Shown here one piece after another: positions 1-41,698 of a stretch of DNA of 41,698 nucleotides (position 1 is the first letter of the stretch; every line of letters begins with the position of its first letter). The stretch comes from a virus. The position numbers and the translations under genes are program-made. Below the pieces are notes generated by a model. It was not told the DNA's origin and did not search any database. It saw only the letters and a list, made by a program, of their open reading frames with translations. The stretch lies in UHGV virus genome UHGV-0219058. One strand, given 5' to 3'.

Positions 1-963
1 AACCAATCAACGCAGAAATCTTTACGTTTCGGAGAGGCTGTTGATATTTTCCTGATTATTTATAAAAGAAAAGTAAAGTCATCCTCTTTTGTTTCTTTCA
101 AATCTACTGAAAAAAAAATTAGGTCAGTAATAGGTGAAGAAACTATTATCAAAAATATCGACACAAAATTTCTCAGAATGAAACTTGAGCATATGTTTTA
201 TGTTGAAAAATATTCTTTTAATTATGTGAAGAGGGTCAAAGCACTGATAATAGCAATATTAGAAAATGCAAAAGAAGAAGGATATAGTATAGATATACCT
301 AAATTTAGGTTGAATTTAAAAAAAGAGCAGGCGGAAACTGCGGAAAAGTACCTCGAACACCATGAAGTTAGGAAGATAATCAACGAACTGTCTTCTTACG
401 CTAAAAATATAAGAAAAGCCTACATGGTCGAATTTATGGTGTTAACAGGTTTACGATATGGAGAACTGATCGCTCTAAGGGAAGAGGACATGTTCGAAGG
501 ATACATTAAAGTAACAGGAACAATCGATTTTAGAAGCGGTCATTATTCTGAAGTAATTAGAACCTCTCCAAAAACGAGCGCAGCATACCGAAATGTATCA
601 TTACCAAATAGAGCAATTGATATAATAATTACCGTTCTCCAAGAAAATGAGATTTTAAGAACCACTCCAGAGTACAATGATCAAGGATATATTTTCACTA
701 ATAAAAAAGGCAACCCTATAGATTATCGCACATTCGCTCCAACTCTTAAAAGAGCTGCAAAAGTTTGTATAGACAAACCAGTGACTAGCCATTGGTTAAG
801 ACATACTCATATTTCAATTCTTGCTGAAATGAATGTCCCGATAAAAACAGTAATGGAACGTGTTGGACATACAGACGAATCAACGACCATACGAATATAT
901 ACACATGTAACTAACAAAATGCAAACAAATTTAATTGACCAACTCAATACGGTGTATATATGA
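1..963 (+). CDS. int: Tyrosine recombinase / phage integrase, C-terminal portion; 5' partial, as the frame is open from base 1.
   Basis: No stop codon from position 1 in frame with the 178..963 ORF. The catalytic region has WLRHTHISIL and VGHTDESTTIRIYTHV (R..HxxR..Y style tyrosine-recombinase motifs). The N-terminal part in the window resembles the integrase core-binding (SAM-like) domain. Confidence 0.85.
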   Translation, partial: NQSTQKSLRFGEAVDIFLIIYKRKVKSSSFVSFKSTEKKIRSVIGEETIIKNIDTKFLRMKLEHMFYVEKYSFNYVKRVKALIIAILENAKEEGYSIDIPKFRLNLKKEQAETAEKYLEHHEVRKIINELSSYAKNIRKAYMVEFMVLTGLRYGELIALREEDMFEGYIKVTGTIDFRSGHYSEVIRTSPKTSAAYRNVSLPNRAIDIIITVLQENEILRTTPEYNDQGYIFTNKKGNPIDYRTFAPTLKRAAKVCIDKPVTSHWLRHTHISILAEMNVPIKTVMERVGHTDESTTIRIYTHVTNKMQTNLIDQLNTVYI

Positions 964-966
964 AAA

Positions 967-985
967 TGCCCCTTTTCTGCCCCTT
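967..985. repeat. Tandem TGCCCCTT motifs (tgccccttttctgcccctt), copy set 1; candidate integrase arm-type site near attP.
   Basis: A near-identical 19-nt block recurs at 1173..1191. Both flank the AT-rich region immediately 3' of int. Confidence 0.4.
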
Positions 986-1003
986 GAAGAAATAAATTGC
1001 AAT

Positions 1004-1040
1004 AAAAAAACCGCTAGATTGTTTATCTCTAGCGGTTTTC
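1004..1040 (+). terminator. Rho-independent terminator downstream of the integrase.
   Basis: A-run, 8-bp stem ccgctaga / tctagcgg with a 9-nt loop, followed by ttttc. Confidence 0.7.
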
Positions 1041-1172
1041 TCTCAATTTTAGTACAACTCCAAGTATTGTTTAAATCATCTTGGAGACATTGTATAGTGT
1101 TCTATAAACTCTAATATATAAGCTTTTTACTCTTTATTCGAATAATATGTTTATATAACATTTTACAACCCT

Positions 1173-1191
1173 TGCCCCTTTTTTGCCCCTT
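1173..1191. repeat. Tandem TGCCCCTT motifs (tgccccttttttgcccctt), copy set 2.
   Basis: Direct repeat of 967..985, about 205 bp downstream. Confidence 0.4.
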
Positions 1192-1231
1192 TAAATAGCA
1201 TAAAAAACTAAATAATTAATCTGGTGTTCGC

Positions 1232-1260
1232 TTTACAACAAGAACAAACGTTCGTATAAT
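1232..1260 (+). promoter_or_regulatory. Sigma-70-like promoter, TTTACA-N17-TATAAT, driving the two-gene moron cassette.
   Basis: -35 tttaca at 1232..1237, 17-nt spacer, -10 tataat at 1255..1260. RBS aaggagtg at 1267..1274 and ATG at 1281. Confidence 0.65.
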
Positions 1261-1280
1261 TCTTGCAAGGAGTGATTGAT

Positions 1281-1571
1281 ATGCAAATACCATTAGCGCA
1301 TCAAAGAACCTACGCATTAGAAAGATACTACTACGAGTTTATCGAGAGAATGGGTCCAGCGCACCTGCTATATGAACAGTTTGCTAAAACCATGCAAAAT
1401 TTTGGTAAGCCGTATTTTACCGTCCCCGTCAGTTATAGCGGATATTCGGAAGAACTGGCGTTTGTATTCAAGATCGATGGCGAAGATTACTTATTTGATC
1501 ATGTTAGGACACAAGACAAAATACTTCGAAGATATGATTCTAGCATTAAGTATAAGCCCGGCGGTAACTGA
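1281..1571 (+). CDS. Hypothetical protein of about 96 aa; first gene of a promoter-driven two-gene cassette in moron position.
   Basis: ORF 1263..1571 begins at a TTG. The first ATG at 1281 sits 7 nt after the AAGGAGTG RBS. No recognisable domain. Confidence 0.55.
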   Translation: MQIPLAHQRTYALERYYYEFIERMGPAHLLYEQFAKTMQNFGKPYFTVPVSYSGYSEELAFVFKIDGEDYLFDHVRTQDKILRRYDSSIKYKPGGN

Positions 1572-1572
1572 T

Positions 1573-1764
1573 ATGAACATAATCAGTCAATATGAGCAGG
1601 GCTACCTATCTTTCTCTGAGTTTATAAATGAATTTCCGGACTCGATTTCTGAATCACAAGAGTGCTTGTTTGGAGCAGAGTGTGTCGAATTTTATGTTAA
1701 TGTCACGTTAGGCAAAACTGATTACCTTTTTTATATTCAGCCTTATGGCAGTATTACTATTTAA
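1573..1764 (+). CDS. Hypothetical protein of 63 aa, translationally coupled to the upstream gene (TGAtATG).
   Basis: ATG at 1573 lies 1 nt after the stop of 1281..1571. The frame matches the tail of ORF 1372..1764, whose upstream portion overlaps the first gene and is discarded. Confidence 0.5.
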   Translation: MNIISQYEQGYLSFSEFINEFPDSISESQECLFGAECVEFYVNVTLGKTDYLFYIQPYGSITI

Positions 1765-1869
1765 TCTAAATAAAAAAAGGACTATCTTATTGTGTCAATT
1801 TTTTGATACAATGTACCAAGAGAATCACTATTTTTAGTTTAAAATAGTAATACAAAACGGGTTGATGAA

Positions 1870-3291
1870 ATGAGGAGTGGTATTTTGTATTTAATAATCT
1901 TTTTGTTACATGGGTTAGCCTACAATAATCCAAGTATGCAAATATTAACATTTGGAGTCAGTTCAATTTTCTTTTTTCTAAAATATAGGTACTTAAAGAA
2001 AAGCGTAGCCCACATGTCGACTAGATTTGTTCTATTAATGGCCTATTCTCTTCCTTTTTCATGGCGATCGATCATAGCAGGTGATTATGGGGCATTACCA
2101 CTATCTTGGTTCTATTTATTCGGGCTTTTTTTCATAGTCAGTCTAATACTAGTGAAAAGAAAATGGGTTATTCCTAAAAATATGTTGCCGATTTTATTAA
2201 CGTCTATATTCGTTTTAATATTTTCGATAATTCCGATCTTAAATTCCAATCCCGATTTTCGTTCACAAGCGATTAGTCAATTTATTGTTATAATGTTTAA
2301 TTTTGTTATGATTCTTTCTTCTTTATTTGTATTAAATACGATGAATGAGCAAGATATTTTGAAATTTAAAAAAATATTCGTCTTAGGCGGCTACTACACT
2401 GGATTAATGCTGGTTTTACAATTTGCTCTATTCAAATTGGCAAACTTTGAGTTTGGTAAAATAGATTTTTTATTAAATAGAGAGCTATACTACTACTTGT
2501 TTACCGATGTATCGCACGGTACTCTGTACCTCGCTTTAACAATATTTTGCGCTTTCGACATGTTTAAACAATTGAAACGATCGGATAAGCTTAAATATTT
2601 ATTTTTTATTATAATAAGTCTGACTGGAGCAGCCTTAACTTCTGCTAGAACAGGCCTTGTAATTCTATTTGCTTTCCTTTTTGTTTATATTCTATTTAAA
2701 CAAAAAGGGTTTTTAAAGAAAACATTATCTATTATAAGCTTTGGTTTATTGCTATATGTATCCGTAAATATCTTTTTGATTGTCAGACCTCAAACTGACC
2801 TTGCTTCTGCTTTTTCTGGTTCTGGTCGAATTGAAGGATATCTGTCAGCGCTAGATTTCCTGTTTAAAAAACCCTTAATAGGATATGGATTTTCAAGAGA
2901 CTATATTTCGAACTTGCTTGGTTATGACATCCCTCATTTATCCATTCTTCAATACTCTATACATGGCGGTATATTTTATGCTTTAATTATGTACTATAAC
3001 CAATTTCTGATATTTTTATATTCGGCTAAACGTAATAGTACTTTTGCATGGCTAATAGCAATCGTAATTGTTGGGACATGTTTAATTCCTGACATGTTCG
3101 CAACCAGATTTTTAACAATAATTGTAATGGTCGCTCTTATGGAAACCTCATCTTATGAGGTTTCTTTTTTTGCAAAAAAGCCCCCTACTCCAAAGAGTAA
3201 GGGGTATTTGTTTATACTACTGCTGAGTATCTACGGTTTCCAGAAGCACCAATCCAACTCAACCATACATATCCACCGGCAACTACCTTAG
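1870..3291 (+). CDS. Polytopic membrane protein of the O-antigen ligase/polymerase (Wzy/WaaL-like) family; candidate lysogenic-conversion (surface polysaccharide modifying) moron.
   Basis: More than 10 predicted hydrophobic helices. LTSARTGLV (SRTG-type motif), PLIGYGF, and a conserved-looking HxxxxxxYxxHGG stretch near the C-terminus, as seen in Wzy_C / O-antigen ligase domains. The ORF reads through a terminator-like hairpin at 3143..3171, so its true 3' end is uncertain. Confidence 0.5.
   Translation: MRSGILYLIIFLLHGLAYNNPSMQILTFGVSSIFFFLKYRYLKKSVAHMSTRFVLLMAYSLPFSWRSIIAGDYGALPLSWFYLFGLFFIVSLILVKRKWVIPKNMLPILLTSIFVLIFSIIPILNSNPDFRSQAISQFIVIMFNFVMILSSLFVLNTMNEQDILKFKKIFVLGGYYTGLMLVLQFALFKLANFEFGKIDFLLNRELYYYLFTDVSHGTLYLALTIFCAFDMFKQLKRSDKLKYLFFIIISLTGAALTSARTGLVILFAFLFVYILFKQKGFLKKTLSIISFGLLLYVSVNIFLIVRPQTDLASAFSGSGRIEGYLSALDFLFKKPLIGYGFSRDYISNLLGYDIPHLSILQYSIHGGIFYALIMYYNQFLIFLYSAKRNSTFAWLIAIVIVGTCLIPDMFATRFLTIIVMVALMETSSYEVSFFAKKPPTPKSKGYLFILLLSIYGFQKHQSNSTIHIHRQLP
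3143..3171 (+). terminator. Rho-independent terminator for plus-strand moron transcription.
   Basis: 9-bp stem aaacctcat / atgaggttt with loop ctt, followed by a T7 run. Confidence 0.65.
3174..3205 (-). terminator. Rho-independent terminator downstream of the endolysin, ending the late lytic operon.
   Basis: On the minus strand: hairpin cccc+tactc / gagta+gggg with a 1-nt bulge, followed by cttttttgc. Confidence 0.6.
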
Positions 3292-4195
3292 AATCATAGT
3301 TAACTGTTTGACCGACAGACCACATCCCAACATTCGCTGAAGAAGTAGATGCGCTAGCACGAATAATAGTGTTAACAGTAAACTTGTAGCTTCCTTTATT
3401 CGGCAAATTTGCACCTTTTAATGACGCGCTACTATTCGAATTACTAGAACTATTGTTAGATGCAGATTCTAGGTCTTGCCCTAGTACCCAGGAATTGATA
3501 CCTTCTAACAGAAAAGCGTATTTGGATCGTGACTGATTTACTTCTTTAACTTGCTTCACTTTATACGTTGATCCTTTTACAAAGCTAGCGATTGACTGTC
3601 CTGTCTGATAATGAGTAGCACTAGTCTTCACTTTAACAGATGAACCAATAGCGTATTTGATTATCACAGTTGAATTTGACGATTCAGAATTATTATTCGA
3701 TGTGCTATCTCCGTTGTAATATTTTTTGATTTGATCTACGAAATACTGTTTGATAGCTACTACACCTTTTCCGTGCAGGTCCCACGCTCTATGAGGACAA
3801 GATGTAGAACTCAACTCACGATGTAAAGGAAAAACAGCTGAAGCAGGGTTTAAACCGTACTTCTTACACAAATCAGCAGCCAGTTTAAATGCTTTTTGTT
3901 CATTCGCAAGATATGTGGATTCATTACCCATAGATTGACATATTTCAATCCCCAAGTAATAAGCATTACCTTTGCTGTTGCCTGTATGCCACGCTTTGTT
4001 GCTATCCTTCTCAGCTTGGTATGTTCCATCGCTAGCAACATAGTAATGAGCAAATCCTAAAGAAGGCGTATGACTTTCTAGCCAGTTTTTATAAAATGCT
4101 GCAGTTGCACCTTGGCTTCCGGCATCATTATGCAAAACGATTGCTGTCGGATTTGATCCACGAGCGCCTGCAATTCCTGAATAACTTACTACCAT
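3212..4195 (-). CDS. Endolysin: N-acetylmuramoyl-L-alanine amidase (Amidase_2/PGRP-type) with a C-terminal cell-wall-binding region.
   Basis: N-terminal AIVLHNDAGS...FAHYYVASDG...AWHTGN...YLGIEICQS...CPHRAWD, a PGRP-type zinc-amidase signature. Last gene of the lysis cassette. Confidence 0.8.
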   Translation of the reverse strand: MVVSYSGIAGARGSNPTAIVLHNDAGSQGATAAFYKNWLESHTPSLGFAHYYVASDGTYQAEKDSNKAWHTGNSKGNAYYLGIEICQSMGNESTYLANEQKAFKLAADLCKKYGLNPASAVFPLHRELSSTSCPHRAWDLHGKGVVAIKQYFVDQIKKYYNGDSTSNNNSESSNSTVIIKYAIGSSVKVKTSATHYQTGQSIASFVKGSTYKVKQVKEVNQSRSKYAFLLEGINSWVLGQDLESASNNSSSNSNSSASLKGANLPNKGSYKFTVNTIIRASASTSSANVGMWSVGQTVNYDSKVVAGGYVWLSWIGASGNRRYSAVV

Positions 4196-4504
4196 TTATA
4201 ACACCTCCACTAATTTATGATTTGGCAATGATAACATTTGACATTCTAATTCAATCTTGGTAAAGATTTCATTCGATCTTAAAACCTTGTATTTTCCTGT
4301 TAAGTAAAAGAAGTCACCAACTTGAAACCCGTCAAATTCTTTAGGTAGTCCATCCATGGTAACCTCTTTAAATCCATTTTCTTCGTACTGATCGACTGTT
4401 TCAGTTTCTCCTTTTTCGAATGGATCTAACTGAACATATTCTTCTCCAACTTCTTTAACTTGTAATTTTCCGAGTACAGTTACATATGATCCTTCTTTGA
4501 ACAT
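4196..4504 (-). CDS. Hypothetical soluble protein of 102 aa located between holin and endolysin.
   Basis: ORF abutting the lysin start. Acidic, no TM segment, no recognisable motif. Confidence 0.5.
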   Translation of the reverse strand: MFKEGSYVTVLGKLQVKEVGEEYVQLDPFEKGETETVDQYEENGFKEVTMDGLPKEFDGFQVGDFFYLTGKYKVLRSNEIFTKIELECQMLSLPNHKLVEVL

Positions 4505-4539
4505 TATTATTCCTCCTTTGGATATAGAAAAAGAGCGGC

Positions 4540-4875
4540 TTATTCAGCCACTCCTTGGTCAACGCCATCTTTCATCCCTTTTACTGCTGATTCGATTAAC
4601 AGATTCAGCTCGTCTTCAGTGAACTTGATGCCGTTCTTGTTAAACAAGTCTACTAACTGAGCTTTGGCTTCTTGTAACTTAGCATCTCCGTTTGCTTCTG
4701 CGTAAACTTGCTGAACCGCTGATACAACGATCGCCACATAGTTCTTCTTGCTTTCCAACTGAGCTAAGACACCTTTCTTCTTCAAGTATTCTGAACCCTT
4801 TTGGCCAATAAATGCTGCCACCAAACCAACCACAACAATCAATAAATTTAACAACGCATCTTGTAATGCTTCCAT
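4540..4875 (-). CDS. Holin (small membrane protein).
   Basis: N-terminal hydrophobic helix LLNLLIVVVGLVAAFIG, charged C-terminal tail, position immediately upstream of the lysin. Confidence 0.65.
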   Translation of the reverse strand: MEALQDALLNLLIVVVGLVAAFIGQKGSEYLKKKGVLAQLESKKNYVAIVVSAVQQVYAEANGDAKLQEAKAQLVDLFNKNGIKFTEDELNLLIESAVKGMKDGVDQGVAE

Positions 4876-5283
4876 CTAAATTCCACCTTTCAAAATAGTG
4901 TTCTCATTTTTCAGTGTTTCGTTTTCTCCTTCGAGTTCTTGAATGCGTTCATCACGTTCTTCAACTTGCAACTCAAGAAACCCAATTTGTTCCTTGTACG
5001 CCGTCACTTGCTTCTCGTGTTCTTCCTTAAACTCCCTAAATTCTGATCGAACCGCTGCTAGTTCGTCTTTGAACTCCTTCACTTGCAACCGATAACCTTC
5101 AATAATGTTCCCCATGTTTTGGATATACAAAGCTTCGGCGTTGTTATCCCCTTCTGTCTTAACTTCTTCAACCTTATTCTTTCCCTGCACTTTAGCCACT
5201 AATTTCGGACCGTATACCGCCGAAAGAAAAACGCCGATAATTGTCATGATTTGCGGAAAACCGCTGGTCCAAAATCTATCCAT
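4876..5283 (-). CDS. Membrane-anchored coiled-coil protein (N-terminal TM followed by a long heptad-rich helix); lysis-cassette accessory.
   Basis: N-terminal IMTIIGVFLSAVYG TM segment, then E/K-rich coiled coil (LQVEERDERIQELEGENETLKNEN). Confidence 0.5.
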   Translation of the reverse strand: MDRFWTSGFPQIMTIIGVFLSAVYGPKLVAKVQGKNKVEEVKTEGDNNAEALYIQNMGNIIEGYRLQVKEFKDELAAVRSEFREFKEEHEKQVTAYKEQIGFLELQVEERDERIQELEGENETLKNENTILKGGI

Positions 5284-5707
5284 CTACTTCATCCTTTATA
5301 ATTATTTCCTGTTGATGTGCCTTCAGGATATTTGTGCTCATTAGCGCTATTGTGAAGCAATAAATCCACGATGGATTAGTACTTCCATCTATGAAAGTGA
5401 CCAAGAAACAAGAGCCTAAAAGAAGCCACAGAAACAGCAATACGAAGTACAGAGGGAGTTTGAGATACACATTATCAATTATCAATCCAAACACTTTCAA
5501 AGCACCTATGATGATAAACATCAAACCAAAATAACGACCACCAACAACTCCGAAGATGTTATTGATAGCCGCATAAGCGTTTGAATATGAAAGAATGTTC
5601 GAATTGAAGAAGTGATAGAATCCATAGGCGATTGATCCTATAGAGAATGTGAAAGAGGTGCTTCTTTTATTGACGTAACTACTAACTATTTCAATGTATT
5701 TTCTCAC
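5276..5707 (-). CDS. Integral membrane protein with about 4 TM helices; unknown function (holin-like or exclusion protein).
   Basis: Four hydrophobic stretches of about 20 aa each. Lies between the tail fibre and the holin region. Confidence 0.5.
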   Translation of the reverse strand: MRKYIEIVSSYVNKRSTSFTFSIGSIAYGFYHFFNSNILSYSNAYAAINNIFGVVGGRYFGLMFIIIGALKVFGLIIDNVYLKLPLYFVLLFLWLLLGSCFLVTFIDGSTNPSWIYCFTIALMSTNILKAHQQEIIIKDEVDG

Positions 5708-5755
5708 TCATTAAACACCAACTTTCTAAAAAGAATGCATAATTATGATTTGCGA

Positions 5756-8008
5756 CTAATTTAAATTACCCATGGGCTTCCAAACACCTGGATAACCACT
5801 TTCTGTACAAATCCAACCGATAGGCTGCCCTGTTGTAGGAACTGAGTTATAACAAATATCTCCTGGTTGAAAATGTCCCCATCCATTAGCTGTGTTTGGC
5901 ATAGTCTGATTGCTAATCACTCTTTTATCGCCGATTTTTCTTGGATTAAAATCTATATTGCTATCGCTATCGGAAACAACGACTTTCTGCAATGATACCG
6001 ATCCAACAAAGAAAGCTGCCAATGTTGATGCTTTAGACGGTCCAATCTTAAGTTGCAGTTTGCTTGCGCCTGAAGGGATAGTAATAATCGCCGTTTGGGT
6101 TTTATATCCAGTTTTATTTCCCTCTGGAGCTCTAAACATAGAAATATGGATATTTCCCTCTGGAATAGTATTTCCAGAAGAATCCATAAATAGTAAGCCT
6201 GCCATTAATGAAATCCAAACCGATCCTGTCGGATATGATGCCGACCCATATATAGTCAAAACAAATGTGTCACCTTCAGAAACATCAATTGTGTACTCTT
6301 TTTTAGAGCCATCAATTGATGTCATTTTAGGCTTAAAAGTACAAGCTTGAGCAGTTGAATCTCTTGTCCCAATTCTAAGCGTTTTTCCTCCAGCATCAGT
6401 ATGGCGAGTAGTCACTGCAGACAAACCAGCTGTTGCATAATGTGATAGCCATTCTGCATTTGAAGCTGCTACACTTGCATACGATTCAAGATATGGATCT
6501 GTCAGTAAATTTTGAGTTAGAGGTAAACTATCATTGAGATTAATGTTGCCAGCATGTAAATTCCCGTTAAGATTAATCCCATTAATTTTATTAACTTTAC
6601 AATTAATAAATGTTACATCTAATCCTCTGTACTCAACAACTTCGATATCGCAATTTTCAATCAACAAGTTTTCTACTCCATCATTTGTCAAAGAGTTATT
6701 CAACAAACTAAGCTTATTGATTTTCATGTTTTTTAGTACGACATTTCTTATCGGATCAATAGAGGTATTCGGCTCAAAGTTTATATGAAGCGTATCTTTT
6801 GATGAAAAACAGCTGTCAATCACGATATTTTCACATCCATCAAGAATTGCAATGTCACTTTGTGTATTATCGAAAAAATCACAATTTGTGATTCTTATGT
6901 CTTTTGAATGTTCTAAATATAGCCCCCATGAGTTAGGAGTATTCGACGTATGTCTAAACCCTTCAAAAACACAATCACGAATACTTACTCTTTCTGATCC
7001 GGTTAGATCGCCACGATTCCACTCTAAATTTTCTTCATTTGATTTAAAATGAATATTGCTAATTGTAGTATCATTGCCAAAACCTAATAGGACTACTGAC
7101 TCACCTTGTTCATGAGAAAGATTAACAGTGGTGTCGTTAGCACCAATATATTCTATATTTGAAATTGCTTGAAATTTAGGGATACTGTATTTTCCATCGG
7201 GGAAATAAATCTTGTTTGAAATTTTCTCCGCTTCACTTTTAGCCTGGTCGGAATTTTGCTGACCTGTACTATCTGCACCCAGCCACTTGACATTAACTGC
7301 TCTTTCAGCTGCTTCGTTATACACTCTTTTCATAAAAGATAATTCAGACTCAAAAGAGCGGAAATCACTGTTTCGCCCGAATTGGTTATCAAGCCTAGCT
7401 GGTAAGTCTGTGTAAGATTCATCTGATTCAGCTGGTTTTCTTGACCTTATAACCTCGCTCAACAAGATGCCACCCGGGTCAATAGATTCAAGAATGTCTC
7501 TGTTTTGTTCAACAAACTCTTCCCACGATTTTTTTCCCGATTCTTGATATTCCAAAAATTGGCGATATAATTCTTTAAATGTCCACCAATAATTAGAATC
7601 TTTAAAAGGCTGAGTATAAATCGATCGTTCTACTGTATAGTAAAACGATCTAGTGCTAAATTGTTCAATCCATTCTCCGTTAGATAGTTCTTCTCTAAAA
7701 CTAAAGTATGCTTCGTTTCTACCAACCATTTGCATCGCATTGGCAGAAACAGTGTATTTCAAAGTTCCTTTAGAACCATCGTATGCTGCCACAGGCTCTT
7801 CGGATACACCCTGACCCGTGATTTCTCTTGCCATTAGACAGAAAAAAGGTTTTAATCCCTCGAAATTTTTAATCATACCATGCTCTAATATCACGGCATC
7901 AAAGACTTGTGTCTCATCATCCGCCTGGCGTACCTTAATATCTCCAACTAAATTGAAGTCGGTCGTCGATAGAGTTATTTTATGTGTTATTGTTGCCAAA
8001 TCCATCAC
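5756..8008 (-). CDS. Tail fibre / receptor-binding protein with a pectate-lyase-like right-handed beta-helix (probable polysaccharide depolymerase) domain.
   Basis: Repeated beta-helix rungs (IRDCVFEGF, IRITNCDFFDN, IVIDSCFSS, LKNMKINK, LLIENCDIEV, TFINCKVNKINGINLNG). Conserved-looking C-terminal GWICTESGYPGVW motif. Confidence 0.65.
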   Translation of the reverse strand: MMDLATITHKITLSTTDFNLVGDIKVRQADDETQVFDAVILEHGMIKNFEGLKPFFCLMAREITGQGVSEEPVAAYDGSKGTLKYTVSANAMQMVGRNEAYFSFREELSNGEWIEQFSTRSFYYTVERSIYTQPFKDSNYWWTFKELYRQFLEYQESGKKSWEEFVEQNRDILESIDPGGILLSEVIRSRKPAESDESYTDLPARLDNQFGRNSDFRSFESELSFMKRVYNEAAERAVNVKWLGADSTGQQNSDQAKSEAEKISNKIYFPDGKYSIPKFQAISNIEYIGANDTTVNLSHEQGESVVLLGFGNDTTISNIHFKSNEENLEWNRGDLTGSERVSIRDCVFEGFRHTSNTPNSWGLYLEHSKDIRITNCDFFDNTQSDIAILDGCENIVIDSCFSSKDTLHINFEPNTSIDPIRNVVLKNMKINKLSLLNNSLTNDGVENLLIENCDIEVVEYRGLDVTFINCKVNKINGINLNGNLHAGNINLNDSLPLTQNLLTDPYLESYASVAASNAEWLSHYATAGLSAVTTRHTDAGGKTLRIGTRDSTAQACTFKPKMTSIDGSKKEYTIDVSEGDTFVLTIYGSASYPTGSVWISLMAGLLFMDSSGNTIPEGNIHISMFRAPEGNKTGYKTQTAIITIPSGASKLQLKIGPSKASTLAAFFVGSVSLQKVVVSDSDSNIDFNPRKIGDKRVISNQTMPNTANGWGHFQPGDICYNSVPTTGQPIGWICTESGYPGVWKPMGNLN

Positions 8009-8010
8009 TC

Positions 8011-10866
8011 CTAAAAGTTAATATATTCTCGCGGATTAATAAAATCACTGTTTGAAGGCCATGGGCCTTTATTAAAGAATTGAAAATGGAGATGCGGACC
8101 CGTACTAGGTCCTGTAGTCCCCATATTGCCGATTTGCTGCCCCTGATTGACTGTGTCACCGACAGAAACTCTAAGTTGACTCTGATGTGCGTATCCTGTG
8201 TAAAGTCCGTCAGAGTGCTTAATAACAACGTAGTTTCCATACCAATCGGGATAGCTTCCAGATATAACCACTTCACCAGCTGCCGATGCATATATAGGCG
8301 TGGTGGCATTTCCGTTTACAAGGTCAATCCCGTTATGCAGCTCATAGGATCCAGTAATTGGATGATATCTATAACCGAACTCGCTAGTCACTGTAACTGG
8401 CTTACTAATCGGCACTACATATCCCGAACTTTCATTCACTTTCACATATTGTCGGATCATCGCCGCATAATGGAAGTTACCACCATTAACATACAGGTAC
8501 GTTCTGCCATCTGCTTGAGATACAGCATTCACGTATGGATAGATTGCACCAGTTGTATTTCCTAGGGAAGGAGCAACAACTGTTCTTGAATAAACCTCAG
8601 CCAAATCAGTGGTATTTACTCCACCTCTGTTTGCGAGCCAAGGGATATAGGCACTCCCGAAGTTGTAACCTTGCATTACTCCCCAGATGTCTACGTTTTG
8701 ATCTTGACCGTTTTTAATTTGTTGTGCTAAATGCTTACAACCTTGCTTTACGGAAGCTTCTCCGCTCAACGTATTTGGCGCTAAACCAGCAGATTCCGAA
8801 GATTGCATGATATCATCTGTGCCGTCTGTACCGGGATTTTCTACCATTATCAGAGCATAAGCTAAGCCAATATAATCCGAGATACCGTATAGTTTTGTAT
8901 ACATTTCAAGCCAAGCAACGATATTCGCATTGCCGGTTATGTTGCTGCTGATATTAATCGGATCGTATGTTGCGCCACTAGGACCAACGCCACCACCAGA
9001 ACCGCCGGGATAAACTTGTTGTCCTTGGATTCTAATTTGGCCTTGCACATCTAAGTCACCTGTTATACGGACATTCCCTTGATAAGTAACATCTCCACGA
9101 TAAATTCCCGATCCATCTCCAAGAAATACCCAGCCATATCCTTCTTTGGTCGAGATAAGAATGTACTTTCCGTCACCTTCTGTTTTAATTATAAGCGAGT
9201 TATCTTCAAGCGGTGTCGGCGTTGACGCTTCTGGAAATGGATTGCCAGCTGAGTCGGTCGTCCCGATAGTTCCAATTTGTCGGTTGGCTCCCCAGAACTC
9301 CATCCCTTTGCTGGTTAACTCCATAATCTTTTTGCCGTTTTTCATTGCTTGCAACGATCCTGCTGACAATTTCAAAATCTCACCTAACTTATTAAATGAT
9401 GTTTCGAAAATATCAGCAATGATCGATCCAGTTTGAATGAAGTCGGCATTGAATTTTCCGTCAATGGTCCAAGCGGTTTTAAACGGGCTAGTATAGAAAT
9501 CACCATCTATAAAACCAATTCCATCTGAGTTAGCAACTAAGAAATGGCTTGAAGTTTGAATAGAATCGCCGTCCATCCATACCATCTGAAATGGCTGCCG
9601 ACTTTCTCCACGCTGAGGATGATTGGCAGGATAATCGGACGGTGACATCAAAATAACCGCACCGCCATGAGCGCCACGGATAATATCTGATTGCCATTTA
9701 CTGATTTCAGTTGAATCATAGAATGTCATTTTTGTTTCAGCTAAATTAGTGACGCTGTTTTGAACACTTGCTGCTTGCCTAGTACTTGAGGTGTTCAAGT
9801 TATCGCCTAATCCGCATTCCACCTTGTTCCTAATACGATCGATTTTGACGCTGAAAACACGAGTTTTGTAGTGATAGTTCTTGTCTGATCGGTGGATGGT
9901 TACTGTGTTACCGATTGAATCTCCACCTAGCACAGAAGTTTTGAATTGAATCAGCGGCCGTGAGTATTCTACAAGATTCTCATAGGTCGCTTGCAGCAAC
10001 TCTCTAGGGTCTTCTATATCTTCCAAAATTAGAACAGTTTCCCGTTTACGCTTGCTTCCGTTCTTCATCGGTATGCCGTAAAGTGCTGTCATTTCAGGAT
10101 ATTCAAGCCAATTCTGTCCTTTTGGTTTATCTAACGGATTACCATTCGACTTTTTCCATTCGATGTCAGTGAATTCAATTCTTCGTCCGTAGCCGTCCCC
10201 GACCTCTTCACCTTTACCCCGTCCAATAATCGAGGTATATAGTTGCGATCGATCTCTTTGACGCACGACTTCAAGCGCATTTGATCCATATACGAATCGT
10301 TTATTACTAAATATGCCAATCTGCTTATAAATTTCTATCCATTTATCTGTGATTTTGTTTCCATCAATTTTACATTTGAAAACAATCTCGCAGCCGAATG
10401 TCTGCAGTTGCTTTAAAGCATCTTTAACGCTTAGATAGTAGAACGTTCCTGAAATTGCAGGAAGCGTGGGATCGACATAACCCACACGCCACTCAGCGTT
10501 TGTATAACCAAGAATCTGTTCTGCTACTTGTTTGATACTTCGATTGCTAGGGCGCATATCAAGCACGATAAACGAATGTAATTCATCTACTGCAAAGTTA
10601 ACCCCTGTAAAGCTTAAACGTCCTCTAGGGTCGCTATCAGCGGTTATTTTGTACATCGAGAACGAATCATCATTTTCACGAACAGCCATAAAAGCAGCAT
10701 CTCGAATTTTCTTATCATCCAATACGCTAACGCTCAAAGTATCGTTCATCAGCTCGCTTTTATCAGCAGTGATTTCTTTCGACTGTATGGACTCAATAAT
10801 TTTGCTTTCTCCGCACACTTTCAGCAGTTCTTGTTCATCATTAAGAAAGTAAATGCTTTCGCTCAT
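8011..10866 (-). CDS. Tail-associated lysin (Tal): N-terminal tail-tip domain, SLT lytic transglycosylase domain and C-terminal M23 peptidase.
   Basis: QSSESAGL and GVMQGYNFGSAY (SLT E-S / GLMQ-type motifs). C-terminal HNGIDL...HLHFQF (M23 HxxxD and HxH). Confidence 0.75.
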   Translation of the reverse strand: MSESIYFLNDEQELLKVCGESKIIESIQSKEITADKSELMNDTLSVSVLDDKKIRDAAFMAVRENDDSFSMYKITADSDPRGRLSFTGVNFAVDELHSFIVLDMRPSNRSIKQVAEQILGYTNAEWRVGYVDPTLPAISGTFYYLSVKDALKQLQTFGCEIVFKCKIDGNKITDKWIEIYKQIGIFSNKRFVYGSNALEVVRQRDRSQLYTSIIGRGKGEEVGDGYGRRIEFTDIEWKKSNGNPLDKPKGQNWLEYPEMTALYGIPMKNGSKRKRETVLILEDIEDPRELLQATYENLVEYSRPLIQFKTSVLGGDSIGNTVTIHRSDKNYHYKTRVFSVKIDRIRNKVECGLGDNLNTSSTRQAASVQNSVTNLAETKMTFYDSTEISKWQSDIIRGAHGGAVILMSPSDYPANHPQRGESRQPFQMVWMDGDSIQTSSHFLVANSDGIGFIDGDFYTSPFKTAWTIDGKFNADFIQTGSIIADIFETSFNKLGEILKLSAGSLQAMKNGKKIMELTSKGMEFWGANRQIGTIGTTDSAGNPFPEASTPTPLEDNSLIIKTEGDGKYILISTKEGYGWVFLGDGSGIYRGDVTYQGNVRITGDLDVQGQIRIQGQQVYPGGSGGGVGPSGATYDPINISSNITGNANIVAWLEMYTKLYGISDYIGLAYALIMVENPGTDGTDDIMQSSESAGLAPNTLSGEASVKQGCKHLAQQIKNGQDQNVDIWGVMQGYNFGSAYIPWLANRGGVNTTDLAEVYSRTVVAPSLGNTTGAIYPYVNAVSQADGRTYLYVNGGNFHYAAMIRQYVKVNESSGYVVPISKPVTVTSEFGYRYHPITGSYELHNGIDLVNGNATTPIYASAAGEVVISGSYPDWYGNYVVIKHSDGLYTGYAHQSQLRVSVGDTVNQGQQIGNMGTTGPSTGPHLHFQFFNKGPWPSNSDFINPREYINF

Positions 10867-11645
10867 AGCGCCACCACCCGATAAAATACTTCAAGAGATC
10901 CATTGTTTGTCTTAACAACATCCCCTTTTTTGATATAGAAATCTTCAAGTTGTCCGCCTGCCCAATCCAAGATGTTGGTTTTATCTACACCGTTTACATA
11001 CACACTACCTTCTTTGTTTCGAAACTCAACTACATCTCCCGCAACGATGCTTGCGCCTGTGATCGACATCGAGAGAGAGCCATTGGTTACTTTAACGCTT
11101 GTTGGTGAGCTCAATTTAACTCTTACGACATCAGGGACGATCGTGTATGGAATGTACGTGGCAATTTCGCCATTTGATTTATATTGCTTTGAATACTTTC
11201 TCGGATCAGCACAATAGATCTCAAAACTTGAAACGATTCTGTTTGTGTCGCCTGCAACGGTATTAGCAGATGAAAACCGACCGTGATAGGTGTAGTCTAA
11301 TTCATCGTTGAATTGAATCGGAACATCTTTTGTTTTATAGAGATACCACATCAATAGATCAAACTTTTTTTGTAGTTTTTCTGCATCGTTATCTTCGAGT
11401 TTGTATTTCACTGTCAGCGTCCTTGAAGGCAAAGTCTGGTTCGTGATAATGCTTCCGACTTGAATTGATTCTGATTCAATCCCCACAGAAATCAGTTCTC
11501 TCCCTTCGACTGACAATGTTTGATATCCTTCGATTACCTTCTCAAATAGAATGCCATCATAATACATAGCGGAAGTAGGAATGTACTCCGGTATGTATCG
11601 TTCATTTTTCTGTGTGTCCATAAACGGATACATTCTGTTTTCCAT
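10863..11645 (-). CDS. Distal tail protein (Dit).
   Basis: Size and position between tape measure and Tal. Translationally coupled to its neighbours. Confidence 0.55.
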   Translation of the reverse strand: MENRMYPFMDTQKNERYIPEYIPTSAMYYDGILFEKVIEGYQTLSVEGRELISVGIESESIQVGSIITNQTLPSRTLTVKYKLEDNDAEKLQKKFDLLMWYLYKTKDVPIQFNDELDYTYHGRFSSANTVAGDTNRIVSSFEIYCADPRKYSKQYKSNGEIATYIPYTIVPDVVRVKLSSPTSVKVTNGSLSMSITGASIVAGDVVEFRNKEGSVYVNGVDKTNILDWAGGQLEDFYIKKGDVVKTNNGSLEVFYRVVAL

Positions 11646-11655
11646 TTCCTACCTC

Positions 11656-14370
11656 CTAAAATTGCATGTTTAAGTTAATGCCATTACCTTGAGCCTGACT
11701 AATGTCATCAACAAATTTAGAAAACTCGCTATCTCCAATTCGAACATTGAAAACAGCCGGTTGGTTATTGGTTCCGTAGCTGACTTCGTGCTGCACTTTC
11801 GACTGAATTTGGCTATTAACTGCCGAAATTCGGTTCCCGATGTCCATGTTTGATGCTTTGTCAGCTAGTGTAGAGGATGCTTTGTCCACGTATTTTGAAC
11901 CGTCCAGCATACCTTCTGCTAAACCTTGCGAAGTGAACATCCCCAATTCAGCCATCACACGTGAAGGAGAGTGAATATTCAGCACATCTTTGATTTTTCC
12001 AGTAATAGAACCAGCAACATCTTTGACTGCATTCACTACATCATCAATCTTGCTTCTGATTCCATTTACTAATCCATCGATGATATCTTTCCCGATTTGC
12101 AACAGGTCAATTTGTCTGATTGTATCAAAGGTTTCTTTTACTCTGCCTACGGCATTTGAAACGCCGGTTTTCATGTCTTCCCAAGCTTGTGCTGCACCGT
12201 CTACAATGCTCTTCGCTGTATTAATGACAGCGTTCTTGGTATTTTCCCAAGCAGTCGTGACACCGTCTTTGATCGCATTCCACATATTGATTGTGTTTGT
12301 CTTAATGGATTCCCACAAATCAATGAAGAATTGCTTCACGCTATTCCAAGTGTCAATCGCACCTTGTTTCATGCTTTCCCATGTTTCAGATAACCATGTT
12401 TTTAATGCGTTCCAAGCGTCAATTGTGCCTTGTTTGATATTGGTCCATGTTTCAACAAAGAAAGCTACAATACTATTAAATGTATCGATCGCAATCGTTT
12501 GAATCGTTGTCCATATATAGGCTAGTGCTGCTTTAATACCATTCCATATGTTTAAGAATGCCATCTGAACGTTAGTTAAGAAGCTATCAAAAATCGCTTT
12601 AATGGAAGCCCAAATATTCGCTGCTGCAGTTTGGATATTGTTCCATATCCCGATCATGTTATTCATTGCTTCTTCCCAACCACCTGAGATTAAAGAAGTC
12701 ACGAATAACACTGGAGCTAGAATAACGTTTTTCATAATTTCAAATATCTGGCCAGCAATCTTCACTAAATTTGTCCAAAGTGTTTTCAGGAAAAAGCTCA
12801 TATGGATAAACGCATTTCGAACGCCGTACACGAGTGTTCCAAAACGGCTCATGATTCCATCTGCAATCCCTTTAACGATAGATGTAACTGTTGATTTAAT
12901 CCCATTCCACAAGTCTGAGAACCACTGTGTGATTCCATCCCAAACCGAAACGATATTATCTACACCATCACTAAATGCTTGCTTTGTCCCTTGCCACATA
13001 TCGCTAGCCGAATCTTTGATACCTTGCCATAGGTCTGCAAACCATTGCTTGGTATTCTGCCATCCCTTTTTGACGCTATCTACTGCTTGTTTACTACCTT
13101 CTACTAAACCGTCCCAAGCATTCGAAAAGAATTCTGTCATTCCCTTCCAAGCAGAGACGATCCAATCAACAGCAGCGCCAACAACGCTTTGAATCCCTTC
13201 CCAAAGACCAATCCAGAAATTTCTAAAGCCTTCGCTTGTATTCCACAGATAAATGAATCCTGCTACAAGAGCGATAACCGCCGCTATAACGAGTCCGATT
13301 GGGTTTAAGTTCATAAGGACGTTCATCATTTTTTGGGCACCATTGTATAGTTCAACCGCTTTTCTAGCAGTACCCATGACACCCTGATAAATACTTATAT
13401 ATCCTACTACTGCCATGATTAGCGGTAAGAAAGGTTTAATCGTATCCCACAGGGTTGTCAAAAAGCTAATTGCCGGTGGAATGCTATCAGTGATAGCTTT
13501 AAACGCTACGTTTACTGCCCCTTTGATCTTGTCGAAGTTTTCAGCAATCGATCCAAGCCCAGCGTCTTGCATTCCTTCATCAATCGCCGTGATAACATTC
13601 GCCAAACCTTTTACAACTGCTGTTTTGATGTTCGCAAAGGAAGTCCTGATACCAGCTGAGTTCTTTTGGGCTAGTTCAGCAAATCCACCGACACCTTCGT
13701 TCAGTTCGATTAAACGACTGTTAAAGTCATCAAAAGTAATATCGCCTTTTTTCAGAGCAGCATATAAGTCGTTCGCTGAGTTGACACCTTGATCACTAAA
13801 GGACTTCGACACCTTATCCATTGCAATTGGCATTGTCTCAAGCAAAGAGCGCCAAGACTGAAGATCGACTTCTCCTTTTGAGAGCATTTGCTGGTATTGC
13901 TGTGCCCCACGGCTTGCATCACCTGCAGAAGCACCACTGGCCAAGAATGCATTGTTCAACGCGATCGCTGTGTCTGTCCCTTTTTGCAAATCACCCGTTG
14001 AAATAGCTAGCTGTTGAGCGCTAGATACGATTTCATCTAAACTTGTTGGCAATCCATCTATTCCGTTTGTAAGCTTGTTCATTGAGTCGTCTACTTCTTG
14101 GGTTGAGTAGCCCAGTGCTTCCATAACAACCGGATATTTGTTCAACGTGTCGAAACGATCAATCGCACCATCCATTGAACTTTTGACTAACCCAATTGCT
14201 GAATCCACTAATTTAAAAACCCCGATACCTTTGGCGATATCGAGGATAGAAGTATTCGTTTTTTGAGTGCTGCTATCTAAGTTGTTCATCGAACTATCAG
14301 CATTCTTCATGGTAGAAGAAAAATTCTTGTCGACAGCCGAAAGGATCGCTTCAACGCTATATGATTCCAT
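11656..14370 (-). CDS. Tail tape measure protein.
   Basis: 904 aa with a long helical region and many W/F-spaced repeats (WxxIxxxxxxxW...), downstream of the G/GT chaperone. Confidence 0.85.
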   Translation of the reverse strand: MESYSVEAILSAVDKNFSSTMKNADSSMNNLDSSTQKTNTSILDIAKGIGVFKLVDSAIGLVKSSMDGAIDRFDTLNKYPVVMEALGYSTQEVDDSMNKLTNGIDGLPTSLDEIVSSAQQLAISTGDLQKGTDTAIALNNAFLASGASAGDASRGAQQYQQMLSKGEVDLQSWRSLLETMPIAMDKVSKSFSDQGVNSANDLYAALKKGDITFDDFNSRLIELNEGVGGFAELAQKNSAGIRTSFANIKTAVVKGLANVITAIDEGMQDAGLGSIAENFDKIKGAVNVAFKAITDSIPPAISFLTTLWDTIKPFLPLIMAVVGYISIYQGVMGTARKAVELYNGAQKMMNVLMNLNPIGLVIAAVIALVAGFIYLWNTSEGFRNFWIGLWEGIQSVVGAAVDWIVSAWKGMTEFFSNAWDGLVEGSKQAVDSVKKGWQNTKQWFADLWQGIKDSASDMWQGTKQAFSDGVDNIVSVWDGITQWFSDLWNGIKSTVTSIVKGIADGIMSRFGTLVYGVRNAFIHMSFFLKTLWTNLVKIAGQIFEIMKNVILAPVLFVTSLISGGWEEAMNNMIGIWNNIQTAAANIWASIKAIFDSFLTNVQMAFLNIWNGIKAALAYIWTTIQTIAIDTFNSIVAFFVETWTNIKQGTIDAWNALKTWLSETWESMKQGAIDTWNSVKQFFIDLWESIKTNTINMWNAIKDGVTTAWENTKNAVINTAKSIVDGAAQAWEDMKTGVSNAVGRVKETFDTIRQIDLLQIGKDIIDGLVNGIRSKIDDVVNAVKDVAGSITGKIKDVLNIHSPSRVMAELGMFTSQGLAEGMLDGSKYVDKASSTLADKASNMDIGNRISAVNSQIQSKVQHEVSYGTNNQPAVFNVRIGDSEFSKFVDDISQAQGNGINLNMQF

Positions 14371-14386
14371 AGTTTTCCTCCTTTCT

Positions 14387-14764
14387 TCAGGAGTTTACAA
14401 ATCTCGGTACTTTTTCATCCTTGCCCAAGATTTTTTTTTCAAGTTTTTCCTTGTTAAAGAATTTTTCGAAGGTGTCAAATAAAGGAACCTCGTATTTACC
14501 ACGTTTTTTAGTAGCTTTAACTTGATTAATCGCCCATGCTTGGTAATGAATAAGCTCTTGTTCGTCTAACCTTTTGAGACGATAAGCAATAAGCCTTGTT
14601 TCGTATTCCGTCATTGTCATTCGATCAATGTCTAAGAAGTCAGTAATCCCGAGATAACGCAGACAGTTTATTTGGACAGTGGCATAAAAATCTTCTTCTA
14701 CTTGCTTTCCTTGATTCTGTTTTCGACTGTTAGTGTTTTTTTCTTTGTAAATTCCGACTTTTTT
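14387..14764 (-). CDS. C-terminal extension of the tail assembly chaperone reached by a programmed -1 frameshift (GT-like fusion product).
   Basis: The -1 frame is open from the slippery site at 14758..14764 through to ORF 14387..14620. Checked codon by codon: ...ELKK then VGIYKEKNTNSRKQ...MTMTEYETRL.... Confidence 0.65.
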   Translation of the reverse strand, partial: KKVGIYKEKNTNSRKQNQGKQVEEDFYATVQINCLRYLGITDFLDIDRMTMTEYETRLIAYRLKRLDEQELIHYQAWAINQVKATKKRGKYEVPLFDTFEKFFNKEKLEKKILGKDEKVPRFVNS

Positions 14765-15045
14765 AATTCTTCTAGTACCAAATCAAAGAGTTTATCCGAG
14801 CCGATTTCATCAACTAAGGCGATCAAATCCTTTTCCGCTACTCGTGGCGACTCTGTTGAGTTTGCTACTTTTAACATTTCAATCAAAGTCTCAATATCTT
14901 CATTGAAGAAATTCACTAGCGTTGAATCCAAGCCAAGCTTCATTGTCATCCCTTGCTCTACAACGGAATATCTGCGGTTCATTTCACGGATAAACCCAAA
15001 TCCAAAAATAAAGCTATACTCTTTTCCGTTAATCGTTAGTTCCAT
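14698..15045 (-). CDS. Tail assembly chaperone (G-like product).
   Basis: 115-aa ORF between the major tail gene and tape measure, ending just after an A_AAA_AAG slippery site. Confidence 0.7.
   Translation of the reverse strand: MELTINGKEYSFIFGFGFIREMNRRYSVVEQGMTMKLGLDSTLVNFFNEDIETLIEMLKVANSTESPRVAEKDLIALVDEIGSDKLFDLVLEELKKSEFTKKKTLTVENRIKESK
14758..14764 (-). other. Slippery heptamer A_AAA_AAG (minus strand) for the -1 ribosomal frameshift of the tail chaperone.
   Basis: Plus-strand cttttttt is the reverse complement of aaaaaag; in frame as ttA AAA AAG. Confidence 0.65.
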
Positions 15046-15057
15046 TTATTCATCCTC

Positions 15058-15089
15058 CTAAAAATAAAAGCACTCAATTAAGAGTGCTT
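15058..15089 (-). terminator. Intrinsic terminator/attenuator immediately after the major tail protein gene.
   Basis: On the minus strand: 8-bp stem aagcactc / gagtgctt with loop ttaatt, then ttttattttt. Confidence 0.6.
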
Positions 15090-15594
15090 AGCCTTCTGGT
15101 GTTTGTTTTGTTGTGTCCACAAATGCATACTGAACTTCATTTTGTTGTTCAGCCGTTAAGGTTGCATAACCATCTTGATGAATCATTTGCACGGCGTATT
15201 CCAATGAAACTTCAACATTATCTTCAGCAGAAGCCGTTTCCTCATAGCTTGAGATATACACTTGCATATATTTAGCTGCAAATTTCCCTGTGTCGCCTTC
15301 TTGTGGTTCGAGTTTGTCGATGATCCATGTTTCAACTAATTTGTTGTTCATAAATGCATCGTAAAGCATTTTGAGTGTTTTGCTGCCACGTTCATATAAA
15401 GCAGTAGAGCTGAAATCATATTCAATTGCTCCTACGGTTTGCGCTGTTCCATCTTTGGTTTCGGTAGCATCTGTACTGCGTGACATACCAAATGTATGCT
15501 CGGTTTGATAGGTCACAGTTTTGGCAGCTTCTTCAGCCTGTTTTTCCAAATCTCGATAGACCAAAATGACGTCAATACCTTTTTTTAGTGCCAT
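15088..15594 (-). CDS. Major tail protein.
   Basis: 168 aa, directly upstream of the chaperone genes and followed by a terminator. Composition is typical of siphovirus major tail proteins. Confidence 0.7.
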   Translation of the reverse strand: MALKKGIDVILVYRDLEKQAEEAAKTVTYQTEHTFGMSRSTDATETKDGTAQTVGAIEYDFSSTALYERGSKTLKMLYDAFMNNKLVETWIIDKLEPQEGDTGKFAAKYMQVYISSYEETASAEDNVEVSLEYAVQMIHQDGYATLTAEQQNEVQYAFVDTTKQTPEG

Positions 15595-15990
15595 TTAAAT
15601 TCCTCCTATTAATCTAAAATTCAATTCAATAATCGCTCGTTTAAGCGGTGTGTTTGTGCTTGTGTCTGTTACCGTCTGTATGTCGCTTGCATTGGTGTCT
15701 AGCGTCCATGAATATCCGTCAGATGTCTTTACTTGCATCGCTTGCTCAAACAAAGCAGAAGCCATCTCAGACACCTGTTTTCGCTTTGTATGCAAACTCC
15801 ATACTGAAATGACAATCACGACATTTCCCAAAACATGAGATTTGTTGGTGGAGTGAAGCGTTTGAGTGTCTTCAAATTCTACAAAAGGATAGCTAGTAGC
15901 ACTCGCTGGTTTGTAGTCATAGGTTTGATACCCCAATGCATTCGATCGTTTAAACATCTCATCAAAGATTGATTGTTCTCTAGTCTTCAT
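15595..15990 (-). CDS. Tail completion / tail terminator-like protein.
   Basis: Position in the conserved head-tail joining block. Confidence 0.45.
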   Translation of the reverse strand: MKTREQSIFDEMFKRSNALGYQTYDYKPASATSYPFVEFEDTQTLHSTNKSHVLGNVVIVISVWSLHTKRKQVSEMASALFEQAMQVKTSDGYSWTLDTNASDIQTVTDTSTNTPLKRAIIELNFRLIGGI

Positions 15991-16374
15991 CTATTCCACC
16001 AACCGTTCTAAATCAGATTTAAATTTTGCCTTCTGAATTCTCAAAGGTGGAAAGAAAAAATCACGCTTAGCCATAAAGCGTGTTCCTCTGATTAAATACG
16101 GAGAGTACTCTGTTTTTGGTCCTGTATGTCCTGAAAGTCCTTTGTTAGAGATCTTCATCGTAATGCTTCGCTTAGTCGCGCCAGTAGGTTTGACGAATTT
16201 GCCGCCTTCCCAGTGACCTGTGAGTACCTTTTGGGTCTCTCTTTGCATCCCTTCCGTGAGTTCCGCAGTATTTACTTTTACAACAGTTTTAACATCATCC
16301 ATCGTGGCGTTTTTTTTGAGTTTCTTTGACAATTCAGGCAATCCATTGATTTGAAAAACCTTTCTCTTACTCAT
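15991..16374 (-). CDS. Tail component (HK97 gp10-like position).
   Basis: Position. Overlaps neighbouring genes, consistent with coupling. Confidence 0.4.
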   Translation of the reverse strand: MSKRKVFQINGLPELSKKLKKNATMDDVKTVVKVNTAELTEGMQRETQKVLTGHWEGGKFVKPTGATKRSITMKISNKGLSGHTGPKTEYSPYLIRGTRFMAKRDFFFPPLRIQKAKFKSDLERLVE

Positions 16375-16696
16375 TTGAAACCACCTCCTGAACGATAAAA
16401 GTGTTTTTAAGTCGAAGGTTACGTTCAGTGATAATCTCGAACTTCTCCGTTTTGCTCCTTAGTTTGTTGAATATTAAAACGTAATCCCACTCCTTGGTGT
16501 AAGGTCGAAGCAAACGAATCACTTTTGCGCCTTGCTTAATATCTCCGAACAAAGCTTTCGAGCGGTCAGTGCCCAAATCAGTCACATTAGCAAGCTTGAT
16601 TTTTTCGTCTAAAGTTGGCTCTACATGCTCTCCTAAGCCAGGATCGTAATAGCCATCTTTTTCGATAACGAAAGTTACTTCTGTGTCATATCTCAT
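16367..16696 (-). CDS. Head-tail joining / head closure protein.
   Basis: Position in the conserved block. 4-bp overlap with neighbours. Confidence 0.45.
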   Translation of the reverse strand: MRYDTEVTFVIEKDGYYDPGLGEHVEPTLDEKIKLANVTDLGTDRSKALFGDIKQGAKVIRLLRPYTKEWDYVLIFNKLRSKTEKFEIITERNLRLKNTFIVQEVVSNE

Positions 16697-17031
16697 AAGA
16701 ACCTAGCCACCCCTCTACGAGGAACGCTATTCTCTTTTTCCTTTTCTTTGTATGCTGAAATATCATCTTCAAACTCATCTAAAAGCTTTCCATAAGAGAT
16801 TGACTCACCTTCTTGTCCATACGAGCTCATACCTTCGTTACCCTTGCGGTTAAATCTCTTGATAGTACATTCGACCACGATATAGTTTAAAGCCGCAGGA
16901 ACGCTGTTTAGGAAGCCTAAACGCACGCATAGCTGGTTTGAGATTCGTTTGATAAAGTCAGTTAGTTGTTTATCGAGTTCTTCGTTATCAACTTCGAGCG
17001 ATCGCTTCACTTCTTCTAAGGTTTCGTTCAT
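16693..17031 (-). CDS. Head-tail connector / DNA packaging (gp6-like) protein.
   Basis: Position downstream of the capsid gene. Acidic 112-aa protein. Confidence 0.45.
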   Translation of the reverse strand: MNETLEEVKRSLEVDNEELDKQLTDFIKRISNQLCVRLGFLNSVPAALNYIVVECTIKRFNRKGNEGMSSYGQEGESISYGKLLDEFEDDISAYKEKEKENSVPRRGVARFL

Positions 17032-17043
17032 GACTGCCTCCTT

Positions 17044-17085
17044 TCAAAAATAAAAAGGCTAGTCGAATGACTAACCTTTCTTTTT
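17044..17085. terminator. Bidirectional-looking intrinsic terminator between the capsid-proximal small gene and the connector genes.
   Basis: Nested hairpin aaagg-c-tagtc gaat gacta-a-ccttt flanked by an A-run upstream and a T-run downstream. Confidence 0.5.
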
Positions 17086-17277
17086 AGTTGATTTAGCTGG
17101 TTTCTTAACTTGTTTTTCCCCAACCTTAATTGGTTCTAAGAATCCTCCGCCAAACGCTTCAAGATTTTTCTCAATTTCATCAAAGCGCTCTTTGTTCAAA
17201 TGAATCTCTTGACCAACTTTATAAGTTTCTTTCGTGTGAACATCAATGAAAACTTTAGCTACTTTATATTTGGTCAT
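17071..17277 (-). CDS. Small hypothetical head-region protein of 68 aa.
   Basis: ORF directly downstream of the major capsid gene. Confidence 0.45.
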   Translation of the reverse strand: MTKYKVAKVFIDVHTKETYKVGQEIHLNKERFDEIEKNLEAFGGGFLEPIKVGEKQVKKPAKSTKKKG

Positions 17278-17287
17278 AGAGGATCAC

Positions 17288-18295
17288 CTACCCTTCTGCT
17301 AATACAGTTGCTTGGAACACGTTGTCCGCTTCAGGGAAGCTAGGAAGTGCAGTACCAGCTGCTTTTGTCCATGTTCCAACAGGATCAAGATTTGATTCAT
17401 AAACCATTGCAAAAATGTTTCCAACTTGATAATCATTAGTACCACCAGATAATAGCCGAGATTCTTCTGGTGTTACACCGAAAATAGATTCGCCCGGATT
17501 TTCATCACCAAACATGACAAGTTTATTTTCTGGGAAGTAACGCTCTTTGACCAACACGCCTTGAGCATTTTCTTTGTAGTACTTAGCATCGTATGTTGCG
17601 ATTACTGGCAAACCAAATTGTTGTAACAACTGATTTAATGTTCCAGCTGTTGGCAGCAATCCAGCATCTTTGAAGTAAGCTTTGATACCAGCATTTTGCA
17701 AAATAGCATTACGCACTTTGGTAGATGTTAAGATCCGAGTTGGTGTAGTATCTAATGTTCCTGCCCATGTAGTTAACAAGCCAATAACGTCGGTTGAAGA
17801 TGCAGCAAAATCAACTGTTGCTTTGTGTTCTGCTGGCACACCGTAATCAACAACTAAATCCAATCCGTTCTCATCTAGTGTTACAGTTCCGTTTGCCAAT
17901 ACTTCCATGCGCATTTTTTCAACACGTGCATTGACAGAAGAAACCATTGAAAATACATCGTTATATACTTCGTTTTCCAAGAATGCTTGTTCTTCAGCAG
18001 TACGAGGATTGCGTAATGCAATCAAATCCTTTTCTTTCAACTGAATTTTGCGTTTGATGAAAGCTAATTCTTGAGCGCTGCGAGAAGCTACACGAGATGC
18101 AATTTCTGCTTCGGTATCAAATGCATGTACGCTTGCGATCGTTGGAATACGAGTACCAGCTTTCAGAATATCAAATTCAAGTCCTTGAACCTTTCGTGCT
18201 GGGAAAAGTGTTTCACCCAACAAAGCTGGAGCTTGACGATTGTTTACATAGTCTAAGACATTACGTTGTGAAAATAATTCTGCGATATTTGCCAT
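17288..18295 (-). CDS. Major capsid protein.
   Basis: 335 aa following the scaffold gene; size and position typical of a major capsid protein. Confidence 0.75.
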   Translation of the reverse strand: MANIAELFSQRNVLDYVNNRQAPALLGETLFPARKVQGLEFDILKAGTRIPTIASVHAFDTEAEIASRVASRSAQELAFIKRKIQLKEKDLIALRNPRTAEEQAFLENEVYNDVFSMVSSVNARVEKMRMEVLANGTVTLDENGLDLVVDYGVPAEHKATVDFAASSTDVIGLLTTWAGTLDTTPTRILTSTKVRNAILQNAGIKAYFKDAGLLPTAGTLNQLLQQFGLPVIATYDAKYYKENAQGVLVKERYFPENKLVMFGDENPGESIFGVTPEESRLLSGGTNDYQVGNIFAMVYESNLDPVGTWTKAAGTALPSFPEADNVFQATVLAEG

Positions 18296-18319
18296 TTATT
18301 TTTTCCTCCTATATTCCTA

Positions 18320-18673
18320 TTACTGTCCGCCTGCTGCGGCTGGTAAAGCGATCAATTTTCCTGTTTCATCATAAAGTTTGATTTCACGCATTGCTGTTTG
18401 AGCAGCATCGCTTGGTTTAACTGGTAAACGTTCAATTAGAATGTGTCCATCAACAATTACACCAACTGGCTGTGCTCCATTAGTTACATCAACATCATTG
18501 ATCGTGATCCCTTCTGCTGTTGCATCGTTTGCAGGGAAGATAGAGCCCGCTGGCAAAATACCATTTGTAACTCCCGCATGAGTATCATCAACCTGTTTTG
18601 TGAATGAAATGAATTGTTGAGATTTTAGAAAATTGATTTCTTTGAATGTTTCTGATTTTTTTACATAAACCAT
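18320..18673 (-). CDS. Hypothetical head protein of 117 aa between scaffold and major capsid (possible decoration or Ig-like protein).
   Basis: Position only. Confidence 0.4.
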   Translation of the reverse strand: MVYVKKSETFKEINFLKSQQFISFTKQVDDTHAGVTNGILPAGSIFPANDATAEGITINDVDVTNGAQPVGVIVDGHILIERLPVKPSDAAQTAMREIKLYDETGKLIALPAAAGGQ

Positions 18674-18684
18674 TGATATTCCTC

Positions 18685-19305
18685 CTATTTAATTGCCCAA
18701 GGGTCATTCTCAGGCTTTTTCGTTTGGTTGTTTGCATTTTTTGCTAGCTGTGCACCACGAGAAATTGTTGCGCCGTTTCCATCTAAAGGAACTTTTCCGC
18801 CAAGTCGCTTTTCATATTCCGCTTTGATTGCTTCACGTTCAGCTTCAACAGATGCTAGATACGTCTTAACGTTGTTTGACGTTGTTTCAGCATCTTCTGA
18901 AACAATTAGCTGCAGCATTTCTTTCGTAGGCGTAGCGCCTTTCTCAGACAGCATTTCACTTGCTTGTTCCGACATCTTAGACAGCACATCTTTACGTTCG
19001 TATTCAGCAATTTTTGCTTCAAGTTGCTGTTTCTCGTAATCTGCTTTCTCTTTATCGTCCATTTCGGCAAGTTTGGCAGCTTCGTCTTTTTCTTGTTGTT
19101 GCTTGGCTTCCCATTTAGCAAACTTTGCTGCAATAATCTTGTCGACATCAGCGTCACTATACTTTTTATCCGCTTCTGTCTGGTCTGAACTATTCTTTTC
19201 TTTGTTGTCTGCGTTGTTATCTGATGTATTATCCGGAGTAACATCAGCAGCACCGTCTTCTGCAAAGAATTGCAAGTTCATTGGTAATAATTTTTTGACT
19301 TCCAT
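18685..19305 (-). CDS. Capsid scaffolding protein.
   Basis: Highly acidic, coiled-coil rich (AKLAEMDDKEKADYEKQQLEAKIAEYERK). The upstream ATG at 19323 would translate its own RBS (GGAGAAA), so the start is placed at 19305. Confidence 0.7.
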   Translation of the reverse strand: MEVKKLLPMNLQFFAEDGAADVTPDNTSDNNADNKEKNSSDQTEADKKYSDADVDKIIAAKFAKWEAKQQQEKDEAAKLAEMDDKEKADYEKQQLEAKIAEYERKDVLSKMSEQASEMLSEKGATPTKEMLQLIVSEDAETTSNNVKTYLASVEAEREAIKAEYEKRLGGKVPLDGNGATISRGAQLAKNANNQTKKPENDPWAIK

Positions 19306-19407
19306 ATTTGTTTCTCCTTCCATATCTTTTAACGTGGATAAATGCTTGCACTTTCCATAGCTTTTAAAGTCATCAATGCTTGGACAAAATAAAAAGCGAC
19401 CATTTGA

Positions 19408-19548
19408 TCACTTTAGTTTTTTACACTTAACACACTCTTCATAAAAACCGCCTTGCAAGTCTCTTCGGTAAACGTATTTATAATCATGCTTGCACAATAA
19501 ATGCTGCCTGATATTTCTTGATAGAAATTGCCTAAAATCTCCCAGCAT
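19408..19548 (-). CDS. Small 46-aa zinc-ribbon-like protein (C-x-H ... C-x2-C); hypothetical. Not in the ORF track because it is under 60 aa.
   Basis: RBS GAGGTGA 7 nt before the ATG. Translation MLGDFRQFLSRNIRQHLLCKHDYKYVYRRDLQGGFYEECVKCKKLK checked by hand. Confidence 0.35.
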   Translation of the reverse strand: MLGDFRQFLSRNIRQHLLCKHDYKYVYRRDLQGGFYEECVKCKKLK

Positions 19549-19604
19549 ATTAATCACCTCTCGGTCAAAATAAAAAGCCGTTAGCGAATGGGCTAGCGAC
19601 CTAT

Positions 19605-20018
19605 TTAATCAGTTTCAATATGTTTGTATAATTGATTTCCTATACCGAAATTTCTAATTTCAAAACCTTCTCGTTGCAAAAACCTTTTGTATATCCTCGC
19701 TCTGCGATTGTCTTCCCAATGGACTTGGATATAAGTAGGGAGAGGGTTGCTTAATGAATGTTTGGCGTATTCCTCAAATTCCCTAATCTTTCTTACAGCC
19801 CACACAAAAGGATAGATGCCGTCTTTACCTGTCTGATGCAAAGTATTATCACTAATCTGCTTACGCTTGTGATACACATTCAGGTAAACATTCGCTACCG
19901 CTATATTGTATAACTCGTAAAGGCAAAATTCGATTTGCACCGTCATGCCACTTGGTAACCGCTCTTTGGCCATGATAATAATGTCGCCATCTTCGTCCTT
20001 GAAATCAGTGAATGTCAT
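19605..20018 (-). CDS. GNAT-like acetyltransferase-fold protein of about 137 aa embedded in the head morphogenesis module.
   Basis: C-terminal ...TGKDGIYPFVWAV...RRARIYKRFLQREGFEI resembles GNAT motifs A/B. ORF-track start 20228 overlaps the upstream gene by 205 nt; trimmed to the ATG at 20018. Confidence 0.4.
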   Translation of the reverse strand: MTFTDFKDEDGDIIIMAKERLPSGMTVQIEFCLYELYNIAVANVYLNVYHKRKQISDNTLHQTGKDGIYPFVWAVRKIREFEEYAKHSLSNPLPTYIQVHWEDNRRARIYKRFLQREGFEIRNFGIGNQLYKHIETD

Positions 20019-20022
20019 AAAA

Positions 20023-20976
20023 TCAAAGCCCCCTTTCTTTAAGCGACTTCTCAAATGCATCACGATCAACATAAGGTGCCGTACTACATCTGCAAAACGG
20101 ATGCATATTTGGCGCATTTGTTCCTGGTTCCATTTCATCAACATCAAATACTTTTCCATTAAGCGGTAAACACAGACGACACGCTGAAGGCTCTGAAATG
20201 AATGTGTACTTTGTAATATCAGCATCACGATAACTTCGCTCTTGGATCCCCGTCTGCACCCTTGTAGTTTCCGTTACCATCAACCGTTGCGCATTAAACT
20301 TAGCATTCTCCTTACCTTCTTGAGTGAGGTATTTAGCCAGTTCTGGCGCTAATTGTTTAGGATTACGCCCCATCGTCACACTACGTACAAGCAACTTATC
20401 TAAATCTGCTTTCAGCTCTGCTTGATACATCCAGAGCCGTTCGCTGAATGTTGCAAATCCATCCGCTCGAAACGAGCTGTTGATCACTTGCTCCACTAAT
20501 TTGGCATAATCACTTTTAGCGATTGTCATTTCTAAGATGCCTGCTTGTCGTTGCAGTTCTTTTAATCCGGCGGAAGTCAGTTCGCTCGAAAAGTATTTAT
20601 CCATTTCATCGAACGTGGCAATTAGTTCTAAACCGACGTTAGCTTTCAGCAATTCCAAGCGATTGACACGCATCGTAAGGTTGTATAGCTTCAATTCCTT
20701 GTTTGCTGTAGGTGAGAAGTCTTTCTCTTTAACATACTTCTTAGCCTTGCGAGCAAATGCTTTTACATCCATCTCGCTAGCACGCTTCATCGCTTCGCTA
20801 CGAGATATTTTCTGCCCATTTGAAAAACTATCCCACTGTGCATCTATCTCTTTCTGTATCGCATCCTGTGCGTACTGCAGACGCTTCTTGATTTCGTTCA
20901 TGCGTTTCTTGTCATCTTTAATCTGTTGCTCTTGCCAAGCTTTTTCCCGCTTGATGAAGTAATCTTGTGATTTCAC
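20023..20976 (-). CDS. Head morphogenesis protein (SPP1 gp7 / Mu F-like minor head protein).
   Basis: C-terminal CRLCLPLNGKVF...HPFCRCS motif typical of the Mu F / gp7 family. Position after the portal. Confidence 0.7.
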   Translation of the reverse strand: MKSQDYFIKREKAWQEQQIKDDKKRMNEIKKRLQYAQDAIQKEIDAQWDSFSNGQKISRSEAMKRASEMDVKAFARKAKKYVKEKDFSPTANKELKLYNLTMRVNRLELLKANVGLELIATFDEMDKYFSSELTSAGLKELQRQAGILEMTIAKSDYAKLVEQVINSSFRADGFATFSERLWMYQAELKADLDKLLVRSVTMGRNPKQLAPELAKYLTQEGKENAKFNAQRLMVTETTRVQTGIQERSYRDADITKYTFISEPSACRLCLPLNGKVFDVDEMEPGTNAPNMHPFCRCSTAPYVDRDAFEKSLKERGL

Positions 20977-21004
20977 TTAATCACTCCTTTTAATTCCAGA
21001 ATGG

Positions 21005-21220
21005 TTAAAACTCCGTTGCAATATTAACGTCACGATCTAAATATCCGAGGTTCGATAAAATTTGCTCAAGAACTTCTGCTTTGCCTTTTGTTGCCAACAA
21101 GTCTTTATATTCATTTTTGCTTATGGTAATTTTTTCTTCTTCGGCAAAAGTTATGAAACTTGCGTTTTTCAACGCATTAATTACCTCTTCTGTTACTGGT
21201 TCGTTTTGATTAAACTCCAT
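21005..21220 (-). CDS. Hypothetical protein of 71 aa.
   Basis: ORF between the portal-proximal gene and the morphogenesis gene. Confidence 0.4.
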   Translation of the reverse strand: MEFNQNEPVTEEVINALKNASFITFAEEEKITISKNEYKDLLATKGKAEVLEQILSNLGYLDRDVNIATEF

Positions 21221-21232
21221 GATGCTACCTCC

Positions 21233-21463
21233 CTACCAAGAAAATCTGACTAACTCAATTTTTGCATCAATCGTATGTTTGTCCTCGTAATCTTCAACGG
21301 TAAAGCCGCCATTTTGAAACTCTTTGCGGATATCATCTGTAATTACGTCTTTGCCATACAGGACTTCTTTTTTGCCAATCTTCATCGCTTCAGCGATAGC
21401 TTCTTTGATCTTTTCGCTATCCGTTTTCTGATACTCGTTCATCATCTGTTGTTTGAGATTCAT
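21233..21463 (-). CDS. Hypothetical protein of about 76 aa overlapping the 3' end of the portal gene.
   Basis: Start chosen at the ATG 8 nt after RBS GGAGGT (MNLKQQMM...). The ORF-track TTG-type start lies further upstream inside the portal gene. Confidence 0.4.
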   Translation of the reverse strand: MNLKQQMMNEYQKTDSEKIKEAIAEAMKIGKKEVLYGKDVITDDIRKEFQNGGFTVEDYEDKHTIDAKIELVRFSW

Positions 21464-23057
21464 CTTCTTCAACCTCCGTGTCAGTATCTTTGTCACTATC
21501 AAACACACCAGAACCAGATTGTTTCTTCAATCGCTTAAGCTCTTCTTCAAACGGAACGCCAGTTAATCGTTCAGCCATTTCACACAATGTTTGATCTGAT
21601 ACGATGCCGACCATTCCAGCGATTACGCTCATGATTTCTTCGTCAGATTGCGGTACGTTTGGCGTAAATTGAATTTGGATCTCGTTTACTTTGTTGTATA
21701 GCTGCTCTTGTTGCTTTTCATCCGAAACAAAAAAGGCTTTGACTGTATCAATCAAGCCTTGTGGTTTATTCAATTCATCTTTAATGCTCCAAGAGTGTGT
21801 AAGCAACCGCAGACGGCGCATGATAGCTTTCTTGACCATTCGTTCCTTGTTCTTACGATCGTTGTCTGAACCCCAACCTTTGAAACGGAATCCGATGCCT
21901 GATTGGTTAGACCCAATGTTCTCGTCAGTAAAATCAATAAGAGATGTGAAGCGTAAGATATCAGCAACTGTCCGGCTGTCGTTAGATTCCATTCCGGCAA
22001 CGTCATACTCTTTTTTCAAATAGAAAGCATCTGGTTCGGCACCCGCTATATTGCCGTCGTAGATCTTCTTATCGCCTAATACGAGCATTCTAGCTTGCAT
22101 CATAGCCTGAAGTACTTCAATCGGGCTATTCTTTCCTGTTGGATCTACTGCCGTATCAGGATTACCTTTAATCACCAAGTAGGCTTCCGATGAATCTTGT
22201 TGGAAGTTAGCCATTTCTGAGCGTGAAAGGTCGTATGCATCGATTGAATCAAGCACACGCTCAAAGTCACTTAAACGCTCTTCGTTGTTGATCCATTCGT
22301 TAACTTGAACCGAATCAAAATAACTTTCAACAATATCCTCATTTGGATCTTCAATTCTTGCATTCTCTAAATCATCATTTTCTGCTACAAGATAATAATT
22401 AAAGCCGCTGTTTGTGTATAGCTCAACTCGTGTCCATGACTTATCCAAGAACTCTTCTTTGTAATAGTGGACACCACATACTGAATTACGATCTTTGGTA
22501 TTGTCGTAGATAACAAATGTTTGCTCTGCATCAAACTTCGCTAATGTCTCTTTGCCATATTCATCACGGCCAATCCATTCATATGCTCTACCTAACCCGA
22601 ACGTATCACGCCCCATTAGTTGATTGTGATAGTCTTCGTTAGATTGGCTTGCAAATGTATTGATGCGTTCTGCAATTGTCTTCTCGCCGCTATACTTCAA
22701 CGGATTTCCAAGCAGGACTCCTAACTTAAACGAAACAACAAAGTTTGCAAAGTCGCTTGCGATGCGGTTATCCGCTCTGCCATCAGGTTTGCTTGGTCGA
22801 TATTTGATGTTATTGTCTGCCAACATGTATCGTTTAAGTTGCTTTAATCGGGGAACTTGCTTCGTCTGGTGATGTCGGATAAATCCAACAATCATCTTCC
22901 ACACATCTTCATGTTCGAAATCAATTAGGTGCTCAATTGTGTTAGTGCGTTGATTTAGCATCTCTCTTTTTGGCAACTGTCCTACCGGCACCTTATAAAC
23001 AAGGTTCGCTTCTTCATCAAACCTCTTGCCACTTAATAGCTGAACATTCTGTTCCAC
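21417..23057 (-). CDS. Portal protein.
   Basis: 546 aa immediately downstream of the terminase large subunit. Acidic C-terminal tail. Confidence 0.8.
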   Translation of the reverse strand: MEQNVQLLSGKRFDEEANLVYKVPVGQLPKREMLNQRTNTIEHLIDFEHEDVWKMIVGFIRHHQTKQVPRLKQLKRYMLADNNIKYRPSKPDGRADNRIASDFANFVVSFKLGVLLGNPLKYSGEKTIAERINTFASQSNEDYHNQLMGRDTFGLGRAYEWIGRDEYGKETLAKFDAEQTFVIYDNTKDRNSVCGVHYYKEEFLDKSWTRVELYTNSGFNYYLVAENDDLENARIEDPNEDIVESYFDSVQVNEWINNEERLSDFERVLDSIDAYDLSRSEMANFQQDSSEAYLVIKGNPDTAVDPTGKNSPIEVLQAMMQARMLVLGDKKIYDGNIAGAEPDAFYLKKEYDVAGMESNDSRTVADILRFTSLIDFTDENIGSNQSGIGFRFKGWGSDNDRKNKERMVKKAIMRRLRLLTHSWSIKDELNKPQGLIDTVKAFFVSDEKQQEQLYNKVNEIQIQFTPNVPQSDEEIMSVIAGMVGIVSDQTLCEMAERLTGVPFEEELKRLKKQSGSGVFDSDKDTDTEVEEDESQTTDDERVSENG

Positions 23058-23067
23058 TGTATCACCT

Positions 23068-24480
23068 CTACAATCCTAGTTTTTTGAATGTGTCGATCGT
23101 CTTCATGACATCTATTTTTTCTGTTGTGTTCATGCTCATTGTTTCGGCGATGCCTGTTGTAGCATCTGGCGCATCATCATGCTTATTCTTTCCTTCTCGC
23201 TGGTATGTAGTCATTGCCTTGTAGTAATCAGGAAACCTTGTTCTCCAGTCACTAGGCATTCGTACATATTGTTCAACCCAATGGCTATTCGAATATATCC
23301 TCGCTTCTTTATTGGCGCTTTGAAAGAAATCAGATATTGCAGCTGCGCATTTCCCTTTTACTTTTTCTCTTACGGAACGAGCAAAAGACCGACCGCCGTT
23401 GTTGCGCTCGATACGTGATGTATTCACTTTGAAGTTAATCAATTGATTCGCAACTGCGCTCTCCGTGTATTCCATTGGCTGTTGCGTATAGATGACATCT
23501 AAAACATCTTGATAGCCTTCTAGCGTTTCTCCCCAAACGATCGAACAGAGGTAGTCCTTACCAGTATCGGCAGTATCACAATAATGCCAAATCTTCTTAT
23601 AGCTAGATCTGTTACTATAAGTCTTGAACTCACCGTACAGTCTCCCTTTAATATCGATAGGCTCTTGTTGGTAGTTGGCACTAGCGATGTCAGCGCCCAT
23701 TGTTTTAACTTTACGTTGATAGTCCTCATAGGAAAGGACATCTTCACAAAGCATCCGATCGTTCTTTTCATCATATGCTTGAAAGTTAATATGCTTAACC
23801 TTATATCCGCTAAGAGGCAGCTCTTTCAACACTCTGCCTGCCAAATCATTGCTATGCCATCTAGTCATGTTGATGATGATCTTACCATTGCTTTCCAAGC
23901 GGGATAGCATAGTGTTTACAAACCATTCCCAATGCTTATCCAAAACTGCAGCGTTGTTTGCTTCATCTGCATTCTTGATTACGTCGTCAATGATGATAAT
24001 ATCTGCACCAAAACCAGTAGCTGTACCAGTAGGCGATGTAGCCAGGTAGTTATTATAGCCATCTTCCAAACTCCAAAGATTCATTGCGCCATCACCATAT
24101 TTGATTTTTGCATCGAATATATCGGCGTACACTATCATATCTTTGTCGGCTTTTATCTCTTGGATCGTGTTTCTCACATTCTTGGAAAATACAGTTGATA
24201 GAGTCTCGTTATATGAACCAGTCATAATCTTCTTGCTGTGATCATTTCCTAATACCCATTCCACAAACCTTCCAAGCGTTAATGACTTGCCGTGTCTTGG
24301 CGGCATATTAAGCACCAGAACATCATGCTCATTATCATTAAGGAATGACTGAAACTCTCCGCAAACTGAAACAAGGTAATCTCTATCTGATTTATAAAAC
24401 GATGGCATAATCAAGTGACAATAATCGAAGAAATATCGCTTTGCTAACTCAATCTTGGCGCCTAGAGCAATTTTATCCAT
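23068..24480 (-). CDS. terL: Terminase large subunit.
   Basis: Walker A-like LNMPPRHGKSLT near the N-terminus, followed by nuclease-domain acidic motifs. Start taken at ATG 24480 (MDKIALGAK...), overlapping the terS stop by 8 nt. An alternative TTG start at 24525 carries a GGTGAG RBS. Confidence 0.8.
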   Translation of the reverse strand: MDKIALGAKIELAKRYFFDYCHLIMPSFYKSDRDYLVSVCGEFQSFLNDNEHDVLVLNMPPRHGKSLTLGRFVEWVLGNDHSKKIMTGSYNETLSTVFSKNVRNTIQEIKADKDMIVYADIFDAKIKYGDGAMNLWSLEDGYNNYLATSPTGTATGFGADIIIIDDVIKNADEANNAAVLDKHWEWFVNTMLSRLESNGKIIINMTRWHSNDLAGRVLKELPLSGYKVKHINFQAYDEKNDRMLCEDVLSYEDYQRKVKTMGADIASANYQQEPIDIKGRLYGEFKTYSNRSSYKKIWHYCDTADTGKDYLCSIVWGETLEGYQDVLDVIYTQQPMEYTESAVANQLINFKVNTSRIERNNGGRSFARSVREKVKGKCAAAISDFFQSANKEARIYSNSHWVEQYVRMPSDWRTRFPDYYKAMTTYQREGKNKHDDAPDATTGIAETMSMNTTEKIDVMKTIDTFKKLGL

Positions 24481-24934
24481 CCCGACTCGCCAACTTCCGC
24501 AATTCCTCTTCGGAAAGATTAGCAAAAGGATTGCTCACCGTCATGTTGCCAGATACCTCGGTTTCTTTTTTATCACGCCATTCATCTGGTTTACGATTCT
24601 TCAACCAGAATATTTGAGCAGTAGTGTCTGGCGCTTGCTGTTTAGTGATAACTTTTGTCACTCTCATGCCATCTTCGGTCAGCTCTTGGGTAGTTTCTTT
24701 GAATTCGTATCCTAACGCTCGTTTAAGCAACGCATTCTCGACCTGCCGATCAACTACTTCTTTTCCTCTTTTTAAGGACTCCGATAACACCGAGTATTTC
24801 TTTTTCCACTCATGAAGAGTTGACTCTGCAATATTCATGTTATGCGCTACTTGTTTGTCGGTAAGGCCATCACGAGCCCAACCTTCGATTTTCAATAACC
24901 CTTCTTCAGTTAGCCACTCTGTGTATTTTGCCAT
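24473..24934 (-). CDS. terS: Terminase small subunit.
   Basis: 153 aa with an N-terminal HTH-like region (LTDKQVAHNMNIAESTLHEWKKKY), directly upstream of terL. Confidence 0.7.
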   Translation of the reverse strand: MAKYTEWLTEEGLLKIEGWARDGLTDKQVAHNMNIAESTLHEWKKKYSVLSESLKRGKEVVDRQVENALLKRALGYEFKETTQELTEDGMRVTKVITKQQAPDTTAQIFWLKNRKPDEWRDKKETEVSGNMTVSNPFANLSEEELRKLASRDG

Positions 24935-24949
24935 GACCTCACCTTCTTT

Positions 24950-25264
24950 CTAAAAGTTCTTCTTAACTAGCGTTGCTCCCTCTCGCTCATACTGTTTAAT
25001 GAACTCCTCAACGTTTGTTTTCGTACGGGATACAACTGAAATAACTAACCGGCATGTTGCCAATATTTGGCTATATACGATTTCCACATTAACATAGTTC
25101 CCACTCCACACAGGTTTAATCTCATTACTGATCATCTTACCCTCTTTATCCAGAATAGGGTTCTCTGTAAAGTATCTATCGTTCTCTCCCTCAATCGCCT
25201 TCTTGTACGCTTCAGCGAATTCAGGTTCTACATCAACCGTTAATAATGCTTCATAGAATTTCAT
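24950..25264 (-). CDS. Hypothetical protein of 104 aa; accessory island upstream of terS.
   Basis: Coupled ORF, no recognisable motif. Confidence 0.45.
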   Translation of the reverse strand: MKFYEALLTVDVEPEFAEAYKKAIEGENDRYFTENPILDKEGKMISNEIKPVWSGNYVNVEIVYSQILATCRLVISVVSRTKTNVEEFIKQYEREGATLVKKNF

Positions 25265-25539
25265 ATGCGAGCATCTCCTGACTCAGCAAGAATACGGCCG
25301 ACAATTTCTTTGCCATTAATAGCCATGTTTAGTTCAGATGCTTTAATTCTCCCTGTGTGAATATGATAGTCTTTGTTGTCGACTTCTTCAGGATAAACCA
25401 ACTCTATAGCAATTCTCTTAGAGCCATCTGGACGCTTAGTCACATCCAAATTCACTGATTCTAATTTACTTGCATCTGCATGTTTGAGAATCCCCATGCC
25501 CATATTAAGTAACTCTTCATTCTCTTTGCTCACATCCAT
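25261..25539 (-). CDS. Hypothetical protein of 92 aa; accessory island.
   Basis: 4-bp overlap with the downstream gene. Confidence 0.45.
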   Translation of the reverse strand: MDVSKENEELLNMGMGILKHADASKLESVNLDVTKRPDGSKRIAIELVYPEEVDNKDYHIHTGRIKASELNMAINGKEIVGRILAESGDARI

Positions 25540-25744
25540 ACCTCCTTAACCTCTCAACAATATGCGGATCACTCTTCCAACCACGCCCAACATAAATCAA
25601 CCTATGCCGATCGATATACTCGTCACTAAACTGGTCAAAGCATTCAAGCAATGTGTGCTTTGGTTTGAGTTGTGCTTGTCGGATGTTCTTATGCCTTAGT
25701 ATTCCTATTGATAGTTGGATGTAATAGTAATGCATATCAGTCAC
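25517..25744 (-). CDS. Hypothetical protein of 75 aa; accessory island.
   Basis: ATGA-type overlap with the upstream metallophosphoesterase gene. Confidence 0.45.
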   Translation of the reverse strand: MTDMHYYYIQLSIGILRHKNIRQAQLKPKHTLLECFDQFSDEYIDRHRLIYVGRGWKSDPHIVERLRRYGCEQRE

Positions 25745-27030
25745 CCCAACTCATAGATTACTTTCAGCTTGTCTGCTGAATACTCAAACGCCTGTGTACT
25801 CTTGTAGTTCATCGTATAACCATTCTCTGACTCGTACTGATCGTTAGGCTTAATTGTTCCAAGCTGCCGATGAATAACTCCTTTAAGGTTTTGAGCTTCC
25901 ATTGAGTGATAATGCCCTTGGTGAATCTCTAGCCAACTACTCTTGCTCCATACGTCTCGAAACTCGGTAGCGAATAGCATAGGATAATCGCCCTTCTTGC
26001 CGAAGTGTCCATGAGTGAGCATAATGCCTACATTGTCTAGCTGATATGCGATCCTTGGTAGGTTGTGTTTGTTTACCGATACCTGCGGATAGAGTGTCTC
26101 TAAGTACATTAGAAACAAATACTCAAAGTCACTATGATTACCACTGGCAAATTCAATCCGCACTTCTGAGCTTTTTCTTAATGATTCATCGATCAGAGTA
26201 ATGAAGAATGTTTTAGCCAACTCAATGGCTTCGACCATATCCACATCTTCGAGTTGGGTACCTTTGATCGTTTGGCTTGCCTTCATAGCGTTTGAGTGAA
26301 AGATATCCCCCAACACTTCTATGACGATTGTCTTATAGCCTTTATTTATGATTGCTAATACATCGGATAGATAGGTTTCAAACTTTCGTTCCGACAAAAT
26401 AGGGAAGTGCAAATCAGCCAACGGTATGACTAGATTGCACTTCCCTTTGATAATTGGTTGAATTGTAATCGGCTTAGTACTTTGCAGCAATTTAGTAGCC
26501 AACGCTTGAATGCTCACTGCTGCCCTTGGCTTAACAACTATCTTTGATTGATAAAGCTGTATAAGTCCATCTACTTGGTTGTTCTGTTCCCAGATGTTGT
26601 TCGTCGCTTGGACCAGTTCCCAGTTATCGGGATCGTATCCGTGTGCTTGTAATACATAATCAGGATTCTTTGACTGCTCTTCAGTCATACGCAGCTTGAT
26701 AAGATTTGTCTGAGTACCATCTGATTTGATTTCTGTAGATACTACATTCTTCTTAGCCTTATCTGTTCGTTTAGCACGCATATTCTTTTCGCTCGGTGGC
26801 AAACCCAACCTGGTACGTTTACTTCTAACGCTTGGCCATGAGAACTCTTTGCCGAACTCCTCCGAAAGCATAGGCGCTATCTCTATATTTGTTAGTCCTT
26901 CATTTGCCAACTCCGACAATCGTTTGACCTGCTGTTCCGTCCATTTAGTAATGTCTGCCACCTCACTTTTCTGCAAAATAAAAAGCCACTCACAATGAGT
27001 GACTAATAAACGACTGAAACGTATTAGCAT
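25741..27030 (-). CDS. Fusion of an N-terminal LuxR/sigma-r4-like HTH with a C-terminal calcineurin-like metallophosphoesterase.
   Basis: HTH: TEQQVKRLSELANEGLTNIEIAPML. Metallophosphoesterase motifs in order: LADLHFP, VLGDIFHSNAM, ASGNHSDFE, THGHFGKK, HQGHYHS. An intrinsic terminator hairpin sits inside codons about 9-16, so the real start may be the in-frame GTG at 26961. Confidence 0.6.
   Translation of the reverse strand: MLIRFSRLLVTHCEWLFILQKSEVADITKWTEQQVKRLSELANEGLTNIEIAPMLSEEFGKEFSWPSVRSKRTRLGLPPSEKNMRAKRTDKAKKNVVSTEIKSDGTQTNLIKLRMTEEQSKNPDYVLQAHGYDPDNWELVQATNNIWEQNNQVDGLIQLYQSKIVVKPRAAVSIQALATKLLQSTKPITIQPIIKGKCNLVIPLADLHFPILSERKFETYLSDVLAIINKGYKTIVIEVLGDIFHSNAMKASQTIKGTQLEDVDMVEAIELAKTFFITLIDESLRKSSEVRIEFASGNHSDFEYLFLMYLETLYPQVSVNKHNLPRIAYQLDNVGIMLTHGHFGKKGDYPMLFATEFRDVWSKSSWLEIHQGHYHSMEAQNLKGVIHRQLGTIKPNDQYESENGYTMNYKSTQAFEYSADKLKVIYELG
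26973..27004 (-). terminator. Intrinsic terminator at the 3' end of the GC-rich non-coding block (inside the annotated 5' end of the metallophosphoesterase ORF).
   Basis: Minus strand: 9-bp stem agtcactca / tgagtggct (one G-U) with loop ttg, then tttttattttg. Confidence 0.6.
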
Positions 27031-27061
27031 TGTTAAGAGGCTCTTTCAGTTTTGTTATTAC

Positions 27062-27710
27062 ACTAGTGGCAAGGATTCGAACCTTGCACGATATAAGATA
27101 GGCGTGGCTTTGACGCCTCGTTTTACTTCTACAATCATTGTCTTCTACATAGCAAGGGAGCAGCAGAATTGAACTGCCTACTTGAACTAGATAGTCACGC
27201 TTGTCTAGAATGGCGTAATTATTTCATTCAAGCCCTCCACCTTTGCGGTACTCCCTGTAACATTAATACGCCCCATGTAGTTCTCTTATATCTGATTAGC
27301 TTTACCCTTTCAGCCACACTAGCTTTTTTGAATGATAACAGTTTCAGGGATAACTGTAAACCCTATCGGTGACACAGGATTCGAACCTGTGACGTTGCCG
27401 GTTCTTCCGGTCCTCCGTACAACCATATCCACCAACTTGAGGGAGCTACCCTCTGCATGCATTTTAGGCTACTTGCACTTACCCCTTGCAATCAGGAGGC
27501 TTTTGCCTATGTCACTGGAGTGGTACTGCCCCACTCACGAACTGGTTCCTAAAACATTAGGAGCGAGAGTTTCAACACAGGTAGCTAATCTGATTATGCC
27601 AGTTCTATCTCGCCGTGCGTCTTCTACTTCCGCCACAGTGACTATCGCCCACAGAATAATTTTTACGTATCAAAAGGAGGTTGAATGCCGTTGTGCTTGT
27701 GGGCGATATC
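27062..27710 (-). ncRNA. Candidate large structured non-coding RNA of about 650 nt (ROOL/GOLLD-class hypothesis, or a novel large phage RNA).
   Basis: ORF-free on the gene strand. GC of about 55-58% against a background of about 36%. Many stable local hairpins (27439..27453, 27518..27536, 27101..27117) and a long-range 11-bp inverted repeat (27643..27653 with 27698..27708). Two tRNA-like GGTTCGAATCC T-loops in minus orientation. Followed by an intrinsic terminator. Confidence 0.5.
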
Positions 27711-27760
27711 TGATAATACTAATTTAACACGTTTTTAGTGCTTAAAATTCCGCAAATCGT

Positions 27761-28174
27761 TCATATATCAAGCATCTTGTCTAACTCTTCAAAGAATCTA
27801 TTTCGATATTCAAACGCTTTTGTTTTGCCGCACTTGATCTGAAAGCTATCAACCAACCCTTGCATCGTATATTGCGGAAATCGTTTGATATACAACTCTC
27901 GAATGATCGTCTCAGTGTCACTGCCGCACTCATCCAGAAGCTCTTGTACAATTTCCTTATTGCGTTTCAAGCGCCGGATCTGCTTATCCGTCTCGATGGT
28001 CCACAATGTACCGAACATCAAATCGCTGTCGCTTCTTGTTCCCTTGATATCCCCATTAACATCCTCTTCTCGATACGGAATTCGAATCTCTTCTTCAAGC
28101 TTTCTGACGTACTTATCCGTATCTCGGTAATCTTTCAACACTGCCTTGACTCGTTCAACACGCCATTTCTCCAA
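27761..28174 (-). CDS. arpU: ArpU-family phage late transcriptional activator.
   Basis: 137-aa protein with a pattern typical of the ArpU family (VKAVLKDYRDTDKYVRKLEEEI...). Position at the early/late boundary upstream of the packaging genes. TTG start with a strong GAGGAGG RBS. Confidence 0.65.
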   Translation of the reverse strand: MEKWRVERVKAVLKDYRDTDKYVRKLEEEIRIPYREEDVNGDIKGTRSDSDLMFGTLWTIETDKQIRRLKRNKEIVQELLDECGSDTETIIRELYIKRFPQYTMQGLVDSFQIKCGKTKAFEYRNRFFEELDKMLDI

Positions 28175-28273
28175 TCACTTGTCCTCCTCATTATCTTCCT
28201 TGCCAAAAATCACACTTGCAACCACTGTCGCTACGACTGCGAGAAAAATCGCCAATGCAAATGTCATGGCCAT
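28175..28273 (-). CDS. 32-aa single-TM peptide (MAMTFALAIFLAVVATVVASVIFGKEDNEEDK), coupled to arpU.
   Basis: RBS GAGGTGA 7 nt upstream. Its stop TGA directly abuts the arpU TTG start. Confidence 0.35.
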   Translation of the reverse strand: MAMTFALAIFLAVVATVVASVIFGKEDNEEDK

Positions 28274-28470
28274 AAATAATCACCTCTATACCCAACTTTT
28301 GGGGTTTTCGGTTTTCTTCGCCCTCTGAATGGCACTACTTCATGCTTCTGTTTTCGCTTGTACCCACTCCGTAAAATAATTCTTGTGTGTTGCACTGGCA
28401 AATACCCATTGTGGGACCAATACTTCTCGTATGTTGCTTCTGGTTTTTCTAAATATTGTGGCCTATACAT
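28264..28470 (-). CDS. Hypothetical basic protein of 68 aa.
   Basis: ORF only. Confidence 0.4.
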   Translation of the reverse strand: MYRPQYLEKPEATYEKYWSHNGYLPVQHTRIILRSGYKRKQKHEVVPFRGRRKPKTPKVGYRGDYLWP

Positions 28471-28473
28471 CGT

Positions 28474-28674
28474 TCATCCTCCCGCTTCCATCGCATCCCT
28501 GACTAACGGATCATTAATAATAATTTTGTACTTCATGTGCTCATGCTGCAGCTGCTGTTCTAGCTTCACTATCTGCTGTTGCTGGTCCACAATTGTATAG
28601 GATAGCCAACTTAGGCCTGCGATCGTTAACAGTATTGATACAACAGCCAGTACCATATAATGATTAATTTTCAT
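28474..28674 (-). CDS. Small membrane protein of 66 aa with a glutamine-rich segment.
   Basis: N-terminal TM LAVVSILLTIAGLSWL. Confidence 0.4.
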   Translation of the reverse strand: MKINHYMVLAVVSILLTIAGLSWLSYTIVDQQQQIVKLEQQLQHEHMKYKIIINDPLVRDAMEAGG

Positions 28675-29086
28675 TGAATTGATCCAAAAGTTCTGGGTTC
28701 TCGTAGATGTTGCCGGCGACAGTTACATAAGGTTTTAATCTTGCTAACAAAAGATTACCAGCACACCAAGTTAGGTCACCTTCATTCCAAGAAATCGCAT
28801 AATCACCATCAATTTCGATGCCAGCGCCCGATTTTTCTGTTTTCTGAAATGGATGATTTCTTACTGAAACGATATCCCCCTCAAAAATTTCCACGCCGTT
28901 CTTGTCTTTCAAGCCAGTTGATTGCATGATAACTAACCCACACATTTCAGGTCTCATAAAAACATTTCGTAAATTATACCCATTTAACAAATATCTCCAA
29001 GAAATCATTTCGTTATTGTTTTTATCCCACGCTCTAAATTTTGGTACCATTTTATCCCTCCTGTTCATCCTGTTGGACTTGATCAA
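28664..29086 (-). CDS. YopX-family protein.
   Basis: KFRAWDKNNNEM near the N-terminus and C-terminal GNIYENPELL, both characteristic of the YopX family. Confidence 0.6.
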   Translation of the reverse strand: MIKSNRMNRRDKMVPKFRAWDKNNNEMISWRYLLNGYNLRNVFMRPEMCGLVIMQSTGLKDKNGVEIFEGDIVSVRNHPFQKTEKSGAGIEIDGDYAISWNEGDLTWCAGNLLLARLKPYVTVAGNIYENPELLDQFNEN

Positions 29087-29561
29087 TCAAGTTAACGACC
29101 TGACCTTTGCTGAGGTTACCTTTGATCCCCAATATTTTCTTTTTAAGATTCAGTTTAATCGCAGCCGTAGTTTCCTTTGAAACCTTGTCAGATACTCTTT
29201 CAGCAATTTTCTTTTCTTGTCTTTTTAACTCGTAGACTTCATCAGCTAACTGCTTTTTTTCTATCATCAGCGTATTATTTTTTGATTCTAGATCTTCTAC
29301 CCGCGACTTATAACGATCGATGCTGGATAGCTTCCCATTTAAATCCGCAACGGTTTTTTCTTTGTTCTCCAGTACGACTTTCAAAGCCTCAAATTGCTGC
29401 TGATCATTTTGAAGTTTTTCGATTTCAGAATCTTTCTGTTCAATTTGCAATTCCAAAGTCTTTTCTTTCTCATATCCTTGGACTACATATTTTTTCAGAT
29501 TATCTACGGGAATTTGATCAGCTAAATCATATTCTTTTTTCTTCTTTATTAATCCGAACAT
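29052..29561 (-). CDS. Coiled-coil protein of 169 aa; unknown function.
   Basis: Heptad-rich, E/K/Q-rich. RBS GGAGGG 5 nt upstream. Confidence 0.5.
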   Translation of the reverse strand: MFGLIKKKKEYDLADQIPVDNLKKYVVQGYEKEKTLELQIEQKDSEIEKLQNDQQQFEALKVVLENKEKTVADLNGKLSSIDRYKSRVEDLESKNNTLMIEKKQLADEVYELKRQEKKIAERVSDKVSKETTAAIKLNLKKKILGIKGNLSKGQVVNLIDQVQQDEQEG

Positions 29562-29577
29562 CTTATCCCTCCGTTCA

Positions 29578-29586
29578 TGATATAAT
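29578..29586 (+). promoter_or_regulatory. Extended -10 element (TGaTATAAT) for the plus-strand gene embedded in the early region.
   Basis: tgatataat lies 19 nt upstream of the ATG at 29606, with RBS aggagg at 29593..29598. Confidence 0.5.
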
Positions 29587-29605
29587 CGCCATAGGAGGCG
29601 ATCGT

Positions 29606-29866
29606 ATGAAAATTACTGTTGATCTAAACTCAGTTGTTCCAATAGCCGTCATTGATGCTGTTAATGAAATGATGTATCCTTTACGAGTCATCGAATTAAG
29701 CGATGATCCTAACGAATTTCTGAAACAACTGAGTATTTACATAAATGAGTATTCTGATGAATTTTCTGAAATTCTTAAGCAACAATTTATGGTCAGAGTG
29801 ACTGAACGTGTTGCAGTCGATCTGAAAACACAAGGAATTTCAATAGTTCCAAAAGAAGACTCCTAG
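29606..29866 (+). CDS. Hypothetical 86-aa protein encoded antisense to the surrounding early operon (moron-like orientation).
   Basis: Strong RBS and extended -10. The last 261 nt of ORF-track ORF 29177..29866. Followed by a weak hairpin plus T-run. Confidence 0.55.
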   Translation: MKITVDLNSVVPIAVIDAVNEMMYPLRVIELSDDPNEFLKQLSIYINEYSDEFSEILKQQFMVRVTERVAVDLKTQGISIVPKEDS

Positions 29867-29882
29867 TGGGTCTTTTTTATGT

Positions 29883-29906
29883 TATCGCTGACGATTGCGG
29901 AATTAA
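29883..29906. repeat. 24-bp direct repeat tatcgctgacgattgcggaattaa, copy 1; embeds the stop codon of the 29903..30157 gene.
   Basis: Exact 24/24 identity with 30421..30444. Confidence 0.8.
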
Positions 29907-30157
29907 TCAACGTCTTCATTATCAAACATTTCGTCTATTACATTTTCCAGATGTTTTGCTTGTTGGTATGCAAAACTCAATGCAACCCTTCGACTTATAT
30001 AATGCTGTTCCAGCTTCATTCTGTTCCGTTGATACCATTTCACTTTTCCTGAATTTCTGATTGCTGTTTCTCCCTCACTAGAAGCTCTACACTCGCAACT
30101 TAAAGCAGATACTAAATTTTGTATTTCTTTTTTTAGTTGTTTTAAATTATTGTCCAA
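29903..30157 (-). CDS. Hypothetical protein of 84 aa.
   Basis: ORF only. Its stop lies within direct repeat copy 1. Confidence 0.45.
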   Translation of the reverse strand: MDNNLKQLKKEIQNLVSALSCECRASSEGETAIRNSGKVKWYQRNRMKLEQHYISRRVALSFAYQQAKHLENVIDEMFDNEDVD

Positions 30158-30199
30158 TGTTTTACCCCTCCTGTTTTACTGGTGTGTGCAGTTTTCGCA

Positions 30200-30373
30200 T
30201 CAACTATTTCCATTTTGGAAAGAGTTCAATCTTGCTTTTAATTCTTCCAAATCCGTTTCAGCATAACTTCTATTTCCATGCCATTGTCTGATGAACTCTT
30301 GATCGTTGGTTTCTAATGCTCTTTCGATTGCAACAATTTTATTTTTTATTATCTTTTCGCTTGTTTTGCTCAT
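30200..30373 (-). CDS. Hypothetical 57-aa protein (under the ORF-track cutoff), flanked by two copies of a TTTCCAAAATGGAAA palindrome.
   Basis: RBS AAAGGAG 8 nt upstream of the ATG. Hand-checked translation MSKTSEKIIKNKIVAIERALETNDQEFIRQWHGNRSYAETDLEELKARLNSFQNGNS. Confidence 0.4.
   Translation of the reverse strand: MSKTSEKIIKNKIVAIERALETNDQEFIRQWHGNRSYAETDLEELKARLNSFQNGNS
30207..30221. promoter_or_regulatory. Palindrome TTTCCA-ttt-TGGAAA, copy A; candidate dimeric-protein binding site.
   Basis: Inverted-repeat arms TTCCA / TGGAA. A second copy at 30394..30408. Confidence 0.4.
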
Positions 30374-30393
30374 CTACCATACTCCTTTGTTAT

Positions 30394-30408
30394 TTTCCAT
30401 TTTGGAAA
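30394..30408. promoter_or_regulatory. Palindrome TTTCCA-ttt-TGGAAA, copy B (extended to ttattttccattttggaaataa).
   Basis: Identical 15-mer to copy A. Lies between direct repeat copy 2 and the RBS of the 57-aa gene. Confidence 0.4.
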
Positions 30409-30420
30409 TAACCACTTCGC

Positions 30421-30444
30421 TATCGCTGACGATTGCGGAATTAA
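30421..30444. repeat. 24-bp direct repeat tatcgctgacgattgcggaattaa, copy 2; embeds the stop codon of the 30441..30635 gene.
   Basis: Exact identity with 29883..29906. Confidence 0.8.
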
Positions 30445-30635
30445 ACAACTCTCTTAATATTTCCACCTGATAAATTGGCAACCGCTTGTGCTAAATTTTT
30501 GTCTTGAAATTTTACCGCTGATCTACAAAACATCCGATGTTCAAATTCAACTTGTGGTTTCGCACACGCTTCGAATTTGTAATAAGTCAAAAACAAATCA
30601 TGATTTTTAGAATCAATCACAATCCATGCCATCAC
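30441..30635 (-). CDS. Hypothetical protein of 64 aa.
   Basis: ORF coupled to the upstream gene. Confidence 0.45.
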   Translation of the reverse strand: MMAWIVIDSKNHDLFLTYYKFEACAKPQVEFEHRMFCRSAVKFQDKNLAQAVANLSGGNIKRVV

Positions 30636-31000
30636 TCTTCCTCCAGTACTTTGAGATCATAATCCGAGTCAATGAATTTTTCTGTTAATTCTGGATTTGT
30701 TGCATTACCCAATTCTGTGTAGATTAAATCAAAATCATCTCGGTTAAAGTCAGTTTGTAAGTAGTTATTGATGATTGCTCTGATACGGTTTTCCCAATAA
30801 CTGCCCACCCCTTTATGCGCTGGTCTTGATAGCCAATGAAATATCTTTACTGTTATGTCTCTTTTTGACTCTACGCCGTTTAAGTTAAAATAAATATTCT
30901 TGGTTGGGACTAAGATTAGTTCGTTTCTTCTATTGATGAATGCCTTCGGTGATATTTCCGTTACAAATCCTATGAACTTTAGAACTTCTACTTGCACCAT
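30632..31000 (-). CDS. Hypothetical protein of about 122 aa.
   Basis: Start moved to the ATG at 31000 (MVQVEV...). The ORF-track N-terminus MGFGKGGRV is the translated RBS AAAAGGAGG. Confidence 0.5.
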   Translation of the reverse strand: MVQVEVLKFIGFVTEISPKAFINRRNELILVPTKNIYFNLNGVESKRDITVKIFHWLSRPAHKGVGSYWENRIRAIINNYLQTDFNRDDFDLIYTELGNATNPELTEKFIDSDYDLKVLEEE

Positions 31001-31362
31001 CACTCTTCCTCCTTTTCCAAAGCCCATTTACTGAATGCTTGGAAAACACCAGCTTGCTGCGAATTAGATAGGTCGATTAGCGCATCTATTACATCAAGAC
31101 TCATACACCGATTTTCTGATTCATCAAACAAAACTGAAAGTGTGCCAAAGATTGATAATTCCGGATTCTTAGTCTGCTCTTTCTTCAACCAATCCAACAC
31201 AATCTGCTGATTATCGTTGAGTTGCGGTTGATCGTGATCTTCAACGATGTCAACAATATCGTCCCAATTTACCCAGTAATCAAAGTTCGAGTAATTGAGT
31301 ACAGCGCTACTTCCTTGAATTCGTTCTTCTTTCAATCTTTTTATTAATTCACTCATAATCAT
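31000..31362 (-). CDS. Hypothetical early protein, paralogue of 34153..34533.
   Basis: Shares QPQLN(D/K)NQQ(I/V)VL(D/G)WLK and the C-terminal F..WALEKEEE / F..WTLEQEAE with the other copy. Confidence 0.55.
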   Translation of the reverse strand: MIMSELIKRLKEERIQGSSAVLNYSNFDYWVNWDDIVDIVEDHDQPQLNDNQQIVLDWLKKEQTKNPELSIFGTLSVLFDESENRCMSLDVIDALIDLSNSQQAGVFQAFSKWALEKEEE

Positions 31363-31395
31363 TCCTCGCTTTCTGCTATTTCGTCGGATAGCTGA

Positions 31396-31584
31396 CTAAG
31401 AATATTTATTTATCAGCTTTGCCATTTCCAAAGTAGCTTCCTCTTTTTTCTTAAAAACGGCTGGCAAAGGAGGCTCCCATTGATAATGTCTAGCCGCATT
31501 AACTTGTTGCCAACCACCGAAAACTCCATTTTTATATTCAATCATCCAGCCACCATAAGGATGTCTAACCAATCGCCATTTCAT
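31396..31584 (-). CDS. Hypothetical protein of 62 aa.
   Basis: RBS GGAGGGG 6 nt upstream. Confidence 0.45.
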   Translation of the reverse strand: MKWRLVRHPYGGWMIEYKNGVFGGWQQVNAARHYQWEPPLPAVFKKKEEATLEMAKLINKYS

Positions 31585-31587
31585 AAT

Positions 31588-31767
31588 CTACCCCTCCAAT
31601 TTCACAATCTCTCTACGTCTTTTCTTGCGTTTGCTCATTCTCTCAATGCCAGTAGGTGTGCTATACCACAAAACAGTATCAATCTTGATGCCTAGTCGTT
31701 TAGCCACCTCTTGTGGCGTTCCCTCAAAAACAAATTGATCTCGTTCATATACTCCGTAAATCGCCAA
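31588..31767 (-). CDS. Possible 59-aa basic protein with a TTG start (MAIYGVYERDQF...KRKKRRREIVKLEG).
   Basis: RBS AAAGGAGTG 7 nt before the TTG. Coupled to the downstream gene. Confidence 0.3.
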   Translation of the reverse strand: MAIYGVYERDQFVFEGTPQEVAKRLGIKIDTVLWYSTPTGIERMSKRKKRRREIVKLEG

Positions 31768-31809
31768 TTGGCTTCACTCCTTTAGTTGGTTATTTTGGTG
31801 GATAGCTGA

Positions 31810-32028
31810 CTATGCACCAAAACTCATCGTATTAGCCGCAGCTTTTAAATAAGCATTTCGATTAAGCGCTGATTGAAACCTTACAACCAATAAATGTCCA
31901 TCACTGTGTGCAATTTCATGCGGTGTTAAGCTATTTGAAAATTTATCTAGTTCTTTTTGAAGTTCATCTTTTTCCATCTCACTCGTATCAAAAACTTTAT
32001 AAAGCCAAACCACATCTTCGTCTTTCAT
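31810..32028 (-). CDS. Hypothetical protein of about 72 aa.
   Basis: Start moved to the ATG at 32028 with RBS AGGAGGA 6 nt upstream. The longer ORF-track version overlaps the upstream gene by 88 nt. Confidence 0.45.
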   Translation of the reverse strand: MKDEDVVWLYKVFDTSEMEKDELQKELDKFSNSLTPHEIAHSDGHLLVVRFQSALNRNAYLKAAANTMSFGA

Positions 32029-32060
32029 ATTCTTTCCTCCTAGTTTTGTATCTCTTCCGA

Positions 32061-32375
32061 TTACTGACTCAATATCTCGACCGTTGCACCTGCGAAATTG
32101 CCTTTCTTCAAAGGTATCTGCAATCTGCATGCTCGATCCAATGTCCATTTGTTCAGCCCTGACATCTCTGCGGCTTCACGCTGTGTGCTGAATTCTTTGA
32201 CTTCGCCATCTGGAAAAGTAAATCTGACTGGCGTTGAGTTATATCTATTCTGCTTTGGTCGATCGTAACTCTTTCCCCACAAAGCCTTTCTCAAAACTCT
32301 GATTTCGTCTTCATCAGCACCTGGCGTATTAACTAACTTTTCCAACCGATACAAATCTTCTTTGTTAGCCATCAT
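32061..32375 (-). CDS. Hypothetical protein of 104 aa.
   Basis: ORF coupled to its neighbours. Confidence 0.45.
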   Translation of the reverse strand: MMANKEDLYRLEKLVNTPGADEDEIRVLRKALWGKSYDRPKQNRYNSTPVRFTFPDGEVKEFSTQREAAEMSGLNKWTLDRACRLQIPLKKGNFAGATVEILSQ

Positions 32376-32605
32376 TCCACCCTCTTCATATCTCGCAATC
32401 TGACAACTGTCCGATCGCTGCCAAACGTCACAATAGCTGAGTTCTCAAGTACTTTGACACACACTGCTTTGAAAGGTTTTGTAAAACGTTCTGTCACGCA
32501 CCAATACTCGATGCCTGCTTTTACTCTCCGTTGCTTTCTGACTACACGTGGCGGTGGGCTATACTTGCCGTCTTGCACGCCTGTTACTGTGTCTGCTAGT
32601 TTCAT
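32372..32605 (-). CDS. Hypothetical protein of 77 aa.
   Basis: ORF coupled to its neighbours. Confidence 0.45.
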   Translation of the reverse strand: MKLADTVTGVQDGKYSPPPRVVRKQRRVKAGIEYWCVTERFTKPFKAVCVKVLENSAIVTFGSDRTVVRLRDMKRVE

Positions 32606-33138
32606 TTGACTTCCTCCACTGGTACTGCGAATGCCCAGTATCTTTCATCGATTGATTTGATTTCTGATTCAGTGAATGCTGATCCGCTTGTAGTATTTTG
32701 AAATATCACTAAATCCCCATTATCAGCTTTTGTTAGATATGCGCCCCATGATGTTCCGGGAAGTTCAATTTGATATAGTGGTTCTTTCTCCACCTCATAC
32801 TCACCTGTTACAAAAGCTTGAACTGCAATGAGATATCTTCTGTCATTTTCTGTTTCGTCGTTGTCATAAAGCCATTTATCAACTTCATCATCCAATTTAT
32901 CTGCACTATCACGCAACCATTCTTCGCTAAAAACGTCAGATGCACATTCACCTTTGTTTTCTTGAATATATTTATCTAAAAACTGCGGCACTGTAACTTT
33001 TGGTTGCTCATCAAGTTTTTTTACCAATCCCAATGCCACGCCATAAGCATCGTATGCTCCTTTAAAATAACCATCTTTTTGTTCTTGATATCCATTTTTG
33101 TATTTTTCCAATACATCAATCAATACTTGTTTGTTCAT
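32602..33138 (-). CDS. Hypothetical protein of about 178 aa.
   Basis: Start moved to the ATG at 33138 with RBS GGAGGAG 5 nt upstream. Confidence 0.5.
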   Translation of the reverse strand: MNKQVLIDVLEKYKNGYQEQKDGYFKGAYDAYGVALGLVKKLDEQPKVTVPQFLDKYIQENKGECASDVFSEEWLRDSADKLDDEVDKWLYDNDETENDRRYLIAVQAFVTGEYEVEKEPLYQIELPGTSWGAYLTKADNGDLVIFQNTTSGSAFTESEIKSIDERYWAFAVPVEEVK

Positions 33139-33288
33139 CTTTACTCCTCCGTTCCATTTCTTCACAAATCCATTTTTCACGAAAATCAAATCGCCTTTGC
33201 ACGCTTCGCACGATTTTTAGTTGTGCTATTAGCTCTGCATCCGATAGTTTGCGTATGTTTTCTTGTGTTGGTGTCATCTGCTCACCTC

Positions 33289-33732
33289 TCAAAATGGAAG
33301 GCTATCATCAATATCGATCGATGAATTGCTGAATGGGTCTGATTGAACGTTGTTGCGGTTTTGTTGAGCGTTGGCATTATTACTCGTTTGATTGTTTGAA
33401 ACGCCACCACCGTTGTTTTTGGTGTCTAAAAACTCGATTCCGCCGTATTGATTCGCTACAACCTCGATAACCGTTCTTTTCTGCCCGTCTTGCGTTTCAT
33501 AACTTCTGCTAGTCAGCTTGCCATTGACCGCAATTTGTGATCCTTTACCTGTGTAGTTGGCTAATGATTCAGCTTGCTTCTCCCACACGACAAGCGGGAT
33601 GAAATATGATTTCTTGTTATCTCCCCAGCCGTCATCTAATGCTATGGTATTTGTAGCCACCGCTTTTCCAGACTTCGTGTACTTCAATTCGTTATCCCTT
33701 ACCAATCTTCCGATTAAATTTACTGTATTCAT
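33289..33732 (-). CDS. ssb: Single-stranded DNA-binding protein.
   Basis: OB-fold-like N-terminus (MNTVNLIGRLVRDNELKYT...), G/N/Q-rich linker and an acidic C-terminal DIDDSLPF tail. Start at the ATG after RBS GGAGGAAG. Confidence 0.85.
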   Translation of the reverse strand: MNTVNLIGRLVRDNELKYTKSGKAVATNTIALDDGWGDNKKSYFIPLVVWEKQAESLANYTGKGSQIAVNGKLTSRSYETQDGQKRTVIEVVANQYGGIEFLDTKNNGGGVSNNQTSNNANAQQNRNNVQSDPFSNSSIDIDDSLPF

Positions 33733-33781
33733 TTTTCTTCCTCCGATTCGATTATTGATTTTCACTTCTCTTTAAGCCTCT

Positions 33782-34153
33782 TCAGCTGATAATATTTTCT
33801 TCCTCCACTTCCCAAAAAACTTGCCCTAGCTCGTCTTCAATTACACGCATTCTTTGTTCTACTTCTTTGATCAACCAAACAGTTAATTCTGCGTTGGTTA
33901 AATCCATTCCTAAATCTTTTGAAAGATTCACTTTATAAATAAGTTGCGACCTCGATATTTCGTTCTCAAGTATTGCTGGCGTGGAAATCGCCATTTCATC
34001 GCAATTTTTAAAGCTGTTCGTTTTGATCCCTGAATAATCAGTTGGTTCTTTATTATCAAATTTCAAAGCTTGCAAGAAATTTTCACATTCCCTATATTGC
34101 CTTGTCAGTAGTTCATAATACCTAGCTTTTTCCTCGTACTTTTTGAATTCCAT
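33782..34153 (-). CDS. Hypothetical protein of about 123 aa.
   Basis: Start moved to the ATG at 34153 (MEFKKYEE...). The ORF-track N-terminus is the translated RBS. Confidence 0.45.
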   Translation of the reverse strand: MEFKKYEEKARYYELLTRQYRECENFLQALKFDNKEPTDYSGIKTNSFKNCDEMAISTPAILENEISRSQLIYKVNLSKDLGMDLTNAELTVWLIKEVEQRMRVIEDELGQVFWEVEEENIIS

Positions 34154-34533
34154 CACTCTGCCTCCTGTTCCAAAGTCCATTTCATGAATGAACTGATAAC
34201 TTGAACTTCTTGATCTGGCGATAACGATTCAAGTGCTTCTTCTGTTTTTGGATCTTCATAAACGTCAGTTATCCGCTCTAGCGCCTCGAAAACACTATCG
34301 CCATCACAATGACCTACTTTGAGCCACCCAAGTACCTGCTGCTGATTCTTGTTGAGTTGCGGTTGGCCAAAGATTACAGACTTTGCCTTTTCATACCCTG
34401 ATTGGCTCAGGATAGAAGCAGTCATTCCGCCTTTAGTCATTGATCCAAATTTCAAACTTAGATATGCTTCCAGTTCATCCTTTGTGTATCCGTTAAATTC
34501 CATTAAGACTGCTAATTTATCACTCACATTCAT
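34153..34533 (-). CDS. Hypothetical early protein, paralogue of 31000..31362.
   Basis: See the paralogue entry at 31000..31362. Confidence 0.55.
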   Translation of the reverse strand: MNVSDKLAVLMEFNGYTKDELEAYLSLKFGSMTKGGMTASILSQSGYEKAKSVIFGQPQLNKNQQQVLGWLKVGHCDGDSVFEALERITDVYEDPKTEEALESLSPDQEVQVISSFMKWTLEQEAE

Positions 34534-34865
34534 TCCTCCAATTCATTTTCAATCGTTCGTGTTCCTTGTATTATTTCGATTGCTTCAACAAGATTCCTAG
34601 CTACTCCGTTGAGACAACCTTTCCGATTTTTATCTAAAAGGAACTCTTTTTGCTCTTGTTTTAATTTTCCTTTTGCCATTTTGATTTCTATAAAGAAAAT
34701 CCGTTTATCATCTTTTCGGAATCCGAACAAATCAGGGAATCCTTTTTCAAGATTCATTTGCTTATGGCTAGCTCGTTTGACTGGCCCTGTATCAACTTTC
34801 CAGCAATCATGCCCGATTACCTTGAGTGAATTTCTAATTTGCTTTTGTAAATCGAGTTCGTTCAC
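34530..34865 (-). CDS. VRR-NUC domain nuclease.
   Basis: GFPDLFGFRKDDKRIFFIEIKMAKGKLKQEQ matches the VRR-NUC signature (PD-(D/E)xK-like D...E.K...Q). Confidence 0.75.
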   Translation of the reverse strand: MNELDLQKQIRNSLKVIGHDCWKVDTGPVKRASHKQMNLEKGFPDLFGFRKDDKRIFFIEIKMAKGKLKQEQKEFLLDKNRKGCLNGVARNLVEAIEIIQGTRTIENELEE

Positions 34866-35110
34866 ATCTTTCCCCTCGCATTCAGATATCTTTCGGCAAT
34901 CTGTTCTTTGGTTTCATTGCCATTTAAGAATGGATAGCCTTGTGATTTTTCTTCCTCAGCTATTTCGATCGCCAGCCACTTAGCTTCTTCTGCGTTCGCT
35001 GGCATATTGTTTTCTTGAAACACCTTAACTTGATGTTCCAATATTTTGACTAAGTCCGATCGCACAAGGCCGTTTTCTTTGAAGATAGCCAGATATGTTT
35101 GTCCGTCCAT
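34862..35110 (-). CDS. Hypothetical protein of 82 aa.
   Basis: ORF coupled to its neighbours. Confidence 0.45.
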   Translation of the reverse strand: MDGQTYLAIFKENGLVRSDLVKILEHQVKVFQENNMPANAEEAKWLAIEIAEEEKSQGYPFLNGNETKEQIAERYLNARGKM

Positions 35111-36349
35111 CTAACCTCTCCATTCGTCAAAGTCTACCGAGAAATCCATATATTTCTTGTCGAATATAAACGGTGCTATACCTGTCATCCCTTCTCGATT
35201 TTTGGCCACATCACATCGTATCTTTCGCTCTTCTTTTTCATCAGCAGATAACAACAGCACAACATTTGCATCTTGTTCAAGCGAACCTGATTCTTTCAAA
35301 TCACTAAGGATCGGACGTTTATTTTCTCTGTTCATCACTGCCCTGCTTAGCTGGGCCAACAAAACGATTGTGATACCATAATCAGTTGTCAGTTTCTTCA
35401 GCTCTCGTGTGACCTCGTTCATGACTTGCCGTTCGTTCTTGCGTGTATCATTGACAGTTATCAGCCCAGCGTAGTCCACAAACACTACATACCGTTTGTC
35501 GCTTAATCGCTGCTTGATCGCATACTTGATATCATTTAGATTGGAATATTCCGAAGTGTACACTCGCATATCAAATCTGTTCTTCATATCCTCGTATGAT
35601 TTTCTGGCTCTCACCTTGTTTTCGTCTGACAGTTTATTATTTCCCACGAACAGCATAGAGTTGATTCTTGTTTCTTTTGAGATAAGCCGCTTGATCAATT
35701 CGTTTTGACCCATTTCAAAAGTGAAGAAATCACACTGCACATTGTCATTGTCTGAAAATAGTCTATGCATAATGTTCAATGCGAAAGCTGTTTTACCTGT
35801 ACCTGGTCGCCCAGCCAAGACAATTAGCTTTCCTCCTGTGATACCTCCTCCAAGAAATGCATCTAAAGGTTTGTAAGTTGTCATAACTTCACTTGGTTTA
35901 TCTAAGCTATCTGTAAATTCTGCGAAAGCTTTATCCAACTTGCCATCAGACTTAATATGGTTCACGTCACGCTTTTCTTCTAGCAATCTGGATAACTTAT
36001 CCCCATCTGTCTTAGAAAGCGTCTCAGCGTATTTTGTGGACGCTAAATGCAACTTGCGATCAAGATAATCATTGTGTATGATCCTTGCTAGTTCTCTTTC
36101 GATTCCAAGCTGATTCGCAGAATTCTTCAAGATGTCTAATTCATCTGCTGTCCCTGCTTTGAAGTAGTCAATGGTTCGCATTTCTCGATGGACCTGTTCG
36201 GTGGTGTATTTCATTCCTCGCAGTCTCGTCATTGACTCTACAATCAATTTACACTGAGGACTTTCAAACCATTCCGAATCAATATCAATGTTGGTAATGA
36301 TTGATGGGTTGTTTAGCATTTCAGCCACAAGTTTCAACTCATTGTTCAT
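35111..36349 (-). CDS. DnaB-like replicative helicase.
   Basis: Walker A GRPGTGKTAFALNIM, Walker B VVFVDYAGLI, and a RecA-like C-terminal domain. Start at the ATG at 36349 (MNNELKLVAEML). Confidence 0.8.
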   Translation of the reverse strand: MNNELKLVAEMLNNPSIITNIDIDSEWFESPQCKLIVESMTRLRGMKYTTEQVHREMRTIDYFKAGTADELDILKNSANQLGIERELARIIHNDYLDRKLHLASTKYAETLSKTDGDKLSRLLEEKRDVNHIKSDGKLDKAFAEFTDSLDKPSEVMTTYKPLDAFLGGGITGGKLIVLAGRPGTGKTAFALNIMHRLFSDNDNVQCDFFTFEMGQNELIKRLISKETRINSMLFVGNNKLSDENKVRARKSYEDMKNRFDMRVYTSEYSNLNDIKYAIKQRLSDKRYVVFVDYAGLITVNDTRKNERQVMNEVTRELKKLTTDYGITIVLLAQLSRAVMNRENKRPILSDLKESGSLEQDANVVLLLSADEKEERKIRCDVAKNREGMTGIAPFIFDKKYMDFSVDFDEWRG

Positions 36350-37070
36350 AGGCTTCAGACAACCTCCTTTGAGATTCAGCAATTTCATCGGAGATTGAAG
36401 AATTAACTTGTGGACGATACTCATTCAAATAATCATCAAACTTATTTCCAAAGAGTGTTGCTGGTCTTAGGTACTTATTCATTTCTTGGTTGTTCAACCA
36501 TTGATTTGTTTTCACATCAATTACTTTTTTGAAATCATCTAATCGCTGACCTTCGTTCCATCTTGCTTTGATCAGGTCTTTCCATTTCTGAGTAACTTTG
36601 AATGATTTACTTGATTTGTTGTTCAGGTAGGTAATAATCTCAGAATAAGGAATCAAGTCGGGCTTGCTCGACATATTGTTTTTTGTATTACTAAAAGATG
36701 TATTACTACCTTGGAACTTTTCTTCCATAGGGGTATGGAAATATTCTTGATACCCCCCAGGAAATTTTCTTGATACCCTAATCGTTCTTCTCTCAACCTG
36801 TTTCTTTTCATTAAGAATCAAATTTACTGTGATATATCCTTTATCCTTTAGTTCATTTATTATTTGAGAGCATCTCCTTGTCGACAATCCAAAGAAATCG
36901 GAAAAATGCTTGTTGCTCGCATAACAACCCTCGTCACTTATATCTAAACTGTCAATCTCAACCAAAAACATCATTTCTTGAATTGTTAGGTTTTTATCCA
37001 GCCAAATGTGTGAAGGAATCCATACCCCTTTGAATCCTCTGTTGCTTTTGGATATTTTCCTTTCTGCCAC
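36339..37070 (-). CDS. Phage replisome organiser / DnaD-like replication initiation protein.
   Basis: N-terminus GFKGVWIPSHIWLDKNLTIQEMMFLVEIDSL... resembles the replisome-organiser N-terminal domain. Lies upstream of the helicase. Confidence 0.55.
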   Translation of the reverse strand: MAERKISKSNRGFKGVWIPSHIWLDKNLTIQEMMFLVEIDSLDISDEGCYASNKHFSDFFGLSTRRCSQIINELKDKGYITVNLILNEKKQVERRTIRVSRKFPGGYQEYFHTPMEEKFQGSNTSFSNTKNNMSSKPDLIPYSEIITYLNNKSSKSFKVTQKWKDLIKARWNEGQRLDDFKKVIDVKTNQWLNNQEMNKYLRPATLFGNKFDDYLNEYRPQVNSSISDEIAESQRRLSEAYEQ

Positions 37071-37071
37071 G

Positions 37072-37800
37072 CTATCCCTCCTCTATTGCTTTCTTGTACA
37101 GCTCTTCTGTTTCGTACTTTTCATCAAAACGCATTATTTGAGCGTTACTCATAATGCCAATCTTGATTAAAGCTTCTTTATCTAAATAAACAGGCTTGAT
37201 CTGATATCTCTTTAGAAATTCCTCTTGCCCAAGTTGGTGAGCGATATTGTGCGTTTTCCAATCCAAAGCCACGAATGGAAATAGCCGATGGTCAACGTTA
37301 TTTCTATGACGATTTCCAACCGCCGTGACATGATGTATTTGCGCTCCTGGTCTACCAGAAACTGCACATTTTCGATACTTGCAGCAATAGTAGAAAAAGC
37401 TATCATGTTCTAGTAGATACGAGTATCTTTGTTTAAGTTGGACCCCTTCTCTTATGACAAATTGAATGAGTTTCGTTATCCAGATATTGCCTTCGTTCAT
37501 ACTTGCTAAAGCGTGAGAGAATGGTTCGTCTTCTGTATACTCGTATTCGTACTTGAGCATCGATTCTACGTGTTTCGGATCATCGACATACCAATTAGCT
37601 ATGTCACGAATCAAAGCGTGAGAAAGCTTATTCTGCTTTACTGAGAGCGGTTTGTTATCTATGAGCTTTACTTTGACCAGATTTTCTTTCTCTCGAGCCA
37701 TCGTTTTTAGGTATTCGGCATTTATTTCCTCTTCAAATTCGATAGTCAATCTTTTCCCTTGATTATCGATTACTTTACCTAAATGAAACATTTGCATCAC
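37072..37800 (-). CDS. HNH-like (DUF968-type) putative nuclease.
   Basis: CKYRKCAVSGRPGAQIHHV...NRHRNNVDHRLFP...H: a Cys pair plus HH..N..H pattern. Confidence 0.4.
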   Translation of the reverse strand: MMQMFHLGKVIDNQGKRLTIEFEEEINAEYLKTMAREKENLVKVKLIDNKPLSVKQNKLSHALIRDIANWYVDDPKHVESMLKYEYEYTEDEPFSHALASMNEGNIWITKLIQFVIREGVQLKQRYSYLLEHDSFFYYCCKYRKCAVSGRPGAQIHHVTAVGNRHRNNVDHRLFPFVALDWKTHNIAHQLGQEEFLKRYQIKPVYLDKEALIKIGIMSNAQIMRFDEKYETEELYKKAIEEG

Positions 37801-38492
37801 TTCTCTTTGTTTTCTTGAGCAGCTTTCATTTGTTCAATGCCGTTTTGCGTATACTCTTTTAGCAGCTCATAAAAAGATTCGTTAATATCCTCAAATTTTC
37901 CAGAGTAATTAAAATGTGCCAAAGCTTGATTCTCAAATGTTTTAGGTGATCGTTTCAATAAACTTGATGCTTCTTCAAACAATGACTTCAGCTCTTCCAA
38001 TTGCTCTTTACTAGCAGATGGAGATTCAGGCAAATCTTCACCAGCGTAGATATACAATCCTAAGCCAAACATTGCCAAGTTCTTTACTAGGCACCGCATT
38101 ATCGTTTTGTTAATGTCAAACATGGTAGCCGCATCAACTCTTAACCCTTTGGCTTTCTTTGTGTCATAGGTATATGGACTAGCTTTCATCGCTTTATTAG
38201 CTCCGTCCATCACTGGCAACCACATTTCGTGCGTAAGGCCTTCGATTGTGACTTTCGTAAAAACCATATAGCCAGTGTTGGGATCAAAAACATAAGGAAG
38301 GCTATTATCGAATTTTTCTATTTCGTACTCCGCTGTTGGGAATTTCTTTTTAACTTCTGCCCATGCCCACGCCCAAGAAAGATAGCTGAGTTGCACACTT
38401 CCTGTTTTCTTCTTTTCGACGTGGTTATTGACATCTAAGGTAAACAAGAAGTTAAATATCTCGTTTTGCTTCTCTGTAAATTGTTCGCTCAC
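37797..38492 (-). CDS. Putative single-strand annealing protein (Rad52/Sak-like).
   Basis: LSYLSWAWAWAEV and FGLGLYIYAG motifs. Lies among the recombination/replication genes next to the HNH-like and SSB genes. Confidence 0.45.
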   Translation of the reverse strand: MSEQFTEKQNEIFNFLFTLDVNNHVEKKKTGSVQLSYLSWAWAWAEVKKKFPTAEYEIEKFDNSLPYVFDPNTGYMVFTKVTIEGLTHEMWLPVMDGANKAMKASPYTYDTKKAKGLRVDAATMFDINKTIMRCLVKNLAMFGLGLYIYAGEDLPESPSASKEQLEELKSLFEEASSLLKRSPKTFENQALAHFNYSGKFEDINESFYELLKEYTQNGIEQMKAAQENKEK

Positions 38493-38824
38493 TTAAATTC
38501 CTCCTGCCTTTGTTTCAGCCATTCTTTACCACTGATAATTTTCATCGTGTCCATCATCAGTGATTTTGGTCCATATTCATCAACCATAAGTAAGAAATTC
38601 TCTTGCTGTACGACATATTTAGCAAGCGTGCCATTTTTGTTTTCTCGATAACCTATAAACATCCAATCCGATTCATGAACAATCGTTCCGTTGTCGTCTT
38701 CATTCCAATGTGCTGACAGGTCTACTTCTTCCTCGTTGTCGTCTAAAGAATAGATATTAGGCATCACATGACTGGTTTCGTCTTGTAATAATCTGTCGTA
38801 ATCTGTTGCGATATAATCTGACAT
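38489..38824 (-). CDS. Hypothetical protein of 111 aa.
   Basis: ORF coupled to its neighbours. Confidence 0.45.
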   Translation of the reverse strand: MSDYIATDYDRLLQDETSHVMPNIYSLDDNEEEVDLSAHWNEDDNGTIVHESDWMFIGYRENKNGTLAKYVVQQENFLLMVDEYGPKSLMMDTMKIISGKEWLKQRQEEFK

Positions 38825-38878
38825 CTTCCCACTCCTCTCGATTTGTGGTAAACTTAGGTAAATATTTTTCGTAAGACT

Positions 38879-39070
38879 CTATGCTTGGCGGCCGGAGTCT
38901 TTTTTTATATCTATTAATTTTTGCGAGTAAACGGATATTCTCTTTCTAATCCTGTTCGCCTGCTTAATAATTTCCTCGTTTTGAGTGGCTCTTTCTAGTT
39001 TACGGAGCTTCGCCAATTCTTTTCTTGCGCCGTTTTTTGCATCAAGATATAAAAAATATTCTTCATTCAA
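38879..39070 (-). CDS. Hypothetical basic helical protein of 63 aa (TTG start).
   Basis: RBS GGAGGGG 6 nt before the TTG. Confidence 0.4.
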   Translation of the reverse strand: MNEEYFLYLDAKNGARKELAKLRKLERATQNEEIIKQANRIRKRISVYSQKLIDIKKDSGRQA

Positions 39071-39192
39071 ATAATTCCCCTCCGTTTCTTCATCCGTTCA
39101 ATATTCTGTTTAGCTAAAATGATTGGTTTCTCGTATCTATATCCACGATCAGCAATGATTTTGCCGATACGTAGCGCTTCAGCTCTAGTCAT
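39067..39192 (-). CDS. Micro-ORF of 41 aa (MTRAEALRIGKIIADRGYRYEKPIILAKQNIERMKKRRGII).
   Basis: Hand translation. Overlaps the downstream start. Confidence 0.3.
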   Translation of the reverse strand: MTRAEALRIGKIIADRGYRYEKPIILAKQNIERMKKRRGII

Positions 39193-39193
39193 A

Positions 39194-39331
39194 CTATTTA
39201 ACCCCCATGATCCAAATCAGCGTTAACAAAAGGACGATGTTTAAACAAATGCTTAAATATGAAATTGCTTGGAGTTGTCGTGCTTTGTAAAAGTGATTTC
39301 TATTTAGACTGGCTAACCATTTTTTATTCAT
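39194..39331 (-). CDS. Micro-ORF of 45 aa with a C-terminal TM segment (MNKKWLASL...ICLNIVLLLTLIWIMGVK).
   Basis: Strong RBS AAGGAGGAG 5 nt upstream. ATGA overlap with the upstream micro-ORF. Confidence 0.35.
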   Translation of the reverse strand: MNKKWLASLNRNHFYKARQLQAISYLSICLNIVLLLTLIWIMGVK

Positions 39332-39447
39332 GCTGACTCCTCCTTGAAGTATCGATCAATCAAAGCGAGCGCTTCTTCTTTTGTTGATACGGTATGCTGC
39401 ATTGTCGATCCGTTTGTTTCTATTGAGATAGTGATTGATTTAATCAT
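39328..39447 (-). CDS. Micro-ORF of 39 aa (MIKSITISIETNGSTMQHTVSTKEEALALIDRYFKEESA).
   Basis: Hand translation. Weak RBS GGGAG. Confidence 0.3.
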   Translation of the reverse strand: MIKSITISIETNGSTMQHTVSTKEEALALIDRYFKEESA

Positions 39448-39471
39448 TTCCCCAACTCCCTTCTATCTGCT

Positions 39472-39717
39472 TCAATAGCTATACTTGGTAACTGCCTCAA
39501 TCATTTCATCTAAAGTTTCATCAAAATATCGCATCAAATCAGAATTCATAATCAGATCGGTACAAACATTCCCATATTTTAAAGATATTTTAATGTGACC
39601 TAGATGAGGAAGAATTTCAGATTTAGCTTCTTTCTGATAGTTTTCAAGTGTAAATTCATAGTCTTTATTGTTAAATCGCCTACCCTTGACAGTCCAACAA
39701 ATTTTATCTACAATCAT
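39472..39717 (-). CDS. Hypothetical protein of 81 aa.
   Basis: ORF coupled to its neighbours. Confidence 0.45.
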   Translation of the reverse strand: MIVDKICWTVKGRRFNNKDYEFTLENYQKEAKSEILPHLGHIKISLKYGNVCTDLIMNSDLMRYFDETLDEMIEAVTKYSY

Positions 39718-40208
39718 TTCCCCAGCTCCCCTACTTTTTGATCCGTATACTGCCGTAACTCACTCACACGCTGTTCTAACTGCTCCTTGTCGTTTTGCAC
39801 CGTGTTCAACTGTTGGCGCAAGCTATCGGCTTCCTGTTGCTTTGTAGCGATCTCCTGTTGCTTTTGTTCGATCTCACGTTGCTTCGCTTCGATTTCCTTT
39901 TGTTTGTCCGATTTGATTTGCTCAATTTCGGCTTTCAGCTGCTCCTGTGTGCGAGTGTTGTTGGATAGCTGTGATTCGAGTTCTGACACACGTTGCGATT
40001 TAGTTTGTCCGTATTGTAGGACAGTGTTGAAATTCGCTTTGATCGTGTCCAAATCCTGAAATGCGTTGCTTGCTGCATAGCCGATAACGCCGCTACCTAA
40101 TGCCAGTCCGATGATTGCTGTTGTTTTTGCTAGTTTGTTTTTCAATGTGATTGCTCCTTCTCTATCGTTTGTATTTGTTCGATGTTCTCCAGACCAAGAA
40201 TTCATCAA
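39714..40208 (-). CDS. Membrane-anchored coiled-coil protein of 164 aa (N-terminal TM AIIGLALGSGVIGYAA followed by a Q/E-rich coiled coil).
   Basis: Hydrophobic segment plus heptad repeats. Confidence 0.5.
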   Translation of the reverse strand: MMNSWSGEHRTNTNDREGAITLKNKLAKTTAIIGLALGSGVIGYAASNAFQDLDTIKANFNTVLQYGQTKSQRVSELESQLSNNTRTQEQLKAEIEQIKSDKQKEIEAKQREIEQKQQEIATKQQEADSLRQQLNTVQNDKEQLEQRVSELRQYTDQKVGELGK

Positions 40209-40404
40209 ATAATTTAATATTGATAATTGGCAGATTAGAAGTGACTAATCTATATCCATCTTTAAAGTCTTTGTGTTCTTTAAATTCCCTGAGTAACTTT
40301 TGAAATAACGATTTATGGTTTTGATAACCAAAGTAGATAACCGCTTCGTCCTTAGCCATCCACGCTTGTTTTACTTCAATTGTTCTCGCCAATGTGACTT
40401 GCAT
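40162..40404 (-). CDS. Small early protein of 80 aa, possibly DNA-binding; first gene after cro.
   Basis: RBS GGAAGAGGTGA. The 17-bp operator copy at 40418..40434 lies immediately upstream. Confidence 0.45.
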   Translation of the reverse strand: MQVTLARTIEVKQAWMAKDEAVIYFGYQNHKSLFQKLLREFKEHKDFKDGYRLVTSNLPIINIKLFDEFLVWRTSNKYKR

Positions 40405-40417
40405 ATTCTCACCTCTT

Positions 40418-40434
40418 CCGTACTTAAAGTGCGG
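40418..40434. promoter_or_regulatory. 17-bp operator CCGTACTTAAAGTGCGG, distal copy.
   Basis: Near-identical (15/17) to the site CCGTACTTTTAGTGCGG in the cro promoter spacer at 40682..40698. Imperfect palindrome. Confidence 0.55.
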
Positions 40435-40449
40435 TATGCTGCAAAAAAA

Positions 40450-40647
40450 TTAAATGCGGATTAGATCTGCATCAATCTTGAACACATACGCTAAAGCAAA
40501 AACAGTAAGTGGTTTGATTGGAACTTTATTATTTTCCCAATCAGAAATAGTCTTTGATGTCACCCCTAATTTTTGCGCCAACGCTTCCTGAGTGTAACCA
40601 GCATCAATTCTGAATGATCTCACAGACATTTGTTTATCCCCCATCAT
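40450..40647 (-). CDS. cro: Cro-like XRE-family HTH regulator.
   Basis: HTH GYTQEALAQKLGVTSKTISDWENNK. Divergent from the repressor gene. RBS GGAGGTGA. Confidence 0.75.
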   Translation of the reverse strand: MMGDKQMSVRSFRIDAGYTQEALAQKLGVTSKTISDWENNKVPIKPLTVFALAYVFKIDADLIRI

Positions 40648-40675
40648 AAATCACCTCCAACTTCTCTGTGAGTTA

Positions 40676-40704
40676 AATATACCGCACTAAAAGTACGGTG
40701 TCAA
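40676..40704 (-). promoter_or_regulatory. Early lytic promoter (minus strand: TTGACA-N17-TATATT) with an operator in the spacer.
   Basis: -35 tgtcaa (plus coordinates) at 40699..40704, -10 aatata (plus) at 40676..40681. The 17-bp operator at 40682..40698 fills the spacer exactly. Confidence 0.7.
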
Positions 40705-40736
40705 CACTTAAAGTAAATTATTTTTAATAAAAGTTA

Positions 40737-40765
40737 TTTACAATACATCACTTTAAGTGTAAAAT
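40737..40765 (+). promoter_or_regulatory. Repressor (cI-like) promoter TTTACA-N17-TAAAAT overlapped by the palindrome CACTTTAAGTG at 40749..40759.
   Basis: -35 at 40737..40742 and -10 at 40760..40765. Perfect 11-bp palindrome in the spacer. A related half-site ACTTAAAGT at 40706..40714. Confidence 0.6.
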
Positions 40766-40794
40766 GAATACATAAATCGAAGGAGTTATATAGA

Positions 40795-41433
40795 ATGAAA
40801 AAATTACAAACGGCAAAAGAACAAAGAGAAATATTAGCAAATAATCTCAACTCTCTATTGCGTAGTAAAGGGAAAACTCAGGCTGATGTAATTCGTGAGT
40901 TGGGCGTAGCTGAGGCAACAGTGCGTAGTTGGTTTAATGGAGAGAAGTATCCTAGAATTGATAAATTGCAAATGTTGGCAGATTATTTTAACGTTCCACG
41001 ATCTAGAATAACCGAAGAGCAAACTGGTGCTTTACAAAGAGTATCAAGTATAGTGAAAATCCCAATACTAGGAACGATCACTTGTGGCGAACCAATTCTA
41101 GCCGAAGAAAACTTTGACGGTTATAGAGAAGAAATCGGTGATTTTCTCCCTACTGGAGAATTATTTTTCTTAAAAACAAAAGGCGATAGTATGGTTCCAA
41201 CAGTGCCTATTGGTAGTTACGTATTGATCAGAAAACAAGAGAGCGTGGAAGATGGTGAAATTGCCGCTGTTAGAGTAAACGGTGACGAAGAAGCTACTTT
41301 GAAACGAATCAAACGTCAAGGAAACATCGTTATGTTAGTCGCAGACAATAAGGAATATGATCCATATATAATTACAGAGGATAATCCTGCAACAATCATC
41401 GGGAAAGCTGTCAAGATAAGTATTGACTTATAA
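40795..41433 (+). CDS. cI: CI-like repressor with an N-terminal XRE HTH and a C-terminal S24 LexA-type autopeptidase domain.
   Basis: HTH QADVIRELGVAEATVRSWFNGEKYP. S24: GDSMVPTVPIGSYVLIRK ... KRIKRQGNIVMLVADNKEY (Ser/Lys dyad context). Confidence 0.85.
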   Translation: MKKLQTAKEQREILANNLNSLLRSKGKTQADVIRELGVAEATVRSWFNGEKYPRIDKLQMLADYFNVPRSRITEEQTGALQRVSSIVKIPILGTITCGEPILAEENFDGYREEIGDFLPTGELFFLKTKGDSMVPTVPIGSYVLIRKQESVEDGEIAAVRVNGDEEATLKRIKRQGNIVMLVADNKEYDPYIITEDNPATIIGKAVKISIDL

Positions 41434-41436
41434 AAA

Positions 41437-41470
41437 ACACGCCCTTCTATCTTGGCGGAAGAGGGCGTGT
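41437..41470. terminator. Hairpin terminator after the repressor gene; the T-run is on the minus-strand side, so it may block antisense transcription into cI or act in both directions.
   Basis: 9-bp stem acacgccct / agggcgtgt with a 16-nt loop. A6 run upstream. Confidence 0.45.
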
Positions 41471-41533
41471 AATGCAATAAACTAATAGGCTTATTTGCTA
41501 TGCCTATTTTATCATGAAATAGGAGTGAATGTC

Positions 41534-41698
41534 ATGTGGATAGAGAAATTACCTAATGGTAAGTATAAATATTTCGAGAGATACCAAGACCCGTACACAG
41601 AGAAATTGAAGAGAGTATCAATAACATTAAATTCCAAGTCTAACCAAGCAAAAAAACAAGCGATTTTAGAATTGCAAGAAAAGATTGAAAAGGCTACT
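41534..41698 (+). CDS. int: Integrase N-terminus (3' partial, runs off the window end).
   Basis: MWIEKLPNGKYKYFERYQDPYTEKLKRVSITLNS... is a typical phage tyrosine-integrase N-terminal arm-binding domain. RBS AGGAGTGA 5 nt upstream. No stop before the window end. Confidence 0.75.
   Translation, partial: MWIEKLPNGKYKYFERYQDPYTEKLKRVSITLNSKSNQAKKQAILELQEKIEKAT

Follow-up and report, generated by a model that had tools for sequence, protein, structure and literature searches.

Four tRNA-derived modules in the late-operon leader of phage genome UHGV-0219058 and a family of tRNA-like RNAs shared with distant phages

Results and Discussion

The DNA analysed here (the window) is a stretch of 41,698 nucleotides from virus genome UHGV-0219058, in which approximately 800 nt with no credible open reading frame separate an ArpU-type gene (27761..28174, minus strand) from the next gene. 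This block forms the leader of the late operon of the phage. Four tRNA-derived modules have colonised it, el0, el1, el2 and the nested el3, all of them on the gene strand (Table 1). As the best explanation overall, we consider it probable that these late-leader modules are processed into tRNA mimics that act in trans. One of them, el2, belongs to a family of RNAs that is also found in phages of distant hosts.

Table 1. Features of the block between the ArpU-type gene and the next gene, in order along the gene strand.
Feature	Position	Strand	Description
Inverted-repeat hairpin	27644..27707	minus	AUCGCCCACA ... UGUGGGCGAU; 44-nt loop; directly upstream of el0
el0	27511..27642	minus	132-nt tRNA-Leu-like "frame A" RNA with a foreign 80-nt core
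Leader hairpin	27439..27453	minus	GAGGG-UAGCU-CCCUC (gagggagctaccctc); 3 nt upstream of el1
el1	27366..27435	minus	70-nt degenerate tRNA
Candidate sigma-70-like promoter	27332..27360	minus	TTTACA-17-TATCAT with upstream TG; 10/12 matches
el2	27062..27323	minus	262-nt full member of the tRNA-like family defined here
el3	27155..27256	minus	102-nt tRNA-like element inside el2, in place of hairpin H3
Intrinsic terminator	26975..27004	minus	9-bp stem and U-run; closes the block

Composition and coding capacity of the block

The initial annotation had described a non-coding, structured RNA with tRNA-like elements on the gene strand, sited where late expression would be expected, and this general description was borne out. 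The ORFs of 57, 67 and 131 aa that can be drawn in the block had no Pfam match, and the real start of the next gene is a GTG at 26961 with an RBS ahead of it. Protein coding of the block was rejected; its conservation is that of helix covariation, and the cores of its modules differ by unrelated insertions. The GC content had been put at 55 to 58% in a genome of 36%, which was too high for the block (43.2%) and too low for the window (38.9%), although the richest 300-nt stretch of the block (50.7%) is the window maximum and the line 27361..27420 does hold 35 G+C of 60. The block is also not the only region without a protein-coding explanation, as had been supposed, since the ORF list shows no ORF of 90 aa or more in further stretches such as 38825..39713 and 40209..40794.

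Four T-arm/acceptor closures were found in the block, all on the minus strand. The minimum free energy of the 778-nt block was -229.5 kcal/mol (z = -2.4, from 20 shuffles only), so that the block taken as a whole only modestly deserves the term "heavily structured", yet its unconstrained fold recovers el0 and el2 with nested el3, the same tRNA-like domains that are supported by comparative analysis. ARAGORN at default settings called 0 genes, and in its relaxed and intron modes el1 and el3 were called only weakly. No Rfam 15 family reached its gathering score anywhere in the window. Searches of the window and 48 related loci at gathering scores, and of the block at E<=10, returned nothing over the elements; they gave only tRNAs, one tmRNA, an mcrA RNA and twister-P5, all in neighbouring sequence.

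The el2 element and its family

A covariance model, R1, was built from family members of other phages, using a 5-sequence seed followed by Infernal realignment. Although R1 was built without the window, it matched el2 at 27323..27061 on the minus strand over model positions 1-190 with 100.5 bits (E=4.7e-29), and no non-canonical pairs were marked in the cmsearch alignment of the window. The element begins and ends with the acceptor GCUAGUG/CACUAGU, inside which lie a D-arm (27314..27299), the sequence UAAUCAG (27298..27292), a long-range helix H1 (GAUAUAAGA/UCUUAUAUC, 27292..27284 with 27098..27090), helix H2a (CUACAU/AUGUAG) and the T-arm GCAAGG-UUCGAAU-CCUUGC (27087..27069). The motif UAAAACGAGGCGU-loop-CACGCCUAUC is located at 27125..27097, ahead of the 3' strand of H1, and the hairpin ggcgtggctttgacgcc (27101..27117) is an internal conserved hairpin of el2.

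This copy departs from the family in that only 6 nt of H4 remain and the place of H3 is taken by nested el3, which R1 treated as a 115-nt insertion. H4 and the peripheral hairpin H3 vary in other family members too. Locus L063 is the same variant and has a homologue of nested el3, and loci L226, L265, L230, L241 and L214 nest tRNAs or tRNA-like elements at the same point. The nested element has its own acceptor (AGGGAG/CUCCCU), D-arm (CCGC-AAAG-GUGG), long arm (CUAGA/UCUAG) and T-arm (GGCAG-UUCAAUU-CUGCU).

R1 gave 73 matches at E<=1e-3, in contigs of 36-64% GC and at least 73 phage contigs in all, including E. coli phage CUS-3; family members, which are approximately 185 nt long, were also found in Listeria B025 and in 119 complete E. 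coli genomes. The family retains the top half and elbow of tRNA, namely a 7-bp acceptor, a D-arm and a T-arm, while the anticodon arm is replaced by a four-way-junction domain of about 110 nt with the near-invariant sequences UAAUCAG, GAGA and UAAAAC-GAGGCGU...ACGCCUAUC. Both UAAUCAG, which follows the D-arm, and UAAAAC-GAGGCGU-loop-CACGCCUAUC were invariant in 59 distinct members. A73 occurs in 32 of 59 family members, as it does in el0. RNAalifold applied to 5 other members predicted the cloverleaf-like fold unaided, with 54 pairs of which 17 were compensatory. When 23 diverse members were aligned with MAFFT, RNAalifold predicted only the invariant hairpin and the ends were mis-registered. 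In the R1 alignment 93.9% of cells were paired, a figure inflated because the alignment was fitted to R1, as compared to 64.9% in shuffled alignments and 32-42% when partners were slid. Changes on both sides were seen at 44 of the 54 pairs; all 7 acceptor pairs occur as 4-6 pair types, and family helices 1, 3, 4, 6 and 9 each have 4-8 pairs with changes on both sides. An independent positional test found a perfect 7-bp acceptor at the expected offset in 36 of 53 elements, where 4.2 would be expected by chance.

Several features of the family weigh against tRNA mimics that act in trans. Only 3 of 59 members encode CCA. In Firmicutes members the acceptor and T-stem form a stack of 13 bp (7+6), one more than the canonical 12 bp, which could change recognition by RNase P or EF-Tu. 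Proteobacterial members have D-loop and T-loop sequences that are not tRNA-like, yet are complementary to each other. Clustering of the ORFs within 4 kb of motif-bearing elements revealed no consistently linked partner protein, the only ORFs in common being those of late activators upstream and HNH/terminase genes downstream.

No RNA annotation of the family was found in the phage contigs, in B025, in CUS-3 or in the 119 E. coli genomes, and a search of full-text literature returned no description of it; the initial annotation had allowed for a novel RNA, and that option holds. Protein-coding ORFs have been annotated over the family match in Listeria B025, Klebsiella phi1_146050 and Escherichia phage Huey. 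The family might be among the unnamed tRNA-like candidates mentioned in a catalogue from 2023 that covers approximately 10,000 candidate viral RNAs (PMC10690425).

The el0 element and Enterococcus frame A

The ends of el0 are formed by the acceptor GUCACUG/CAGUGAC, followed by U8 and G9 and a D-arm at 27633..27617. An extended stem (GCGAGA/UCUCGC) encloses 40 nt, a class-II-type hairpin is located at 27561..27548, and the T-arm analogue GAGUGG-GGCAGUA-CCACUC occupies 27536..27518; there is no anticodon loop. In a search of the block, R1 skipped the core of el0 and aligned the rest from end to end (22.2 bits, E=4e-7). We defined frame A as a 5' frame of GUCACUG-UG-GCGGAA..ACGC and a 3' frame of a matching 6-bp T-arm and CAGUGAC, with a variable core between them. 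This definition fits el0, whose type-II frame consists of the D-loop AAGUAGAAGA and the T-arm given above, and whose core class is common to loci L022, L054 and L057.

In Enterococcus phages, 102 distinct frame-A elements were found to carry approximately 30 unrelated core classes behind a near-identical frame, and R1 aligned 72 of the 102 end to end with the core skipped. Across more than 120 contigs and 13 Enterococcus species the frame is nearly invariant, whereas the cores are wholly different. Within core classes, inspection of the sequences showed compensatory helix changes, such as GGUCAA/UUGACC versus GGCUGA/UCAGUC. A frame-A element also lies within the tRNA cluster of the lytic Schiekvirus vB_Edu_21C1, 2 nt after a bona fide tmRNA. 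Coreless mini versions of frame A exist as well, which suggests that the frame may matter more than the core, and they fit a processing role in cis equally well.

The el1 element and the flanking signals

The acceptor of el1 is UUGGUGG/UCACCGA and its T-arm is canonical (CACAGG-UUCGAAU-CCUGUG, 27391..27373), with the anticodon arm missing or collapsed. Its Rfam tRNA score of 14.6 bits was the best in the block, against a gathering score of 29, and ARAGORN called it only when the threshold was relaxed. Relatives have tRNA-Lys(UUU), tRNA(UUA), tRNA-Arg(ACG), tRNA-Ile or mini versions in this slot, and these RNAs show compensatory changes in the acceptor and T-stem. The leader hairpin is the conserved head of this "hairpin + tRNA" cassette; its stem covaries (GAGGG/CCCUC, GGAGG/CCUCC, AGAAGG/CCUUCU) while the loop is retained as UAGCU or UCGCU.

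Upstream of the modules, the inverted repeat that had been reported as 11 bp long is present, with arms of 10-11 bp (27644..27653 and 27698..27707), one base away from where it had been placed. The post-ArpU stretch that holds this hairpin (q1-123) is conserved in nearly all relatives, at least 20 loci among them, and it is probably here that the activator site and the late promoter are located. In phiFL2A, ArpU binds repeats just distal to the arpU gene, and these repeats are needed for activation of terS and lie in the same intergenic region as the modules (PMC3753634).

The sigma-70-like match falls within a conserved UAGGGUUUACAG motif downstream of el1, and judging from this consensus match only, a transcript from the candidate site would begin just ahead of el2; the count of such sites in the region was not above that in shuffles. 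The block ends, as had been noted, in an intrinsic terminator, which is approximately 95% conserved in nearly all related loci (q756-806) and ends about 14 nt before the RBS/GTG of the next gene.

Genomic slot in related phages

A BLAST search of the whole block against sequenced phages returned fragments only, and relatives were then revealed by module-specific patterns. In these related phages each module may be rearranged independently of the others, give way to a bona fide tRNA, or be missing. The region is a mosaic of 230 to 2395 nt. In phiEG37K only 224 nt are found at the position of the block, and this phage and other relatives keep the flanking genes without the modules. The slot lies 3' of ArpU/RinA-like activators and 5' of HNH and terminase genes, and the strand of the element is always that of the flanking genes. 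Members of the el2 family are found in late-operon leaders or in tRNA arrays, where they adjoin tRNAs or nest them. The CUS-3 element lies between Q and the holin gene, between two terminators; the CUS-3 record annotates "boundary sequences" beside it, and in lambda an inverted-repeat-bounded unit is present at the homologous place.

Comparison with known RNAs

Phage tRNA genes are known at the heads of late operons, such as ileZ-argN-argO downstream of Q in Stx phages, and the modules share with phage tRNA genes the slot, the strand and the acceptor/D/T architecture. Unlike tRNAs, none of the four has an anticodon stem-loop, and they were rejected by ARAGORN at default settings (0 genes) and by the Rfam tRNA model (RF00005), el0 having an 80-nt insert and el2 one of about 190 nt in place of the anticodon arm. 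In common with tmRNA, a tRNA-like acceptor and T-arm close a large structured insert. However, the modules have a true D-stem and the insert of the family is a four-way junction of about 110 nt, while tmRNA has pseudoknots around an ORF; there was no tmRNA (RF00023) call from Rfam or ARAGORN, G3:U70 was absent from the sequences inspected, among them the acceptors GUCACUG and GCUAGUG, and no tag reading frame was seen in the sequences using ARAGORN and inspection.

The tRNA cluster of phage T4 encodes the stable RNAs species 1 and 2 (rnaD, rnaC), which mature through the tRNA-processing machinery. Compared by description only, they resemble the modules as proposed here, being small stable non-tRNA RNAs encoded among phage tRNAs, but most members of the el2 family are from temperate phages, and the family has a conserved core that is defined. 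The t-elements of plant mitochondria are tRNA-like folds that serve as processing signals for RNase P and RNase Z, and the bacterial Y RNA YrlA has a tRNA-like domain that mimics the tRNA elbow; the ends of YrlA lie in the anticodon-side stem, and it is linked to rsr. The el2 family differs from the former in its conserved extra domain, and from the latter in that no rsr gene is linked to it. ROOL and GOLLD RNAs are likewise phage-borne, non-coding and tRNA-associated, but the modules show no covariance-model similarity to them, the units are far smaller, and the block is built of modules instead of folding as one. A man-made likeness to el0 is found in engineered "tRNA scaffold" RNAs, which carry a cargo RNA in place of the anticodon arm (PMC3753655, PMC4402540). 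Their design, in which a constant tRNA frame provides processing and stability for an arbitrary structured cargo, is matched by el0, but frame A is natural and carries approximately 30 cargo classes.

Proposed function and alternatives

If the modules give rise to tRNA mimics, they would be co-transcribed with the late genes from an ArpU-dependent promoter just downstream of arpU, and el2 and el3 may also have their own sigma-70-like promoter. The acceptor/T-arm stack and elbow would allow excision by RNase P and RNase Z, as for the genuine tRNAs in the slot of sister phages, or alternatively by exonucleases and the CCA-adding enzyme. The products would be stable tRNA-shaped RNAs, which could not decode because they have no anticodon. 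The least certain step is the action in trans, presumably on a host component that handles tRNA. Candidate targets would be a defence or toxin enzyme directed against tRNA, an enzyme that processes or charges tRNA, or the ribosome. The conserved el2 core would then provide a binding module that stays fixed, and the hypervariable cores of el0 a surface shaped by an arms race.

A cis-acting leader is a less likely explanation, although the likeliest of the alternatives. In this case the tRNA-like folds would be processing "punctuation" or a folding or antitermination device. Cleavage by RNase P and RNase Z would detach the leader from the late mRNA or fix its 5' end, and the RNAs so released would be without a function of their own. 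The constant position after the late regulator and ahead of the first late gene, in Gram-positive and Gram-negative phages alike, would fit this well, as would the coreless mini frames, the two terminators that flank the CUS-3 element and the precedent of plant mitochondrial t-elements. The conserved terminator just ahead of the next RBS means that late transcription must traverse the block, and a possible alternative pairing of the 5' strand of H2a with a distal copy might hint at a switch. However, large lytic phages have the same RNAs within their arrays of tRNA genes, a long way from any late-operon leader, and phiEG37K and other relatives do without the modules between the same flanking genes. 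A processing signal would also need only the acceptor/T-arm stack, and not a 110-nt core with a 29-nt motif that is kept across contigs of 36-64% GC, from phages of E. coli to those of Listeria and Enterococcus.

It is more doubtful still that the block is a collection of relict phage tRNA genes, broken by indels and with no present function. The failure of el1 and el3 against tRNA models, the intact tRNAs in the same slot of sister phages and the mosaic nature of the region are what decay would leave behind. But the el2 family is under strong purifying selection on both structure and unpaired motifs across distant phages, the core classes of frame A keep their helices by compensatory changes, and a nearly invariant frame around completely different cores is the reverse of what neutral decay would produce. 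The decay reading is plausible for el1 and el3 by themselves; both score poorly against every model and could be decaying copies.

We think it very improbable that the elements act at the level of DNA, as inverted-repeat-bounded recombination boundaries or attachment sites (of satellites, for example, or of integrases with tRNA-like targets) whose RNA folds are incidental. Cores are exchanged like cassettes between constant flanks, the "boundary sequences" and the inverted-repeat-bounded unit of CUS-3 and lambda would agree with such a role, and tRNA genes are classic integration targets. Nevertheless, covariation keeps asymmetric features specific to tRNA, including the D-arm, the T-arm and G-U pairs that are valid only in RNA, the strand is constant relative to the flanking genes, and no integrase or satellite is consistently adjacent.

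Finally, the initial annotation had proposed one giant ornate RNA of about 650 nt, of the ROOL/GOLLD class or a new class of that size, and while the stretch is ORF-free, GC-enriched and closed by a terminator, and ROOL and GOLLD are phage-associated and often near tRNAs, this is hardly credible, since permissive filters and a cutoff of E<=10 still brought out no match to the Rfam models for ROOL, GOLLD, OLE, HEARO and raiA in 26900..27800, relatives have the modules apart from one another and in varied combinations, and no helices were found to join el0, el1 and el2 except weak long-range pairs of the MFE fold that lack comparative support. The hairpins that had been listed as parts of this giant RNA are where they were placed, but they are the T-arm analogue of el0 (gagtgg-N7-ccactc, 27518..27536), the internal hairpin of el2 and the leader hairpin of el1.

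Implications

The retention of the el2 core across distant hosts suggests either an intrinsic activity or binding to a universally conserved host machine. We are evenly divided over the wider proposal that el2 belongs to an ancient class of phage non-coding RNA, apparently not described before, which extends from P22-like CUS-3 to phages of Listeria and Enterococcus and whose conserved core has an intrinsic activity (as a ribozyme or aptamer) or binds a universal host machine (for example the ribosome, RNase P or enzymes that act on tRNA), and that the Enterococcus frame is a natural tRNA scaffold in which approximately 30 interchangeable cores make up an arms-race cassette system.

If these RNAs are functional, annotation pipelines have overlooked a conserved tRNA mimic that is common to phages of widely differing hosts. 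The covariance model R1 could flag such loci and prevent spurious ORF calls. The family occupies the late-operon leader past Q or ArpU/RinA, which is among the best-studied regions of phage genomes, so its role can be tested directly in prophages of the CUS-3 type in E. coli, in Listeria B025 and in Enterococcus phages of the phiFL type. The Enterococcus derivative would correspond in nature to the engineered tRNA scaffold, and may be a new kind of hypervariable phage locus, in which the variable product is RNA and not protein.

Four tRNA-like modules in the gap 3' of the ArpU gene

The window is a siphovirus prophage with its genes on the minus strand, in which about 800 nt separate the gene for an ArpU-type late activator from the next gene, whose true start is a GTG at 26961 with a ribosome-binding site (RBS) before it. 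This second gene is the usual neighbour 3' of the slot in this phage group, and by eye its 406-aa product has calcineurin-like metallophosphoesterase motifs as well as a weak GcrA-like N-terminal match. The hairpins and the terminator reported in the initial annotation were all found in the gap, and its inverted repeat was present one base away from where it had been placed. The GC content given there for the block was too high: the block averages 43.2% GC in a window of 38.9%, with 50.7%, also the window maximum, in its richest 300-nt stretch. Nor is the block the only region lacking ORFs, since the window has further ORF-poor gaps.

On the minus strand of the block there are three canonical T-arms (motif G-UUCRANN-C) and a fourth that is an analogue, and 3' of each lies a strand complementary to an upstream 7-mer, so that the block resolves into four modules, el0 to el3, none of which has an anticodon loop. 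An unconstrained minimum free energy fold of all 778 nt (z = -2.4, 20 shuffles) returned two closed domains, el0 with a tRNA-like shape and el2 with el3 inside it. We hold this anatomy, together with the family assignment that follows, with high confidence. A 17-codon ORF, MPLCLWAISDNTNLTRF, with a perfect AAAGGAGG RBS was also seen by eye inside the inverted-repeat loop, in the conserved stretch 3' of ArpU; it could be a chance occurrence or a small antisense gene.

Features of the block, its flanking genes and the related tRNA cassettes
Feature	Position	Strand	Remarks
ArpU-type late activator	27761..28174	minus	PHROG 36
17-codon ORF	27675..27737	plus	
Inverted-repeat hairpin	27707..27644	minus	upstream of el0
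el0	27642..27511	minus	
Conserved leader hairpin	27453..27439	minus	before el1
el1	27435..27366	minus	
Sigma-70-like promoter match	27360..27332	minus	predicted; upstream of el2
el2	27323..27062	minus	
el3	27256..27155	minus	nested in el2
Intrinsic terminator	27004..26975	minus	closes block, about 14 nt ahead of next RBS
Metallophosphoesterase/'DNA repair exonuclease'	25741..26961	minus	PHROG 704; 406 aa; first gene 3' of block
Hairpin-led cassettes with tRNA-Lys-derived UUA gene	L036, L041, L047, L061, L066, L068 (e.g. L036:3952)	minus (L036)	compared phage/contig loci

Comparison with known RNA classes

A search of the whole window against Rfam 15 gave no family at gathering score. The block had been proposed to encode a giant RNA of the ROOL or GOLLD class, but neither model matched it even at E<=10, and OLE, HEARO and raiA likewise had no match on the block at that threshold. 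The sole thematically relevant match there was to tRNA (14.6 bits, sub-threshold, 27366..27451), and ARAGORN at default settings called no gene. One giant RNA over the whole block is ruled out by the modular distribution and the Rfam results. A Pfam search using the ORFs within the gap gave no match, and a coding block is ruled out by this result and the pattern of variation.

Definition and covariation of the el2 family

The first matches to el2 were in Listeria phage B025 and contig L063, as two separate pieces corresponding to the 5' and 3' halves, and four aligned homologues had acceptor stems that were wholly different yet complementary. Searching with the pattern of the conserved internal hairpin, TAAAACGAGGCGT-N6-9-CACGCCTATC, gave matches in 74 IMG/VR contigs that differ widely in composition. 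Of 53 non-redundant elements, 36 had a sequence 3' of the 3' hairpin that paired perfectly over 7 nt with a 7-mer located 22-30 nt upstream of another conserved motif, [U/G]AAUC[A/G], with about 30 different acceptor sequences represented, while random 7-mers gave 4.2 cases (maximum 9 in 200 trials). This positional test is independent of any model-fitted alignment.

RNAalifold, applied to five low-GC members with the window excluded, recovered unaided an acceptor, a D-arm, a 9-bp long-range helix H1, helices H2a, H3 and H4, an invariant hairpin H5 and a T-arm, totaling 54 pairs, 17 of which had compensatory changes among the five members. A covariance model built from this alignment, R1, matched the window once, on the minus strand (27323..27061; 100.5 bits, E=4.7e-29, model positions 1-190); in this match a 115-nt insertion, el3, replaces the peripheral hairpin H3 and H4 is shortened. 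At a threshold of E<=1e-3, R1 had 73 matches, of which 72 were full length, in contigs with 36-64% GC. In an alignment of 59 distinct sequences from these matches, 93.9% of cells formed a standard pair, a percentage somewhat inflated because the alignment was fitted to R1, compared with 64.9% after shuffling (0/500 shuffles reached the observed value) and 32-42% when partners were slid. Cells changed on both sides numbered 754, compared with 214 and 100-164, respectively; such changes occurred in 44 of the 54 pairs, and every acceptor pair showed 4-6 pair types.

In several subfamilies a short sequence (UGUAGAAG in the window) occurs twice downstream of the H2a 5' strand, which can pair with either copy (in the window, 27280..27275 with 27150..27145 or with approximately 27137..27133); this hints at a possible conformational switch. 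In GC-rich members of the Proteobacteria type (e.g. L209, L223 and L244), neither the D-loop nor the loop of the 3' hairpin resembles tRNA in sequence; by eye the two are Watson-Crick complementary and covary (GCUGAU/AUCAGC; GAUGAU/AUCAUC), suggesting a kissing-loop elbow.

Frame A and its relationship to el2

The 5' frame of el0, GTCACTGTGGCGGAA...ACGC, was found in at least 120 IMG/VR contigs and in 13 Enterococcus species genomes. The constant tRNA-like 5'/3' frame of el0, frame A, is present without annotation in EH-TP1, EG-TP1, VEsP-1, phiFL2A/B, IME197 and the 150-kb lytic Schiekviruses. Among 102 distinct frame-A elements, the region between D-arm and T-arm falls into about 30 classes without detectable similarity, with cores of 36-152 nt, and coreless versions also occur. 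By inspection of the sequences, compensatory changes preserve helices within a core class. The D-loop type is strictly linked to the T-arm type, giving two frame types. R1, which includes no frame-A sequence, skipped the core but otherwise aligned 72 frame-A elements over their whole length (E 5e-13 to 6e-3), and its match to el0 of the window, searched on the block, had 22.2 bits and E=4e-7. Given these alignments and contig L131, in which frame A is joined to an el2-type core, frame A derives from the el2 family.

In the tRNA cluster of the lytic, 150-kb Schiekvirus vB_Edu_21C1, a frame-A element begins 2 nt 3' of a genuine tmRNA gene (locus L205:2151-2630). This tmRNA scores 131 bits with Rfam and has the tag AKNEELLAVA. 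Exact frame-A matches in L194 ('Vibrio olivae', 518-bp contig) and L198 ('Streptomyces sp. P17', contig NODE_76) are most likely Enterococcus phage DNA contaminating those assemblies.

A mosaic tRNA slot

The gap between ArpU and the next gene ranged from 230 to 2395 nt in 24 related IMG/VR loci fetched via ArpU. These gaps have in common with the window just their initial ~125-150 nt and the terminator at their end; between these conserved ends the module combinations differ, and in several relatives bona fide tRNAs occupy the slot. Latilactobacillus phage TMW 1.1393 P1 has three tRNAs 3' of its RinA gene, phiFL2A has a tRNA-Arg(ACG) after a leader hairpin of the same kind as that of el1, and phiEG37K is without any of the modules. 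The el1 slot shows compensatory acceptor and T-stem changes from locus to locus, and the cassette of hairpin plus tRNA is widespread, containing canonical tRNA-Lys(UUU), a Lys-derived tRNA with anticodon UUA, or mini versions. The Lys-derived gene, called 'tRNA-Stop (tta)' by ARAGORN and found in many Enterococcus-type phage contigs, has an unusual loop, U-G-UUA-G-A, and could encode either an ochre-suppressor-like tRNA or a variant evading anticodon nucleases.

Distribution and annotation of the el2 family

Named phages carrying the el2 family are Listeria phage B025, the E. coli phages CUS-3 (P22-like), IME10 and Huey, Aeromonas phage 62AhydR11PP, Klebsiella phage phi1_146050 and Hafnia phage Meifeng. 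The CUS-3 element, flanked on one side by antiterminator gene Q plus a terminator and on the other by a second terminator that precedes the holin gene, is present in 119 of 5426 complete E. coli genomes, with no feature annotated over it. At the corresponding point of lambda, where the flanks are homologous to those of CUS-3, lies a shorter unit that has GUUGUGCUG...CAGCACAAC at its boundaries but differs in its interior; R1 gave no match to it. The lambda unit is ~77 nt long, has a 9-bp inverted repeat, GTTGTGCTG...CAGCACAAC, and lies at 44857..44933 (L280:1058-1134) between tR' and S.

Recurrent neighbours of the elements bearing the hairpin motif are a sigma-r4-like late activator, ~560 nt upstream, and, on the downstream side, genes for HNH endonuclease and terminase; no gene among the neighbours emerged as a specific partner. 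Other family members are located within tRNA arrays, or have a tRNA nested at the H3 position. The Rfam mcrA RNA motif (78 bits) occurs at L002:2662-2712 (Listeria phage B025) and L256:1071-1121, where it follows the el2-family RNA at a distance of ~100 nt and precedes the next small gene; in B025, the ORF annotated as gp64 overlaps the two RNAs and may be spurious. In one viral contig, a type-P5 twister ribozyme (58.5 bits; L207:11480-11534, minus strand) lies ~1.3 kb from an el2-family RNA.

Full-text literature searches gave no description of the family, and Rfam 15 has no model for it. It is unannotated in RefSeq, several phage records place annotated ORFs over the match, and it may correspond to one of the unnamed candidate viral RNAs catalogued in 2023 (PMC10690425).

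Proposed function

The analysis establishes how the modules fold and covary, on which strand they lie, that they occur together with tRNAs and that their position in late-operon leaders is constant. The ArpU protein of phiFL2A binds to three repeats of 7 nt immediately 3' of its own gene, and these are needed for ArpU-dependent activation of terS across the same intergenic region (PMC3753634). In the phiFL2A intergenic sequence one can make out the ArpU repeats, a coreless frame-A element, the hairpin-led tRNA and a hairpin resembling a terminator. The window modules would be transcribed late, within the leader. They would be excised by RNase P and RNase Z, since these enzymes read the acceptor/T-arm stack and elbow that the modules display, after which CCA would be added and the modules would persist as stable RNAs unable to decode.

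We lean slightly towards this excision as stable RNAs, and propose more tentatively that the products function in trans as tRNA mimics or decoys. That the sequence of the el2 core does not vary among E. coli, Listeria and Enterococcus phages argues for either an activity of its own or a partner that is universally conserved, and the hypervariable cores of frame A argue for an arms race. Modules serving only in cis, as processing or antitermination elements, would suit the leader position and the need for late transcription to cross the terminator, but this would leave unexplained both the conserved 110-nt core and the copies inside tRNA arrays, and we consider it unlikely. Neutral decay of tRNA genes may account for el1 and el3, but is not applicable to el0 or el2. 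DNA-level boundary or attachment sites would fit the exchange of cassettes but neither the RNA-specific covariation nor the strand bias, and are highly improbable. The family takes its place among the tRNA-like phage RNAs, beside tRNAs, tmRNA and the T4 stable RNAs.
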